A stretch of 64,000 bases of DNA from positions 1,376,001-1,440,000 of the forward strand of contig OZ243938.1 in the NCBI GenBank assembly GCA_965214095.1. The letters are read 5' to 3'. Both the position numbers and the translations under genes were made by a program. The notes under the pieces were generated by a model that made no database searches, was not told where the DNA came from, and saw nothing but the letters and a program-made list of their open reading frames with translations. Position 1 is the stretch's first letter. Each line of letters starts with the position of its first letter. The DNA is from Candidatus Poribacteria bacterium (GTDB lineage Bacteria; Poribacteria; WGA-4E; WGA-3G). Shown here one piece after another: positions 1-64,000 of this stretch.

Positions 1-1410
1 TTGAGTATCCTTTCAGAACATAACAGTGGTGATGTAATAACACGTGTCTCTGACGATGTGCGGATGTTGCAACAAGCTGTAGCAGCAACTGCTCAAATAA
101 TACGTGCAATGATTTATGTCACCGTCTTTGGAGTTGTTCTGTTCTATAATAACATACAAATGACGTTTTTTTCAATGTTAGTGCTTCCATTCGTAGCGTA
201 TTTTATTAGCAACATAGGAAAACGTGTCCGCAGGGCAAGCACAGAAATTCAGGAACGTAGTTCGGATATCAATTCACAACTCAATGAAACACTAACAGGG
301 ATCAATATTATAAAAAGTTTTACTGCAGAAAACAATGAGATAGATAGATTTCAATCATTTACATCTAGGCAATACAACTCTGCAATCCGTCGTGCACGAT
401 TTGCTTCACTTCTTCCACCTCTAATTGAATGGATGGCGGCTATAGGAACTGTAACTGTTTTGGGACTAGGATGCTGGTATGTTATAGATGGAAAACTGTC
501 TATAGGTGGATTTGCAAGTTATTTTGTTATAGTCGGATTGATGTTTAAACCGATAAAGACCATCGGAGGAGTAAATAATGTATTACAACAAAGTCTTGCT
601 TCTGCAGAACGTATTTTCCCATTACTTGAGTTAGAAAGCGAAGCAAAAAATGAAACTGGAGAACAGAAAGAAATATCTGATGTGCAGGGAACAGTGCAAT
701 TTCAAGATATATCATTTGCCTACCGTGAAAAACCTGTTATCAATCATGTTAGTTTTACTGCTAATCAAGGTGAAATAATTGCATTAGTCGGACCAAGTGG
801 AAGTGGAAAGACTACACTGTTGAACCTTCTACAGCGATTCTATACAGTTGATTCAGGAAGGATTCTTATTGATGATATTCCTATTGATGAAGTAACACTG
901 AATTCACTTCGGAAAAATATTGCATTAGTTCCACAAGATACCTTTCTTTTTGATGGTACAGTGCTTGAGAACATCCAGTACGGTTCTCCCAAATCAAACA
1001 GACAGCAAGTTATTGATGCTGCGAAACAAGCAAATGCACACGAATTTGTCACCAAATTACCCAATGGATACGATACTGAAATCGGGGAAGCAGGTGGAAC
1101 ACTCTCCGGTGGAGAACAACAACGAATAGCGATTGCTCGCGCAGTTTTAAAGAACGCGCCAATTCTCGTGTTGGATGAAGCAACATCTGCACTGGATACA
1201 CAATCTGAAACTATTATACAAGAATCGTTGACCAACTTAATGCAGGGGAGAACTTGTTTCATCATAGCACATCGCCTCTCAACCGTTATGCGAGCAGATA
1301 ACATATTAGTAATTAAAGACGGTGAAATCGTTGAAAATGGAAAGCATACAGATTTGTATGAAAAAGGTGGACTCTACCGAAATTTGTGTGAACAACAGAT
1401 GTTGCGGTAA
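1..1410 (+). CDS. MsbA-like ABC exporter (TMD+NBD), 5'-truncated by the window edge
   Basis: TM helices, then Walker A GPSGSGKTT, signature LSGGEQQR, Walker B ILVLDEATSALD and H-loop IAHRLST. Confidence 0.9.
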   Translation: MSILSEHNSGDVITRVSDDVRMLQQAVAATAQIIRAMIYVTVFGVVLFYNNIQMTFFSMLVLPFVAYFISNIGKRVRRASTEIQERSSDINSQLNETLTGINIIKSFTAENNEIDRFQSFTSRQYNSAIRRARFASLLPPLIEWMAAIGTVTVLGLGCWYVIDGKLSIGGFASYFVIVGLMFKPIKTIGGVNNVLQQSLASAERIFPLLELESEAKNETGEQKEISDVQGTVQFQDISFAYREKPVINHVSFTANQGEIIALVGPSGSGKTTLLNLLQRFYTVDSGRILIDDIPIDEVTLNSLRKNIALVPQDTFLFDGTVLENIQYGSPKSNRQQVIDAAKQANAHEFVTKLPNGYDTEIGEAGGTLSGGEQQRIAIARAVLKNAPILVLDEATSALDTQSETIIQESLTNLMQGRTCFIIAHRLSTVMRADNILVIKDGEIVENGKHTDLYEKGGLYRNLCEQQMLR

Positions 1411-1513
1411 TAGAAAAATATAATGGCAGAAATATGGACGAATTTACTATCTTCTCTCTTAAACTGAGACTCTATTTGTAACACATCAGTCACTAACAGA
1501 AAATTAACGAAAT

Positions 1514-1540
1514 TGTAAACCATTTCGGCTTAAATACGTC
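1514..1540 (+). promoter_or_regulatory. Putative ECF-sigma promoter TGTAAAC-N16-CGTC
   Basis: Same layout as 29379-29405; resembles the AAC-N16-CGT consensus of ECF promoters. Confidence 0.35.
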
Positions 1541-1701
1541 TCAATACTATGAAAGTCCGGTAAACATATCATCAACATTATGGTCAATAGAGATAGCCCC
1601 AACCGTTGTTGATTAGGGCTATTAGCAGACAATAATTGACACCAGTTTTGATGCCATCAAATATGAAAGTTCGTTTGAGTTATTACTATAGGAAATAGAA
1701 T

Positions 1702-2277
1702 TTAATTTCTACCTTGTTTAGTAATTGCACCTTCAAGGTCGGATTCGCGGTAAATCGCTTCGGACAAATCTACTTCATATAGATATGCACCTTTGAAATT
1801 GGCACCAAGTAGGACAATACCGTCTAATTTTATTTCGCCAAAAATTGCCTCTTCAAGGTTAGCATTTTCAAAAGTTGTTAGACTACCGAACGGAGCAGTA
1901 GGAACACACTGAGGACATCCAAGCGTAGCACGTCTTAAATCAGCACTACGGAAATTCGTGCCAGACAGTAGACTTCCACTGAGAAACGCACCAAAGAGAT
2001 TAGCGTTCTCCAGAGTCGCATCTGTCAGATTTGCCCCAACCAAGTAGGTACGTAATAGGGTTGCCTCCGATAAGTCCGCGCCCGTGAGATTTGCATCATT
2101 AAGATTAGCATCCGTTAAATCAGCGTTTTTCAGATTGGCACCACTCAAATTTGCTGATGAGAAATCAGCACCGACAAGTGATTGGTCTGATAAATCAATA
2201 TCTGACAAGTTTTCATTTGACAAGGATTCGCCTGCTAATAAACGTTGAACTACATTATTTTGATTATTTTCTTGCAT
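1702..2277 (-). CDS. Pentapeptide repeat protein with a CPQC insertion
   Basis: Tandem A(D/N)L(S/T)x repeats; ATG at 2277 follows a GGAGG RBS. Confidence 0.9.
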   Translation of the reverse strand: MQENNQNNVVQRLLAGESLSNENLSDIDLSDQSLVGADFSSANLSGANLKNADLTDANLNDANLTGADLSEATLLRTYLVGANLTDATLENANLFGAFLSGSLLSGTNFRSADLRRATLGCPQCVPTAPFGSLTTFENANLEEAIFGEIKLDGIVLLGANFKGAYLYEVDLSEAIYRESDLEGAITKQGRN

Positions 2278-2536
2278 AAATTTGCCTCCATTTAACTTGA
2301 TTTTTATTACATCAAACAAAATTGATTAGAATGATGGATACAGATGAAAACTCCTGTATCTGATAGGAATATTAGACGTTTGTAAACATTAATTTCATAA
2401 GTAAGTGCTGAATTGCAGAAAATGTGATAGCAATTTCATATAGTTATCGCGTGGGAATATCTGCAACTTAGATGTGTATATTGGTGTATATGCAATATAC
2501 GAAAAATACAAATTGCATGGACCTGAGGAAAACATA

Positions 2537-4213
2537 ATGAAAGACTTTTACACCGCAGAATCCACTGATTTAGATCTGATCCCTGCTGATGAGAAAAAAG
2601 ATGAATATAGTGCTCCTTCAAAGGATGAAACCTTCGCATATTTACAGACAATCGCAAAAACGCCATTGTTGGAAGCGCATCAGGAGAAAGCACATTTTGA
2701 GAAATACCAAGAGGGAATACAGAATTTTAACACATCCTTCAAAAGATTACCTCATTGGATAATCAAATCATTAGATATTCCTGCAAAAAATCGAAATGTA
2801 ACTGAACTAAAACTAAAACCAGTTCAGACAGACCACGGACTAATAATCAAACAGATTGCATCACATGTCCAATCTATTGAAGACATCTTTTCCAAACTTG
2901 AACGAAAAAGGAAAAAGTTAGACAATTTAAAGTCAAAGATTCTAATGGGTAATTTACACCTACTTAGAAAATATGTAAACAATAAAGATATTTCTACCTC
3001 AGAATTCGCAGAAATAATACAAGCAGGTTACCTCGGTATTATTAAGGCTATTGAAAGTTGGATGCCTATGCGTGAACAAAAGTTCAGAACTTTTGCGCGA
3101 GGAATCATTCGTGCCAATATTGATGCTATACAGAAACATAGTAGCAAAAATGGGACACTAATTGCTGAACAAGATACTAGACCGACATCACAAACTTTGG
3201 AATATTCCACAATCGTTGAAGCGATACCACTTTCTGTGGAAGAGGAAACAACTCTACTTGAAACTTTTTCCATGACACAATATGAAATTGCTCAGCTATT
3301 AAACAAATTACCGCTAGAATTCTTGCAGGAAATTACATACAATAACGATGAATCTTCCACTGAGGTAGAATTGCGTGTAAGCACCTTAAATCCACTATTA
3401 GAAACTTTCAGAACTGACTTGGCACATCTGAAAACTTTGCTATCAAAACTTACAGAAGCCGATAAACTTGCACACGGTACAAAGATGAAAATAGTTGAAG
3501 CAAACCTACGTTTAGTAGCAAGCATTGCCAAACAACACCATTTCAGTAAGACTACGTTGACCTTCCTTGATCTTATGCAGGAAGGAAGCATTGGACTTAT
3601 GAAAGCAGTTGAAAAATTCGACCACACGCTCCGTTATCGCTTCAGCACCTATGCCACTTGGTGGGTAATGCAGTCAATCAAACGGGCATTAGACCAACAA
3701 GGACAGATCATACGTGTACCATGCTATATCGGTGAAACTCGTAGATTGATCAAACAAGTGCAATCTCACTTGACTATAAAACTTGGGAGAGAACCTACGA
3801 CTAAAGAGATCGCACAAGAAGTCAAACTTACAGAAAAAAAGGTTGATGAAATTTTACAAGCAACGAAAGATCCGATTTCTTTAGACGCTCCGATCAGCGA
3901 TGCTTCACCAGAAGTGCCAATTCGAGACATAATACCAGATAATTCCCAAATTACACCAGAAACGGAATTGGTCAATTACTCAAAAATTGAGGTATTAGAA
4001 GAAGTCCTCAACAGAACATTGAACCCACGAGAGACACATGTCATTGTACTCCGTTATGGATTAATCGACGGCACAGAATATACACTCGCAGACATCGGAA
4101 CAAAACTTGAAATCAGTCGTGAACGCGTACGGCAAATCGAAGTTGAGGCACTCAATAAACTCAGACGGAATGAACCGAAAGAGTTATTGATGGAGTTGTT
4201 CCAAAAAGATTAG
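2537..4213 (+). CDS. RpoD/SigA-family sigma-70 factor with a duplicated region 1.2/2
   Basis: EANLRLVASIAK, DLMQEGSIGLMKAVEKFD, RFSTYATWW, region 3 ISLDAP, region 4 SRERVRQIE; ATG 2537 follows GAGG. Confidence 0.9.
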   Translation: MKDFYTAESTDLDLIPADEKKDEYSAPSKDETFAYLQTIAKTPLLEAHQEKAHFEKYQEGIQNFNTSFKRLPHWIIKSLDIPAKNRNVTELKLKPVQTDHGLIIKQIASHVQSIEDIFSKLERKRKKLDNLKSKILMGNLHLLRKYVNNKDISTSEFAEIIQAGYLGIIKAIESWMPMREQKFRTFARGIIRANIDAIQKHSSKNGTLIAEQDTRPTSQTLEYSTIVEAIPLSVEEETTLLETFSMTQYEIAQLLNKLPLEFLQEITYNNDESSTEVELRVSTLNPLLETFRTDLAHLKTLLSKLTEADKLAHGTKMKIVEANLRLVASIAKQHHFSKTTLTFLDLMQEGSIGLMKAVEKFDHTLRYRFSTYATWWVMQSIKRALDQQGQIIRVPCYIGETRRLIKQVQSHLTIKLGREPTTKEIAQEVKLTEKKVDEILQATKDPISLDAPISDASPEVPIRDIIPDNSQITPETELVNYSKIEVLEEVLNRTLNPRETHVIVLRYGLIDGTEYTLADIGTKLEISRERVRQIEVEALNKLRRNEPKELLMELFQKD

Positions 4214-4271
4214 TTTTTCTATTCCATCCTGAGGGGAATAAATACTCTCTCATTTACATCACATAGATGGG

Positions 4272-4298
4272 TTGCAGAACTGTTTATCGGTTCTGCAA
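4272..4298 (+). terminator. Hairpin after the sigma gene (possible terminator)
   Basis: TTGCAGAAC...GTTCTGCAA inverted repeat; no clear U-tract. Confidence 0.4.
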
Positions 4299-4350
4299 AC
4301 TCCATTATCAATGTGATTTCAATCCTATCAATCCATTAAGGTAATCCCAT

Positions 4351-5631
4351 TTGAAAATAGTATATTTTGATTGCTTCTCAGGTATTAGTGGTGACATGGT
4401 TCTCGGTGCTGTCGTTGATGCTGGTGTTGACCCAGAGGAATTGACAACCGAACTGTCAAAACTCAATATAGATGGTGAATTTCGTCTCAGTTTTGAGAAA
4501 TCAACAAAACACGGTATTACAGGTACAAAAGCACTTGTTGATACTTATGACGATACGCATAAAGACAACCATAATCACCATCATCAACATACGCACGGTC
4601 CCAGTAGACACCTATCTGACATATTTGAACTTATAGATGCAAGTCAACTTCAACCTAATATATGTCAGTCTGTCAAACAGATATTTGACAGACTTGCTGA
4701 AGCGGAAGCAAAAGTTCATAACAGAGAAAAGTCTAAGGTGCACTTACACGAAGTCAGTGGTATTGATTCAATCGTTGACATCGTTGGTAGCGTAATAGGA
4801 TTAGACCTACTTGGTATAGAACAGATTTATGCTTCTCCACTTTCCCTTGGTCGTGGTTTTGTCCGTTGTGCACATGGTATGATGCCTGTGCCAGTTCCTG
4901 GAACAATGGAATTATTGCAAGGTATTCCCATCCGACAAACCGATATTCCAAAAGAATTAGTTACGCCAACAGGTGCCGCTATCATCACGACCATGGCTGA
5001 AGATTTTGGCGTAATGCCAAATATGACCATTGAAACAATTGGTTACGGTGCAGGTACAAGAGATTTAGAATCTCAACCTAACCTTCTACGAATCTGTATT
5101 GGTAAGAAAAATCCCTCAAGCAGCACTTCAAATAAAAATGTAACTATATCAACTAACTCTGAAAAACACAATCCGGGTAATAATGATATTATTCTAAGCT
5201 CTAATGACAACATAGAAGTCATTGAAACAAATGTAGACGACATGACACCAGAAATATACGGATATGTCATGGACAAACTATTTGAAAACGGTGCTTTAGA
5301 TGTATTCTTTACCCCAATTCTTATGAAAAAAGGAAGACCAGCAATACAAATTAGTGTTCTCAGCCCTTCAAATTTGCGGGATATGTTGATAAGAGTACTA
5401 TTGACTGAAACAACTACTTTTGGTGTTCGTATCTATAATGCAGACCGTGTTATACTTGATCGTGATTATATTGAAGTTGATACTGAATGGGGACCTGTTA
5501 AAGCAAAACGTGGATATTTAAACGGTCTCTTGATAAAGACTGTTCCTGAATATGAAGATTGTAAAACTATTGCGGAAGAAAATGGTGTGCCACTCCAGTC
5601 TGTATATCAAGCAGCATACAAAAAAATATAA
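4351..5631 (+). CDS. larC: Nickel-pincer cofactor biosynthesis protein LarC
   Basis: YFDCFSGISGDM, His-rich loop, HEVSGIDSIVDI, ELVTPTGAA, ETNVDD, MKKGRP, PEYEDC. Confidence 0.93.
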   Translation: MKIVYFDCFSGISGDMVLGAVVDAGVDPEELTTELSKLNIDGEFRLSFEKSTKHGITGTKALVDTYDDTHKDNHNHHHQHTHGPSRHLSDIFELIDASQLQPNICQSVKQIFDRLAEAEAKVHNREKSKVHLHEVSGIDSIVDIVGSVIGLDLLGIEQIYASPLSLGRGFVRCAHGMMPVPVPGTMELLQGIPIRQTDIPKELVTPTGAAIITTMAEDFGVMPNMTIETIGYGAGTRDLESQPNLLRICIGKKNPSSSTSNKNVTISTNSEKHNPGNNDIILSSNDNIEVIETNVDDMTPEIYGYVMDKLFENGALDVFFTPILMKKGRPAIQISVLSPSNLRDMLIRVLLTETTTFGVRIYNADRVILDRDYIEVDTEWGPVKAKRGYLNGLLIKTVPEYEDCKTIAEENGVPLQSVYQAAYKKI

Positions 5632-5683
5632 TATCAATCAAAGAAAAGACCCGCACTACAGAGAAATACGCTAAAGTATCATA

Positions 5684-7435
5684 TTATGGATTGCACCTAT
5701 CGCATTTGTCGCAGCGGTAACCTTCTGACACCTCCTCGCCGAAATAATGCTGAATGACTTTCATTCTACATCCTTCTGATACGGCGTAATGAACCATTCT
5801 ATCAATTCTGTTACGTTTGACTTTGTAGTAATCACCAAGTCCCATTTGCTCTTCAGAGAGAGAAGAAAAAAGTTCACTATCTTGTAACAGTTCAATCAGC
5901 ATCAGATCGTCCTTACCCCAATACTGAAGGTGTCCTTCATTCTGTAACTCAGCAAGCTGCTCCATCATGAATCGAGGGCTCAGTTCAAGGTCTTGACAAA
6001 AACTCAATATATCAGTTACTCGTTTTTCCTTCAGATGCGCGTATAGTTCTGACTGTACCGGTTTCTCGTTATTTGGCTTTGTTCTAAAACTTACTGAGAT
6101 CTTAGACGGCACGTTATGCCATCTCTTTAGGAAACCTAATTTTTCCAAATAGGACAATGCTACCTGTATTTTAGAAACTTTAAACCCAACTCTCAACTCT
6201 AATTCTTCCATTGCCATTAGTCTAAAATTACCTGAACCTTTAAGATATTCAAGTACTTCAAGTAGGTTCTGGAGTGAGACTTTGTCGGGTGCACTTTCTT
6301 TGATGAACCATTCATGTAAATCTCGGTCATCTGGGTAATAGAATAAGATGCAATCGGACAATATCTCATCCCTACCTGCACGTCCAATTTCTTGGCAATA
6401 TTCCTCCAGTGTACCGGTCATTGTCCAGTGTATAATATAACGAATATTGGGTTTATCTATCCCCATTCCAAAAGCATTTGTAGCAACAACGATTTCTAAT
6501 CCATTGTCACTGTCGTCAAAAAATGCTTCTTGTATCTGTTTACGTTCATGCAACTCTCTTCCTGCATGATAATAATCTGCCTGATAGCCTTTTTTTTGAA
6601 GAAATTCAGCGATCTCTTCTGTTTCGTTCCTTCGTCCTGCATAGATTATCCCATTACCTGTGAGCTCACGCATACTATCTTCAAGTAAATCATATTTCTG
6701 ATCTTTCTGATTACTTTCAAGCACTTTCAATCTGAGATTAGGACGTTCAATACCTTCAACAAGAACTTTTGGTTCGGGGATATTCAATATTTTTAATATA
6801 TCATCCCTAATGTCTGGTGGAGCCGTTGCAGTAAAGAGTGCTACAACCTTAGGATATACCAACTCAATTGCATCACAAATTGATAAGTATGCAGGACGAA
6901 AATCGCGACCCCATTGTGAGATACAATGGGCCTCATCTATAACGAAAAGAGAAATCAGAATTGAGCTAAGTAAATCCAAAAACCGGCGACTTCGTAGTCG
7001 TTCTGGTGAAATATAGAGAAGTTTGACCTTCCCCTGTTTCAACTTATTAATTTCGTGACGATAATCTTCCCAGGCCAATGTACTATTTATGAGTGATACT
7101 GATTCTAATCCTCTTGCCTTTAATGCATCAACTTGATCCTTCATCAACGATATTAGTGGTGAAACAACAACCGTTGTACCGGGTAACATTAAGGCAGGCA
7201 ATTGATAACATAACGATTTGCCGTGTCCTGTCGGAAATACCGCAAATACATTTTCACCATTAAGTATTGATTCTATGATTTCTTGTTGTCCATGCCGGAA
7301 AGTGCTATAACCGAAATGTTCAAACAATGCATTTTCTATTTCGTTATCTTCTGAAGTAGGTGCGATTGTATCTAAATCATCTGTTGAACTAAGGAATGAG
7401 TCTACCTGTTTGAGTAAATCCTGTAAATTTCCCAT
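5684..7435 (-). CDS. recQ: RecQ-family ATP-dependent DNA helicase
   Basis: PTGHGKSLCYQLP, DEAHCISQWG, ATNAFGMGIDK, QEIGRAGRD, C-terminal Zn Cys cluster. Confidence 0.9.
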   Translation of the reverse strand: MGNLQDLLKQVDSFLSSTDDLDTIAPTSEDNEIENALFEHFGYSTFRHGQQEIIESILNGENVFAVFPTGHGKSLCYQLPALMLPGTTVVVSPLISLMKDQVDALKARGLESVSLINSTLAWEDYRHEINKLKQGKVKLLYISPERLRSRRFLDLLSSILISLFVIDEAHCISQWGRDFRPAYLSICDAIELVYPKVVALFTATAPPDIRDDILKILNIPEPKVLVEGIERPNLRLKVLESNQKDQKYDLLEDSMRELTGNGIIYAGRRNETEEIAEFLQKKGYQADYYHAGRELHERKQIQEAFFDDSDNGLEIVVATNAFGMGIDKPNIRYIIHWTMTGTLEEYCQEIGRAGRDEILSDCILFYYPDDRDLHEWFIKESAPDKVSLQNLLEVLEYLKGSGNFRLMAMEELELRVGFKVSKIQVALSYLEKLGFLKRWHNVPSKISVSFRTKPNNEKPVQSELYAHLKEKRVTDILSFCQDLELSPRFMMEQLAELQNEGHLQYWGKDDLMLIELLQDSELFSSLSEEQMGLGDYYKVKRNRIDRMVHYAVSEGCRMKVIQHYFGEEVSEGYRCDKCDRCNP

Positions 7436-7477
7436 TAATTATTGACCTACATCAGCAACTAAGTAATTGCTATGATA

Positions 7478-8176
7478 CTAAGAGAAGAAACGGAAACGGA
7501 TAATGTGAAATATGGCTGCAACACCATCCTTCCAACTTACAGTTTTTCCCTCATGATAGTCTCTTCCACGATAACTGATGGGAACATCTACGATCTTACA
7601 TTTTCGTTTCGCAAGTTTTGCAGTTATTTCAGGTTCAAAACCGAATCTATCAGAACGAAGAGTCATATCTTTCAAGATGTCTGTCTTTATTACCTTATAA
7701 CATGTTTCCATATCAGTAATGTTTGTGCCATTCACGAAGTTAGATAAAGATGTAAGGAAGCGGTTAGCGAGATAACTTCGCAGCAGTCCATGTTGCCGTC
7801 CTTCCATAAACCGTGAACCGTATACCACACTCGCTTTGTCTTCAAGAATGGGTTGTAGTAATTTAGGGTAGTCCTGCGGGTCATATTCTAAATCTGCATC
7901 TTGGATAAGTGTGATGTCCCCTGTAACATGTTCAAACCCGGTTCTCAGGGTTGCTCCTTTACCACGGTTGATCTCATGATAGAATATTTTCGCTGAATTG
8001 CTTTCTGAATTTTGGAGTTTTTCTAATATTTCACGTGTGCCATCTGTTGAACAATCATCAACAAGAATGAGCTCCTTCTCCATGCCGATATCAACAGCTT
8101 CAATTTGATTTAGGATTTCTTCTAAATGCTCAGCTTCGTTGTATATCGGAATTACAATGGATAGTTTATTTGCCAT
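7478..8176 (-). CDS. GT2 family glycosyltransferase (polyprenol-phosphate glycosyltransferase-like)
   Basis: SIVIPIYNE, VDDCSTDGT, IQDADLEYDP, DMETCYK, FGFEPEIT. Confidence 0.9.
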   Translation of the reverse strand: MANKLSIVIPIYNEAEHLEEILNQIEAVDIGMEKELILVDDCSTDGTREILEKLQNSESNSAKIFYHEINRGKGATLRTGFEHVTGDITLIQDADLEYDPQDYPKLLQPILEDKASVVYGSRFMEGRQHGLLRSYLANRFLTSLSNFVNGTNITDMETCYKVIKTDILKDMTLRSDRFGFEPEITAKLAKRKCKIVDVPISYRGRDYHEGKTVSWKDGVAAIFHIIRFRFFS

Positions 8177-8335
8177 CCACATTCCTCCAGTCTATCATAG
8201 ATACAAATATATTCTTCTTTCTCAGAATTTGGAAAGATACAACCATCTATAAACAGCATACCTTATTCTAAAATATTATGCAAGTTTTTTTGAATTGATG
8301 TGGGTGTATAAGCGTTGTGTACAAATATAACATCC

Positions 8336-9553
8336 TTACCCTTGACCTATTTGATGTCTTACATTCTCGTAGAGTAATATGCCAACTGCTACACCAACAT
8401 TAAGTGATGACTGTCCTATAGCCATTGGAATTTGCACTAATTCTGTGCATCGTTCTCGTGTTCCATCTGTCAAACCACTATTTTCATTACCAACAACAAT
8501 CGCAGTATGTGGTATAAATTCAACGTTGTAGATATCAGCATCTCCGGTTGCAGTTGCCCCGATAACTTGCCATCCAGCCTCTTTGAGATGTTCAATTGCC
8601 ATAATAGTATCTGAAGCGTGGAATATCGGTAAACGACCAACAGCACCCCGTGAAGCACGGATAGTATTTTTGTGTAGTGGACTCGCACCTTCCCCGCAAA
8701 GTAAGACCCCTGATATTCCAGCTGCATCAGCTGTGCGAAATATCATACCAAGATTATCGGGGTTACTAACATCTTCTGTAATAAGTAGATTGCAGTCTTT
8801 GCCATAATGAAAATTGAGTCCGCCAGATTCAGTCAAGAAATGCGGATAGTTGAAGTGAATTGACGCAATTATCGCAGGCACAGGTCTCGTTGTAGAGATA
8901 GAACCCATTAAACCATCATTGACAAGATAACATGAGATATTGTCCCGAATTGCTTTTTCTAAGAATCTCTTACCTTTACTATTAGACACATATTTTGTAG
9001 TATACAGAATCGCATCTATCGGTTGACCGTCGGCAAATGCACGTTCCACTAACAATTCACTTTCAGCAAGAAATAGAGAATGTTCAATTTTCCCTTTTAA
9101 TGAAGCTATTTTTCGGATATGTGTTGCAACATCATCTTTTCTTTTGGTGATGGTACGCTGTTCTGACTCTAAATGACTACCTTTTTTTACACCACGAAAA
9201 TATCGTTCGGATTCGATCTGGATAGATTCTCCTTCAAATAAATCGCGTATTCTCTTCTCAATCCATTTGTCCGTGATGTTGAACATTCCAACAGACTGTC
9301 TTGGATATGCAAGTAGTAGTTCTCTTAAACTTCGCTCATTGGTAGCAATCGGATATACCAAATAGTCGGCATTGAACGACTTATCTGGTTTAGAAAGCAT
9401 TACACCATCTAGTCTATGCCAACCTGCTTGATAAAACTTATACTCATGATGCAATTCTCCTGTGTTTGTATATGCCTGTTTGTATAACTCTATAACATCA
9501 GCAGAAGCATTTACACTTTCCAGGAATAAAATTAATTTCTCAAATTCAACCAC
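8336..9553 (-). CDS. TrmH/SpoU-family RNA methyltransferase with a long N-terminal extension
   Basis: NPDNLGMIFRTADAAG, VGNENSG and SLNVGVA SPOUT motifs. Confidence 0.85.
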   Translation of the reverse strand: MVEFEKLILFLESVNASADVIELYKQAYTNTGELHHEYKFYQAGWHRLDGVMLSKPDKSFNADYLVYPIATNERSLRELLLAYPRQSVGMFNITDKWIEKRIRDLFEGESIQIESERYFRGVKKGSHLESEQRTITKRKDDVATHIRKIASLKGKIEHSLFLAESELLVERAFADGQPIDAILYTTKYVSNSKGKRFLEKAIRDNISCYLVNDGLMGSISTTRPVPAIIASIHFNYPHFLTESGGLNFHYGKDCNLLITEDVSNPDNLGMIFRTADAAGISGVLLCGEGASPLHKNTIRASRGAVGRLPIFHASDTIMAIEHLKEAGWQVIGATATGDADIYNVEFIPHTAIVVGNENSGLTDGTRERCTELVQIPMAIGQSSLNVGVAVGILLYENVRHQIGQG

Positions 9554-9589
9554 TTATCCATTAAGTCAGGCATTTATAATGAGCCGTTC

Positions 9590-10444
9590 TTACCTTTGAA
9601 AAATAGTTCCCAAGTATATTGCTGCTAAACCAACAAATATATCCCATTTCATCCAACGTTGTATGAAGGCACAACTTGATTTTGAAACATCCTTCCATAG
9701 TTGAAATCCTAAGTAAAGAAGCACAATATCTACACCAATAATAATAGTAATCAAATAGTGCCAACTATACCATCCGAATATATAAGGAACAGGACTGAAT
9801 AAAATAACTGACGACATAAAACCTATTGCTAATGTCACAGCATACCTTGGATTTTGAATAGCGAGTGTGTTTGCTTGATATTTAAGATCACCTTCAGTAT
9901 CCTCAAGGTCTTTTACAATTTCTCTTGCAGCTGTGAATAGGAATGCAAAAATGGCAGGAATAATGGTTCCTTGAATTGAACCAATTGCTACTCCACCAGA
10001 AATAAAAGTAATACCTGTCAATGTACTGACTGCTAAATTACCATAGATAGGAGTGCGCTTTAACCAGAAAGCATAGCAAACAAGCATGCCAGAAACAAGA
10101 ATGGCAATACACAGAGCATATATATTTATTATTGCCCCAAGTCCAATGGATATACCGATAAGAATAATTGAAAATGCCATTGCATTGCTGCGACCTATAC
10201 GTCCAGATGGAAGCGGACGATTCGGTTTATTAATACGGTCAATTTTATGATCACAATAGTCGTTTATTGCATTTCCGGCAGACAGCATCAAAAGTGCAGC
10301 GATGGATACAAGGATAAGATTCAGATCAGATATGATCAGAAATCTCCCGCCGGATGCAAACATACCACCTAACCATGCAGAGATGAATGCTATTATGCCA
10401 TTTAGTGGGCGCGCAAGTTGTACATAACCAATTAAAGATTTCAT
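9590..10444 (-). CDS. UbiA-family prenyltransferase, DGGGP synthase-like
   Basis: LARPLN, NAINDYCDHKIDRINKPNRPLPSG, AREIVKDLEDTEGD; multiple TM helices. Confidence 0.8.
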   Translation of the reverse strand: MKSLIGYVQLARPLNGIIAFISAWLGGMFASGGRFLIISDLNLILVSIAALLMLSAGNAINDYCDHKIDRINKPNRPLPSGRIGRSNAMAFSIILIGISIGLGAIINIYALCIAILVSGMLVCYAFWLKRTPIYGNLAVSTLTGITFISGGVAIGSIQGTIIPAIFAFLFTAAREIVKDLEDTEGDLKYQANTLAIQNPRYAVTLAIGFMSSVILFSPVPYIFGWYSWHYLITIIIGVDIVLLYLGFQLWKDVSKSSCAFIQRWMKWDIFVGLAAIYLGTIFQR

Positions 10445-10531
10445 TCTTATTCCGTCTTTACGCTTTGAACATTGATTGATTTGAAAGGAAGTGTTTACAG
10501 GTAATAGGAAGGTGGTTCTTTCAGATGCGCT

Positions 10532-11590
10532 TTAAGATTCTTTTGTTAGATTATGCAGTTTTGTTTCCAGTTCATTGATACGATCCTGAAGTTCAGTAAA
10601 CGTTTGGAGTAAGTCTGGTATTTTCCTTGCGTAGGCTTGAAATCTTAGTTCCTGTTTATGTGGTCGGGCGGGTATACCAGAGAGTTGACTTCCTGCTGGC
10701 ATGTCCTTTGTAACTGCAGACTTGGAATAAATCACACTATTTTCGCCAAGTGTAAGGTGTCCAACCACACCAGATTGTCCAGCAATGTTCACGCGGTCAC
10801 CGATCATTGTACTGCCTGCAATGCCTGATTGTGCAGCAAGACAACAATCTTTTCCAATAACGACATTGTGTGCAATTTGAACGAGGTTGTCAAGTTTAGT
10901 GCCGCTCTTGATCAAAGTTTCAGATAATGTTGCTCTGTCAATCGTAGTATTTGCACCAATTTCAACATCATCCTCAATAACAACTGTACCAATTTGTGGT
11001 ATTTTATAGGGTCTATGGTTTGCAGGATCAGGTGTAAAGCCGAATCCATCACTTCCAATCACTGCCCCACAATGAATGATTACTCGATCACCAATAGTTA
11101 CATTTTCTCGTATACTTACATTTGAATAGATTAGACCGTCATCTCCGATTTTGGTTCCATCCCCAATGTATACAAGTGGCATTATTACGGTATCATCACC
11201 GATTTCAACATTATCTCTGATTACACTGTGTGCCTGAATTGTAACGCGTTCACCGATAGTCACGTTTTCGCCAATAATTGCTGTTTCATGAATTCCTGAT
11301 ATTGTTTGTTCACTAACGCCATTAGAGAATAATTCCAACGCTCTAACAAATCCCCAATATGGATTGTCAACACAGATTGTTGCTTTCCCATTGCCAGATA
11401 CACCCTTACCAATGATTATAGCAGAAGCTTGTGTTGTTGCTATAGCTGCGAGATATTTTGCATTTGCTACAAATGTAATCTGATTTGGTTCTGCTTCATT
11501 AATCCCAGATACACCCGTAATTTCAATGTTTCCATCACCGGAAAGTTCACCACCCAGATGCTCACAAATATCTTTGAGTTTTATACTCAT
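10532..11590 (-). CDS. lpxD: UDP-3-O-acyl-glucosamine N-acyltransferase
   Basis: Hexapeptide repeats, [32 protein letters not shown]. Confidence 0.95.
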
Positions 11591-11654
11591 GCATTACCTC
11601 ATTTATGCGAGTTCACGGGTTAGAATGAAACTACAGTTATTTTGTTCCATTATT

Positions 11655-12236
11655 CTATTGTTCGTTTTTCTTCGTACCATCTGTAGTGTCAACAGGAATT
11701 TTAGTATCGTTCTCGGTATCCATTTCTACACCAGCATTAATTAGACCAATGAGTTTGTCAGTCATATCATATTTTTCATTCATATAAAAGACTGCTTGCT
11801 TGTCAATAATAAGGTCGTAATTTTCTTCTTTGCCTACCTTAATAATCAGTTCTTCCAATTCTTTAAGTATAGGGGTCATCTCTTCTCTGTTCTTGGCTAA
11901 GAGTGCATCTCTGCCTTGATTAAACTCTTGTTGATATTGCACTTGTAATTGTTCTATTTCCCTGACTAAAGTAGCAGTCTGTGCTTCTTCAACAAACAAC
12001 TCTGTTTTCTCTTTTTTCTCCTGCAAAGTTGAAATGTTCTCGCCAATGCCTGCCAGTTTTTCTTGCCATCGTTTTTCGGCTGCTTTTAGCATTTTATCAA
12101 CTTCTACTGCTTTACTATAGTTCACCAAAACGCGCTGTGTGTCTACTACGCCAAACATAAATGACTCTTGTCCGAGACTGCCAGACAATAAACTAAATAA
12201 CATCAATGGAAACAAAACAAAAACAAACTTTTTCAT
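11655..12236 (-). CDS. skp: OmpH/Skp periplasmic chaperone
   Basis: Signal peptide, GVVDTQRVL, coiled coil, YDLIID..DMTD; lies between bamA and lpxD. Confidence 0.85.
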   Translation of the reverse strand: MKKFVFVLFPLMLFSLLSGSLGQESFMFGVVDTQRVLVNYSKAVEVDKMLKAAEKRWQEKLAGIGENISTLQEKKEKTELFVEEAQTATLVREIEQLQVQYQQEFNQGRDALLAKNREEMTPILKELEELIIKVGKEENYDLIIDKQAVFYMNEKYDMTDKLIGLINAGVEMDTENDTKIPVDTTDGTKKNEQ

Positions 12237-12317
12237 ATTTAATCCTTTTCAATAAAACTGTTTTCAATTATACAATTGCACATAAACATATTTGCTGAAA
12301 CAATCAACAAACATCAA

Positions 12318-14777
12318 CTAAAATCCTGGACCGATGGTAAAATAGAACCTTCCACTTGGATCTCTACTTTGTCGATCAAATGCATATCCCCATCCGAAAC
12401 GAGCCAACATGCCTAACATCTGTAAACGTGCTTCCACACCTGCACCCTTTTTTAGGTTTATCTGGTTAAATGGGTTTTTTATAGTTTCATCCCAGACTTG
12501 ACCTATATCAAAAAATACGGCGGTTGTGAGTTGTGGAGATACCGGGATTCTATACTCAAAATTAGTGAAAAATACTTTGTTACCTCCGAATGGATGCGGC
12601 ACCCCAGTACCATCAGCAGGATCGGGGTATATTTCCCAATCTTCGTAGCCACGTATTGTATCTACACCTCCAAGATAAAACCTTTCGTAGAACAACACTT
12701 CAACATCCGTACTTTTACTAAGCATATATCCAGCGCGTCCATGGATAGCAAAGACATGATTCCACCAAGGATTGAAAAACCAACTTGTATCTGCTGTCCA
12801 CTTTTGGAACTGATTATCTGCACCTAAAAATCCTCCTGAATATTCATAGGAGATACTATTTGAACTACCACCCATCGGATCGTAAAGAGATGTCCGATAA
12901 TCCCGTGTGTCGCGTCCTAAAGCAAGTAAAATACTCCTTGTTGATCTATCGAATAGGTCTTCTTCCTGTGTCCTGGCTTTTACAAGTTCGTTTCGAAATC
13001 TCACTGAGAGATCAATATCAAAGGCAATTGGTCGTCCAAGTGATATTGATCCCCCTCTTGTATCCCAAACGTATCTGTCCCTCAAATAATCTTGTTGCGT
13101 TAATGCCCCAACGGTACCATAGTATCGTCTAAACCGACGGTTGTTGTATATACGTGCGTTCAATCTTGTTGGAGTTCCCAATATCCATGGTGTAGCGAAG
13201 CTGGCTTCCGCTGTATGATGATCCCGTGTTCCAAGTTCTCCTTTCAGATGCACACGATATGCACGTCCAAATAGATTATGTTGTCCAACTTCTGCGGTGC
13301 CAAAAATACCACCTTCACTACCGTATCCACCACCGACACTCAGTGTGCCAGTTGTCGGAGATTCTGCAATATTGACAACTATATTCTTACGACTATCGTT
13401 TTCAGTATCACTTGGGACAAAATCAACAGCACGTATGAATGGTCCCATTTGGAACAGACGTTGACGTGCTTTACGCAGAACTTTGACATCAAGCAATTCA
13501 TCGGATTTTATATTCAACCAATCCAATTCACGGCGTATTATTTTTTCATCGGTCTTTGTCAGACCTCTGATAGGCACATCATCAATAATTATAACATCAC
13601 CTTGATTTATTTTCAAGTTGATGTTTACCAAGGCATTCTCTTCATCAAATGTAGGAATAGGATTCACGTTAGCAAGAAGGAAACCTTTGTCAAGGTACGC
13701 TTGTCGCAACTCGTTAATGGATTCCTCAAAAATGTCTCGGTTAAATATTTCTCCTTCAGCAGGATCTAACATCCTTTTGACTTTTTCTTCTGAGAATACA
13801 ACTTTTTCTCCAGTCTCAATTTCAACGTCATACGCGCCAACTACGAATTTTGAGCCTTCATCTACCTTAATCTCAAGCATTAACCCTGTTTTGTCTTCAG
13901 TAAAACTTTTCGTGTAACCATCAATCTTAACTTGTGCAAAACCGAGGTCTTCATAGTAATTCCTAAGATTGAGACTGATATCCTCTTCTTCAAACAACAA
14001 TTCATCAAAATGCTTCCCTACACGCGTCTTCATCTTTTTTCTAAGTTTATTTGCATTTACTTGATCGTTTCCAACAAAGTTTATTTCAGAAATTCTAACA
14101 CGTGGTCCCTCATTAATTTCAAAGGTTACCTGAGTGGTGTTTTCTTCTTTGTTGTTATCTAAATGCACCTGAATGCTTACAAGGTAAAACCCTTTTTCGT
14201 GGTAAACTTTCCTGATTCCACGTTCACTTTCCCACAGGAGACGTTCCCCGAATATTTCTGAACGTCGTAAAGTGACTTTGTCCATCAGTTTGCCAGTATC
14301 CAATTCTTCATTTCCAATAATAGTTATACCTTGTACCTTAGGACTTTCATCAAGTAAGTAGGTAACCTCATAACCACCTTCTTCAAGGCGTGACACATCT
14401 ACTTTAATGTCTGCAAAGAATCCTGTATCCTTATATAAGTTCTCAATATCTTTTGTTATAGTCTCAACAATATCAGACAATTCCATTCCGATGTGTGTTT
14501 GAATAAGTGTCAGCAACATCTCTTTACGGAGTGATTCAACCCCTTTGAAATCAATTGTTTTTATTTTAAATGTATCATCTAATGTATCATCTGCTGGTTC
14601 TTCGGTCGAATCATGATCTTGAATATCAGACGTTTGCGTTTCCTCCGCGGGTATAGGACCGAAAGGAGTATCTGCAGATTCACCTGCGAGTATGACTGTG
14701 TTGGGAAGGACAAATAGAATAGCCGTAATGATAATATAATAAAAGACTTTCTGGATGGAATCTTTGATGCATTTCAA
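12318..14777 (-). CDS. bamA: Outer membrane protein assembly factor BamA
   Basis: POTRA repeats, NLFGRA, FYLGGVDTIRGY, C-terminal Phe. Confidence 0.93.
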   Translation of the reverse strand: MKCIKDSIQKVFYYIIITAILFVLPNTVILAGESADTPFGPIPAEETQTSDIQDHDSTEEPADDTLDDTFKIKTIDFKGVESLRKEMLLTLIQTHIGMELSDIVETITKDIENLYKDTGFFADIKVDVSRLEEGGYEVTYLLDESPKVQGITIIGNEELDTGKLMDKVTLRRSEIFGERLLWESERGIRKVYHEKGFYLVSIQVHLDNNKEENTTQVTFEINEGPRVRISEINFVGNDQVNANKLRKKMKTRVGKHFDELLFEEEDISLNLRNYYEDLGFAQVKIDGYTKSFTEDKTGLMLEIKVDEGSKFVVGAYDVEIETGEKVVFSEEKVKRMLDPAEGEIFNRDIFEESINELRQAYLDKGFLLANVNPIPTFDEENALVNINLKINQGDVIIIDDVPIRGLTKTDEKIIRRELDWLNIKSDELLDVKVLRKARQRLFQMGPFIRAVDFVPSDTENDSRKNIVVNIAESPTTGTLSVGGGYGSEGGIFGTAEVGQHNLFGRAYRVHLKGELGTRDHHTAEASFATPWILGTPTRLNARIYNNRRFRRYYGTVGALTQQDYLRDRYVWDTRGGSISLGRPIAFDIDLSVRFRNELVKARTQEEDLFDRSTRSILLALGRDTRDYRTSLYDPMGGSSNSISYEYSGGFLGADNQFQKWTADTSWFFNPWWNHVFAIHGRAGYMLSKSTDVEVLFYERFYLGGVDTIRGYEDWEIYPDPADGTGVPHPFGGNKVFFTNFEYRIPVSPQLTTAVFFDIGQVWDETIKNPFNQINLKKGAGVEARLQMLGMLARFGWGYAFDRQSRDPSGRFYFTIGPGF

Positions 14778-14840
14778 GGTAGTGTTCTCCTTAATAATTG
14801 TTTTTCTCAGTGTCTGTTTTCAAAACTGTATAAATATTAC

Positions 14841-15722
14841 TTAAACACCCTCACGGAATATTGGAGTTCCAAAATTGTTTGCAAAATGTCTGAATGCTGC
14901 GATTAATTTTTGTGTGACTATTCCCGGTTCTCCATTACCAATAATTCGTTGGTCAAGTTTGACAACTGGAATGACTTCAGCTGCCGTTCCAGTTAGGAAA
15001 CATTCATCAGCAATGTATATGTCATGACGAGTGAAAACGCGTTCTTCTACTTCAAATCCTGCCTCATGTGCAAGCGTTATGACGCAATTACGGGTTACAC
15101 CTTCCAGTATTCCGATATGTGATGGTGGCGTAATAATTGTTTCATTCTTTACCAGAAAGATATTATCGCCACTACATTCTACAACATATCCGTCATTATT
15201 CAACATCAGTGCTTCAACAACTCCTGATTGTTTTGCTTCAATTTTTGCGAGTATATTATTCAGGTAGTTTAGAGATTTTATTCTTGGATTGATGGCTTCA
15301 GGATAATTTCGTCTTACTGATACAGTAACAATTTCCAGTCCATCTTCATAATAATTCTGTGGGTATAAAGCAATCTTATCTGCAATAATTATGATAGATG
15401 GATTTCGACATTTGTCCGGATCAAGACCTAAATCACCAATTCCCCGTGTTACGATTAATCTAATGTACCCTTCTCGAAGTTCATTACGACGAAGTGTTTC
15501 AAGCACAGCCTGCCTTAACTCATCAATCTGAATCGGTATTTTTAACATGAGTGATTTGGCAGAATCATAAAGTCTTTCTAAGTGTTCGTCAAGTTTAAAG
15601 ACATATCCGTTATAGCATCGGATTCCTTCAAAAACGCCATCTCCATAGAGTAGACCGTGATCAAACACAGATATTTTTGCTTCTTCAGACGGTAGATATT
15701 TTCCGTCTAGATATATCAACAT
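14841..15722 (-). CDS. ilvE: Branched-chain amino acid aminotransferase
   Basis: DHGLLYGDGVFEGIR, KSLNYLN, ILEGVTR, FLTGTAAEV. Confidence 0.93.
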   Translation of the reverse strand: MLIYLDGKYLPSEEAKISVFDHGLLYGDGVFEGIRCYNGYVFKLDEHLERLYDSAKSLMLKIPIQIDELRQAVLETLRRNELREGYIRLIVTRGIGDLGLDPDKCRNPSIIIIADKIALYPQNYYEDGLEIVTVSVRRNYPEAINPRIKSLNYLNNILAKIEAKQSGVVEALMLNNDGYVVECSGDNIFLVKNETIITPPSHIGILEGVTRNCVITLAHEAGFEVEERVFTRHDIYIADECFLTGTAAEVIPVVKLDQRIIGNGEPGIVTQKLIAAFRHFANNFGTPIFREGV

Positions 15723-15760
15723 ATCAAACCCTTCCTATACCCAAAATATATTTCTTATTT

Positions 15761-16468
15761 TTACTCAGCTATTCTCCCATCTACGAGGTGTACTGTCCGT
15801 TTTGCCCGTTCAGATATACGTGAATCATGAGTTACAATGATAAATGTCTGGTTAAGTCGTTCATTTACTTCCAATAATAAATCAAGGACGGCATCACTTG
15901 TTTTGTCGTCTATGTTCCCAGTCGGTTCATCGGCAAGTACGACTTTTGGATTATTCATCAAAGCGCGTGCAATCGCAACACGTTGACGTTCGCCACCTGA
16001 AAGTTGACTCGGATAATGGTTAAGCCGTTCAGATAGACCAACGTTTTCAAGGAGATGTTCTGCATTCTGATATACTTCTTGAGTTGTTGAACTTTTTCCA
16101 TCCAAGGAACCTACATTTTTGGAATTTCTTATTAATCTACTCATTGCTACATTTTCTAATGCAGTAAATTCTGGCAGCATCTGATGAAACTGGAATACAA
16201 AACCGATTGCATCATTTCTGAATAGTGTTAGTTCATTTTCTGAAAATATAGTTATGTCCTGTTCATCATAAAAAATACTACCCTCTGTTGGTCTATCAAG
16301 TGTACCAATGATGTGCAACAGAGTACTCTTCCCAACACCAGATGCCCCCATTATAACCAGTATATCAGATTCATGTACATCAAGATTCACACCCTTGAGT
16401 ACTTTTAGTTCTGAATCACCATCATAAAAGGATTTGTGTAAATTGTCAATTCTAATTTGTTTGTCCAT
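15761..16468 (-). CDS. lolD: Lipoprotein-releasing system ATP-binding protein
   Basis: GASGVGKST, GFVFQFH (LolD motif), LSGGERQR; adjacent to lolC/E. Confidence 0.88.
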   Translation of the reverse strand: MDKQIRIDNLHKSFYDGDSELKVLKGVNLDVHESDILVIMGASGVGKSTLLHIIGTLDRPTEGSIFYDEQDITIFSENELTLFRNDAIGFVFQFHQMLPEFTALENVAMSRLIRNSKNVGSLDGKSSTTQEVYQNAEHLLENVGLSERLNHYPSQLSGGERQRVAIARALMNNPKVVLADEPTGNIDDKTSDAVLDLLLEVNERLNQTFIIVTHDSRISERAKRTVHLVDGRIAE

Positions 16469-16509
16469 AGATGTTTAAGTGAATTCCAAACTATAATTAT
16501 TACAAAAAA

Positions 16510-17985
16510 TTATTCGTACTGCAATGCTTCAATCGGTTTTAAGTTTGATGCCTGCCATGCCGGATAGATAGTTGCAAACCAGCAGATGACAAATGAAAGC
16601 AAGTTGATAAAACAGACAAAAAACCAATTGACTCGTATCGGTAGTTGATTCATCTGATATATTTCGCTAAAACCCAATTCCTTCAGCGAAATTGGCGTAA
16701 CAAAGCAAAATAGCGCAAAACATATCCCAAGTAACCATAATAGTACCATTCCGATTTTCCTTACTTTTGGAGATTGTAATTGTAACAATCTGCTGTAAAC
16801 AAGGACGATCTGTGCAATGATAAGTATGGCAATAGTTCCTAACGCAATCCAAAAAGACGGACGTACGATATTTGTACTCAATAACCAGCATAATCCAAGT
16901 CCTAATCCTGTGCCAGCAAACGTTCCTAACATTCCAATCACACTACCTTGAATCATGAATATTTTCATTATATTGCCTCTTGATGCCCCAAGAGTACGTA
17001 GGGTTCCAACGTCTCGTGTCTTCTCCATAACCGTCATTATCAATGTGCTTGCGATGTTAAAGGCTGCGACCAGAATAATCAGTGCTTCTATTATAACTGT
17101 AGCAATCTTCTCCATTTTCAATGCTGCGAACAGTGGTGCATGAGTATCTAACCAAGTGGTTGTATACGGAACTTCAAATGTGGTCGAAAACTGAGCGGCA
17201 TCTTCTATATTCTGACTCAGTGCAGGTGCCTTTTCTTCATCTTCTAACCGCACAAAAATGGCATTAACTTTACCTACATTTTCATATTTTTCCTGTGCAG
17301 TGTCTAAATCAATATATCCAATCCTGCTGTCATATATTGCAAGTTCAGACTCATATATACCGATGACAACAAAGTTCGCAAAGTCCACGAAAAGTGTTGG
17401 GGAACCGACACTCCCAGGGTTTTCTTCTAATTTCACTACGAGACGTAAGACATCGCCTACTGTTAAACCTAACTGACTCGCTAATCTGAAACCTAAGACA
17501 ATTCCTCCAGAAATTGTTTCACCTTCCGTAAGTTCTGCAAGTTCAATTAATGGTGAAGTTTGGAAATCTACTGAACCAGTTACATATTGTGAAAAACCTG
17601 TAACTTTGTCTTCTTGTTCAAGGTCGATCCCTTTGACAAGAATGGCATCTGTAATACTTTTTTGCCCTGTTTGAAACACTCCCATTTGTGAAAACACAAC
17701 TGGAGATGCTGCCTCTACCCCCTCGACCTGTGTAATTCGGTCAATTCTATTCTGATAATCACTAAAGAACCTATTGCCATCCAACCTTAGCACGACGTGC
17801 GCTTCATTTGCAAGGAACCGTTCTCTAAGTCCATGTTCAACACCATCAAGCACAGCAATTACTAAGATTACAGTTGCAACACCGAGACCAACACCAGCAA
17901 TTGAGATAACACTTATGATTGAGATAAAAGATTGTTTTCGTCGTGAAAGTAGGTACCTTGAGGCTACAAACCATTCAAATTTCAT
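16510..17985 (-). CDS. Lipoprotein-releasing system permease LolC/E
   Basis: FVASRYL..FISIIS, LVAAFNIASTL, ATIYPAWQA..PIEALQYE. Confidence 0.88.
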   Translation of the reverse strand: MKFEWFVASRYLLSRRKQSFISIISVISIAGVGLGVATVILVIAVLDGVEHGLRERFLANEAHVVLRLDGNRFFSDYQNRIDRITQVEGVEAASPVVFSQMGVFQTGQKSITDAILVKGIDLEQEDKVTGFSQYVTGSVDFQTSPLIELAELTEGETISGGIVLGFRLASQLGLTVGDVLRLVVKLEENPGSVGSPTLFVDFANFVVIGIYESELAIYDSRIGYIDLDTAQEKYENVGKVNAIFVRLEDEEKAPALSQNIEDAAQFSTTFEVPYTTTWLDTHAPLFAALKMEKIATVIIEALIILVAAFNIASTLIMTVMEKTRDVGTLRTLGASRGNIMKIFMIQGSVIGMLGTFAGTGLGLGLCWLLSTNIVRPSFWIALGTIAILIIAQIVLVYSRLLQLQSPKVRKIGMVLLWLLGICFALFCFVTPISLKELGFSEIYQMNQLPIRVNWFFVCFINLLSFVICWFATIYPAWQASNLKPIEALQYE

Positions 17986-18046
17986 GTATTTATTTTATTT
18001 TATTTACAGATTTAAAAGGCATCTGTAGCCTATTTTGTTATATTCT

Positions 18047-18607
18047 TTATTCAGTGAATGGGTTGTTATGAATGTTGTATTTTACCAAATCTTCAAGCAC
18101 ACCCCACCTTTCTACAGCTTTAGGAAAGCATTCTTCAAATTGCATTCCAACCTTCTCTAATACTCTACCGGAAGCAGGATTGCGCTTTAGATAGAAGGCG
18201 TGGATACTTCTTAATTTTAAAACGTCAAATGCATAAGAAAGGATTACTTGAGCTGCCTCTGTACAATAGCCACAGTTCCAATAAGGTTTGCCGATCCAAT
18301 ATCCAAGTTCACCTATTTTATCAATGTTGTCTATTTCTACGCTGATAGCTCCTATAAACTTTGTATTACTTGATACGTCTGTATCCTTAAGAGTAATTGC
18401 TAAATTGAGTCCGCTGCCATTTTCAAAAACTCCTACATGCCTATTGATCCATTCCTCTGCCATTCCGTCTTCATAAGGATGCGGTATAGCACAGGTTGTT
18501 GACGCAATGTCTTTATCACCAGCAAGTCTTTGAACATCTGCTGCATCGTCAAGTGTAAAGGGACGAAGTGTCAATCTTTCTGTATGGAGTGTTGGAATTG
18601 CCTTCAT
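18047..18607 (-). CDS. GNAT N-acetyltransferase (RimJ/RimL-like)
   Basis: LHTERLTLRPF, ELGYWIG..YWNCGYCTEAA, NPASGRVLEKVG. Confidence 0.9.
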   Translation of the reverse strand: MKAIPTLHTERLTLRPFTLDDAADVQRLAGDKDIASTTCAIPHPYEDGMAEEWINRHVGVFENGSGLNLAITLKDTDVSSNTKFIGAISVEIDNIDKIGELGYWIGKPYWNCGYCTEAAQVILSYAFDVLKLRSIHAFYLKRNPASGRVLEKVGMQFEECFPKAVERWGVLEDLVKYNIHNNPFTE

Positions 18608-19158
18608 ATTTCTTCATACTCATTCTTTGACAAAGTATATCCGACCAGATCTTCCACCTTCCCCCAATGTTCTGTATCATTAGGAAAGTAATCCCAATAA
18701 CGCATTCCTATTTTTTGTAGCACCCGTCCGGATGCGGGGTTTCGTTTGAAATGGTAAGCAAGAATTTGATCCAAATTGCATTCACGAAACCCATATCTGA
18801 TGACAACTTTAGCAGCTTCTGTACAGTATCCACAGTTCCAAAAACTTTCTCCAATCCAATACCCAAGTTCCGCATCATTGTATGGTAGGTGTCGACGTAT
18901 TTGCAACTCAACATTACCGATCAAAGTTCCATTGGATCTAAGTGTAACAGCAAAGTTGGGACCATTTTTTTCATTAAATTCTTTACCCCATCTCCTAATC
19001 TCTTCTACTGCCATTCCTTCAATATATGGATACTCAATACATTGTATTGTTGATGCAACATTAGGGTTCCACGCAAGTCTTTTCACATCAGATGCATCTT
19101 CAAGTTTAAATGAACGCAGGATTAACCTTTCTGTGTGTAAAGTAGGTGCAGTTTTCAC
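18604..19158 (-). CDS. GNAT N-acetyltransferase, tandem paralogue
   Basis: Same motifs as its neighbour; likely GTG start at 19158 just after the lysS stop. Confidence 0.88.
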   Translation of the reverse strand: MKTAPTLHTERLILRSFKLEDASDVKRLAWNPNVASTIQCIEYPYIEGMAVEEIRRWGKEFNEKNGPNFAVTLRSNGTLIGNVELQIRRHLPYNDAELGYWIGESFWNCGYCTEAAKVVIRYGFRECNLDQILAYHFKRNPASGRVLQKIGMRYWDYFPNDTEHWGKVEDLVGYTLSKNEYEEI

Positions 19159-19159
19159 T

Positions 19160-20632
19160 TTAGTTTTCCGGACGCATTTGGGGAAACAGAATAACATCAC
19201 GAATAGAATATTGATCGGTCAATAACATAGTTAACCTGTCAATTCCAATTCCGAGTCCACCTGTTGGAGGCATACCGTATTCCAATGCACGTAAGTAATC
19301 TTCGTCAACCATAAATGCTTCTTCGTCACCCTTGGCTAAGTTGCTTGCCTGTTCCATAAAACGTTGTCTTTGGTCAATCGGATCATTCAGTTCACTAAAG
19401 GCATTACCAAGTTCCATCCCACAAACAAAGAATTCAAAACGTTCAACAAAATCAGGATTTTCTGGTTTCTTCTTTGCAAATGGTGATACTTCTATAGGAT
19501 AGTCATAAATAAATGTCGGTTGAATCAGTTTAGACTCAACAAATACATCAAATAGTTCAGCGATGATTTCACCCCTCGGTTCGTCACCATCTAATTCAAT
19601 ACCTGAGTCAACTGCAGTTGAGTGTAGTTCATGTGCAGATAACGATTCAGGATCAAATGAACTATATTTTTGGATAGACTCAATCATACTCATTCTATCC
19701 CAAGGTGGTGCGAAATCTATTTCCTGTTCCTGATAGGTGATTTTTGTTGTTCCATGAAGTTCCTCTACTGTTTGAGCAATCAGGTTTTCTGTTAACTCCA
19801 TTATTTCTTTGTAGTCAGCGTACGCCTGATAGAGTTCTAACATCGTGAATTCGGGGTTATGGTCTCGGTCCATCCCCTCATTCCGGAAGTCTTTCGAAAA
19901 CTCATACACTCTGTCAAATCCACCTACGATAAGTCGTTTCAAGTATAATTCATTTGCAATTCGGAGATAGAGTGATTGGTCTAAGGTATTATGATATGTT
20001 GTGAATGGACGTGCACTCGCTCCACCGTAGATTGGTTGAAGGACTGGTGTCTCAACTTCAATAAATTCGCGTTCGTTGAGCATATCACGTATGGATTGCA
20101 CAATCTTTGTCCGTTGGACAAATACTTCTTTCACCTCAGGATTCATGATGAGATCAGCATATCGTTGCCTGTAACGTGTCTGCTTATCTTGCAATCCGTG
20201 CCATTTTTCTGGGAGTGGTCGGATAGATTTTGAGAGGAGTTCAACCGAATCTACGAGAATCGTTAGTTCACCTGTGCGTGTCCGAAAGACTACTCCTGAT
20301 GCCCCGATAATATCACCAACATCAAATCGACGATATATGATGTAAGAATCGGCACCGACTCCATCACGTCGGACATAAATCTGAATCTGTCCAGTACTAT
20401 CCTGCAAATTGACAAAACTACTTTTCCCATGATCGCGTTTCGTCATTATCCTGCCAGCAACAGTGACGCGGTGGGTTTCATCAGGCGTTTCAGTAACTTC
20501 ATCATATTCTTCACGGATATCTAATGTTGTATGGGTCGGGGCATATTGATGTGGATAAGGGTCAATACCTGCTTTACGGATTTCATTCAATTTCTCTTTG
20601 CGTTGACGCATTAAGTCGTTTGTTTCTTCCAT
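19160..20632 (-). CDS. lysS: Lysine--tRNA ligase (class II)
   Basis: LPEKWHGL, RYRQRY, GGASARPF, FRNEG, YGMPPTGGLGIGIDR. Confidence 0.97.
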   Translation of the reverse strand: MEETNDLMRQRKEKLNEIRKAGIDPYPHQYAPTHTTLDIREEYDEVTETPDETHRVTVAGRIMTKRDHGKSSFVNLQDSTGQIQIYVRRDGVGADSYIIYRRFDVGDIIGASGVVFRTRTGELTILVDSVELLSKSIRPLPEKWHGLQDKQTRYRQRYADLIMNPEVKEVFVQRTKIVQSIRDMLNEREFIEVETPVLQPIYGGASARPFTTYHNTLDQSLYLRIANELYLKRLIVGGFDRVYEFSKDFRNEGMDRDHNPEFTMLELYQAYADYKEIMELTENLIAQTVEELHGTTKITYQEQEIDFAPPWDRMSMIESIQKYSSFDPESLSAHELHSTAVDSGIELDGDEPRGEIIAELFDVFVESKLIQPTFIYDYPIEVSPFAKKKPENPDFVERFEFFVCGMELGNAFSELNDPIDQRQRFMEQASNLAKGDEEAFMVDEDYLRALEYGMPPTGGLGIGIDRLTMLLTDQYSIRDVILFPQMRPEN

Positions 20633-20711
20633 ATCTCTACCCTCCTTTCTTTTTTAAGACCATATTAATTATACTCTCATTTTCTGTCTAATGCAATATG
20701 AAAACAGATAA

Positions 20712-22100
20712 TCACTTACGTTTCAGTTCTCCCCATTGCACTAAACGCTTACCGACTGGAGCAACACTGAGAAAACCACTAACATTGGATTGCGGACCCA
20801 TTCCTGTAGCGGGACTCTGTTCCATTAGTCTATAATCACCTCTTTCTGCATCAACAAAGAGCGGGTCAGCATCAATATTATCTACATATATTAGTTTTTG
20901 TCCATCAGCTTCTCTATTTAGTCCATTCAATCCACCACCGATATTACTTGACTTGATATATACCTGATTTCCGCCAGCCAAAATCTCATCATACTTACCT
21001 TCAGATTTATTTCCCCATACGATTGAATTTGTTAGGGTTAATCTACGCGAAAATGTTGGAAGACCATTGAAAAAGAGGCCTCCACCAAATTGGACAGAAG
21101 TATTCTGTGTGATTGTTGTATGAGAAATAGTTACGCTACCCATCCAAGATTCAATATCCAATCCACCACCCCATTTTGATGCTTCGTTTTCGGCAATGAT
21201 ACACTCGGATATGTTTAACGTACAAGTTCTACTACATGAAACCCCTGCTCCAGATTCTGCTGTGTTTTGTCTAATGGTAGTCTCTATGATATCCAAATTA
21301 GTATTATTAGCGACTTCAACACCACCGCCACTATTCCGCTCAATTAGTGATTTTGAGATGAGATTAGTACTTATAAACCAACTCCCTTGACAGACTATGC
21401 CACGAAGACTGTTATTAGATACAGTACATTCTCTGATTTCAACACTCAGACGACCTTCACTATAAATGCCACTACCTGTGTTACCTCTAACTATAGAATC
21501 TAATATTACCGGACTAGATCTATCGATTGCATCCCATATACCTTCAAAATGAACACCACCACTGAAATTTGAACCGACAATGTTATCAGATATAATGCAA
21601 TCTTCAATTAGCACATCAGAATCTTTACAATAAATTCCTCCACCTTTACCACTATAGTCTGCAGGAGTTCCAGCACGGTTTTGTGTAATAATACAGTTAT
21701 TTATTGTTGGTGAGGCATTATCAATGAAAATACCAGCACCAAATTGATGTCTGCCTTTCATGACAGTGAAACCATCAAGGACGGATGCTTGAGTTTCATT
21801 GTTGTTAATAGTGATGCCTCTTGTATTTTCCCTACTTTCAGAGTCTATGATTGTTACCATTGGTCCGTTCTTAGATTTTACAGTTATCGCTTTTCCATTG
21901 AAATTTATATTGACATTTCCATCGCCTCTGTAGAAACCATCACCGACTAATACTGTGTCACCATCTTTTGATGCATCAATCCCAGATTGTATTGTCGGTT
22001 GATCTGCAGGAACGTTAATTATTGCAGCATTAACTTGCGAATATATAAAAATTAAACTTAGAATAACCAATAGTCCTATAAAAACTCTCTTGTTAGTCAT
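20712..22100 (-). CDS. Secreted right-handed parallel beta-helix protein (paralogue 4)
   Basis: Signal peptide, VPADQPTIQSGID, GGGIY/NxA repeats, DPLFV, tail ...GKRLVQWGELKRK. Confidence 0.85.
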   Translation of the reverse strand: MTNKRVFIGLLVILSLIFIYSQVNAAIINVPADQPTIQSGIDASKDGDTVLVGDGFYRGDGNVNINFNGKAITVKSKNGPMVTIIDSESRENTRGITINNNETQASVLDGFTVMKGRHQFGAGIFIDNASPTINNCIITQNRAGTPADYSGKGGGIYCKDSDVLIEDCIISDNIVGSNFSGGVHFEGIWDAIDRSSPVILDSIVRGNTGSGIYSEGRLSVEIRECTVSNNSLRGIVCQGSWFISTNLISKSLIERNSGGGVEVANNTNLDIIETTIRQNTAESGAGVSCSRTCTLNISECIIAENEASKWGGGLDIESWMGSVTISHTTITQNTSVQFGGGLFFNGLPTFSRRLTLTNSIVWGNKSEGKYDEILAGGNQVYIKSSNIGGGLNGLNREADGQKLIYVDNIDADPLFVDAERGDYRLMEQSPATGMGPQSNVSGFLSVAPVGKRLVQWGELKRK

Positions 22101-22121
22101 ATTTGCCTCCATAAATATGTA

Positions 22122-23516
22122 CTATCTTCTCTTTATATCTGCCCACATCGTTAATTGTTTTCCACGAGGAACAACACTGAGTGTTCCCACACTAGAAGTT
22201 TGAGGTCCCATCCCCTCAGCAGGACTGTTACGACTCAGGCTATAATCCCCTCTATCTGGATTCACGAAAAGTGGATCTTTATCTATATTGTTCTCATAGA
22301 TAAACCACTCTCCATCCGGTTCACGTTCTATCCCTTCAAGTCCATCACGAATATCACAAGAAGTTATTGTTATCGTTCCACCTATTGCTGAAAATTCGTC
22401 GTGCGTTTCATTGGAATTGTTTCCCCATACAATAGAATTGGAAAGAGTAAAATGTGAGGCTTCAATAAATGCATGGACACCGCCACCTCGTTCATTTGCA
22501 GTATTTCGTGATATTGTACAGTTGCTAATAATTGCTTCTCCTCTCGTGGATATTACACCAATACCACCACCAGATTCTGTCGCAATATTTTCTGCAATTA
22601 TACAATTCGATACTTCAATTACAGATGTTGGACTACAAAAAATCCCACCACCGATTTCTCCAACATTTTGCCTAATTATAGAATCCATGATCTTCAACGA
22701 TGATGCCTCACTACATACAACGCCACTATCAGTGTTTTGTTCAATTATACAATTAATGATGGGATTCTGTGTACGTAGAAAAAAGTTGTAGACAATTCCG
22801 CTGCCACTATTCTGAGAAACTTTACAATCTTGAATTATCGGATCAACATCATCAAAACAAAAGACACCACCGCCACTATTGTCTGAGATGGTGCAATTAA
22901 GAAGGGTCGGCTCAGGAGTAATTTCTCTCAATACAACATCGTCTTTTATCCACGCACCATCAAAAAAGACTCCACCACCAAAGGTAGATTTAGCAGTATT
23001 ATTGGTTATAAGACATGAATCAAATACCGCATCAGAATTGAAACAGTAAATTCCACCACCACCTTGAGCATGGAAGTTCGCAGCTACAGCAGTATTCCAA
23101 GAAATGGTACAGTTCATTACCATCGGAGAAGAGTCACAGAAGATGCCTCCACCGAGGTCATGTATGCCGTTCTTAATCGTAAATCCATCCAGTATAGAAT
23201 TATGTGTTTCATCATTTTGGAAGATAAAACCGCGTGTGTTCGGTGTTGATTGACAATCAATAATAGTTGCCTCTGGACCATTCTCGGATTTAACGGTAAT
23301 CTTTTTGCCTTTGAAATCAATGTTGACATTTCCAAATCCTTTATAGATTCCATCAGCAACCAAAACCGTATCACCACTTTCAGCAAGATCAATTCCTTCT
23401 TGGATTGTCATTTTTTCTGGGGCTACATTAATTATTGCCGCAAATGACAGGTTACCTATACAAAGCAAACTAATTATGAAAGTTAGAATTACTAAGAATC
23501 TTGACTTTTTCATCAT
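22122..23516 (-). CDS. Secreted right-handed parallel beta-helix protein (paralogue 3)
   Basis: Same architecture; ATG follows GGAGG; tail ...GKQLTMWADIKRR. Confidence 0.85.
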   Translation of the reverse strand: MMKKSRFLVILTFIISLLCIGNLSFAAIINVAPEKMTIQEGIDLAESGDTVLVADGIYKGFGNVNIDFKGKKITVKSENGPEATIIDCQSTPNTRGFIFQNDETHNSILDGFTIKNGIHDLGGGIFCDSSPMVMNCTISWNTAVAANFHAQGGGGIYCFNSDAVFDSCLITNNTAKSTFGGGVFFDGAWIKDDVVLREITPEPTLLNCTISDNSGGGVFCFDDVDPIIQDCKVSQNSGSGIVYNFFLRTQNPIINCIIEQNTDSGVVCSEASSLKIMDSIIRQNVGEIGGGIFCSPTSVIEVSNCIIAENIATESGGGIGVISTRGEAIISNCTISRNTANERGGGVHAFIEASHFTLSNSIVWGNNSNETHDEFSAIGGTITITSCDIRDGLEGIEREPDGEWFIYENNIDKDPLFVNPDRGDYSLSRNSPAEGMGPQTSSVGTLSVVPRGKQLTMWADIKRR

Positions 23517-23536
23517 ATCCTCCATGTATATATTTC

Positions 23537-24922
23537 TTATTTGCGTTTCAAATCTGCCCATAATGTCAACTTCTTTCCAACAGAAGAAACACTGAGTGAT
23601 TGACCAACATGTGATTGTGGACCCATGTTTTCTGCCGGACTATGGCGTTTAAGCCTATAATCACCTCTATCAACATCTACAAAGAGTGGATCTTCATCTA
23701 TGTTATCCGCATAGATAAACCACTTTCCATCCGGTTCACGTTCTATCCCTTCAAGTCCGTCACGTATATCACAAAAACTGATACTAATTCTGCCACCAAT
23801 TCCAGAAAATTCTGGATTTGTCTCGTTTGAATTATTTCCCCATAGTATAGATTTCGTCATAGAAAAGAATGATCCTTCTATGAAGGCGTATAATCCACCA
23901 CCGTTATGATTAGCTGAGTTCCGAACAATCGTACAGTTTGTAATTACCGCATCACCGTTAGTAGATAGAACTCCAATTCCTCCTCCAGATTCTGTTGCTA
24001 TATTTTGTGCAATAATACAATCAGAAACATCAATAGAGGATGTAGAATTACAGAAAATACCACCACCGGTTTCACCAATATTGTGTTTGATGATAGATTT
24101 TGTAATCATCATACTGGAATTATCACTGCATTCTATACCGCCTTCGGTGTTAAGTGATATGAGACAATTGGTTATTTGAGAACCACGAGAGACAAATGTA
24201 TTAACTACACCACGACCCTTGTTCTTAGATATTTCAGAATTCAAAATAGTTGTTCTGACATATTCTCTGCTGTATACTCCACTACCGTTATTATCGGTTA
24301 CTGTGCAGTTGATTATACTCGGTTGAAAGTGTTGATCAAGTAAATCTCCATTCACTTCTCTATGGCCCTCTAAGTATACACCGCCGCCATAAGAATCACT
24401 CCAATTGTTAGAAACTGTACATCCTATTATTTTTACATCTGAATTTAGTGCATAAATTCCGCCTCCACGACCAGTGAAGCGATCTTTTGTTTTAGCACTA
24501 TTCCAAGTTATGACACAATCTTTAATGGTTGGTGATGCACCATGACAGTAAATTCCACCACCAAAAGCATGTTTGCCATTGCTGATGGTAAAACCCTCTA
24601 AAACACTATCGTCGGTTTCCGAATTTTGAAAGATAAAGCCTCGTGTATTTTCCTGCCATGCACAATGGATTTTCGTATTCTTGGCACCATTAAGTGATTT
24701 TACAGTAATGCGTTTCCCTTTGAAATCTATGTTAACATTTCCATCTCCTTTATAGGAACCATCTCTAACAAGAACCGTATCCCCATCTACTGCTGCATCT
24801 ATGCCTGATTGAATTGTGGGATGTTCTGTTGGAACGACAAACGTTGCAGCGATAGTTGAGATATTTCCACAAATCAGAATTAAATAGAAAATGAAATATA
24901 CACAACTTCTATAAGTGTTCAT
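23537..24922 (-). CDS. Secreted right-handed parallel beta-helix protein (paralogue 2)
   Basis: Same architecture; tail ...GKKLTLWADLKRK. Confidence 0.85.
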   Translation of the reverse strand: MNTYRSCVYFIFYLILICGNISTIAATFVVPTEHPTIQSGIDAAVDGDTVLVRDGSYKGDGNVNIDFKGKRITVKSLNGAKNTKIHCAWQENTRGFIFQNSETDDSVLEGFTISNGKHAFGGGIYCHGASPTIKDCVITWNSAKTKDRFTGRGGGIYALNSDVKIIGCTVSNNWSDSYGGGVYLEGHREVNGDLLDQHFQPSIINCTVTDNNGSGVYSREYVRTTILNSEISKNKGRGVVNTFVSRGSQITNCLISLNTEGGIECSDNSSMMITKSIIKHNIGETGGGIFCNSTSSIDVSDCIIAQNIATESGGGIGVLSTNGDAVITNCTIVRNSANHNGGGLYAFIEGSFFSMTKSILWGNNSNETNPEFSGIGGRISISFCDIRDGLEGIEREPDGKWFIYADNIDEDPLFVDVDRGDYRLKRHSPAENMGPQSHVGQSLSVSSVGKKLTLWADLKRK

Positions 24923-24949
24923 GTTATCCTCCTATCCTCATGTAACGAC

Positions 24950-26335
24950 TTATCTACGCTTCATTTCAGCCCATTGGACAAGACGTTTTCCTGCTGCGTT
25001 CACACTGAGAGATTTTTCTATAAAATCCTCTTTCTCTTCAATTTCTTCAATTACTCCCTCTTCTGGTTCTTCGCGAGGTGCGGTTGCCCCCATTTCTATG
25101 GCAGGACTGTTACGTCTAAGTCGATAATCACCAGTTTCAGCATTTACGAAGAGAGGGTCTTCATCAATGTTATCTTGATAGAAAATAAACTCTGCCCAAT
25201 TTTCTCCAAACCCTTCAAGTCCGTGTCGTATATCACATGATCTTATACTAACGGTTGGACCCGATCCAAACACTTCTGGGTGAGTGCCTTTTGAATTATT
25301 CCCCCAAATAATAGAATTAGTGCATTTAAAGGATGAACCCCTGAGTTCAACATTCACGCCTCCACCTCTAACATTCGCAGTGTTTCTTGTAATTGTACAG
25401 TAAGCTATAGACGCAAATCCAAAAGAAGAATAAATATCAATACCACCACCTGATTCTGTTGCTATATTTTCTGCTATTACACAACCAATAACTTTAAGCC
25501 TTGATGTAGGACTACAAGAGATGCCACCACCATTTTCAGCTGTATTCTGTTTGATAACCGAATCAGTGATATTTAAACCTGAATATTCAGTGCCTCTTAT
25601 TCCACCACCAGTATTCTGCGAAATCTCACAATATCTTATATGGACAGTGGAGAAGAAATCACTGGCAATACCACAATTTTTGTTTTTAGATATTTTGCAG
25701 CCAATGATTTCAACAGAAGCACCATCAAAAGTAGATATACCACAGTCATTTTCAGATACAATACAATTGATTAGACTCGGTCTATTGAATTGTCCATCTT
25801 CAAAATCCTTGTCAGGATGATCCCAAAAAAAAACGCCAGAACCAGAATAGTTGTTGGATATTTTAGAGTCTATTATTTTCGGATTAGAGGCAAAGCAGTA
25901 GATTCCAGTATTATTTGATAGAATATAGCAGTTCTTAATTGTTGGCGCAGAATTGCTGCAATATATTCCACCACGTTCCTCATGATTTGCATTCATGATT
26001 GTAAATCCTTCTAACACAACATCATTTGTCTCCTCATTTTGAAAGATAAATCCGCGTGTATCGGGAATTAATTGACAGTCGATAATTGTCTCCTTAGGAC
26101 CATTCTCAGATTTAACAGTAATCTGTTTTCCCAGAAAGTCAATATTTACATTACCAATACCTATGTATTTTCCATCAGCGACTAAGACCGTATCACCATC
26201 TTCCGCTAAATCAATACCTGCTTGAATTGAAGGTTGGTCTGCGGGAACTTCAATTACCGCAGCGTATGAAAAAGTATTAGCAAAAACCAAACATAAACAA
26301 ATCAACATATATGCATAGAACCGATTAGTTTTCAT
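24950..26335 (-). CDS. Secreted right-handed parallel beta-helix protein (paralogue 1)
   Basis: Same architecture; acidic linker, then tail ...GKRLVQWAEMKRR. Confidence 0.85.
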   Translation of the reverse strand: MKTNRFYAYMLICLCLVFANTFSYAAVIEVPADQPSIQAGIDLAEDGDTVLVADGKYIGIGNVNIDFLGKQITVKSENGPKETIIDCQLIPDTRGFIFQNEETNDVVLEGFTIMNANHEERGGIYCSNSAPTIKNCYILSNNTGIYCFASNPKIIDSKISNNYSGSGVFFWDHPDKDFEDGQFNRPSLINCIVSENDCGISTFDGASVEIIGCKISKNKNCGIASDFFSTVHIRYCEISQNTGGGIRGTEYSGLNITDSVIKQNTAENGGGISCSPTSRLKVIGCVIAENIATESGGGIDIYSSFGFASIAYCTITRNTANVRGGGVNVELRGSSFKCTNSIIWGNNSKGTHPEVFGSGPTVSIRSCDIRHGLEGFGENWAEFIFYQDNIDEDPLFVNAETGDYRLRRNSPAIEMGATAPREEPEEGVIEEIEEKEDFIEKSLSVNAAGKRLVQWAEMKRR

Positions 26336-26361
26336 GATATGCTCCTAATATATAGTAGTAT

Positions 26362-27466
26362 CTATTTTGCATCTGGTTTAAGTTTGAGATAACTCTCAAT
26401 AAACGCATCAATTTCACCATTTAGGACTGCGTCAACATTTCCAGTTTCAACATTTGTCCTGGAGTCTTTCACACGTTGATAAGGGTGAAGCACATAAGAT
26501 CGGATTTGACTACCAAAGTCAATATTTCGTCTTTCGGGTTGTAGTTTAGCGAGTTCCGCGTCTCGCTGTGCACGAAAATGGTCATACAAACGAGATCGTA
26601 ACACTTTCATAGCAATATCACGGTTTTTATGCTGTGAACGCTCGTTCTGACACTGAACCATTATATTTGTCGGTATATGTGTAATACGAACAGCAGAGTC
26701 CGTAACATTGACATGCTGTCCACCAGCACCGCTTGCTCGGTAGGTATCTATACGAAGGTCTTCAGCATTTATCTCTACATCAATACTATCATCAATCTCA
26801 GGTGTAACATGCACTGCAGCAAATGAGGTATGACGCCGATTGTTAAAATCAAAAGGAGATAACCGTACAAGACGATGGACACCAGATTCTGCCTTCAAGT
26901 AACCATATACATAAGTGCCTTTAACCAGAATGGTCGCGCCCTTTATCCCTGCCTCATCTCCTGCAGTTAGATCCACGATTTCTGTGGTAAAACTACGCTG
27001 ATCACACCAACGTAGATACATCCGCATGAGCATCCCTGCCCAATCCTGTGCATCAACGCCTCCTGCACCAGGATGTATGTTGAGAATGGCATTGTTTTCA
27101 TCAAACTCACCATCCAACATTAATCGGAGTTCAATTTTATCAAACTGTGTAGCAACAACTGAAAGACCAGTCTGTATTTCCGATTCCAGACTTGAATCAT
27201 CTTCTTCAATAGCAAGTTCAAGAAGAACTTTCAGATCATCAACAGTATTCTGTAATTTCTCAAATTCGCTGATTTCATCTTTGAGTTTGGCAATTCCTTG
27301 ATTGACAGTCTGAACCCTTTGAGAGTTATTCCAAAAATCGCTTGCCATCGCCTCTTTTTCAAGGTCTTCTAACTCTTTCTGTTTGGTAGGTAAGTCAAAG
27401 ATACCCCCTAAGTTCATTCAGTCTGTTTAATACGGCATCTACATCTGCAACTAAATCTGTTAACAT
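26362..27466 (-). CDS. prfB: Peptide chain release factor 2 with programmed +1 frameshift
   Basis: SPF and GGQ motifs; ATG 27466 gives 23 codons ending at AGGGGGTATCTTTGAC (minus strand 27409-27394). Confidence 0.96.
27394..27409 (-). promoter_or_regulatory. RF2 autoregulatory frameshift site (internal SD + CTT TGA C)
   Basis: Canonical AGGGGG-TAT-CTT-TGA-C. Confidence 0.95.
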
Positions 27467-27484
27467 AAGTGTCCTTTTATTTTT

Positions 27485-29056
27485 TTATGTTGAATGTGTC
27501 GTTTGAAATCTTTTTATAACAAGATATATTATGAATGATAGACTAATTAGTGCGCAAATTATCGGCAACCAATCACCATATCGTGTGTAAAGTGTAGTTT
27601 TCCCATCTGAGAGTGCTACATCAGCGATCAGAAATTCATCAGAAGTCTTTGGTGTTACGAAACGAGTATAGATCCGTCCATATTTATCAATGGCACATGT
27701 AAACCCACCATTAGCGCACCGAAAAACAGATATGCGGTTTTCTACAGCACGTAAGGGTGCCATTGCTAAATGAAGTTCAGGGAGGGCAGTACCTGAGAAC
27801 CAAGCATCGTTTGTAAGGATTCCCATCACATCTGCCCCTTTTTTGGCAAACTTCCGAAAATGATTAGGAAAAGAGGACTCAAAACATATAGATGTACCTA
27901 CCAATAAATTCTGTTTTTCAGTTGACACATCATCAACATATTTGATCGGTAAAAGATTATGTGTTTTCCCATGTTCAAATGGAGAAAATTGAATAAAATT
28001 TGGCAGAAAATCAACTAACGGCACATACTCACCAAACGGAACAAGCTGCATTTTAGCGTATTTCCCTTGTATCTCTCCGTCCGATGATACTGAGATAACT
28101 CTGTTGTAAAGATTACCTAATGCATCGGGATCCGTAGACCCAATAAGCATTGGAATGTCGCCAATTCTATTCAACATCTGTTTGAAATGGCTATTATAAT
28201 TTGTCCATTCTCCAGATAGCACTTGTCCTCTCACTGTAGTTTCCGGCCATACAATTACATCAGGTTGTTCTTTCGCTACTTCTTCTGTCATATTAAGATA
28301 TTTCATGAATATTGACGGAAACTTCTTTGGATTCCATTTGTCAAGTTGAGGAATATTTCCTGGGACCAGTGCAATCTCTATACTCTCCGTTTCAATGTTA
28401 TCACTTTTTCCTATGGCAGTATATCCATAAATAAGTGTAATTGCTGCAAGTAAACAAGGTGCGATAATTGCAACCAATTCCTTCTGCCATTCATGCCTAT
28501 GACATATTAGTGTAGCAATACCTGCATTAAATAAAACGATTACAAAACTAACACCATAAACACCAGCAATAGATGCAATCTGTATACCAGCATGATAATT
28601 CCACTGTGAATATCCAATATTACCCCACGGAAAACCTGTTAACAACCATCCGCGCACCCACTCTAAACTGATCCAGATAATAGAGACACCGAATGGAAAT
28701 AAAACTCCTGATTGCCAAGGTAGATGATAAACTAACACCGAAAAAACTGCAAAGTAGAGGGCAGTATACCCAACAAGTAGAAAATATCCTAATAAAGTTG
28801 TGGCAATATTGGCATAGGGATATAAGAGGGCGATTGCTATGAGCAAACCTGCGAAAAATAGAAATCCTGCTACATATCCAATACGGAATGCCATCTTCCA
28901 GTTTTCAACACCATCAAGTGCTACCAATAACGGCACTAATCCTAACCATGCAAAAGGAAATAAATTTACACTTGGAAAACTACAGAATAGTAGGATCCCC
29001 GATCCCGCTGCAAACAAATGCTTGTATCGTTTTACAAAACTCAAAATGGTTTCCAC
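27485..29056 (-). CDS. lnt: Apolipoprotein N-acyltransferase
   Basis: GFPWGNIGYSQ, VWPET, KMQLVPFGEYVP, ICFES, TNDAWF. Confidence 0.93.
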   Translation of the reverse strand: METILSFVKRYKHLFAAGSGILLFCSFPSVNLFPFAWLGLVPLLVALDGVENWKMAFRIGYVAGFLFFAGLLIAIALLYPYANIATTLLGYFLLVGYTALYFAVFSVLVYHLPWQSGVLFPFGVSIIWISLEWVRGWLLTGFPWGNIGYSQWNYHAGIQIASIAGVYGVSFVIVLFNAGIATLICHRHEWQKELVAIIAPCLLAAITLIYGYTAIGKSDNIETESIEIALVPGNIPQLDKWNPKKFPSIFMKYLNMTEEVAKEQPDVIVWPETTVRGQVLSGEWTNYNSHFKQMLNRIGDIPMLIGSTDPDALGNLYNRVISVSSDGEIQGKYAKMQLVPFGEYVPLVDFLPNFIQFSPFEHGKTHNLLPIKYVDDVSTEKQNLLVGTSICFESSFPNHFRKFAKKGADVMGILTNDAWFSGTALPELHLAMAPLRAVENRISVFRCANGGFTCAIDKYGRIYTRFVTPKTSDEFLIADVALSDGKTTLYTRYGDWLPIICALISLSFIIYLVIKRFQTTHST

Positions 29057-29178
29057 TGAATGAAATTTAGTTTTGGAGTATCATACCATATCTACATGCC
29101 TATGTCAATTGGTTTGTATGTTGATTGGTGTGTAAAGTCTAAACAATTTCTCACCATTATCTTCCAAATGTCTGGTTC

Positions 29179-29238
29179 GTAGTCGCGCAATTGCGCAATT
29201 GATTGCGCCTCTTACATTCCTTGCTTAGAATTGGTATA
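29179..29238. repeat. REP/MITE-like intergenic palindromic element, copy A
   Basis: GTAGTCGCGCAATT..ATTGCGCCTcTTACATTC shared with 55793-55830. Confidence 0.65.
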
Positions 29239-29378
29239 ATCATTAGTTGAATGCAATCATAAAAATATTTACTATTCTTGAGTCATCTCAAACCCACAGA
29301 TAGTAGACCAACTTCATGAGTCGGCAATTATAATTTGTCCAATGAGAAGTTTGATGGTATAATCTATAACGTACAAAA

Positions 29379-29405
29379 TGTAAACCTATTGCTCTGTTTT
29401 ACGTT
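29379..29405 (+). promoter_or_regulatory. Putative ECF-sigma promoter upstream of porV
   Basis: TGTAAAC-N16-CGTT, same as at 1514. Confidence 0.4.
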
Positions 29406-29481
29406 AGAAAAAGTAATCATCTGATTAATCATTTCAGTATCAATTAGACTATTTAGGAGGAACTATTTTGTAGAATTACAA

Positions 29482-30630
29482 GTGTTTTTCTACGAATTAA
29501 ATCGTACTTTTATGTTAAGATATTTCACACTGCTCGTATGGATTATATTCTTTATTCCAAGCACACTTCTTGCAGGTCCAGGACGAACCGGTGCTCAAAT
29601 ACTCAACTTAGGTGGTGGGGCTCGCGCAAGAGCATTAGGTGACGCTTTTTCAGCAATGTCAGGAGATGTTACCACCTCCCTGTGGAATCCAAGCGGGTTG
29701 GCGATGATGCCTGAAAGTAAACTACGCAACGGGAAAACTGCAACGCAGGCTTCTTTGTTTTACACCGATTACAGTGCCCCATTTGGAGAAGCGGGTGAAG
29801 GATTATACTATACTTTCGTATCAGGTGCAATGCCACTCGGTGAATTTGGAACTGTGGGTGCTACACTACAATTGCAGGGGCAAGGCACTATTGCTGTAAC
29901 ATCTGATTCACCTGATGTCCTACGAGAGGAAAATCTCGGTACAAATATGGCACTGACACTATCCTACGCAGACATAATTACCGAAAACTTGTATGCAGGA
30001 ATTAATGGAAAAATGATACGCATGGTACTCGGAAGAGAAAATGGTAGTTCCTACGCACTCGATTTTGGTTTTCAATACCACCTTCCAATAGATTTCATCC
30101 CTACAACACTTGGATTCGCTATTCAGAACATAGGGCCCGGAATCTCATTTATTGATGAAAACCAAGCCGACCCATTACCAAGAATGTTTAGAGTTGGAAC
30201 ATCCATGAGTTTATACCATGATAGGTTCAACCATCTCCGTATCGTCAGTGGACTTACTGCCTATGTTGATAAGTTAGTAGAAGATGAAGTGGAATTAGAA
30301 GCAGACTTGGAACGACTCAATGCTGAACGTGCAGAGGACGATCAACTTACAAAAGGGCAGCTGCTTTCCGATAGAGGCGTTGGGATCCGAGCATTTGAGT
30401 GGCGGCACCTACAAAAGAACCTTGGTTTAGAGTATTGGCTTGGAAACCTATTAGCATTGAGGGTGGGATACAAAAATGAACCAGGGATTAATCTCCCAAA
30501 CCTCATTGATCACATTACATACGGCATAGGTGTAAAAGTTTATCTGTTTAATCTTGACTTGACCTATGGGCCTCGGTTTGGACCCAACCAACAAAGATTG
30601 ATTGAAGCAACAGGGGTCGTAGTATTTTAA
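29482..30630 (+). CDS. PorV/PorQ-family outer membrane beta-barrel (T9SS shuttle-like)
   Basis: GAQILNLGGGARARALGDAF..WNPSGLA, NIGPGISF..ADPLP, C-terminal Phe; start may be ATG 29512. Confidence 0.8.
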   Translation: MFFYELNRTFMLRYFTLLVWIIFFIPSTLLAGPGRTGAQILNLGGGARARALGDAFSAMSGDVTTSLWNPSGLAMMPESKLRNGKTATQASLFYTDYSAPFGEAGEGLYYTFVSGAMPLGEFGTVGATLQLQGQGTIAVTSDSPDVLREENLGTNMALTLSYADIITENLYAGINGKMIRMVLGRENGSSYALDFGFQYHLPIDFIPTTLGFAIQNIGPGISFIDENQADPLPRMFRVGTSMSLYHDRFNHLRIVSGLTAYVDKLVEDEVELEADLERLNAERAEDDQLTKGQLLSDRGVGIRAFEWRHLQKNLGLEYWLGNLLALRVGYKNEPGINLPNLIDHITYGIGVKVYLFNLDLTYGPRFGPNQQRLIEATGVVVF

Positions 30631-30656
30631 TTCTATTTATAGGAATATATCAATAA

Positions 30657-31460
30657 GTGAAAGCATACTATACACAAACAATAATTTTATTGTGCATCAT
30701 ATTTTGTCTCACATCTACAATTTGTTTTGCAAACCAATCATATTCCAATTTATTCAGTAACTTCTATTTGAATTCCAACCTTGGAATCCGCGTCTTAACA
30801 GAGCATTCATCAATTGCTATGGCAGCAGAACAGAATATCACTCCTACAAAATCTCCCAATGAAGCATTTCTCTATTCACTCGCAATTCCAGGAATGGGGC
30901 AAATCTACACAGGCGCAAAACATGGCTATATCTATACTGCAGCTGAGGTAGTTCTCCTAACAACCTATTTCTTGCTCCGAAATAATGCAGTGAACACACG
31001 TGATGACTATCGCGATATAGTTCGTCAAAATGTAACATTCATTGGACCAGGATCTTTTGAAAAATGGGACCTCATCGAAGATTTTGAACATGCTACCCAG
31101 TATGAAAACTGGAATCATGTCTACGATTCTGAGCAAACACGGAATCGGACAGGAAAATGGTACTGGAAAGACCTTGACCCAACTTTGAAAGACGAGAAAG
31201 ATTCCACTATTGAGTTTGATTCAAAACATCGTTTAGAAGCCTATGACTTACGTCAAAAAGCAAATGACACATTTCAAACTGCACGCACAATCATTGGTCT
31301 GGTTATCTTAAACCATGTCGTCAGTGCTGTTGAAGCACGGATTACAACCAAACGCCGGAATAAAAAACAGATGGAGTCTGATGGGTTCCAGATTGATGTG
31401 CATACTGATGTATCAAATGGAAGTCTAACGGGTGCGCTTGTCTTTAAGAGAAAGTTCTAA
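30657..31460 (+). CDS. Hypothetical exported/membrane protein (KSP..A.L.SL.IPG.GQ.Y motif)
   Basis: Signal peptide, DUF5683-like motif, C-terminal Phe. Confidence 0.6.
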   Translation: MKAYYTQTIILLCIIFCLTSTICFANQSYSNLFSNFYLNSNLGIRVLTEHSSIAMAAEQNITPTKSPNEAFLYSLAIPGMGQIYTGAKHGYIYTAAEVVLLTTYFLLRNNAVNTRDDYRDIVRQNVTFIGPGSFEKWDLIEDFEHATQYENWNHVYDSEQTRNRTGKWYWKDLDPTLKDEKDSTIEFDSKHRLEAYDLRQKANDTFQTARTIIGLVILNHVVSAVEARITTKRRNKKQMESDGFQIDVHTDVSNGSLTGALVFKRKF

Positions 31461-31472
31461 ATGGAGAAATCT

Positions 31473-32410
31473 ATGTCATTATCTTTACCAAATCTGTTAG
31501 ACGACCTAAATTCTGTTACTGCAATTCCTATCATTCCTTTCAATGGGAATGAAATTGATTATACCGGACATGCCAAGAACATTGACTATCTCATGACTAA
31601 CAACTACCTTGATGAAGGTCGAAAACGGGTAATCGCAATTGCTGGTACCAGTCTAATCCACCACATATCTGAAAAGGAACAGTTAAAACTCATTGATAAT
31701 ACGGGTAATCAGATGGGTTCAGATGGAATACTGATTTCGGGGATAGTTCCAAACCCAATAAATCAAGCAGGTCAACTGATAGAAGCACAATCTGATTTAA
31801 AAAGACCACCAGATGCATATCTACTGATGCCACTCACCGGAATTAGCAGTCCAGAAGGTATCTATGAACAGTATATGAAATTCGCTGATCACTATGGTAA
31901 TAGTTGTGACGCACGGTTTCTCTACTATTTTCGTCAAAACGCGATTTAGATGCTGTAATCCGTTTGTTGAACGATTCTCCTCATTTTATAGGTGTTAAAA
32001 TCGGAACAGATGAGGATGATGTACAACCACTCATAGAAGGTGTTCGAGACAACGGAATAATCATGTGGGGTATAGGAGACAGATGTACTCGACCTGCGCA
32101 ACTCGGAGCAAAAGGTCATACTTCTGGAATAGCAGTTGCTTATGCACGCGCATCGGATGAAATTAACAACGCGCAACGCCGTGCAGATTATGAAACTTCA
32201 GCACGCATTGAAGCAGACATTGCACCACTCGAAGAGATAAGGTTTTGGAATGGACGAGTCTACAATTATTCTGCTGTTGTTGAAACTATGATTCAAAGTG
32301 GATTTGAGGACATAGAAGCGGGTACAGGTGGACCATTCAACCCCCGTGTTCCCCAAGAAATACAAGAACAGCTACGCGGCATTACGAATGATTTGAAACG
32401 TTACCATTAA
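31473..32410 (+). pseudogene. DapA/DHDPS-like aldolase split by a 1-nt deletion (pseudogene or sequencing error)
   Basis: Adding one A to AAAA at 31936-31939 joins the ORFs (FRQKRDLDAVIRLLNDSPHFIGVKIG); IPIIPF, FLYY and catalytic Lys in GVK. Confidence 0.7.
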
Positions 32411-32489
32411 TCTAAAAAGGTCAAACATTTTAATCGCTCCTATCCTGTGATACATTGTCTAACATCCACTTCCAACAAGAAATACACCC

Positions 32490-34196
32490 ATGTCTTTTGA
32501 TACTTTAACCCTACATCATATAACCCACGAATTGTCTCAAACGCTTATTGGCGGTGCAATCCGACACATTGAACAAGCAAATCCCACCACATTTAACTTC
32601 AAGATATCAAAGGACACACAAATCTACTGGTTCACGATATCCGCACATTCTGTGCATGCCCGCGCACATCTGATTAACAAACCTCCACCCGGACAAAAGC
32701 AATCCTATTTTGCCGAATTTCTGTCTACACATCTGAAACACGGTAACATCATTGACATAGAACAACTTGGATGGGACAGAATATTGAAAATCACTGTTCA
32801 ACCCATTACAGATGAACCTATACAACCACCACCTAAGGCAATCATTGCAGAATTTATGGGGAAACATAGCAATATCATTCTTGTTGATTCTACAGATGAT
32901 AGAATACTGGAATGCCTGAAACATATTGATGAAACAATGAGCCGTTTCCGTGAAGTTCTGCCAGGAGACAATTATGTATTGCCCCCACAACAAGAGAAAA
33001 TAGATCCATTGACAATAGACAAAGCCACTTTCTCAGAACTTTTCTCACCCCCTGACGTAACATGGAAATCATTATTTAGTCAAATTGATGGATTAAGTCC
33101 CATACTTGCCAAGGAAATCATCGCACGTGCAGAGAAAACAGATCTATGGGATACATTCCAACAAGTTATAACCTATTTCAACCCAAATGATGGCACACCA
33201 AATCTATTGACAGAAGGAGATAATCCTTTAGCAGCCTATCCACTCAAATTACAACAATACCCGAATGCCACATCTCAACCTTATGAAACAATGAGTGACT
33301 CCCTCACAGCCTACTATGACGCTATCACAGAGAGAGAGACAGTTGCATCTGAAATACAAACGCTCACCCAAGCATTAGAAAAACAAAAGAGCATGTTAGG
33401 TAGAAAAGAAAAAGCATTACAGAGAGATTTAGAAAATGCTGAGAAATCGGAAGACTACAAAATCCAAGGAGAACTGCTGCTTGCTAACCTTCATAAAATC
33501 AGACGTGGACAAACACAGGTGGATATCCAAAACTACTATAGTCCAAATCTTGAAACTCTCACAATTAAACTAAATCCTGAGCAATCACCTTCGGATAATG
33601 CACAGTCTTATTTCAAGAAATATACCAAAGCAAAACGAGGGTATTCTCAGATACAACAACGGCTCGCTGAACTTGAGGCAGAGCAGAAGGTCATGGGGCG
33701 TTATAAAAATAAGGTAGCATCAGCAAATACACTCGAATCCTTACAACGACTTCATTCAGAATTCTTAGAAAACGGTTATATCAAAACACAAAAGCATAAG
33801 AAACAACAACAAACAAGTGATGGTCCCTATCGTAAATATATTTCAAAAAACGGTTTTCATATCTATGTTGGTAGAAACAGTCAATCCAACGATCTACTCT
33901 TACGAGAGATAGCGAAACCACGGGATATGTGGCTGCATGCAAAACAGATCCATGGGTCGCATGTCATCATCCGCAATCCAGAGAATCGACCAGACATCCC
34001 TATGCCAACACTCCTTCAAGCAGCGCAGCTTGCCGCATTTTACAGTAAAGCACATCACTCCAGTTATGTCCCTGTAGACTATACATGGGCAAGATATGTT
34101 GTAAAAAGAAAGGGTAATGTCGCAGGTTACGTCCACTATACACACGAGAAAACCTTGTATGTTGAGCCAGCAGTCCCTGAAACAAAGAACAAATGA
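32490..34196 (+). CDS. rqcH: NFACT/RqcH (FbpA) ribosome quality control protein
   Basis: MSFD, DRI, EFMGKHSNIIL, NAQSYFKKYTKAKR, VGRNSQSND, WLHAKQIHGSHV, VPVDYT. Confidence 0.9.
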   Translation: MSFDTLTLHHITHELSQTLIGGAIRHIEQANPTTFNFKISKDTQIYWFTISAHSVHARAHLINKPPPGQKQSYFAEFLSTHLKHGNIIDIEQLGWDRILKITVQPITDEPIQPPPKAIIAEFMGKHSNIILVDSTDDRILECLKHIDETMSRFREVLPGDNYVLPPQQEKIDPLTIDKATFSELFSPPDVTWKSLFSQIDGLSPILAKEIIARAEKTDLWDTFQQVITYFNPNDGTPNLLTEGDNPLAAYPLKLQQYPNATSQPYETMSDSLTAYYDAITERETVASEIQTLTQALEKQKSMLGRKEKALQRDLENAEKSEDYKIQGELLLANLHKIRRGQTQVDIQNYYSPNLETLTIKLNPEQSPSDNAQSYFKKYTKAKRGYSQIQQRLAELEAEQKVMGRYKNKVASANTLESLQRLHSEFLENGYIKTQKHKKQQQTSDGPYRKYISKNGFHIYVGRNSQSNDLLLREIAKPRDMWLHAKQIHGSHVIIRNPENRPDIPMPTLLQAAQLAAFYSKAHHSSYVPVDYTWARYVVKRKGNVAGYVHYTHEKTLYVEPAVPETKNK

Positions 34197-34359
34197 ACCG
34201 CATAATTGTTATCAAAGCTACTATATGAAATAGTTCAATGTTCTTCATTTTGTAATGCTATTCTATATTTACATACAAATTAAAATCCGAAAAAAATTGC
34301 ATTATTTTCGCTAAACTGTTAGACTCTTACCACAAATCTAAATTGTGAGGAAACAAATT

Positions 34360-35088
34360 ATGAAATTAGGTAAGTTCTTTGTAAGAATAGTCGTATTGTC
34401 TGCTATTACAGTTTTTTCTATCGGTCCATCTTATGCCTTAGAGGAATTTGTTCCAATTGACATTGAACCCTATTCAAATACAAAGTTAGTAGGACACGAA
34501 TGGTGGACACTGAATGCAGGAGACAATACATATTCACTGCTACCGATAGGTGAAGTTGGAGAGTTTGAAGGTCCTGACAAAAAAGTGGAATTCCAGATAA
34601 TTGATGGGGGTATCGTTCTCTTTGGCACAAATGCTGATAAATGGCCCAAAGCAGTCAATGATATTGCCGTTGAGGGTGTGGCAAAATCAATCTATTTCTT
34701 CCACGCAACGGGTTGGTCAGCAGCAGGACAACCAAGTTACAAGTTCGTAATGAATTACAAAGGTGGAACACAAGAAACGCTGGAGATGCAGACAAATATC
34801 AATTCCCATGATTGGTGTCATATAGAAAAGAATTTTGAAGACAAAAATTCTGTATGGGGTTGGACAGCAAACGAGAAACCTGCATGCAACAAAGCGGGAT
34901 TGATTACAACAAAATGGGAGAATCCGCATCCAAACACAGAGATAGTTTCAATAGATGCAGTCTCGTTAGAATTAGGTGCAGTACCTATTATCGTTGCGAT
35001 CTCTTTAGGGGACGGTTCACTTGATGTCCATCCGATTCAAAAAATGACCATAACCTGGGGTAGATTGAAAAATTCATTAGGTAATTAG
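34360..35088 (+). CDS. Secreted hypothetical protein with a TWGxLK C-terminal tail
   Basis: Signal peptide; beta-rich domain (WENPHP); tail DVHPIQKMTITWGRLK. Confidence 0.75.
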   Translation: MKLGKFFVRIVVLSAITVFSIGPSYALEEFVPIDIEPYSNTKLVGHEWWTLNAGDNTYSLLPIGEVGEFEGPDKKVEFQIIDGGIVLFGTNADKWPKAVNDIAVEGVAKSIYFFHATGWSAAGQPSYKFVMNYKGGTQETLEMQTNINSHDWCHIEKNFEDKNSVWGWTANEKPACNKAGLITTKWENPHPNTEIVSIDAVSLELGAVPIIVAISLGDGSLDVHPIQKMTITWGRLKNSLGN

Positions 35089-35169
35089 TTCATAACCTAT
35101 TAGCAAACGATAAATACACTAACTTAGCGTATGTAGTTTTCTTTTAAAACATATCGTGACCTATTGTAT

Positions 35170-35194
35170 GGCGGGGTCTTTCTTCCCCGCCTTT
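35170..35194 (+). terminator. Intrinsic terminator
   Basis: GGCGGGG-loop-CCCCGCC followed by TTT. Confidence 0.6.
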
Positions 35195-35254
35195 GTCTGT
35201 ACAATAATCTTCTTGAAATAAAGTTTATGATGAGGTCTCCTAATCACGAAAAAG

Positions 35255-35283
35255 TTGACTTTACCTAAAGTGCATGCTATAAT
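35255..35283 (+). promoter_or_regulatory. Sigma-70 promoter of groEL
   Basis: TTGACT-N17-TATAAT with extended -10 TG. Confidence 0.75.
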
Positions 35284-35343
35284 TTTATATCTCAAAGAAC
35301 TATGATTACTACATATTTTAACATTATTTGAGGAGGCCTTTTT

Positions 35344-36978
35344 ATGCCTGCAAAACAAATCATCTTTGACGAAGGTGCCAGAGCTGCACTCAAACGGGGG
35401 GCAGATACTCTGGCAAATGCAGTAAAAGTGACACTTGGTCCACGGGGACGCAATGTCGTCATTCAAAAATCTTTTGGTGCACCATTAGTAACATGTGATG
35501 GAGTCACAGTCGCAAAAGAAATAGAACTGCCAGATCCCTATGAGAATATGGGGGCACAATTGCTGGAATCTATCGCCACAAAAACTAACGATATTGCCGG
35601 AGATGGAACAACTACCGCAACTATATTAGGACAAGAAATCCTTCACGAAGGACTAAAAAACGTTACAGCAGGTGCTGACCCAATGCAGCTGAAAATTGGA
35701 ATCGACAAAGCTGTAGATACGGCAGTTACTGCAATAACATCACAAAGTCGTGCTGTCGATACACATGAAGATATCGTTCATGTCGCCTCAATTGCAGCAA
35801 ATGATCCAGCGAATGATAGCAATATCGGAAACATCATTGCTGAAGCAATTGAGAAAGTAGGGAATGATGGAGCAATTACAATTGAGGAAGGAAAAACTGC
35901 GGAGACTGATGTGGACATCGTTGAAGGAATGCAGTTTGATAGAGGATTCCTATCACCACATTTTGTTACAGACGAAAATGAACAAGTTGTTGAATTAGAA
36001 AATCCGTATATTCTTATCAATGCAGATAAAATTACAACGGTTGCTGATCTAGTACCGATTATGGAAAAAGTTATGCAACTTGGTCGTCCCTTGCTAATCA
36101 TTGCTGAGGATGTGGAAGGTGAAGCACTTTCAACATTGGTCGTTAACAAACTACGTGGCACACTACAAGTTGCTGCAGTAAAAGCTCCTGGATTCGGGGA
36201 CAAACGCAAGGAAATGCTTGAAGATTTAGCCGTGTTAACTGCAGGACAAGTTATCTCAGAAGATACAGGAATACGTTTGGAGAACATCGTTGTCGGAATG
36301 TTGGGAACCGCAAGACGTGTTTCAATTGATAAAGAGAACACCACTATAGTCGGAGGGTATGGAGCAAGGGAGAGTGTTGAAGGCAGAGTTGCTCAGATAC
36401 GCACACAAATTGAAGATACAACATCCGAATATGACCGGGAAAAACTTGAAGAAAGACTCGCAAAACTCGCTGGTGGTGTCGCTGTTGTCAATGTCGGGGC
36501 TGCAACTGAAGTTGAAATGAAAGAGAAAAAAGCAAGATGTGAAGACGCTCTCGCAGCAACACGGGCTGCTATTGAAGAAGGTATCGTACCTGGAGGTGGC
36601 ACAGCACTCTTACGCGCAATTTCAGATGTTGATGCCCTTGAACTTCAAGGTGACCAGAATACCGGAAAGAAGATCGTTCTTGAGGCATTACGGGCTCCTA
36701 TCCGTGCTATCGCTGAGAATGCTGGAATGGAAGGTGCAGTCGTATTGGCTAAGGTTGAAAGCGGAGATACTAACTACGGATTCAATGCAGCAACTGAACA
36801 ATATGGAGATATGCTTGAATACGGGGTAATTGATCCAACAAAAGTTGTCAGGTCTGCATTACAAAATGCAAGTAGCATCGCAGGGTTGCTACTAACTACT
36901 GAAACATTGATCACTGAGATTGAAGAACCGCCAGACTTTTCTGATATGGGTGATCCACACGACGATTATATGCATTAA
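35344..36978 (+). CDS. groEL: Chaperonin GroEL
   Basis: [36 protein letters not shown]. Confidence 0.97.
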
Positions 36979-37047
36979 TATTGATACAGAATTGTGTAAC
37001 TCTGTTTCAATATTATGAGACAAATTTAGAAACACAATATTCAGTTC

Positions 37048-37085
37048 TATGTAAGCGCGTGTCTAATATGATGCGCGCTTACATA
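37048..37085. terminator. Long hairpin between convergent genes
   Basis: TATGTAAGCGCG...CGCGCTTACATA 12-bp stem. Confidence 0.65.
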
Positions 37086-37105
37086 CTTACTCATCTTACC
37101 TAACA

Positions 37106-37573
37106 CTAAGCACGGAACCGAGCAACCATTCCACTATCCCAATCACAATCTAAACAGAACATCTCGGATGGACCTAAATACTGGATTTTCTTACTGCCAC
37201 AGGTAGGACATTCTGTGACTTTATTCACCGATTCCAAACTTTCAGATTGCTGATATATGTTCAGATGGTAGACCTTCATCACACCGGAATACCGATGTCC
37301 CAATGGACACCGAATCTGTTTCGTTTCTTCACTCTCAAATCGTTCAATGAGTTCACGGAGAAACTTTAATGGATGATGGCAAATTGGGCATGGATTCGGC
37401 ACCAATTCCTTCACCACGATTATATCTGTATTCTCTGACCGAACAGTGACCGGTAATGAAAGTTGACTCTCAAGCCTCAAAGACTCGCCATCTTGTGACT
37501 CGGATGATTCAAGACGTTCTGTAACAACTTTAGCATAACTTTCAGGACTCAGTACTACAGTTGTAGGCACCAT
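37106..37573 (-). CDS. Hypothetical protein with two Zn-ribbon-like motifs
   Basis: CPIC...CPLGH and CPTC...FCLDCDWD. Confidence 0.65.
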   Translation of the reverse strand: MVPTTVVLSPESYAKVVTERLESSESQDGESLRLESQLSLPVTVRSENTDIIVVKELVPNPCPICHHPLKFLRELIERFESEETKQIRCPLGHRYSGVMKVYHLNIYQQSESLESVNKVTECPTCGSKKIQYLGPSEMFCLDCDWDSGMVARFRA

Positions 37574-37708
37574 GGTTCCACCTTTTAAACTTGAGATTAA
37601 TCTGTAGATTCGTTCTAAAATGGTCAGGTACCTCCTAAATCAACACTGTATTAACTCACCTGAGTACAAAGTCATGCTATATTGTATTGACTTTATACAA
37701 CACCTTCT

Positions 37709-38059
37709 TTAATTTGAAGATTCTGCTGATAGCAACTGTTCACGAGTCCGCGCAAGTGAAGATGATCCGCGCTGTGTACGATACGCATCTTCAGTCTGTT
37801 TCCGTATGATAAGAAGATCGTCACCATCACGTTCAATTAAGTCGCCAGTAAGTAAAGCAATATCAAATTTTCTCATGCTTGTCAAAAAGTTAATAGTAAC
37901 TCTTCCTGCTCCCTCAAGATGAATCTTCCAACCATTTTCTGTCTTAACTCGGTTGTAACGTTGTGGAATCTCCAAGGATTGCATCTGCTGGACATTAATG
38001 AGAGTAACACTTTCTCCAGTGTTATTAGTTGATTCTTCCATCGTATTTTCGTCTGCCAT
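37709..38059 (-). CDS. Hypothetical protein
   Basis: 116-aa ORF with an upstream AAGGA; no recognised motif. Confidence 0.6.
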   Translation of the reverse strand: MADENTMEESTNNTGESVTLINVQQMQSLEIPQRYNRVKTENGWKIHLEGAGRVTINFLTSMRKFDIALLTGDLIERDGDDLLIIRKQTEDAYRTQRGSSSLARTREQLLSAESSN

Positions 38060-38159
38060 TATAGTTTCACTTCCTTAATTTATAGACTTTACACAATTTT
38101 ATCTAATACAACCCCACTTTGTCAACCTATTTTATATATCTACTTAAACCATAAACTGG

Positions 38160-38188
38160 TTGCAATATATCTAATGATATTGTAAAAT
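38160..38188 (+). promoter_or_regulatory. Sigma-70-like promoter
   Basis: TTGCAA-N17-TAAAAT upstream of the 38226 ATG. Confidence 0.5.
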
Positions 38189-38225
38189 ACCCACAAGTTA
38201 TACATATATCAGGAGAACATTCCAA

Positions 38226-39176
38226 ATGCTAAAAGCTGGATTTATTGGTGCTGGTGGACGAAGTCAGGGTGCACACTACCCCAGTGTTAATCGTCTTGAA
38301 GATGATGTTGAAATGTCCGCTGCATGTGAACTTGATGAGAATAAGTTAGCGCAAGTCACACAAAAATATGAGTTTCCACATACATTTACAGACCACCGTA
38401 AAATGCTTGATACGGTGGATTTAGACATCGTGTATTGTGTGATGAATGAAAAGTGGATTTTGCAGCCCGCGTTAGATTGTCTAAATGCAGGAAAACACCT
38501 ATTCATAGAAAAACCACCCGGTGCAACAAGTGATGAAACACAACAATTACTGGATGCTGCTGTGGCTAACGATGTCTACTGTATGGTCGGATTCCAACGA
38601 AGATTTGCAGCAGTAACACGCGAAGCCATGCGACGTGTCGCCGAAAAAGGACCAGTTTCATTAGCAGTCACAACATTTAATAAGCAGATGATCGGCGGCA
38701 ACAGAGAATTTACAACAACACTTTGGAACGATGTCTGTCACGTCGTTGATCTGCTCCGGTATATGGCAGGCGGTGAACCTGTTGAAGTTTCCGCACACCG
38801 AGACAAATTCGGGGCAGAACAACGCAACTTCTATACTGCCTTTGTCCGTTTTGATAACAACGTCACTGGTGTCGTCTTTGGAAATCGCGCTTCTGGTGGA
38901 CGCGTGCTACGTTCTGAATTACACGGTGTTGGTATTGGATGTTATATGAAAATTCCTGAAGAGATTGAAATATATGAGAACAATCAAAGAAATGTTATGG
39001 GTGGTTGGGAAGTTGATGGAGTAGACGAACGCGATGGTGCAAGTTATGAAGGTGTCCTCACAATGCATCAACATTTCGTAGACTGTGTCCGAAACAAAAA
39101 AGTGCCATTAACAGACCTTCGTGATGTCATTCATTCTATACATCTTGTTGATCAAATTGAGGGACCTCTGGAATAG
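38226..39176 (+). CDS. Gfo/Idh/MocA oxidoreductase
   Basis: GFIGAG, EKP, VGFQRRF, DVCHVVDL. Confidence 0.9.
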   Translation: MLKAGFIGAGGRSQGAHYPSVNRLEDDVEMSAACELDENKLAQVTQKYEFPHTFTDHRKMLDTVDLDIVYCVMNEKWILQPALDCLNAGKHLFIEKPPGATSDETQQLLDAAVANDVYCMVGFQRRFAAVTREAMRRVAEKGPVSLAVTTFNKQMIGGNREFTTTLWNDVCHVVDLLRYMAGGEPVEVSAHRDKFGAEQRNFYTAFVRFDNNVTGVVFGNRASGGRVLRSELHGVGIGCYMKIPEEIEIYENNQRNVMGGWEVDGVDERDGASYEGVLTMHQHFVDCVRNKKVPLTDLRDVIHSIHLVDQIEGPLE

Positions 39177-39191
39177 AATTAATCAGGAGAA

Positions 39192-40061
39192 TTGATTATG
39201 CTTGATGACCGTCATCTTCAGCATCAAATTACTGATGATCAACTATGTGCATTGAATACTGATGGATATTTCATCGTGGAAGATGCACTGCCATTGGATC
39301 TCGTTGTAGAATTGGAAAAACGTATAGATGCAATCTATAAGGTTCATTTAGATGCTGAATATGATCCATATAGAAAAAGACAGATGACACCACACGACAA
39401 CTTCTTTTATCCTAATTTTCTTGGCAAAGACCAACTCTTTGTTAACGTTCTGGATTGGTATAAAACCTTCCCAAAGGTTTGGGGTATTTTGGGGTGGAAC
39501 ATCTATTCCTATCATAGTCATTTCATAATCACACCCCCACGACCGGAATCTCAACGCGGTAAAACTGCACCTCTCGGTTGGCATCAAGACAGTGGTCGTG
39601 TGAACATAGAAATAGAGAGTTCTCCTCGTCCCCGTCTATCAATCAAAATCGTCTACTGGCTTTCTGACTGTTCTGTAGGGGGACGAGGCAATTTCTATGT
39701 CATGCCGGGAAGTCATCTATGGGATACTTTAGATCGTCCCTCAGACGGTTCACTACCTGAAGGTGCGACTGCGGTTTGTTGTAAACCAGGTGATGCAGTC
39801 TTCTTTGATAGACGAATTTGGCATGCCCGTAGTGAAAACAACTCAGACATCACACGGAAAGGTCTGTTCTACGGATATGGATACCGTTGGTTGCGAAGCA
39901 AAGACGACATGACGATCCCATCCGATCTGTTCAATCAGAACGATCCAATACGTCAGCAACTCCTCGGTGGCGGCACGAATGCAAATGGTCATTTTTCACC
40001 GAAGGATACTGATGTACCGTTAAAGATCTGGCTTGAAGAAAAGGGTGTTATTTCAAAGTAA
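39192..40061 (+). CDS. Phytanoyl-CoA dioxygenase (PhyH)-family Fe/2OG oxygenase
   Basis: WHQD, PGSHL, PGDAVFFDRRIWH. Confidence 0.88.
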   Translation: MIMLDDRHLQHQITDDQLCALNTDGYFIVEDALPLDLVVELEKRIDAIYKVHLDAEYDPYRKRQMTPHDNFFYPNFLGKDQLFVNVLDWYKTFPKVWGILGWNIYSYHSHFIITPPRPESQRGKTAPLGWHQDSGRVNIEIESSPRPRLSIKIVYWLSDCSVGGRGNFYVMPGSHLWDTLDRPSDGSLPEGATAVCCKPGDAVFFDRRIWHARSENNSDITRKGLFYGYGYRWLRSKDDMTIPSDLFNQNDPIRQQLLGGGTNANGHFSPKDTDVPLKIWLEEKGVISK

Positions 40062-40065
40062 AGGC

Positions 40066-40094
40066 TTGACATTTTGATTAATCAATGATATGGT
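40066..40094 (+). promoter_or_regulatory. Sigma-70 promoter upstream of the peroxiredoxin
   Basis: TTGACA-N17-TATGGT with extended TG. Confidence 0.5.
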
Positions 40095-40245
40095 TAAATA
40101 ACATCGTAGATGTAGGTGAACAACCATTCACTATTTACGGTGTTTATAAATTCTACATTGAACGTCCGAATAAACCTAATTGAACTTTTATTCAGGATGG
40201 GTTAGGAAACTACACCTACTCAGATTAGAATATTGAGGTATAGAA

Positions 40246-41265
40246 ATGTTTCAAAGAGTATCTTTTTACACTGCTGGCGTTGTACTACTTATAGTTTTAT
40301 TGTCAACCCCAGTAATTACAGCGGAGAATGAAGTGGAAAAACCGAAAGAACTTGAAGTGGGGATGATTGCCCCAAATTTTACACTAAAAGATGAGACCGA
40401 TACCGACCGAAATCTAAACGAATTCTTAGGTAAGAAAAATGTTGTACTTGCATTTTACCCGAAAGACTTTACAGGTGGATGAACAGCAGAACTTCAGTCG
40501 CTCCGGGATAAATTGAGCGACATAGAAAAAACCGAAACTGTACTGTTAGGAGTCAGTGTTGACACTGTCGATTCACATAAAAGGTTTGTGGACGAAAACA
40601 AGTTCGGATTTTCACTATTAGCTGATACGGAATTTGAGATTAGCAAACAATATAGCGGTATAATGGAAAGGTTCAACGCATCAAATCGTGTGACCTTCAT
40701 TATTGATAAAGCAGGATATATCCGTGCGATTGATAAAAAAGTCAATGTAAGAACGCATGGTGAAGATGTTGTTAAACAAATAAAGGAAGCAATACCGAAA
40801 ATAGAAGTTGGTCAACTTGCACCCGAATTCTTCACAGAGGATGGAGAAGGGAAAATCCATCAACTCAGTAAACTACGTGAAAAAAAGAATGTTGTCCTTG
40901 CATTTTATCCGCGAGATTTTGGACGTGGCTGAACGGCTGAAGTTTGCTCGCTCCGTGATGAGTCGAGCGGTTTTGCTGAACACAATGTTCAAGTCTTCGG
41001 TATTACTCACAACGATCTTGAGTCCAGACAAAAGTTTGCAGAAGATAATAAATTGAACTTCCCGCTTTTGGTAGATACCCAGAAAAATCTTGCATTACTC
41101 TTTGGTGCTGCAAAGAAACCAGACGATGAACGTTTGAAACGGCTGACAATTATCATTGACAAAGAAGGTAAAATCGTCAAGATTGACAAAGAGGTTAACC
41201 CAAGCACACACGGTGCGGATTTAGTGAAATTCTTCAAAAATCCTGAAACACCACAGAACAATTGA
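40246..41265 (+). CDS. Secreted tandem BCP/PrxQ peroxiredoxin, 339 aa, with two predicted selenocysteines (U79, U229)
   Basis: ORFs 40246, 40513 and 41053 share one frame; TGA at 40480 (FYPKDFTGG-U-TAE) and 40930 (FYPRDFGRG-U-TAEVC) occupy the peroxidatic Cys position. Confidence 0.85.
40497..40521 (+). promoter_or_regulatory. SECIS-like hairpin 1
   Basis: GTCGCTC-CGGGATAAATT-GAGCGAC, 14 nt after the TGA at 40480. Confidence 0.65.
40946..40968 (+). promoter_or_regulatory. SECIS-like hairpin 2
   Basis: GCTCGCTC-CGTGAT-GAG(T)CGAGC, 13 nt after the TGA at 40930. Confidence 0.65.
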
Positions 41266-41876
41266 TGAAGCTAAAGACATTAACGGAAATTCGCAATAAT
41301 GTTGCACTCGGGACATCCATAGTTTTCAGTCCGTTTATAGTGCCAATTGTTACTGCTATCTTTGTCATTCTTAAGCATGCAGAAACGAGTAGAGAACTTT
41401 TGCAGTGGCTTGTAGTTATATCAATATTTGTCACTGTACTGCCAATATTTGTAATAATCTTGCTATATCGCTTCTCGAAGGTGAGTAATATACATTTGCA
41501 TGCGAAGGAAGAACGTCTCATTCCGCTCTGTTTCACTATGGTGAGTATGATAGTAGGGACGTACGTCTTATATAAAATTGGGGCGAATAAAAGTATAATA
41601 TGGGTGTGTCAGGCTTTCATTGTTAACAGTGTAGTTTTCTCAATAATCACGCCATTATGGAAAATAAGTTTCCACACAAGTGTTGCAACTGGATGCATTA
41701 TGGTTTTGACTTTATTGGTCAACTTAAATTTGGTTTGGTTATTTCTATTAATGCCATTGATCGCTTGGGCACGAGTATACCGGGAACGACATACTCCCCT
41801 TCAAACTGTCGCTGGGACCCTCTTAGCAATTGTGAATACAATGCTCTTTTTCATTGTTCTACCACCTACCGTGTAA
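41265..41876 (+). CDS. PAP2-like integral membrane protein
   Basis: About 6 TM helices; WKISFH, WARVYRERHTPLQ; TGATG overlap with the peroxiredoxin stop. Confidence 0.7.
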   Translation: MKLKTLTEIRNNVALGTSIVFSPFIVPIVTAIFVILKHAETSRELLQWLVVISIFVTVLPIFVIILLYRFSKVSNIHLHAKEERLIPLCFTMVSMIVGTYVLYKIGANKSIIWVCQAFIVNSVVFSIITPLWKISFHTSVATGCIMVLTLLVNLNLVWLFLLMPLIAWARVYRERHTPLQTVAGTLLAIVNTMLFFIVLPPTV

Positions 41877-41887
41877 AACAAAGTACA

Positions 41888-42688
41888 TTATAAACCACGA
41901 TTTAATGGAGGAAGATCATCCCAATCGCATTGCAAACAGAAAAAACTATTCCCGATTCGTCTAACATCACTGTTGCATTCGGGACAACTTCGTTGGTTCA
42001 CCGTTTCACTTATATCAACATCAGCGGAAGAAGCGTTTGTCATCGTCTTATCCATCGGTATTGCACTTTCACGACTCGTAATATCTTGCTGCACGATTTC
42101 AATCACTTCTTCTGCATTCAAATGAAACGGTGGAGGCGCATTACGGGTGAGATCGAAGAACGTACTCCTATAGAAACGTGGACTTTCTGAGTCATTAACG
42201 CACCTCAGGAATACAGTAAACTTATCTGGAGAGACAAGAAAAGCAGAAGAGTCTACAATATGGTGTTTCGCGTTTATCGCAAGTTCATATCCTTCAAATT
42301 CAAAAATTGAATTGCCACCATCCACCCATATCGTGTCTGATGTGTTTTGAAAAACATCTTGTAGTTCATAGGAACGTGTTACAGAAAGGATTAAGGTATA
42401 GCGTTGATATGGATACTGTGATAGCAAGTCAAACGGCAGAAATGGTCCCGGTTCAGAAGTTTGCTTTAGAAATGCTGTAAAAGCTTTATATACTGCTTCT
42501 TTTGCTTCTCTTAGAATTGCACGATTACTATTTCCTAAGTGGGAATCATTACCTTCCTGAGAAAAAAAGTGGTCATCATTAATGTCTAATTCGGTCTGAA
42601 TATGAACATCAAACGTCATATTCCGATTACTTAATAGTTGTAGTCGTAAGGAAGGTTCATCTACAGTTTTGAGGATAAAGGGAAGCAT
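41888..42688 (-). CDS. Hypothetical protein with a C-terminal Zn ribbon
   Basis: CPECNS...FCLQCDWD; ATG 42688 follows GGAG. Confidence 0.65.
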   Translation of the reverse strand: MLPFILKTVDEPSLRLQLLSNRNMTFDVHIQTELDINDDHFFSQEGNDSHLGNSNRAILREAKEAVYKAFTAFLKQTSEPGPFLPFDLLSQYPYQRYTLILSVTRSYELQDVFQNTSDTIWVDGGNSIFEFEGYELAINAKHHIVDSSAFLVSPDKFTVFLRCVNDSESPRFYRSTFFDLTRNAPPPFHLNAEEVIEIVQQDITSRESAIPMDKTMTNASSADVDISETVNQRSCPECNSDVRRIGNSFFCLQCDWDDLPPLNRGL

Positions 42689-42901
42689 AGTTAACTCCAT
42701 ATTTGACTGATATTGGAATTGTAACATATTCTGGTATCTTCATTCAACGTATTATTATTAAAGTCTACAATTAATTTGTATCTTATTCAACTATCTGTTA
42801 TACTATTTATAGGTGTTGGTGATACAATCCATTCAGTTTTTAGAACGGCTATTACTTAGATTACTGTTTTGTAGAAATGATGATAAGAAAGGAAATAGAT
42901 T

Positions 42902-43648
42902 ATGTCAGGACACTCTAAATGGTCAACAATAAAACATAAAAAGGCTGCGATTGATGCTAAACGCGGAAAACTTTTTTCTAAGTTAGTTAAAGAGATCACT
43001 GCTGCTACACGAATAGGTGGTGGTGATGTTGATACCAATCCACGCCTACGAACAGCAATTGCAACCGCAAAGTCAAGTAATGTACCAAGTGATAACATAG
43101 AAAAGGCTATACTGCGCGGGACAGGTGAACTTGAGGGTACGTCTATAGAAGAAGTCGTTTATGAAGGATACGGTCCCGGTGGCGTTGCTTTGATAATTGA
43201 AGTGATTACAGATAATAAAAATCGAGCAGTAGCAGAAATTCGTCATGTACTCGGTAAGTTTGATGGCAGTATCGGAGAACGCGGTTGTGTTTCATGGGGT
43301 TTTGATAAATGTGGGCTCATTGTCGTTGATGCTGAAAGCATTGATGAAGAGGAACTGTTTTTAGTTGCAGCAGATGCAGGCGCGGAAGATTTGAATGAAA
43401 TGGAAACCGCTTTTGAAATTATAACTCCATTTGAAGAGTTTGATAAAGTTGTCACTGCAATCCAATCCACCGAAGCAGACATTCAGTTAGCTGAAATAAG
43501 TATGATACCACAAAATACTGTAAAACTTGAAGGCAAACAAGCAGAAAAAATGCTTAGGTTGATGGAAAACCTTGACGAACTTGATGATGTTCAGAAAGTT
43601 TATGCAAACTTCGACATTCCTGACGATATACTTGAGGCTGCAGCGTAG
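42902..43648 (+). CDS. yebC: YebC/PmpR family protein
   Basis: MSGHSKWSTIKHKK, YEGYGPGGVA, DDVQKVYANF. Confidence 0.95.
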   Translation: MSGHSKWSTIKHKKAAIDAKRGKLFSKLVKEITAATRIGGGDVDTNPRLRTAIATAKSSNVPSDNIEKAILRGTGELEGTSIEEVVYEGYGPGGVALIIEVITDNKNRAVAEIRHVLGKFDGSIGERGCVSWGFDKCGLIVVDAESIDEEELFLVAADAGAEDLNEMETAFEIITPFEEFDKVVTAIQSTEADIQLAEISMIPQNTVKLEGKQAEKMLRLMENLDELDDVQKVYANFDIPDDILEAAA

Positions 43649-43666
43649 GAATAGGACTTGTTGTCA

Positions 43667-44167
43667 ATGATAATTCTTGGGATTGACCCCGGTATTGCAA
43701 ACACTGGATTTGGAATCGTCAAATCAAGCACGGCACGCAACCAATTAATGCAGTATGGGAATATCAAAACTGATGCAAAAACGCCATCAGAATTACGATT
43801 AAAACAAATATATGACAAAATCATAAATCTAATTGATGAGTTTGATGTTGAGGAAGTCGTTCTTGAGGATGTTTTCTTCAGTAAACAGGTGAAAACAGCA
43901 TTTATCCTTGGTGAAGCAAAAGGGATTATTAAGTTAGCCGCGGCAAATACTGGAACTTCAGTGACAACATATACACCATTGCAAGTGAAAACATCTGTTA
44001 CAGGATATGGAAAAGCACCAAAAACACAAGTACAAAAAATGGTTCAGATGTTATTGAAACTAAAAAAACCACCAGAACCAGACCATGCAGCGGACGCACT
44101 TGCCCTCACGATATGCCACGCGCGTTCATACAAACTCAACAAAATACGGGAAAAATTAAATAAATAA
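43667..44167 (+). CDS. ruvC: Holliday junction resolvase
   Basis: ILGIDPG, TGYGKA.K.QV, DHAADALA. Confidence 0.95.
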   Translation: MIILGIDPGIANTGFGIVKSSTARNQLMQYGNIKTDAKTPSELRLKQIYDKIINLIDEFDVEEVVLEDVFFSKQVKTAFILGEAKGIIKLAAANTGTSVTTYTPLQVKTSVTGYGKAPKTQVQKMVQMLLKLKKPPEPDHAADALALTICHARSYKLNKIREKLNK

Positions 44168-44216
44168 CCTACCAGGATAAGACATCTCTCCTGTTCACTG
44201 AAAGGAATACATCTGC

Positions 44217-44813
44217 ATGATTGCTCACATAAAAGGAACTCTTGAATATAAAGATTCAAATGAGGTAGTTGTAGATGTTAACGGTGTTGGTTATTCAATT
44301 GAAGTAACGGAACGGACACTCAACGAATTACCTGCAATTGGTGAACCCGTTACTTTCTATACACACTATACACAGAATCGTGACAATGTGATAAAGTTAT
44401 ACGGATTCACATCACGAGATGCACTAAAGATATTTGAATTGGCAATCACTGTGACAAGGGTCGGTCCTACTTTAGCACAAAATATAGTTGGCAGACTGTC
44501 TCCTGCACAATTTCAACAAGCAGTTCTTAAAGAAAATATCCCAATCCTAAGACGTGTCCCTCGGTTGAGTGATGAAATTGCCAAACTTATTATCATGAAA
44601 CTAAAAAAGAAAATCGCAAATATAAAACTAGAGGAAAAAGTTGAGTTAGGTGGCGTGACTTCAACCCATCAAGCTGTCATCAATGTGTTGTTGAACCTTA
44701 ACGCATCCGACCTTGAAGCAGAACAGGCTTTAGAAAAGGCAATAGAGTCTCTCGGTGATTCTGCTGACCGCGATACACTCGTAAAAGAAGCATTGCGTTA
44801 TATACGAAATTAA
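44217..44813 (+). CDS. ruvA: Holliday junction branch migration protein RuvA
   Basis: MIAHIKG, DVNGVGY, LYGF; lies between ruvC and ruvB. Confidence 0.88.
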   Translation: MIAHIKGTLEYKDSNEVVVDVNGVGYSIEVTERTLNELPAIGEPVTFYTHYTQNRDNVIKLYGFTSRDALKIFELAITVTRVGPTLAQNIVGRLSPAQFQQAVLKENIPILRRVPRLSDEIAKLIIMKLKKKIANIKLEEKVELGGVTSTHQAVINVLLNLNASDLEAEQALEKAIESLGDSADRDTLVKEALRYIRN

Positions 44814-44861
44814 ATTCCGATTGTTTTATATTCAGCATAATCTTTTGTTCAAATCTCATCT

Positions 44862-44931
44862 GTAGGAACAATCTCCGAATCGCGACGAAATACTTTGATC
44901 GAATGTCAAACTAACTGTAAATTCCACTATA
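44862..44931. repeat. GTAG-type REP-like intergenic element
   Basis: GTAGGAACAATCTCCGAATCGCGAC in the ruvA-ruvB spacer; single copy in the window. Confidence 0.3.
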
Positions 44932-44965
44932 AAACAACTTTTACCAGAGAAAATGAGCCATATTC

Positions 44966-45997
44966 ATGGGTGACAAAATGGACAGTTACGATGAAGGTGA
45001 ATTTGGATATAGTCTACGTCCAGAAACATTAGATGAATTTATTGGACAGGATAAGGCAAAAGAGCAGATACGTCTTCACATAGATGCAGTAAAAAGTAGA
45101 CGTAAAGAAAAAAGTAGTGTAAAAAGTAAAGATAACGTATTGGAGCATGTCCTCCTCGTAAGCCCTCCAGGTCTTGGTAAAACTACACTCGCAAAAATAA
45201 TATCAAATGAATTTGGCACTAATTTTAAACAGGCTATCGGTACTGTCATGGAACAACTTGATCTTGCTTCAACATTAACAAATCTTGAAGAAGGTGACAT
45301 TCTTTTTATCGACGAAATCCACAGAATGAAGGCTACAACACAAGAGTCATTGTACCCTGTACTTGAAGATTTTGTTTTAGACCTGTCTATCGGTCAAGGT
45401 CCCGGTTCAGATATTGTCCAAGTTCCAATAGAACCGTTTACTTTGGTCGGGGCAACAACACGTGAAGGGTCACTTACAGGTCCATTTCGCGACAGACTTG
45501 GCATACATATTCACCTCGACTACTACACGCCAGAAGATATACAGCAAGCCATCCGTATCAACAGTGCAAAACTTAATATAAAAACTGAGGAAGATGCAGA
45601 GTATGAATTAGCAAAACGTGCTCGTGGCACAATGCGTGTCGCAAATAAATTACTCGCAAATGTTAGAGACTTTGCACAGGTTCACAGTAATGGGATTTTA
45701 ACACATGAAGTTGCTTTAGAAGCTTTGGAATTTTTTGGTATTGATGAAAAAGGGTTAAACAAGCAGGATTACGCCTATTTCCGTGCGCTTATTGATACAT
45801 TTAGTGGACGCGCAGGACTAAAAGCACTCGCTGTTGCTCTTAGTGAGGATGGACGCACAATCTCTGAAGTCTATGAACCATACTACATTAAAGAGGGATT
45901 TCTCAAACTCACATCAAGTGGACGGGTCGCAACTGAAGGGGCTTATGAATACTTCGGATATCCAACAAGCAACCAACCTTCATTATTTGAAAACTGA
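44966..45997 (+). CDS. ruvB: Holliday junction helicase RuvB
   Basis: LRP..LDEFIGQ, PPGLGKTT, FIDEIHR, FTLVGATTR, VYEPY. Confidence 0.95.
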   Translation: MGDKMDSYDEGEFGYSLRPETLDEFIGQDKAKEQIRLHIDAVKSRRKEKSSVKSKDNVLEHVLLVSPPGLGKTTLAKIISNEFGTNFKQAIGTVMEQLDLASTLTNLEEGDILFIDEIHRMKATTQESLYPVLEDFVLDLSIGQGPGSDIVQVPIEPFTLVGATTREGSLTGPFRDRLGIHIHLDYYTPEDIQQAIRINSAKLNIKTEEDAEYELAKRARGTMRVANKLLANVRDFAQVHSNGILTHEVALEALEFFGIDEKGLNKQDYAYFRALIDTFSGRAGLKALAVALSEDGRTISEVYEPYYIKEGFLKLTSSGRVATEGAYEYFGYPTSNQPSLFEN

Positions 45998-46002
45998 CTT
46001 AT

Positions 46003-47031
46003 ATGAAATTGACAGATTTCGATTACGAACTACCGCAGAACCGAATTGCACAAGAACCACTGCAGCAACGGGACGCATCAAAACTGATGGTGATTAACCG
46101 AAACACACGGGAAATACACCATACGACTTTCTCAGAAATTAGAGATTTTCTACCGAAACCTTCCCTCCTTGTCTTGAACGACACAAAAGTTATTCCAGCA
46201 AGATTAATTGGAAACAAAAGCAAAACAGGTGGTAAAATTGAACTGCTTCTCATTCAGGAAAAAGAAAGAGACACATGGGAAGTACTCGCAAAACCGCGCA
46301 GGAGTTTGCAAGTCGGCACACAGTTGGAATTTAACGATGGAGTACTTAACGCTGAAGTTGTTGAAAAACCTGACAATGAAAACTGCATTGTCCATTTCAA
46401 ATATGATGGAACGTTCTCAACTATACTATCCAATGTAGGTATCATGCCATTGCCACCATATATTCGTCGTTCTCCAAATGATGAAGATAGGGTTCGTTAC
46501 CAATCAGTGTTTGCTGACAAAGAGGGAGCAATTGCAGCACCAACTGCAGGACTACACTTTACACCTGAATTGTTAGGTGAATTGAAAGATCACGGATTTG
46601 ATATTGCATTGTTAACATTGCATGTTGGTATTGGCACATTCCAACCAGTCAAAGTTGAGAATATCCAGACACATAAAATGCATGCAGAATACATACATCT
46701 CGGTGAGAAAGAAGCAACACAAATTCGTAAGGCACGTCAAAGTGACACCAAAATAGTATCTATCGGTACAACAGTCGTGCGAGCACTTGAAACTGCTGGA
46801 AAGGATGGAATTTTCAAACCATTTTGTGGATATAGTGAACTTTTCATATATCCTGGTTACCAATTTAATGTTGTAGATGCGTTAGTAACAAACTTCCATC
46901 TACCTAAATCAACTTTACTCATGTTAGTCAGTGCATTTGCTGATATTGAACTAATTCAATACGCATACGACGAAGCACTAACTCATGATTACCGCTTCTA
47001 TAGCTATGGTGATGCCATGCTTATTTTATGA
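46003..47031 (+). CDS. queA: SAM:tRNA ribosyltransferase-isomerase
   Basis: PLPPYI, AAPTAGLHF, LHVGIGTF, TNFHLPKSTL, YRFYSYGDAM. Confidence 0.96.
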   Translation: MKLTDFDYELPQNRIAQEPLQQRDASKLMVINRNTREIHHTTFSEIRDFLPKPSLLVLNDTKVIPARLIGNKSKTGGKIELLLIQEKERDTWEVLAKPRRSLQVGTQLEFNDGVLNAEVVEKPDNENCIVHFKYDGTFSTILSNVGIMPLPPYIRRSPNDEDRVRYQSVFADKEGAIAAPTAGLHFTPELLGELKDHGFDIALLTLHVGIGTFQPVKVENIQTHKMHAEYIHLGEKEATQIRKARQSDTKIVSIGTTVVRALETAGKDGIFKPFCGYSELFIYPGYQFNVVDALVTNFHLPKSTLLMLVSAFADIELIQYAYDEALTHDYRFYSYGDAMLIL

Positions 47032-47054
47032 AAATTAAGGAGAATTTATTTGCA

Positions 47055-47357
47055 ATGGATGGTCTAACAAGTATACTTTTTATGGTTGTTCCGATGATTC
47101 TCATCTTGTATTTTTTGATGTTTCGTCCAGAACAACAAAGACGGAAAAAACATCAGGCAATGCTTGAGAATCTAACAAAAGGGGATGAAATAGTAACGAA
47201 CGGAGGCTTACACGGCAAAATACTTGGGATTACAAATGATAAAAAGATTGTGCTTCTCTCTGTCGGAGAAGTGAATAATCAGGAAGTAAAAGTGCAAATA
47301 TCCCTAAGTGCTGTAGCATTCCTCAAAAAAGGTGGAGAACTTATTGAAGGTGAGTAG
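47055..47357 (+). CDS. yajC: Preprotein translocase subunit YajC
   Basis: YFLMFRPEQQR, GDEIVTNGGLHG. Confidence 0.9.
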   Translation: MDGLTSILFMVVPMILILYFLMFRPEQQRRKKHQAMLENLTKGDEIVTNGGLHGKILGITNDKKIVLLSVGEVNNQEVKVQISLSAVAFLKKGGELIEGE

Positions 47358-47985
47358 ATTGGAAAACTGAAAGCTGATAGATCACACCATCATATTCTAA
47401 CAGTCTTGCACGGGTCTGTTCTGCAATACCAAGTAAATCATTGTGATGCAAAGAGACTCGTGCTGATTTATCTTTTGAATCAATCAGATTAACGGTTGCT
47501 GTGCCTTTCCCATCAAGAAATCTATAGAAACAGAATCCCTCTCCAATCCATTCAGTTTCAAACGCATTTTCACACATACATAGATTGTAGTTTGTATCTG
47601 TCCGATTTTCACCTGCATTCAATATGACCGCAGCAGGATCTGTATGTGAAGGTGTTTTACAAAACGCTATTTCAACACTCTCTGAGGTAGTGATAATTTC
47701 AAAAGTCGTGTGATGTGGAATAAAAGCCAAACATGCTTCACCGTCAAAGACATCTTTACGTTTGCCTAAATCACCATTAGCCTTATTCCCGTTATGACCG
47801 ACAAGAAGTCTACATTGTCCTCCTAATGCAATCAGAACAACTTCATAATCATCAGAATGGTCAAAATAGGTTGAATTAGGAGATAGGTTAAGAATACCGA
47901 AGTGTAGATTAGAAATTCCAAAATCACCTGGGTCAGCAAGATGGGTATAACCCTCAGTAGGTGTATAATGCTTAAATACTGACAT
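47341..47985 (-). CDS. IolB (5-deoxy-glucuronate isomerase)-like protein, short and degenerate
   Basis: N-terminal cupin EVVLIALGG...GKRKDVFDG; the C-terminal His motif is absent. Confidence 0.55.
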   Translation of the reverse strand: MSVFKHYTPTEGYTHLADPGDFGISNLHFGILNLSPNSTYFDHSDDYEVVLIALGGQCRLLVGHNGNKANGDLGKRKDVFDGEACLAFIPHHTTFEIITTSESVEIAFCKTPSHTDPAAVILNAGENRTDTNYNLCMCENAFETEWIGEGFCFYRFLDGKGTATVNLIDSKDKSARVSLHHNDLLGIAEQTRARLLEYDGVIYQLSVFQSTHLQ

Positions 47986-48568
47986 CAGGAACAAAATCCA
48001 CTATATGTTCAACAAGACTTGCCAACGGAAGTCCAACCACGTTAAAATAGCAACCTTCAATCCGTTGCACAAATGCTGCACCACGGCCTTGAATACCATA
48101 AGCACCGGCTTTATCACGCGCTTCACCACTATTGATATAATGAACGATCTCGTCTTTAGAGATTTTTCTAAAATACACCTTTGTAACTTCCGACCATTTT
48201 ATCTCGCGGTTTTCTTTCAGATTGATAAGAGAAACACCTGTAACAACACTATGACATTTATTGCTAAGTTTTGTTAACATCTGCAGACCGTGTTTATCAT
48301 TTTGTGGTTTTCCAAGCAGTTCTGACTCAAACGACACCAACGTGTCTGCACCAATAACGATACCCTCAGTATACCGTTTAGCAACATCTTGAGCTTTCAA
48401 GGAAGCAAGTTGTTGCGTTACGACTTCTGGGGACACATCATTTGGTGGAACAGGTTCTTGAATATTACTCGGATATACCTCAAATGTCAATCCAATTTGA
48501 GATAATAAAGCAGCACGGCGTGGGGAGGCTGATGCTAATATTAAACGTGGAATCTTCAGAAATGGCAT
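47972..48568 (-). CDS. maf: Maf/YhdE nucleoside triphosphate pyrophosphatase
   Basis: LILASASPRR, GADT, GKP, DKAGAYGIQG, NVVGLP. Confidence 0.95.
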   Translation of the reverse strand: MPFLKIPRLILASASPRRAALLSQIGLTFEVYPSNIQEPVPPNDVSPEVVTQQLASLKAQDVAKRYTEGIVIGADTLVSFESELLGKPQNDKHGLQMLTKLSNKCHSVVTGVSLINLKENREIKWSEVTKVYFRKISKDEIVHYINSGEARDKAGAYGIQGRGAAFVQRIEGCYFNVVGLPLASLVEHIVDFVPDVSI

Positions 48569-48591
48569 AAAACGGTTACTTCAAGAAACTG

Positions 48592-48870
48592 TTACTTTAA
48601 ACAATACCATTGATTACAGTTTTTATTTTCTATCTCTAACAACTTGGCAGCAATTAGTTCCGATATACCAGTATCAATGTCTGTTTTGGAAAACCCAACT
48701 TTGCCGAGAATTTCATCTCTATTAGGTATGAGAAACCATTCAGGTTTTTCAAGTGAATCATTATGATTGCGAAATACTTCAAGGGCAACATATAGGCGCA
48801 TTGCTCTCGCTGAAAGATCAACAAGTGGATTGATGTTTGAGCAAAAGTCTATGGATTTATCCTGCATCAT
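48592..48870 (-). CDS. Small hypothetical protein, winged-HTH-like
   Basis: LSARAMRLY..L...GFSKTDIDTGISELIAAKLL pattern. Confidence 0.5.
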   Translation of the reverse strand: MMQDKSIDFCSNINPLVDLSARAMRLYVALEVFRNHNDSLEKPEWFLIPNRDEILGKVGFSKTDIDTGISELIAAKLLEIENKNCNQWYCLK

Positions 48871-49097
48871 TCTGTCCTCAATTGTATATATTTTGACAAC
48901 CATTGGATTTAACGGAATCCACAGAATTGCGGTTACAATATCATATATTTTTGGGTCAAGATTACCAGACCTGCAATGCTATTAGGATGTAGTGACAAGA
49001 ACACTACACACCCGCATCAGATAACTCTTGCAACTATTAACGAAATAATATATGATGATACTGAAAGATTATGGAAAAATAGACTTGGAGTCTATGA

Positions 49098-49604
49098 ATG
49101 CGGAATAACCTATTTGTACCCAACAAAATGCCTTATGCAAAAGGAAAGAACAGACCTGATGTACAGTGTATCCTATGTGCAATCGTGGAGAAAGATGAGA
49201 AAGTTGAACGTCTTGAAGTTCATAGAACAGAACTCTTTACAATCTCACTAAATCTATATCCGTATAGTCCTGGACACCTTATGATATTTCCCAATCGGCA
49301 CATAGTTGATGCTCGTGAATTAAACGCAGAAGAAGTATATGACCTACATCAACTTCAATGTCTAAGTTTTGAAGTATTGACGCAGGCATATCAACCAAAA
49401 GGGTTCAATGTAGGATACAATATGGGTGAATCGTCAGGAGCAAGTATAGCACATCTTCACTTGCATGTTGTCCCGCGGTATCCGCGTGAATTAGGGTTCA
49501 TGGATGTAATCGGAGGGGCAAGAATTATCATTGAAGACCCGAATGCAACTCAGGAAAAACTCTTTGAACTATTCCAAAAAATTACAGATAAGACGCAGAC
49601 ATAA
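49098..49604 (+). CDS. HIT-family hydrolase (FHIT/Ap4A phosphorylase-like)
   Basis: CILC, NLYPYSPGH, GFNVGYN.G..SGASIAHLHLHVVPR. Confidence 0.92.
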   Translation: MRNNLFVPNKMPYAKGKNRPDVQCILCAIVEKDEKVERLEVHRTELFTISLNLYPYSPGHLMIFPNRHIVDARELNAEEVYDLHQLQCLSFEVLTQAYQPKGFNVGYNMGESSGASIAHLHLHVVPRYPRELGFMDVIGGARIIIEDPNATQEKLFELFQKITDKTQT

Positions 49605-49737
49605 GAATTCAACTTGTCAATATAAATCAAGCAGAACTCCTAAAACTAAATAACCCTGTTTAGAATCAACTTTCCTTGCAATCCACGATGATTTGTGGTA
49701 TCCTATCTATAAGTTATATTCAAGCGAGGACAGATGA

Positions 49738-50544
49738 ATGAAATTGGGTTTATGTACAATCGCATTTGAAGAAAAACCTTTGGAAGAGGTAATTGATATT
49801 GCTGCTGACTACGGTTTTGATGGCATTGAAGTATGGGGAAAACCACCACACATGCCACTTGAATACGATGCTACCTATGTGAAAAACATTAAGGAGTTAG
49901 CACAACAGAAAGGATTGTCGATTTCTGCTTATGGATCCTATGTGAATCCCTTAATGGAATTTCATCAGAAGCATTTTGAGGATGCATTTAAAATTGCACA
50001 CGGTCTTGGCACCAATCTCATCCGGATTTGGTCTGGAGGGGGTCCGTCAAAATCTATTATATCCGACGATAAACGGATGATCCTATTCCGATTAGTCAGT
50101 TTGGCACAATGGGCAAATTTCCGTAGTATTATCATGGGGTTGGAGATGCACAATAACCATCTGTCTGATACAGTTGAGAGCATCCTTGAGATAATAGAAA
50201 ACACCAATATGCCATCTCTAAAAACATATTACCAACCACTTTCACGGTATGATGCTGATGAACCGCATACTGCTGCCCAACAGCTCGCACCCCACGTTGT
50301 GAATATTCATGCACAGAACTTTGATGAAAACGGTAAAGCATGTCCAATCTCTGATGGCGTTGTTGACTATAGCAGGATCGTCGAAACGCTTGGAAGTGAA
50401 GGCTATGATGGGTATATTCACGTCGAATTTGTCCACGGTGATAACAAAATGGATGCTTTACAACGGGATAGAGACTTTCTCGCAAGCCTCACTACACCAT
50501 TAGTTGAGGATTCATTGAAAAATCTTGAGACCGAGTCTGTATAA
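49738..50544 (+). CDS. Sugar phosphate isomerase/epimerase (xylose isomerase-like TIM barrel)
   Basis: GFDGIEVWG, LEMH, NIH, GYDGYIHVEF. Confidence 0.85.
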   Translation: MKLGLCTIAFEEKPLEEVIDIAADYGFDGIEVWGKPPHMPLEYDATYVKNIKELAQQKGLSISAYGSYVNPLMEFHQKHFEDAFKIAHGLGTNLIRIWSGGGPSKSIISDDKRMILFRLVSLAQWANFRSIIMGLEMHNNHLSDTVESILEIIENTNMPSLKTYYQPLSRYDADEPHTAAQQLAPHVVNIHAQNFDENGKACPISDGVVDYSRIVETLGSEGYDGYIHVEFVHGDNKMDALQRDRDFLASLTTPLVEDSLKNLETESV

Positions 50545-50565
50545 GCAGAGTCGATTTTTTCTTAC

Positions 50566-51180
50566 ATGCGATTAGAAGTCGGTATCATCGCTCTCCTTGA
50601 ACAGACATTAGAAATTTCTGCTGAAAAACGCGCACAGTTTGACTGGCTTCGGAACAAACCTTCTCCTGATTATTTCGGGGATCTTTATGATAAGTTGATG
50701 GATCTTTACGGAGAACTCAACGGAGATTGGCAGGGCACTGAAGCAAAAGCAGACGGTTATCTTACGCCTGACGCATATTTTCCTGAACCATACAATTTTA
50801 TCTTTGAGTTTGATGAGCTACAGCACTTTACAAAATATAGAGAGTTGACATTTAAATATTATTCTGAAAACATGCCGCTTGCCTACAAACCGGAAAAATA
50901 TGTTACGTTTTGCAAGGAATACCATCAAGCAGCTCTTGCAAAAGGACCAGACCGATTCAGAAGGCGTACAGCGGATTTTCCTTATGTGAACGGAAGGGCA
51001 GCGCAACGGGCTTTTTTTGATACTTTCAGGGATTGGTTACCCCCGCGGCACGGACTCAATCCTACTATAAGACTCGCAGAATTTGAGGTCCAACCTATTC
51101 TGAACGGTGAATTAACTGAAGATGCTGCGATTTCATATATGAAGAAACTCATAAGCGGTCGTATTGCAGACATAATATAG
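50566..51180 (+). CDS. Hypothetical protein with a PD-(D/E)xK/Vsr-like nuclease motif
   Basis: LTPDAYF...FEFDELQHF...QRAFFD..RD. Confidence 0.55.
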   Translation: MRLEVGIIALLEQTLEISAEKRAQFDWLRNKPSPDYFGDLYDKLMDLYGELNGDWQGTEAKADGYLTPDAYFPEPYNFIFEFDELQHFTKYRELTFKYYSENMPLAYKPEKYVTFCKEYHQAALAKGPDRFRRRTADFPYVNGRAAQRAFFDTFRDWLPPRHGLNPTIRLAEFEVQPILNGELTEDAAISYMKKLISGRIADII

Positions 51181-51204
51181 AAAAGGTAGGGTATATTACA
51201 CTAT

Positions 51205-52134
51205 ATGGACAACCGAACAAGTTCAATAGTGAATCTTTCTGATTATCCATTACTACAGCAAATTGGAAATACACCACTTGCAAGAATTGATCTCTTTAAA
51301 GATGAATTGCCAAATGTTGAGATCTATGCGAAAGTGGAAACCTATAATCCCGGCGGTTCTATAAAAGATAGACCTGTCCTAAGAATGGTAACCGAGGCAA
51401 TTGCATCTGGCGAACTGACACGCGATAAAGTCATATTGGATTCAAGTTCAGGAAACGCAGGAATCGCTTATGCCATGATTGGAGCGATACTTGGATACCA
51501 AGTTGAACTCGTTATCCCAAATAACGCCAGTGAAGAACGGAAAAAACGAATTCGCTCACACGGTGCAAAGATTGTTTATACTGACGCGCTACTCGGATAT
51601 GATGAAGCATTGCGAGAGGTGCAACGCAGATATGAAACAGAACCGGATAGATATTTCTTTAAATCCCAATATGATAATGATAATAACTGGCGCGCACATT
51701 ATGATACAACAGGCAAAGAAATTTGGCAACAAACAGGTGGGAAGATTACGCACTTCGTAGCGGGTGTAGGTACTGGTGGCACCATTACAGGCGTTGGACG
51801 TCGTCTGAAAGAATATGAGCCGAATATTCATATCTGTTCAATAGCACCTGAGGAATTTCCTGGAATTGAAGGATTGAAAAAACTTGGTGGTGCAGAAGAT
51901 ATTGTGCCTAAAATCCTTGATGTAAATATAATTGATAGTCATATTCCTACCACTATTGAAGATGCTTATGATATGTGCACGCGTCTAACAAAGAAAGGTT
52001 GGTTTGTTGGACAATCTTCAGGCGGATATCTATACGGGGCATACAAACTGGCACAAGAAATACAAGAAGGTGTCATCGTCACTGTATTTAATGACCTCGG
52101 TGAAAGGTATTTTAGTACGAGTTTGTGGGATTAA
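51205..52134 (+). CDS. cysM: Cysteine synthase (PLP-dependent, CysM-like)
   Basis: IGNTPL, NPGGSIKDR, SSGNAG, GVGTGGT. Confidence 0.85.
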   Translation: MDNRTSSIVNLSDYPLLQQIGNTPLARIDLFKDELPNVEIYAKVETYNPGGSIKDRPVLRMVTEAIASGELTRDKVILDSSSGNAGIAYAMIGAILGYQVELVIPNNASEERKKRIRSHGAKIVYTDALLGYDEALREVQRRYETEPDRYFFKSQYDNDNNWRAHYDTTGKEIWQQTGGKITHFVAGVGTGGTITGVGRRLKEYEPNIHICSIAPEEFPGIEGLKKLGGAEDIVPKILDVNIIDSHIPTTIEDAYDMCTRLTKKGWFVGQSSGGYLYGAYKLAQEIQEGVIVTVFNDLGERYFSTSLWD

Positions 52135-52181
52135 GCCGGCTATGGTTTTGAGATGTAAACCCTATATGAGAATGGAGATTT

Positions 52182-53444
52182 ATGGAAACTACGGTTGTAC
52201 CCTTTCAAGGCTTGCGTTACAATGTAGAGAAAGTAGGTGATATCGCAGATGTAATTGCACCACCCTACGATGTGATAAAGCCTGAAGAACGTATTGAATT
52301 GGAAGCACACCACCCTCAAAATATCATCCGACTAATTTTGAGCCAACCACAGGATGATGACACTGAAAAAAACAATCAATATATACGTGCTACGGAATTG
52401 ATGCAGCATTGGATGTCAGATAATACACTCGTCCAAGACCCTACTCCCCGTTATTATATCTACGATCAATCATTTACTGCACCAGATGGAAAGCATTATA
52501 CGCGTCGGGCAATAATTGCTCTCGTTAAACTTGAACCGTTTGAGAACAGGGTTATCCTCCCCCATGAAAAGACACATGCTGGGCCGAAAATAGATCGCCT
52601 CAATCTCATGCGTGCTTGCCACGCTAATCTTAGTCCGATATTTCTTCTCTATCAAGATGCTAAAGGCGATATTGAACAAATTATGCAGGATTTTACTGAT
52701 GATAACCCGCCTGAGATAGATTGTCCGAACACTTTTGGGAGCACACATCAATTATGGTGTATGGAGAATCCCGATTCCAATAACAAAATACAGAAACTAT
52801 TTACCGCCAAACCGCTTTTAATCGCAGATGGACATCATAGGTATGAAACTGCACTTGCGTTTAGAGATGAGATGTCTCGACAAAGAGGCATCAACACATC
52901 ACTTGGATATGACTATATGATGGTCAATCTTGTTCGGATGGAATCTCCCGGATTGGCAGTATTGGCAATACATCGCTTGCTCAGCGATCTTACTGCTGAA
53001 CAGATCAATCGTGCTATTGCTGGTATGCCTGAAGTATTTGAGGTACACGAAGTAGACTCCCTTTCAAACCTTATGGCAAAATTGGACACATTTAAAGGGA
53101 AATCTCCTGCTGTTGGGATGTCCACTCCTGACAATAAATTTCGCTTATTGATACCACATTCAACTTCTGAAGGACAATTAGATGTTACGATTGTTCAAGA
53201 TACCATAATTCAGAAACTCTTTAAGATTGAAACATTAGCAGACCATATCAGCTATACCGCTTATACTGATGATGCTGTAGCACATGTAAAAGAGGCTTCT
53301 GATCGTGTCGCATTACTCATGAATCCGACACCTGTGGAACAAGTTTTAGATGTTGCAATGGCAGGATCAGTAATGCCACAGAAATCAACCTACTTCTATC
53401 CGAAGATGGCGACGGGGTTTGTTGTGAATCTGTTGAATAGGTAA
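52182..53444 (+). CDS. DUF1015 family protein
   Basis: APPYDVI, PHEKT, IADGHHRYETA, MPQKSTYFYPK. Confidence 0.9.
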   Translation: METTVVPFQGLRYNVEKVGDIADVIAPPYDVIKPEERIELEAHHPQNIIRLILSQPQDDDTEKNNQYIRATELMQHWMSDNTLVQDPTPRYYIYDQSFTAPDGKHYTRRAIIALVKLEPFENRVILPHEKTHAGPKIDRLNLMRACHANLSPIFLLYQDAKGDIEQIMQDFTDDNPPEIDCPNTFGSTHQLWCMENPDSNNKIQKLFTAKPLLIADGHHRYETALAFRDEMSRQRGINTSLGYDYMMVNLVRMESPGLAVLAIHRLLSDLTAEQINRAIAGMPEVFEVHEVDSLSNLMAKLDTFKGKSPAVGMSTPDNKFRLLIPHSTSEGQLDVTIVQDTIIQKLFKIETLADHISYTAYTDDAVAHVKEASDRVALLMNPTPVEQVLDVAMAGSVMPQKSTYFYPKMATGFVVNLLNR

Positions 53445-53454
53445 TTAGGAAGAT

Positions 53455-54498
53455 ATGATGCCAAATCAACAGTCATTAGACACTTTAGCATTCTCACATC
53501 ACCTATACGATGAAACACCGCGCGAGTTAGAATTCAGTGCTACGAGCAAATCAGAAGCAGAAGCATGGCAGCAGGTGTTACGTGAAAAACTGATAGAATT
53601 GATGGGTGGGTTTCCTTCAACGAAGTACGACTTACAACCAGAAATATTGGAGACACGAGAATTTGAAGGATATAACCGTGAAACAGTGTTGTTCCAAAGT
53701 CGTCCAAAGATGGAAGTCTACGGATATTACCTTACACCAACCCACATAGACATTTCCTCACCTAACGCCACAATTCTGTGTTTGGCGGGACACGGTCGCG
53801 GTGTAGATGACATCGTAGGGATTGAAGAAGATGGCACGATGCGCGAGGAATATGGTGGATATCAAAACGATTTTGCTTTACAATGTTTAGCATACGGGTA
53901 TAATGTCCTTGCTATAGAACAATTCGGTTTCGGTCATAGGAGAGATGAGGTGGCGCGCGGGAGAGGCGGTGGAAGTTCTTCCTGTCAACCGAGTTCGGGT
54001 GCCGCATTGCTACTCGGACAAACGATGGTTGGTTGGAGAGTCTACGATGCTATACGTGCTTATGATTACCTAAAAACGCGTCCTGAAGTAGACATGAACA
54101 GACTCGGAATTATGGGGATCTCAGGTGGCGGAACAACTTCGTTCTACACGGCTGCAGTTGATCAACGGGTGAAGGCTGCGGTAATTAGTGGATATTTCAA
54201 TACTTTCAAGGATAGCATATTGAGTATTAGTCATTGTATGGACAATTATATTCCGAATGTGTTAAAATATGCTGAGATGCATGATATTGCAGGATTAATC
54301 GCACCACGCGCACTTTTCGCGGAGTCCGGCACTGAAGATACAATTTTTCCGATTGATGCTACCCGATACGCTGTGGAACGCGCAAAGTCAATTTATAAAC
54401 ACTTCAACGCAGAAGACAACTTAGGTCTTGAAGTGTTTGAAGCAGGACACAGTTTTTATGGAGTCGGCGCGTTTGAATTTCTAAAGAAGGTCTTGTAA
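53455..54498 (+). CDS. Alpha/beta hydrolase (acetyl-xylan esterase/dienelactone hydrolase-like)
   Basis: GISGGG nucleophile elbow, HCMDNYIP, APR, GH. Confidence 0.85.
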   Translation: MMPNQQSLDTLAFSHHLYDETPRELEFSATSKSEAEAWQQVLREKLIELMGGFPSTKYDLQPEILETREFEGYNRETVLFQSRPKMEVYGYYLTPTHIDISSPNATILCLAGHGRGVDDIVGIEEDGTMREEYGGYQNDFALQCLAYGYNVLAIEQFGFGHRRDEVARGRGGGSSSCQPSSGAALLLGQTMVGWRVYDAIRAYDYLKTRPEVDMNRLGIMGISGGGTTSFYTAAVDQRVKAAVISGYFNTFKDSILSISHCMDNYIPNVLKYAEMHDIAGLIAPRALFAESGTEDTIFPIDATRYAVERAKSIYKHFNAEDNLGLEVFEAGHSFYGVGAFEFLKKVL

Positions 54499-54510
54499 AA
54501 GGAGTAGTGA

Positions 54511-55308
54511 GTGGCAATAGAGTTATTTTCAATTGGCACTGAGTTAGTACTCGGTCAAATTCAGGATACCAATGCACACTGGATCGCGCAGCAAATTCTA
54601 CAACTCGGTGGGGAACTACGACGGGTTACCATGCTACGCGATAACTTTGATGAGATGACTGAAGCGTTAGGTTCTTCAATCCAACGTGAGAGTGCACTCA
54701 TCTTAACAACAGGGGGACTCGGACCCACACCAGATGATATGACTGTGGAAGTTATTGCTTCACTCATCGGGACAAAAATTATTGTCAGTGATGAGACTAT
54801 CTCGGAATATCGTAAACGCCGTGAGATGTCAGAGGATGATCCGCTCAATGAAGCATTGACGAAAATGGCAACTATACCTGAGACAGCACAAGTCCTTCAG
54901 AATCCAGCAGGATGGGCACCGTGTATTAGTGTAGAACATCAGAATTCAACTATTATGATGATGCCAGGTCCACCGCGAGAGATGAAGGCGATCTTTGAAA
55001 CACATATCAAACCCTTAATAGTAGAACGTTACCGTTCAGAAATTAGCACGGCACGCGTTCATGTAAATATGTTTGAAGCTGAAGTTTCACCACTGATGCA
55101 AAAGGTGATGGAACGACATCCAGAAGTATATCTAAAGGCTTATGTTTCCCTACGTGAAGTAGGTGGAAACACTATGCCTGTAGATATTGTTTCTACATGC
55201 GACGATAGAGAGGAGTCTGAAAAACAACTTCAATTAGCTATTAACTTTTTCAAGGAACTTGTTCTTGAATCAGGAAAAACTTTCAGTCACGATGAACCGT
55301 CTGAATAA
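54511..55308 (+). CDS. CinA-like molybdopterin-binding domain protein (no PncC domain)
   Basis: IGTELVLG..DTN, TGGLGPTPDDMT, PGPPREM. Confidence 0.85.
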   Translation: MAIELFSIGTELVLGQIQDTNAHWIAQQILQLGGELRRVTMLRDNFDEMTEALGSSIQRESALILTTGGLGPTPDDMTVEVIASLIGTKIIVSDETISEYRKRREMSEDDPLNEALTKMATIPETAQVLQNPAGWAPCISVEHQNSTIMMMPGPPREMKAIFETHIKPLIVERYRSEISTARVHVNMFEAEVSPLMQKVMERHPEVYLKAYVSLREVGGNTMPVDIVSTCDDREESEKQLQLAINFFKELVLESGKTFSHDEPSE

Positions 55309-55376
55309 ATTTACATATGTATTGTCGGCAATAAAGGGCATGACAATACAGATATATTTGTAAGGAGAATTATATT

Positions 55377-55748
55377 TTGAATCGTAGACCATCAGGAAAT
55401 AGGAAAAAGCCGCAATCAAGGTTTTCAAACCAACGAGGAAGAAATCGAAAAAAACCACAAAAAAAGAAGACTCAACAAGATGATGCAGTTGATGTCAATG
55501 CTGAGACAGAAGAAGTTGAATCCTCATCATCTAAAAAAGATAAAATTGAGGTAGAAGGTGTTGTCGTTGAGCCTTTACCGAATGCAATGTTCCGTGTAGA
55601 ATTGGAGAATAAACATAGAATACTTGCACATATCTCTGGTAGGATGCGTAAATTCTTCATCAAAATTGAACCTGGAGATAAAGTTACTGTAGAACTCTCT
55701 CCTTACGATTTGACACGTGGACGCATCACTTATCGTAAGACGAAGTAA
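55377..55748 (+). CDS. infA: Translation initiation factor IF-1 with an N-terminal extension
   Basis: [40 protein letters not shown]; AAGGAG upstream of TTG. Confidence 0.93.
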
Positions 55749-55862
55749 TACCAAATCTAAGAATCACATTTCCTTTAAGAAAGAGACTGTTTGTAGTCGC
55801 GCAATTTATTGCGCCTATTACATTCTTGCTCAAAAGGGAAGTCATTTATAGAAACGGTATAA
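55746..55862. repeat. REP/MITE-like element, copy B
   Basis: Core GTAGTCGCGCAATTTATTGCGCC at 55793; ends ATACCAAATCTA...TAGAAACGGTAT are imperfect inverted repeats. Confidence 0.6.
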
Positions 55863-55903
55863 CATATTCAAGATTTTGCTTCTGAACTCTTTAGGATAGT
55901 GTC

Positions 55904-56728
55904 ATGAACCCCGCAACCTTAGTTTATATCAATAGTAATGAAGAAAAAGAGATAAATAGATTACTTCAGACTATTGAGGAAAAACGTGCGCAGGTTGAAG
56001 AACTCACTGTGTCTATGGAAAACCTAAAGACTGAAGTGGATCTGTTTCAACATCGTTATAATGCTCATGTTGGGCGTTATTATCTTGAACTTGATGAAGT
56101 TGACCTTGAATCAAAGGAATTCCGCCTTCGTCTACAATTGCGACGCGAAGACATCTCTGAAGATGAAATTGAGGCGCGTGTGGAAGCCTGCTTTCGGGAA
56201 AACCGAGCACGTATCAACGCAGCCACAGAACAATCAGAATCTGATGAAGACGCTCAAACAAACAATCTGCCAGACGTAGAAGCGAAGTATTTGCAGAAAC
56301 TTTATAGAAAACTCGCGAAACGGTTTCATCCAGATAAATCCGAGGAGAGTGATGAACAGAAGCGGCGGTCACAATTGATGCCGTTGATCAATCGAGCATA
56401 TAAAGAAAACGATATCCAAATCCTTGAAAGGCTAAGTTTTGGAGAAACTGAGGCTACACTGCAGACTGAAGAATCAATCTCGCAAAAAATGGAACGACTT
56501 CATATTGAACTACGTAGTCTGAACCGGGCAACAAGTGAATTACGATCTGATATTAATCGGGTTAAAGCGGGACGTACCTATCAACTAAAACAACAAGTTG
56601 AAACCGCAGAAAAAAAAGGGAATGACCTGCTGACAACACTCGCAGCAGATATCAAACGAAAAGTTCAGTCAAGTCGGGCACAGCTGACACGATTGAAAAA
56701 TCTGTGGGGTGGAAATAAAAAAACATAG
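55904..56728 (+). CDS. Coiled-coil protein with an internal J-domain
   Basis: LYRKLAKRFHPD...INRAY. Confidence 0.8.
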   Translation: MNPATLVYINSNEEKEINRLLQTIEEKRAQVEELTVSMENLKTEVDLFQHRYNAHVGRYYLELDEVDLESKEFRLRLQLRREDISEDEIEARVEACFRENRARINAATEQSESDEDAQTNNLPDVEAKYLQKLYRKLAKRFHPDKSEESDEQKRRSQLMPLINRAYKENDIQILERLSFGETEATLQTEESISQKMERLHIELRSLNRATSELRSDINRVKAGRTYQLKQQVETAEKKGNDLLTTLAADIKRKVQSSRAQLTRLKNLWGGNKKT

Positions 56729-56782
56729 TCAACCAGAAACCTACATATTGGATTTTCATGGGCATTTTGTAAGGAATAAGAC

Positions 56783-57517
56783 ATGCAACTCAAAGACAAA
56801 GTCGCTTTAATAACTGGCGGTGGACGTGGTATCGGCAGAGCCATTGCTATCGGTTATGCTGCTGAAGGTGCGAAGGTCGTTATCACTGCACGAAGTCAGG
56901 ACCAGCTTGACGAAGTGACAAATGTTATATCAACACAAGGTGGAGATGTCCTCGCAGTGCAAGCGGATATACGGAATCGTGCTGAGGTAGAGAACCTTGT
57001 CCAACAGACAATAGAAAAATATGGACAGATAGATATCCTTGTCAACAATGCTGGCATCAATCCCAGAGGGTTCTTTTTAGAAACAACTGACGAAGAGTGG
57101 GATGAAGTTTGGAAGATCAATGTCATGGGTGTTGTTCACTGTTGTCGTGCGGTGTTGCCGATAATGCAACAGCAAGGAAGCGGCAATATTATCAACATCG
57201 GTTCTGGTATGGGACAGGTCAGTCATGCGAATCTCAGTATTTATTGTGCATCAAAAGCAGCATTACACGGATTGACACAAGCAATTGCAGAAGAGGTGTG
57301 GGAAGATGGAATCATAGCCAATGTTCTCATACCCGGTCCCGTCAAAACAGAACTCTCAAGACCTGTTTGGGAAGGCGATAAGATATTCAGAGCACAGAGC
57401 GACCCGTGGAAGGACCCAGAGAAAGTTGTTGCTTCGGCCTTGTTTCTTGCTTCACAACCGACTGATAGCGGTATGACTGGTCAGATTCTTAGCATTATGC
57501 GACGAAATAGTCCGTAA
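56783..57517 (+). CDS. Short-chain dehydrogenase/reductase
   Basis: TGGGRGIG, NNAG, YCASK. Confidence 0.93.
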   Translation: MQLKDKVALITGGGRGIGRAIAIGYAAEGAKVVITARSQDQLDEVTNVISTQGGDVLAVQADIRNRAEVENLVQQTIEKYGQIDILVNNAGINPRGFFLETTDEEWDEVWKINVMGVVHCCRAVLPIMQQQGSGNIINIGSGMGQVSHANLSIYCASKAALHGLTQAIAEEVWEDGIIANVLIPGPVKTELSRPVWEGDKIFRAQSDPWKDPEKVVASALFLASQPTDSGMTGQILSIMRRNSP

Positions 57518-57522
57518 CTGTC

Positions 57523-59469
57523 CTATTTCTGTTCTGAAGTTTTGGTATTGGCTGCAATATTCCACAAGATGGCATTTCCATCAGCAGTGCCATACACAAT
57601 CTGTTTCCCATCAGGACTAAATCTAACACTGTCTATTGGCCTTCTATACCAATAGACTTCCTTCCTATGCTTGGCAGTGGATATATCCCATAATCGTATG
57701 GAACCATCAGAACCACCACTTGCGAGTGCCTTACCATCCGGACTAAATGCTACACATTTAACACTTACTCTATCTCCTCCGAATGTTTTCTTAGTCCTAC
57801 CAGTTTTTGTATCCACAAAACGGATTGCTGACTTTTTCCATTCACCATCGGTTGCGAGTATCTTACTATCTGGACTGAACACTAAAAAATCAACTCCACC
57901 CAACAGTCTGGGTAGTTTTAGTTTTGTTCTTCCTGTTTTGGCATCCCAAATTCGGATGTCTCCATCATCAGAACTACTCGCAAGCATTTTCCCATCTGGA
58001 CTGAAGGCAAGGTGTTCAATAATACTTGTATTTTCCAATAGTATCTTCTTTAGTTTTCCGGTTTTAGTATCATATAGACCGATTGGTTCTTGATTATCAC
58101 TATTGATATCAATAAACTGTCGGACAAGTAAGTAAAGATTCCATGTTGGCAGGATCGCATCTCTACCTCCTGCTGCGAGCAGGCGACCATCTGGACTGAG
58201 TGCTATACTCCACAGGTCTTCAGTATGTGTACCGATCACTCGTGTTGTTTTCCCTGATTTCATATCCGATAGATGAGTAGTCCAGTAACCATCACCAGTT
58301 GCAAGTATCTTCCCGTCTGAACTAAACGCTATGTGGTCAATATACTCGGTATGTCCTTCAAGTATTTTCTTCGTCTTTCCGGTTGTTTTGTCCCATAGGT
58401 GTATAGTTCCATCCATACATCCACTTGCGAGTGTGTGTCCATCTGGACTAGCAACTGTTATTCTGACATCCTTTGCAGGTGCTCTGAGTATTTTCATGTT
58501 GTGTGTATCTAAATCCCACAAGTTTATATTACCGTTCCATAATCCTATAGCAAGCGTCCAACTATCCGGACTGAAATCCATACATGCAACGCTTGATCCA
58601 ACCCATAGTATTTGTTTTTCATTGTGGGTGTTTGTATCCCAAATTCGTATAGTTCGGTCATCACTGCCGCTTGCCAATGTTCTGCCATTAGGACTAAGTG
58701 CGACACAACGCACCTTCTTCTCATGTTCTTTGATGATAGTTTTTGCTTCGGTTTTATTAATGTCCCATAGTCTGATTGTCCAGTCATCACCACAACTAAT
58801 TAATGTCTGTTCATCTGGACTAAATGCTACATTTCTAACTAAGCCGTTATGTCCGGTATAAGTTTTTACTGCTTTTCCTGTCTTTGTATCCCACAATCGG
58901 ATAGTCCCATCGTTACCACAACTTACAAGCATTTCCCCATCCTTACTAAATTCAATACAAGTAATGGGGCCATTATGTCCGATATAAGTTTCCACAATTT
59001 TACCTGTGTTATAATCCCACAATTGTATTGATCCATTAGAATTTCCATTTGCCAGTAACTTTCCATTCGGACTAAATGCTATAGAATAGACAGGTCCAGC
59101 ATCTGTACTGATAGTTTTCTTCGTCTTTCCTGTTACTGCATCCCATATTCGGACTGTTCTGTCTTCACCTCCACTCGCGAGTAGAAGTCCGTTATTTTCT
59201 GAAGATGCATGGAATGTGAGAGCATTTACACGTCTTGTGTGTCCTGTGAGTATCTGCTTAGTTTCATCTGTTGATGTATCCCATATACGGATGGTATTGT
59301 CAGCACTTCCACTTGCAAGCGTTAACCCATCTGGACTGAAAGCGATACAATAGACATAATCGGTATGACCAGATAGAGGTGTATAGAAGTAATATTCTGC
59401 ATAAGTATTTGGAAGAAAGGTGAGCGTAACACATACAAAGCTGATAATCATAACCAACTGATGTTTCAT
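57523..59469 (-). CDS. Secreted WD40-repeat protein (about 14 repeats)
   Basis: Signal peptide; repeated GH...AFSPDG..LASG..D.TIR.WD. Confidence 0.92.
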   Translation of the reverse strand: MKHQLVMIISFVCVTLTFLPNTYAEYYFYTPLSGHTDYVYCIAFSPDGLTLASGSADNTIRIWDTSTDETKQILTGHTRRVNALTFHASSENNGLLLASGGEDRTVRIWDAVTGKTKKTISTDAGPVYSIAFSPNGKLLANGNSNGSIQLWDYNTGKIVETYIGHNGPITCIEFSKDGEMLVSCGNDGTIRLWDTKTGKAVKTYTGHNGLVRNVAFSPDEQTLISCGDDWTIRLWDINKTEAKTIIKEHEKKVRCVALSPNGRTLASGSDDRTIRIWDTNTHNEKQILWVGSSVACMDFSPDSWTLAIGLWNGNINLWDLDTHNMKILRAPAKDVRITVASPDGHTLASGCMDGTIHLWDKTTGKTKKILEGHTEYIDHIAFSSDGKILATGDGYWTTHLSDMKSGKTTRVIGTHTEDLWSIALSPDGRLLAAGGRDAILPTWNLYLLVRQFIDINSDNQEPIGLYDTKTGKLKKILLENTSIIEHLAFSPDGKMLASSSDDGDIRIWDAKTGRTKLKLPRLLGGVDFLVFSPDSKILATDGEWKKSAIRFVDTKTGRTKKTFGGDRVSVKCVAFSPDGKALASGGSDGSIRLWDISTAKHRKEVYWYRRPIDSVRFSPDGKQIVYGTADGNAILWNIAANTKTSEQK

Positions 59470-59581
59470 GTGTGTCTCCTAATCTAAAATAGGTTGCTTT
59501 AAGTCACATTTGAATAACACTTTGCTGTTTTGTTGGTAGATATCAGTTGTTTCTTCATTATTGCCAATAACCCATTGATGC

Positions 59582-59615
59582 AAAAACGCACCGAGTGAGA
59601 TGTTCAACTCGGTGC
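59582..59615 (-). terminator. Intrinsic terminator
   Basis: GCACCGAGT...ACTCGGTGC stem followed by TTTTT on the minus strand. Confidence 0.7.
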
Positions 59616-59639
59616 TACTTGTAGATTTATATTGCTATG

Positions 59640-60692
59640 CTATAGTGGAAATTGCACGCGTCTTCCTTCTTCAGCTGAACGATAAGCACCTAAAACCATC
59701 TCCACAGATACCCGTCCTGCTTCAACTGATACATCGGGTTCTGTATCATTTTTCAAACAATCAATAAACGGACGAGGGACACCTGCAATCCGTTCACCAT
59801 GGTTGTTTGGAATTGCAATTCCAAGGTCTTTCCACGAAGGATGTTCAGTCGTATACAATTTCAACGCGACTGCATCTTCTGGACGTGGTATGTTACAAGA
59901 AGGACCATCTCCGTAGTTCTGAATGACAACGCCTTTATCACCATATATTTCTGTCGTATTTTCACCAGCATGTGTAACGGATGTATTTATCAGGATAGCC
60001 ATTTCACCACTCGGAAACCGGTAAATTGCAACACCAGTATCATCGGGTGCGACATCTGTCAGGACATTATCTATTTCTGCCATAACACTACTCGGTTTTC
60101 CCAGCATCCAATAGATAAAATCAGTGGCATGGGATGCGTCATCCATAAACATACCCATATTCATTTCTGGGTCAATGTGCCAACGACTCGGTCCTGTTAC
60201 AAAGGCTTCATTGAAAAGAACATTGATACAGTGTCGTCTGCGGAGCAATCCTATTTTTCCTAAAGCTCCGCTTTTAATCAGTTCCTTCATTCTTATGTTC
60301 GCAGGATCGCGACGCATTTGGTGTGCCATCATAAACTTCACACCAGATTTTTCAACTTCCTCCGCAATCTTATCGCAATCGTCTAAGGTAAGTGCCATCG
60401 GTTTTTGGCAAAGAATATGTTTCCCCGCAGATGCTGCAGCTGCGACCATTTCAGCATGCCGATTTGTTTCACAGGTCACAATAACAGCGTCTATTTCTTT
60501 ATTATTTACAACATCTTCAAGGTGAGGTGAGAAACGCATCTTGAATTGATTTGCAGCATTTTCTCCGCGATCTATGTTGTCGTCCCAACATGCGATGAGT
60601 TTTACATCATCAAACCCCATCATTTTGTTGCAATACGCATTTGCATGTCCGTGTGCGAAACTTATTATACCGATACCAATTTTTGTATTCAT
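59640..60692 (-). CDS. Gfo/Idh/MocA oxidoreductase
   Basis: GKHILCQKPMA, DDASHATD; ATG overlaps the vapC TGA (ATGA). Confidence 0.88.
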   Translation of the reverse strand: MNTKIGIGIISFAHGHANAYCNKMMGFDDVKLIACWDDNIDRGENAANQFKMRFSPHLEDVVNNKEIDAVIVTCETNRHAEMVAAAASAGKHILCQKPMALTLDDCDKIAEEVEKSGVKFMMAHQMRRDPANIRMKELIKSGALGKIGLLRRRHCINVLFNEAFVTGPSRWHIDPEMNMGMFMDDASHATDFIYWMLGKPSSVMAEIDNVLTDVAPDDTGVAIYRFPSGEMAILINTSVTHAGENTTEIYGDKGVVIQNYGDGPSCNIPRPEDAVALKLYTTEHPSWKDLGIAIPNNHGERIAGVPRPFIDCLKNDTEPDVSVEAGRVSVEMVLGAYRSAEEGRRVQFPL

Positions 60693-61192
60693 ATATGCAT
60701 TACCCACTTCGTTAGTTCCTGTTGTGCATCTGTTTCCGGATTGAATACCAATAAACCTTCTGATTCAGCACCACTGTTTAGAAGTTGATCAGAGGACACG
60801 AGAACCAACCTATTTCCAGTCTTCCAGAGAGATCTTGTAACATCAACTGCAGAACGGAGCAATATGGCATTAACACTATTGAGTGAATATGCCTGAATCA
60901 TAGGCATTGAACTTAATATCAGAGAATCCTCAATAGACATTATATGGAAATCAGAGTGACTGTCTAAAATCTCAGATTCTAAGTTTATACTTGCTTGAGA
61001 AAAGTCATCTTCGTTGATTCTTCTATCAATCTTCTTACGAAAAAATATCCAATATAACTCAGTAATAGCCATTATTGAACACATCATACGGTTCATTGGT
61101 AAGTTAGAAAAAATGAAATTTATATGTTCACTACCAGGCTCTTTAGTATAACGTTTAACCAATGCACTTGCGTCAAAATAAAAATAGTACAT
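60689..61192 (-). CDS. VapC/PIN-domain protein
   Basis: FDASALVKRY..E.GS, TE, VSSDQLL..AESEGL. Confidence 0.85.
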   Translation of the reverse strand: MYYFYFDASALVKRYTKEPGSEHINFIFSNLPMNRMMCSIMAITELYWIFFRKKIDRRINEDDFSQASINLESEILDSHSDFHIMSIEDSLILSSMPMIQAYSLNSVNAILLRSAVDVTRSLWKTGNRLVLVSSDQLLNSGAESEGLLVFNPETDAQQELTKWVMHI

Positions 61193-61194
61193 AC

Positions 61195-61377
61195 TTATCT
61201 ATATCTTTCCTCAATAATTGCCCGACTACATTCGTTATCAATTAGACGAATTCTGCTCTTTTCCATACGTTCTTGTAATTCTTCCGCAGGAATAGGCTCA
61301 CCATAAATTTCCATAACCTTAAAAACTTCTTGAACAAGTTTTGCATGTTCTTCTTTGTTTATTTCAAAATGTGCCAT
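61195..61377 (-). CDS. Putative antitoxin
   Basis: 60 aa, 2 nt upstream of the PIN gene; C-terminal SRAIIEER typical of VapB tails. Confidence 0.65.
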   Translation of the reverse strand: MAHFEINKEEHAKLVQEVFKVMEIYGEPIPAEELQERMEKSRIRLIDNECSRAIIEERYR

Positions 61378-61394
61378 TACTTTTCCACCTGTAC

Positions 61395-61523
61395 TTAAAA
61401 TTCGTCTTGCTCCTGTTTTTCTAAATGATCAACAAGCACAGAAACTATTTCCTTCAACTCAGTAATGCCTTTTTCAAGTCTATCTAATCGTTCCAAGACA
61501 GTTTCAAGCGTAACTTTTGCCAT
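61395..61523 (-). CDS. Unannotated 42-aa coiled-coil protein
   Basis: AGGAGGT RBS at 61537-61531; MAKVTLETVLERLDRLEKGITELKEIVSVLVDHLEKQEQDEF*. Confidence 0.7.
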   Translation of the reverse strand: MAKVTLETVLERLDRLEKGITELKEIVSVLVDHLEKQEQDEF

Positions 61524-61540
61524 CGTTAATACCTCCTATA

Positions 61541-63169
61541 TTATCTTTCAAACACAATCCGTACATCAGAAAAAATACCATTCTCATCAACATGCACATC
61601 GGCAGTAATAGGTCCGAGAGATTCCAACGGAAAGAGATTATCTTTAAGTCGTCTCATTAAAACTGCATCTAATCTATAACCAGATAAAGAGGCAATCATC
61701 GTTGTTATCGGTATAAAACGCGTTATTTCAGGGACTAAATAATTAGGTTGAATATATGTCTGTAGACTATCTTCAGAAAACACTACATCACTTAGTTCAG
61801 GTGTGTCTCCTGAATATGTATCAAGCACGGACTTTATACCGGTTAACGTTGTGCTAAAAATGAAATCCTCACCTACCGTTGCGTACGCTCCTGTAAGTGC
61901 TAATAAAAAATTCAGACGTATCCTGACAGGTTGCACAGTAATCCCTTTGTAATTTTGTGTTTCAAGGAACTCAAGTGGTAGACCCGATACACTGATTTTC
62001 ACGTTCTTTAACCTATCTAAGTCTGTGACAAAAGTATCAGTTTCTTTTACTGGTACACGCAGAATTAAAGATGGGAACTTAGATACATCACCTTCACTAT
62101 GTGAAACTAACGCGAGAGTCATCTCTTTATTAAAATGCTGCAATATATTGATATCGCCTGAATCTATTTCAATTGCTAAGTTGTCATCCACAAGTTTTGC
62201 AAACTTAGGCCAATCTTGGTTTGGATTGAATGTTACCAAGGCAGTTTGTTCAGGAAGATATCTGGGTTTTACATTTTTTTCTGATTGAGATGATTGCGGC
62301 ACATCAGAATTACTATAACGACTCTGAGATATAATTACTCCGTTCTCATAACGATTGCCAAATACCCAATAATCTTTGTTATTTTTCCATTGAGATAATG
62401 TTCCTATGATTGAATCACTATTGTCCGCCAGACTATTTATTAACGCTGTGAACTGAGAAACATCAAAATATCCAGTATTTTTATCGTTATCGTAACTATG
62501 TTGTATCTCCTCTTTTATTTTATGTTTTACAAGGAATCCGTCTCTTTTCCCAGCATATATGTCAATCACTTCAGCTAATAACAGTGGATTGAGACTTAAA
62601 ACCCCAATCTTACCGATGAAAGTATAACTAAAATCAAGTGGATAACCAGTGATAGTGTTTATTGTCAGGTCGTTGTATTTTGTTTGAATCCGTTCATATT
62701 TTGGATTTATAGCATCAGTAGCAATGATTGCTTCAATTGCCAGTTTTTCCGCTCCACCAACTTCTGTGATAAGTAAGAAGGAAAGTTCTCCTTCACGTTG
62801 ATACAAGGCAAGAATTGCTTCTGTTCCAAAGTGTCCCTTGACCGCATTCATATCAAGTCTACCACCCATCTCCGATTCCCAAACCCATTTCTGATATTCC
62901 AATTGTCTCCACCAGAGTTGGTTTTTAATATAACTGAGGATAGGCATTTGTGCAACCTGTTTCCCAAACTCACTGCGGTTAAAGGTATTAATCAGTCCAT
63001 CAAGTTCCTTAAGGGTTAGGTAGCACAACGGTGTTTCAGGTAACAAGGTAATAAGACTCTGTTCGGGTTTCCAGAGTGCAGTTTGATGATAGACAACTGA
63101 AAACAAAACGATCACACCTATCAATGCAACCAGAATAATGAGGAGTAGTTTTTTTCTTGTGATTTTCAT
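61541..63169 (-). CDS. Membrane-anchored hypothetical protein
   Basis: N-terminal TM anchor; 542-aa ORF. Confidence 0.7.
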   Translation of the reverse strand: MKITRKKLLLIILVALIGVIVLFSVVYHQTALWKPEQSLITLLPETPLCYLTLKELDGLINTFNRSEFGKQVAQMPILSYIKNQLWWRQLEYQKWVWESEMGGRLDMNAVKGHFGTEAILALYQREGELSFLLITEVGGAEKLAIEAIIATDAINPKYERIQTKYNDLTINTITGYPLDFSYTFIGKIGVLSLNPLLLAEVIDIYAGKRDGFLVKHKIKEEIQHSYDNDKNTGYFDVSQFTALINSLADNSDSIIGTLSQWKNNKDYWVFGNRYENGVIISQSRYSNSDVPQSSQSEKNVKPRYLPEQTALVTFNPNQDWPKFAKLVDDNLAIEIDSGDINILQHFNKEMTLALVSHSEGDVSKFPSLILRVPVKETDTFVTDLDRLKNVKISVSGLPLEFLETQNYKGITVQPVRIRLNFLLALTGAYATVGEDFIFSTTLTGIKSVLDTYSGDTPELSDVVFSEDSLQTYIQPNYLVPEITRFIPITTMIASLSGYRLDAVLMRRLKDNLFPLESLGPITADVHVDENGIFSDVRIVFER

Positions 63170-63297
63170 AACGGTAGATACCTACTCTGATGCATCAAGT
63201 TTTCATTTCTATTGATTATAGCACAATGGGGCTCAATAGACAATGCAATATTGATATTGTGAAATAGAAGGAATTGCTGTAAAATCATTGTATTATT

Positions 63298-64000
63298 ATG
63301 GATCAAGGTGTACATCAAACAACTCATTCATCAAAAATTCGACCAGTTACAATCCTTCTGATCTGTGTGTTGGTCCCGCTGAACTGTTGGTGGGTCTCTG
63401 CTTCTATATTGCGAGGAGGTGGAAGTCCAACACAGGTATCCCTATTCTACAATGCTGTAACTACAATGCTAATCCTACTGGGAATTGGACTTCTGTTACG
63501 TCGTCTGAATCGGGTTTTTGCGTTAAATCGCGCAGAATTGTTGGTGATTTACTCCTGTATCTCTATAGGTGCAGGACTCGCAGGCGTAGATAGATTCCTC
63601 GTGTTAATGCCGCTCATTAGTCATGCACAATGGTTTGCCACTCCCGAAAACGATTGGATTAACCTGTTCCATCTCCACATCCCTGAATGGTTAATACTCA
63701 GCAATAAACGGGTTCTTGAAGGATACTACTATGGGTTTTCAAGCATATACGAAACACACAACCTTGTGGCATGGTTACCCAAGATCTTTTGGTGGACACT
63801 ATTTATCGTTGCTGTGCACCTTGTTATGTTGTGTATGTGTTTGATTTTCAGAAAGCAGTGGGTTGAATCTGAACGACTAAGCTACCCGATTATCCAACTA
63901 CCGTATGAATTGACTGCACCCAAAGGCAGATTTTTCCGTTCACCCTGGATGTGGTTAGGGTTATCCATAGGTGTTACAATAGATATTATCAACGGGTTAA
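63298..64000 (+). CDS. Polytopic membrane protein (DUF6785/OPT-like), runs off the window
   Basis: Open frame from ATG 63298: ELLVIY, WFATPENDW, RKQWVESERLSYPIIQLP; absent from the ORF track because no stop lies in the window. Confidence 0.75.
   Translation, partial: MDQGVHQTTHSSKIRPVTILLICVLVPLNCWWVSASILRGGGSPTQVSLFYNAVTTMLILLGIGLLLRRLNRVFALNRAELLVIYSCISIGAGLAGVDRFLVLMPLISHAQWFATPENDWINLFHLHIPEWLILSNKRVLEGYYYGFSSIYETHNLVAWLPKIFWWTLFIVAVHLVMLCMCLIFRKQWVESERLSYPIIQLPYELTAPKGRFFRSPWMWLGLSIGVTIDIINGL

Follow-up and report, generated by a model that had tools for sequence, protein, structure and literature searches.

PrxU of Eubacterium acidaminophilum, the subject of work by Sohling et al. in 2001, was reportedly shown by experiment to be a selenocysteine (Sec)-containing peroxiredoxin (Prx), a property that it has in common with the protein described here. 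Membership in its family (NF040737) was rejected for the present protein, which reaches 90.2 bits where 270 are required, PrxU being of a different Prx subfamily. A Sec-Prx family simply named ‘Prx’ (PF00578 / COG1225 Bcp, TxxU) is tabulated with one Sec in the accessible parts of two surveys (PMC13188914, PMC9312934). As far as those texts describe it, this family and the poribacterial protein have in common the fold, the PxxxTxxU motif, the peroxidatic Sec and a UGA codon followed by a downstream SECIS element. The poribacterial protein differs from the tabulated one-Sec form by two fused domains, two Sec, two SECIS elements and a putative signal peptide, and also by the absence, in the second domain of one bacterial family (f1), of the Thr of the motif.

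Other relatives are Cys enzymes. Bcp1 of Sulfolobus solfataricus (3DRN) and AhpE of Mycobacterium tuberculosis (1XVW) are the best matches for each domain, but both are single-domain proteins. PprX of Caulobacter crescentus, presented in the accessible part of PMC3322552 as a periplasmic BCP/PrxQ peroxiredoxin reduced by TlpA and ScsB, resembles the present protein in its BCP/PrxQ class and its signal sequence, and is a likely model for the recycling of a Prx in the cell envelope; it differs in having a single domain and Cys, and the poribacterial genome shows just one DsbD_TM gene. Bacterial selenoproteins with 2-3 Sec are also on record, namely MbdU and a methyltransferase/UXPK-star double selenoprotein (PMC13188914). 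More than one UGA is recoded per bacterial mRNA in these cases, as here, but in the accessible text they have other folds or are fusions of unlike domains, none of them a duplicated peroxiredoxin.

Neither a tandem or two-Sec peroxiredoxin nor the selenoproteins of Poribacteria turned up as the subject of any paper in the literature search, and survey supplements may list the form. The Sec-Prx enzyme type is known, while its doubled two-Sec form seems to be undescribed; the protein is a new architectural variant within a known selenoprotein family. The sequence-only reading of this DNA had called two Sec residues in one such protein unusual. This judgement has to be moderated: Sec-Prx is a listed family, multi-Sec proteins are known in bacteria and the two-Sec form is fixed throughout an order. 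New details are the Thr-to-Gly replacement in domain 2, apparently fixed in family f1, and the probable coupling of a downstream membrane ORF. With a probability of about 0.85, the gene encodes a tandem BCP/PrxQ peroxiredoxin that has Sec at both catalytic sites, is decoded with the help of SECIS elements and is exported.

Reading frame and conservation of the two UGA codons

The window is the whole 64-kb stretch of DNA that was analysed. A single frame on its forward strand extends from ATG 40246 to TGA 41263-65, with internal breaks only at TGA 40480-82 and TGA 40930-32. The table-11 ORF list gives the same frame as three fragments (40246-40482, 40513-40932 and 41053-41265), and the proposal that they belong to one frame broken by two TGAs proved exact. 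Read-through yields a product of 339 residues with the internal TGAs at residues 79 and 229. Each TGA falls, as had been proposed, on the peroxidatic position of a BCP/PrxQ domain, within the motifs FYPKDFTGG-U-TAELQSLRD (domain 1) and FYPRDFGRG-U-TAEVCSLRD (domain 2), and Pfam finds two AhpC/TSA stretches (215.3 bits versus a cut-off of 26). The features of the locus are the following, with the evidence for each in brackets.

40235..40238 (+): GAGG, 7 nt ahead of the ATG and likely to be the ribosome-binding site (sequence inspection)
40246..41265 (+): full coding region for the tandem PrxQ selenoprotein, comprising 339 residues and the terminal TGA (frame, Pfam, orthologues in the phylum)
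40246..40323 (+): residues 1-26, a probable signal peptide of Sec type, its cleavage tentatively placed behind V-I-T-A (N-terminal sequence features)
40357..40728 (+): PrxQ/BCP domain 1, residues 38-161, 1-Sec, with P72-x3-T76-x2-U79 and Arg148 (best Pfam AhpC-TSA stretch)
40480..40482 (+): UGA codon 79, read as selenocysteine 1, peroxidatic position of domain 1 (frame, conservation, AhpE alignment)
40497..40521 (+): SECIS-like hairpin 1, beginning 14 nt past the UGA, in which a 7-bp stem (GUCGCUC/GAGCGAC) closes an 11-nt loop (folding, pairing conservation)
40807..41208 (+): PrxQ/BCP domain 2, residues 188-321, with U229-x4-C234, Gly226 for Thr, and Arg299 (Pfam Redoxin stretch)
40930..40932 (+): UGA codon 229, read as selenocysteine 2, peroxidatic position of domain 2 (frame, conservation)
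40944..40970 (+): SECIS-like hairpin 2, whose 10-bp stem contains one bulge and carries the 6-nt loop CGUGAU, apex CUC-CGUGAU-GAG (folding, covariation)
40945..40947 (+): TGC codon of Cys234, the sole Cys of the protein and presumed resolving residue (translation; invariant in 30/30)
41263..41265 (+): terminal TGA, the true stop, with a second TGA directly after it (orthologues end with TAA, TAG or TGA)
41265..41876 (+): membrane ORF of 203 aa, weakly PAP2-like (position directly downstream in related loci)

Upstream of the gene are a GFO/IDH/MocA oxidoreductase and a PhyH-like dioxygenase, and downstream are YebC and ruvCAB. The membrane ORF is probably co-translated with the selenoprotein, because its ATG overlaps the stop codon (TGATG) and it follows the gene in 18/18 related loci; it would thus probably be an operon partner coupled at the level of translation. 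Scans for terminators and promoters were uninformative, with no terminator between the two frames and 9 promoter-like sites where 7.1 are expected. NCBIfam returned zero matches for this ORF or for the next one.

Conservation was followed at two levels. Among 40 relatives, a two-domain frame containing two or more TGAs is present in 36, at 48-93% identity and across all three segments; the 3 genomes of genus g3 have a single-domain form only, with one TGA, and one genome of genus g1 (G009) has no copy of the gene. Codon-by-codon reading of 40 loci revealed TGA at both active sites in each of the 36 two-domain sequences (the present one and 35 others) and at the only active site of the three single-domain genes, while in one additional paralogue (L050) domain 1 has decayed and shows Ser, and domain 2 has TGA. 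A further 18 orthologues from other genera have U at both sites without exception, which brings the two-domain orthologues read in total to 54, all with TGA at both sites, a regularity well beyond what chance would produce. The expectation that both codons would be conserved in relatives was thereby borne out.

Across the phylum, 154/176 genomes match at a threshold of E <= 1e-40, all of them in one order. The matches are distributed over its four families (f1, 107/111; f2, 11/11; f3, 29/29; f4, 6/7), with 0/17 in f5-f11. Of the 150 listed matches, the number of TGAs is exactly two in 143, three in 4 and one in 3, the last group comprising two truncated matches and the paralogue. Judged by this distribution, the two-Sec form is a fixed feature of the whole order and not a peculiarity of one genome.

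No Cys was seen at either Sec site among the orthologues examined. The Cys anticipated at these positions in homologues aligns with the Sec position in the solved structure of AhpE, and with both Sec positions in P0022, a distant tandem protein of Cys/Cys type at 29% identity. As regards misread TGT or TGC codons, contigs from three sequencing runs match the assembly without difference, and may themselves be its source; contigs of a second study, whose strain is related and differs at scattered positions, span both TGAs and show no change at either. The gene is real, conserved and mis-annotated, and the conservation of its two TGAs strongly supports their reading as genuine Sec codons rather than damage.

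Hairpins and decoding machinery

In bacterial mRNAs, the distance from the UGA to the SECIS loop is about 16-37 nt, and the apical loop contains G. Both hairpins of this gene lie ~14 nt downstream of their UGA, and both loops start 24 nt after the first base of the UGA (position 25, the U of UGA being 1). Single-sequence folding is weak and not significant on its own (z = -1.56 and -0.99), whereas pairing over related sequences is extensive. For hairpin 2, 92.8% of cells are paired in 40 sequences versus 27.7-49.0% when the partner is slid, with compensatory double changes from C-G to U-A and from G-U to U-A. For hairpin 1, 83.1% of cells are paired in 36 sequences versus 21.6-49.8% when slid, three pairs are altered on both sides and the covariation score is reached by 0/500 shuffles. 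The slide and shuffle controls of both hairpins are biased in that the structure was derived from the same related sequences. In addition, the conservation of the 5′ arms is partly protein-driven in both hairpins, since the S-L-R-D motif that they encode is itself conserved. Codon choice in the 23 sequences of genus g1 is frozen at the hairpin arms: codons 85-91 each use a single codon in the sequences sharing the residue, and codons 234-241 are nearly single-codon, compared with a gene-wide majority-codon mean of 0.727.

Resemblances to other recoding sites of the genome complete the picture. The apex CUC-CGKGAU-GAG of the Prx hairpin resembles the CUC-CGGGU-GAG that follows the own UGA of selD, and four other Prx-like TGA genes of the genome have hairpins at a similar distance. 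A genome scan with the strict apex motif, which is too narrow to define a SECIS consensus for the genome, gave 8 matches, of which 2 lie behind an in-frame TGA (selD and site 2). The terminal TGA at 41263-65 has no hairpin, and its next 60 nt fold with z = -0.22.

The two hairpins appear to have a shared history. In families f2-f4 the site-1 hairpin is shaped like that of site 2, while in family f1 the three apical pairs at site 1 were lost through a Glu-to-Lys/Asn change and the register of the stem shifted, so that a duplicated SECIS would here be caught in the course of its divergence. A domain tree of 33 domain rows, taken from 18 of the 40 loci and including one very long outgroup branch that makes the root insecure, separates domain 1 from domain 2 with 100/100 support, the same families recurring on each side; the single-domain g3 genes are placed on the domain-2 side. 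This topology fits one duplication, SECIS included, which would have preceded the divergence of the four families of the order.

The machinery for Sec incorporation, for which the sequence-only reading had proposed a search, is present in the 5.2-Mb assembly. The selA gene (538.8 bits), selB, selD and the tRNA-Sec (78.1 bits), which adjoins selB, all score above their cut-offs, and selD itself carries one TGA. SelB/SECIS-directed Sec insertion at both UGAs is strongly supported by these sequence data.

Active sites, export and recycling

The protein matches the NCBIfam Bcp equivalog NF006960 (thioredoxin-dependent thiol peroxidase) at 177.6 bits versus 140, a score that sums the two domains. 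In the AlphaFold (AF2) model, two thioredoxin-fold domains are confidently packed (pLDDT 83.9, pTM 0.82). Solved structures match one domain each, with Bcp1 and AhpE at a target TM-score of 0.81-0.86; the best sequence match to solved structures, at E 2.3e-22, is likewise to these single-domain Prx. The structure search found no solved chain spanning both domains, the query TM-score being at most 0.41.

The catalytic residues are conserved with one exception. In 30/30 aligned sequences, P72, T76, C(U)79 and R148 are invariant in domain 1, and P222, C(U)229, C234 and R299 in domain 2; R148 corresponds in the alignment to the Arg of Bcp1 and AhpE. The PxxxTxxU motif is complete in domain 1, but domain 2 has P222 and U229 with Gly226 in the place of Thr. 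The earlier description of the two sites stands on all three points, domain 1 being 1-Sec with Q at the +5 position, domain 2 being U-x4-C with C234 at +5, and the motif Thr being replaced in domain 2. At the +5 position of domain 1, most sequences of genus g13 have C, and N, R or E are found elsewhere.

The Thr-to-Gly change is present in 23/23 sequences of genus g1 and in 12/12 sampled from other f1 genera, while the Thr is retained in 6/6 sampled f2-f4 orthologues and in the f2-f4 sequences among the 40 loci. The Thr of PxxxTxxC is termed absolutely conserved in Prx in the accessible part of PMC3322552, and because it is absent the peroxidase activity of domain 2 is less certain. Family f1 thus displays Gly-Arg-Gly-Sec where Thr-Gly-Gly-Sec is expected, an arrangement that, in a Thr-free Sec site, would have been held under long purifying selection. 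It can be tentatively suggested, with considerable doubt, that Sec freed the Prx site from this ‘absolutely conserved’ Thr, domain 2 of f1 being either a Thr-independent selenoperoxidase or part of a fused relay.

The N-terminus comprises a basic residue, a hydrophobic run and a small-x-small end (...ITA/EN). Its signal-like character is preserved in orthologues, where it ends with ...PLALA/EN, and in the AF2 model a low-confidence helix (6-19) and a disordered segment (20-32) lie ahead of the first domain. The earlier assignment of the protein as exported can be kept as probable, on the strength of the appearance of the N-terminus and its preservation; an uncleaved membrane anchor instead of a cleaved signal peptide is also possible. 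No reductant gene was found beside the selenoprotein gene in the neighbourhood of the locus. The single DsbD_TM gene of the genome, a 622-aa frame, encodes a DsbD-family transporter, and recycling probably uses an envelope thiol pathway resembling the PprX route of Caulobacter.

Alternative readings, mechanism and significance

Two alternatives concern decoding itself. One is that two nonsense mutations or errors of sequencing have broken the gene, or that TGA means Trp or Gly in this genome; in its favour, gene callers gave W for both codons on short contigs of metagenomes. In these full-length database entries, the W is a gene-caller artefact; they are further TGA/TGA orthologues and are not called pseudogenes, contrary to what the sequence-only reading had expected of standard pipelines. 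The same two TGAs recur in all orthologues read over four families and in independent contigs, and a Prx with W or G as its catalytic residue would be inactive. Moreover, RF2 is present (509.6 bits versus a cut-off of 370), its gene lying inside the same window, and TGA is an ordinary stop elsewhere, terminating 269 of the 1379 open frames that are 400 codons long or longer and occurring internally in 0/9 neighbouring genes; genome-wide reassignment is therefore excluded. Conservation, independent contigs, RF2 and stop usage together rule out pseudogene, sequencing error and TGA reassignment, whose combined probability is close to nil. The other alternative accepts recoding and makes it a selenium-dependent switch, in which inefficient decoding of one or both UGAs would give mainly truncated products (a peptide of 78 residues, or an enzyme with one domain that stops at residue 228) and plentiful selenium would be needed for the full-length protein. 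Two recoding events in succession may indeed be inefficient, RF2 competes with UGA recoding, and site 1 in the genus of the present genome has a shorter stem with a large 11-nt loop. Yet the segment past U229 is conserved like the rest and both SECIS elements are kept in all orthologues; truncation at 78 removes the catalytic residue, and a product ending at 228 would lack the core of domain 2 and be useless. Such a switch is improbable.

Two further alternatives concern activity. Domain 1 could be the sole peroxidase and domain 2 a fused selenol/thiol module that resolves and recycles it, in which case the protein would be an intramolecular version of a 2-Cys Prx dimer with a built-in redox relay. 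The fixation of the Thr-to-Gly change throughout the f1 sequences sampled speaks in favour of this division of labour, as do the missing resolving Cys of domain 1 in the protein's own genus, the status of C234 as the sole Cys of the protein, and the confident packing of both domains predicted by AF2. It is opposed by the invariance of Arg299, by the full PxxxTxxU that f2-f4 retain in domain 2, by the existence of single-domain relatives on the domain-2 side without a domain 1, and by genus g13, which has its own Cys at +5 of domain 1. On balance a relay is unlikely. An exported Prx-like thiol:disulfide (selenol) oxidoreductase, with envelope proteins or small molecules instead of peroxides as its substrates, would agree with the many genes for Prx-like UxxC-type selenoproteins in the genome and with a weak ResA match in NCBIfam (84.7 bits, below the cut-off of 170), but the active site is of Prx type (PxxxTxxU and the conserved Arg) and not UxxC, and the family and fold searches give Bcp1, AhpE and Bcp as their top matches, which makes this option very improbable.

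The preferred reading, a SECIS-decoded tandem selenoperoxidase, would operate as follows. The hairpin located ~14 nt past each UGA would act as a bacterial SECIS and recruit SelB with Sec-tRNA(Sec), so that termination is avoided, and the third TGA (41263), which has no hairpin, would end the protein. The N-terminal Sec-type signal peptide would direct the product to the cell envelope. There, by analogy with the family, each selenolate would reduce peroxide and be converted to a selenenic acid. In domain 2 this would be resolved by Cys234 to a selenenylsulfide (U-x4-C), while domain 1, with no resolving residue in its own genus, would act as a 1-Sec enzyme. Both domains would probably be recycled by an exported thioredoxin-like protein fed by a DsbD-family transporter, as in the PprX system. 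The two domains and their SECIS elements would derive from one duplication that took place before the four families of the order diverged.

The gene is found in nearly every genome of a major order of sponge symbionts and is split or mistranslated by gene callers, as a consequence of which the antioxidant capacity and the selenium demand of these symbionts are under-counted. It offers a natural example of two SECIS-directed recodings within one short bacterial mRNA. A natural Prx site that lacks Thr and is built on Sec allows the role of the conserved Thr to be tested, together with the question of whether Sec replaces its contribution; if the fused-relay version were true, the protein would amount to a two-selenium redox relay complete in itself, placed in the oxidising cell envelope, with domain 2 recycling the 1-Sec domain 1. 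An exported selenoperoxidase, if that is what the protein is, would scavenge peroxides before they enter the cell, a function that is plausible for bacteria living in the tissue of a sponge host.

A membrane frame behind the peroxiredoxin gene

The peroxiredoxin gene is closely followed by a second reading frame on the same strand, and a release factor gene lies elsewhere in the window:
41265-41876, + strand: multi-pass membrane ORF of 203 aa, weakly PAP2-like
26383-27417, - strand: prfB, encoding RF2 (profile match, 509.6 bits)

The start codon of the membrane ORF overlaps the stop codon of the peroxiredoxin gene (TGATG), and the ORF is found immediately 3′ of the peroxiredoxin gene in all 18 related loci. 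Its comparison with Pfam PAP2 gave an E-value of 3.9e-4, a match too weak to reach the cut-off, and its atlas neighbours are in part PAP2 proteins. The 203-aa membrane protein is possibly a functional partner of the peroxiredoxin. As for prfB, RF2 profile positions 9-353 are matched within a single open frame.

Upstream, a promoter-like site occupies 40066-40094 on the + strand (TTGACA, 17 nt, TG-TATGGT; 10/12 matches), right behind the PhyH stop and about 150 nt before the peroxiredoxin ATG; across the region, promoter-like sites are no more numerous than expected by chance. Within the gene, codons 22-35 (window about 40309-40350) encode the last residues of the signal peptide and the ENEVEKPKE segment. 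Here too, as at the hairpins, synonymous codons are fully frozen among the 23 genus sequences, in the windows starting at codons 22-26, each of which holds only five informative codons.

Decayed, single-domain and divergent forms in relatives

Some extra copies of the tandem gene have one decayed domain. In L050, a locus of a relative's genome (G014:C108), domain 1 has decayed to FCPTDF...GS with Ser in place of Sec, and in the database proteins P0016 and P0021 the domain-2 motif is lost; one-domain decay has therefore occurred more than once. Three loci of genus g3, family f3 (L047-L049), carry single-domain Sec-PrxQ genes of the U-x4-C type, devoid of a signal peptide, which group with the second domain of the tandem proteins. 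Either these genes lost domain 1 secondarily, or they are relics of the gene as it was before the duplication. In domain 1 of L089 and L091, loci of genera g17 and g18, the motif Pro is replaced by Leu while Sec is kept (FYLKDFTGGU), which is another departure from the canonical peroxiredoxin motif.

Thioredoxin-fold selenoprotein genes elsewhere in the genome

Outside the window, three AhpC/TSA-like frames, each with one in-frame TGA, lie side by side at G000:C1:4477651-4479886, and one further frame with a single in-frame TGA is located at G000:C1:3107041-3107517. In all four, the TGA belongs to a site of the UxxC type and is followed about 24-27 nt later by a hairpin apex. Genes for selenoproteins with a thioredoxin fold are abundant in this genome.
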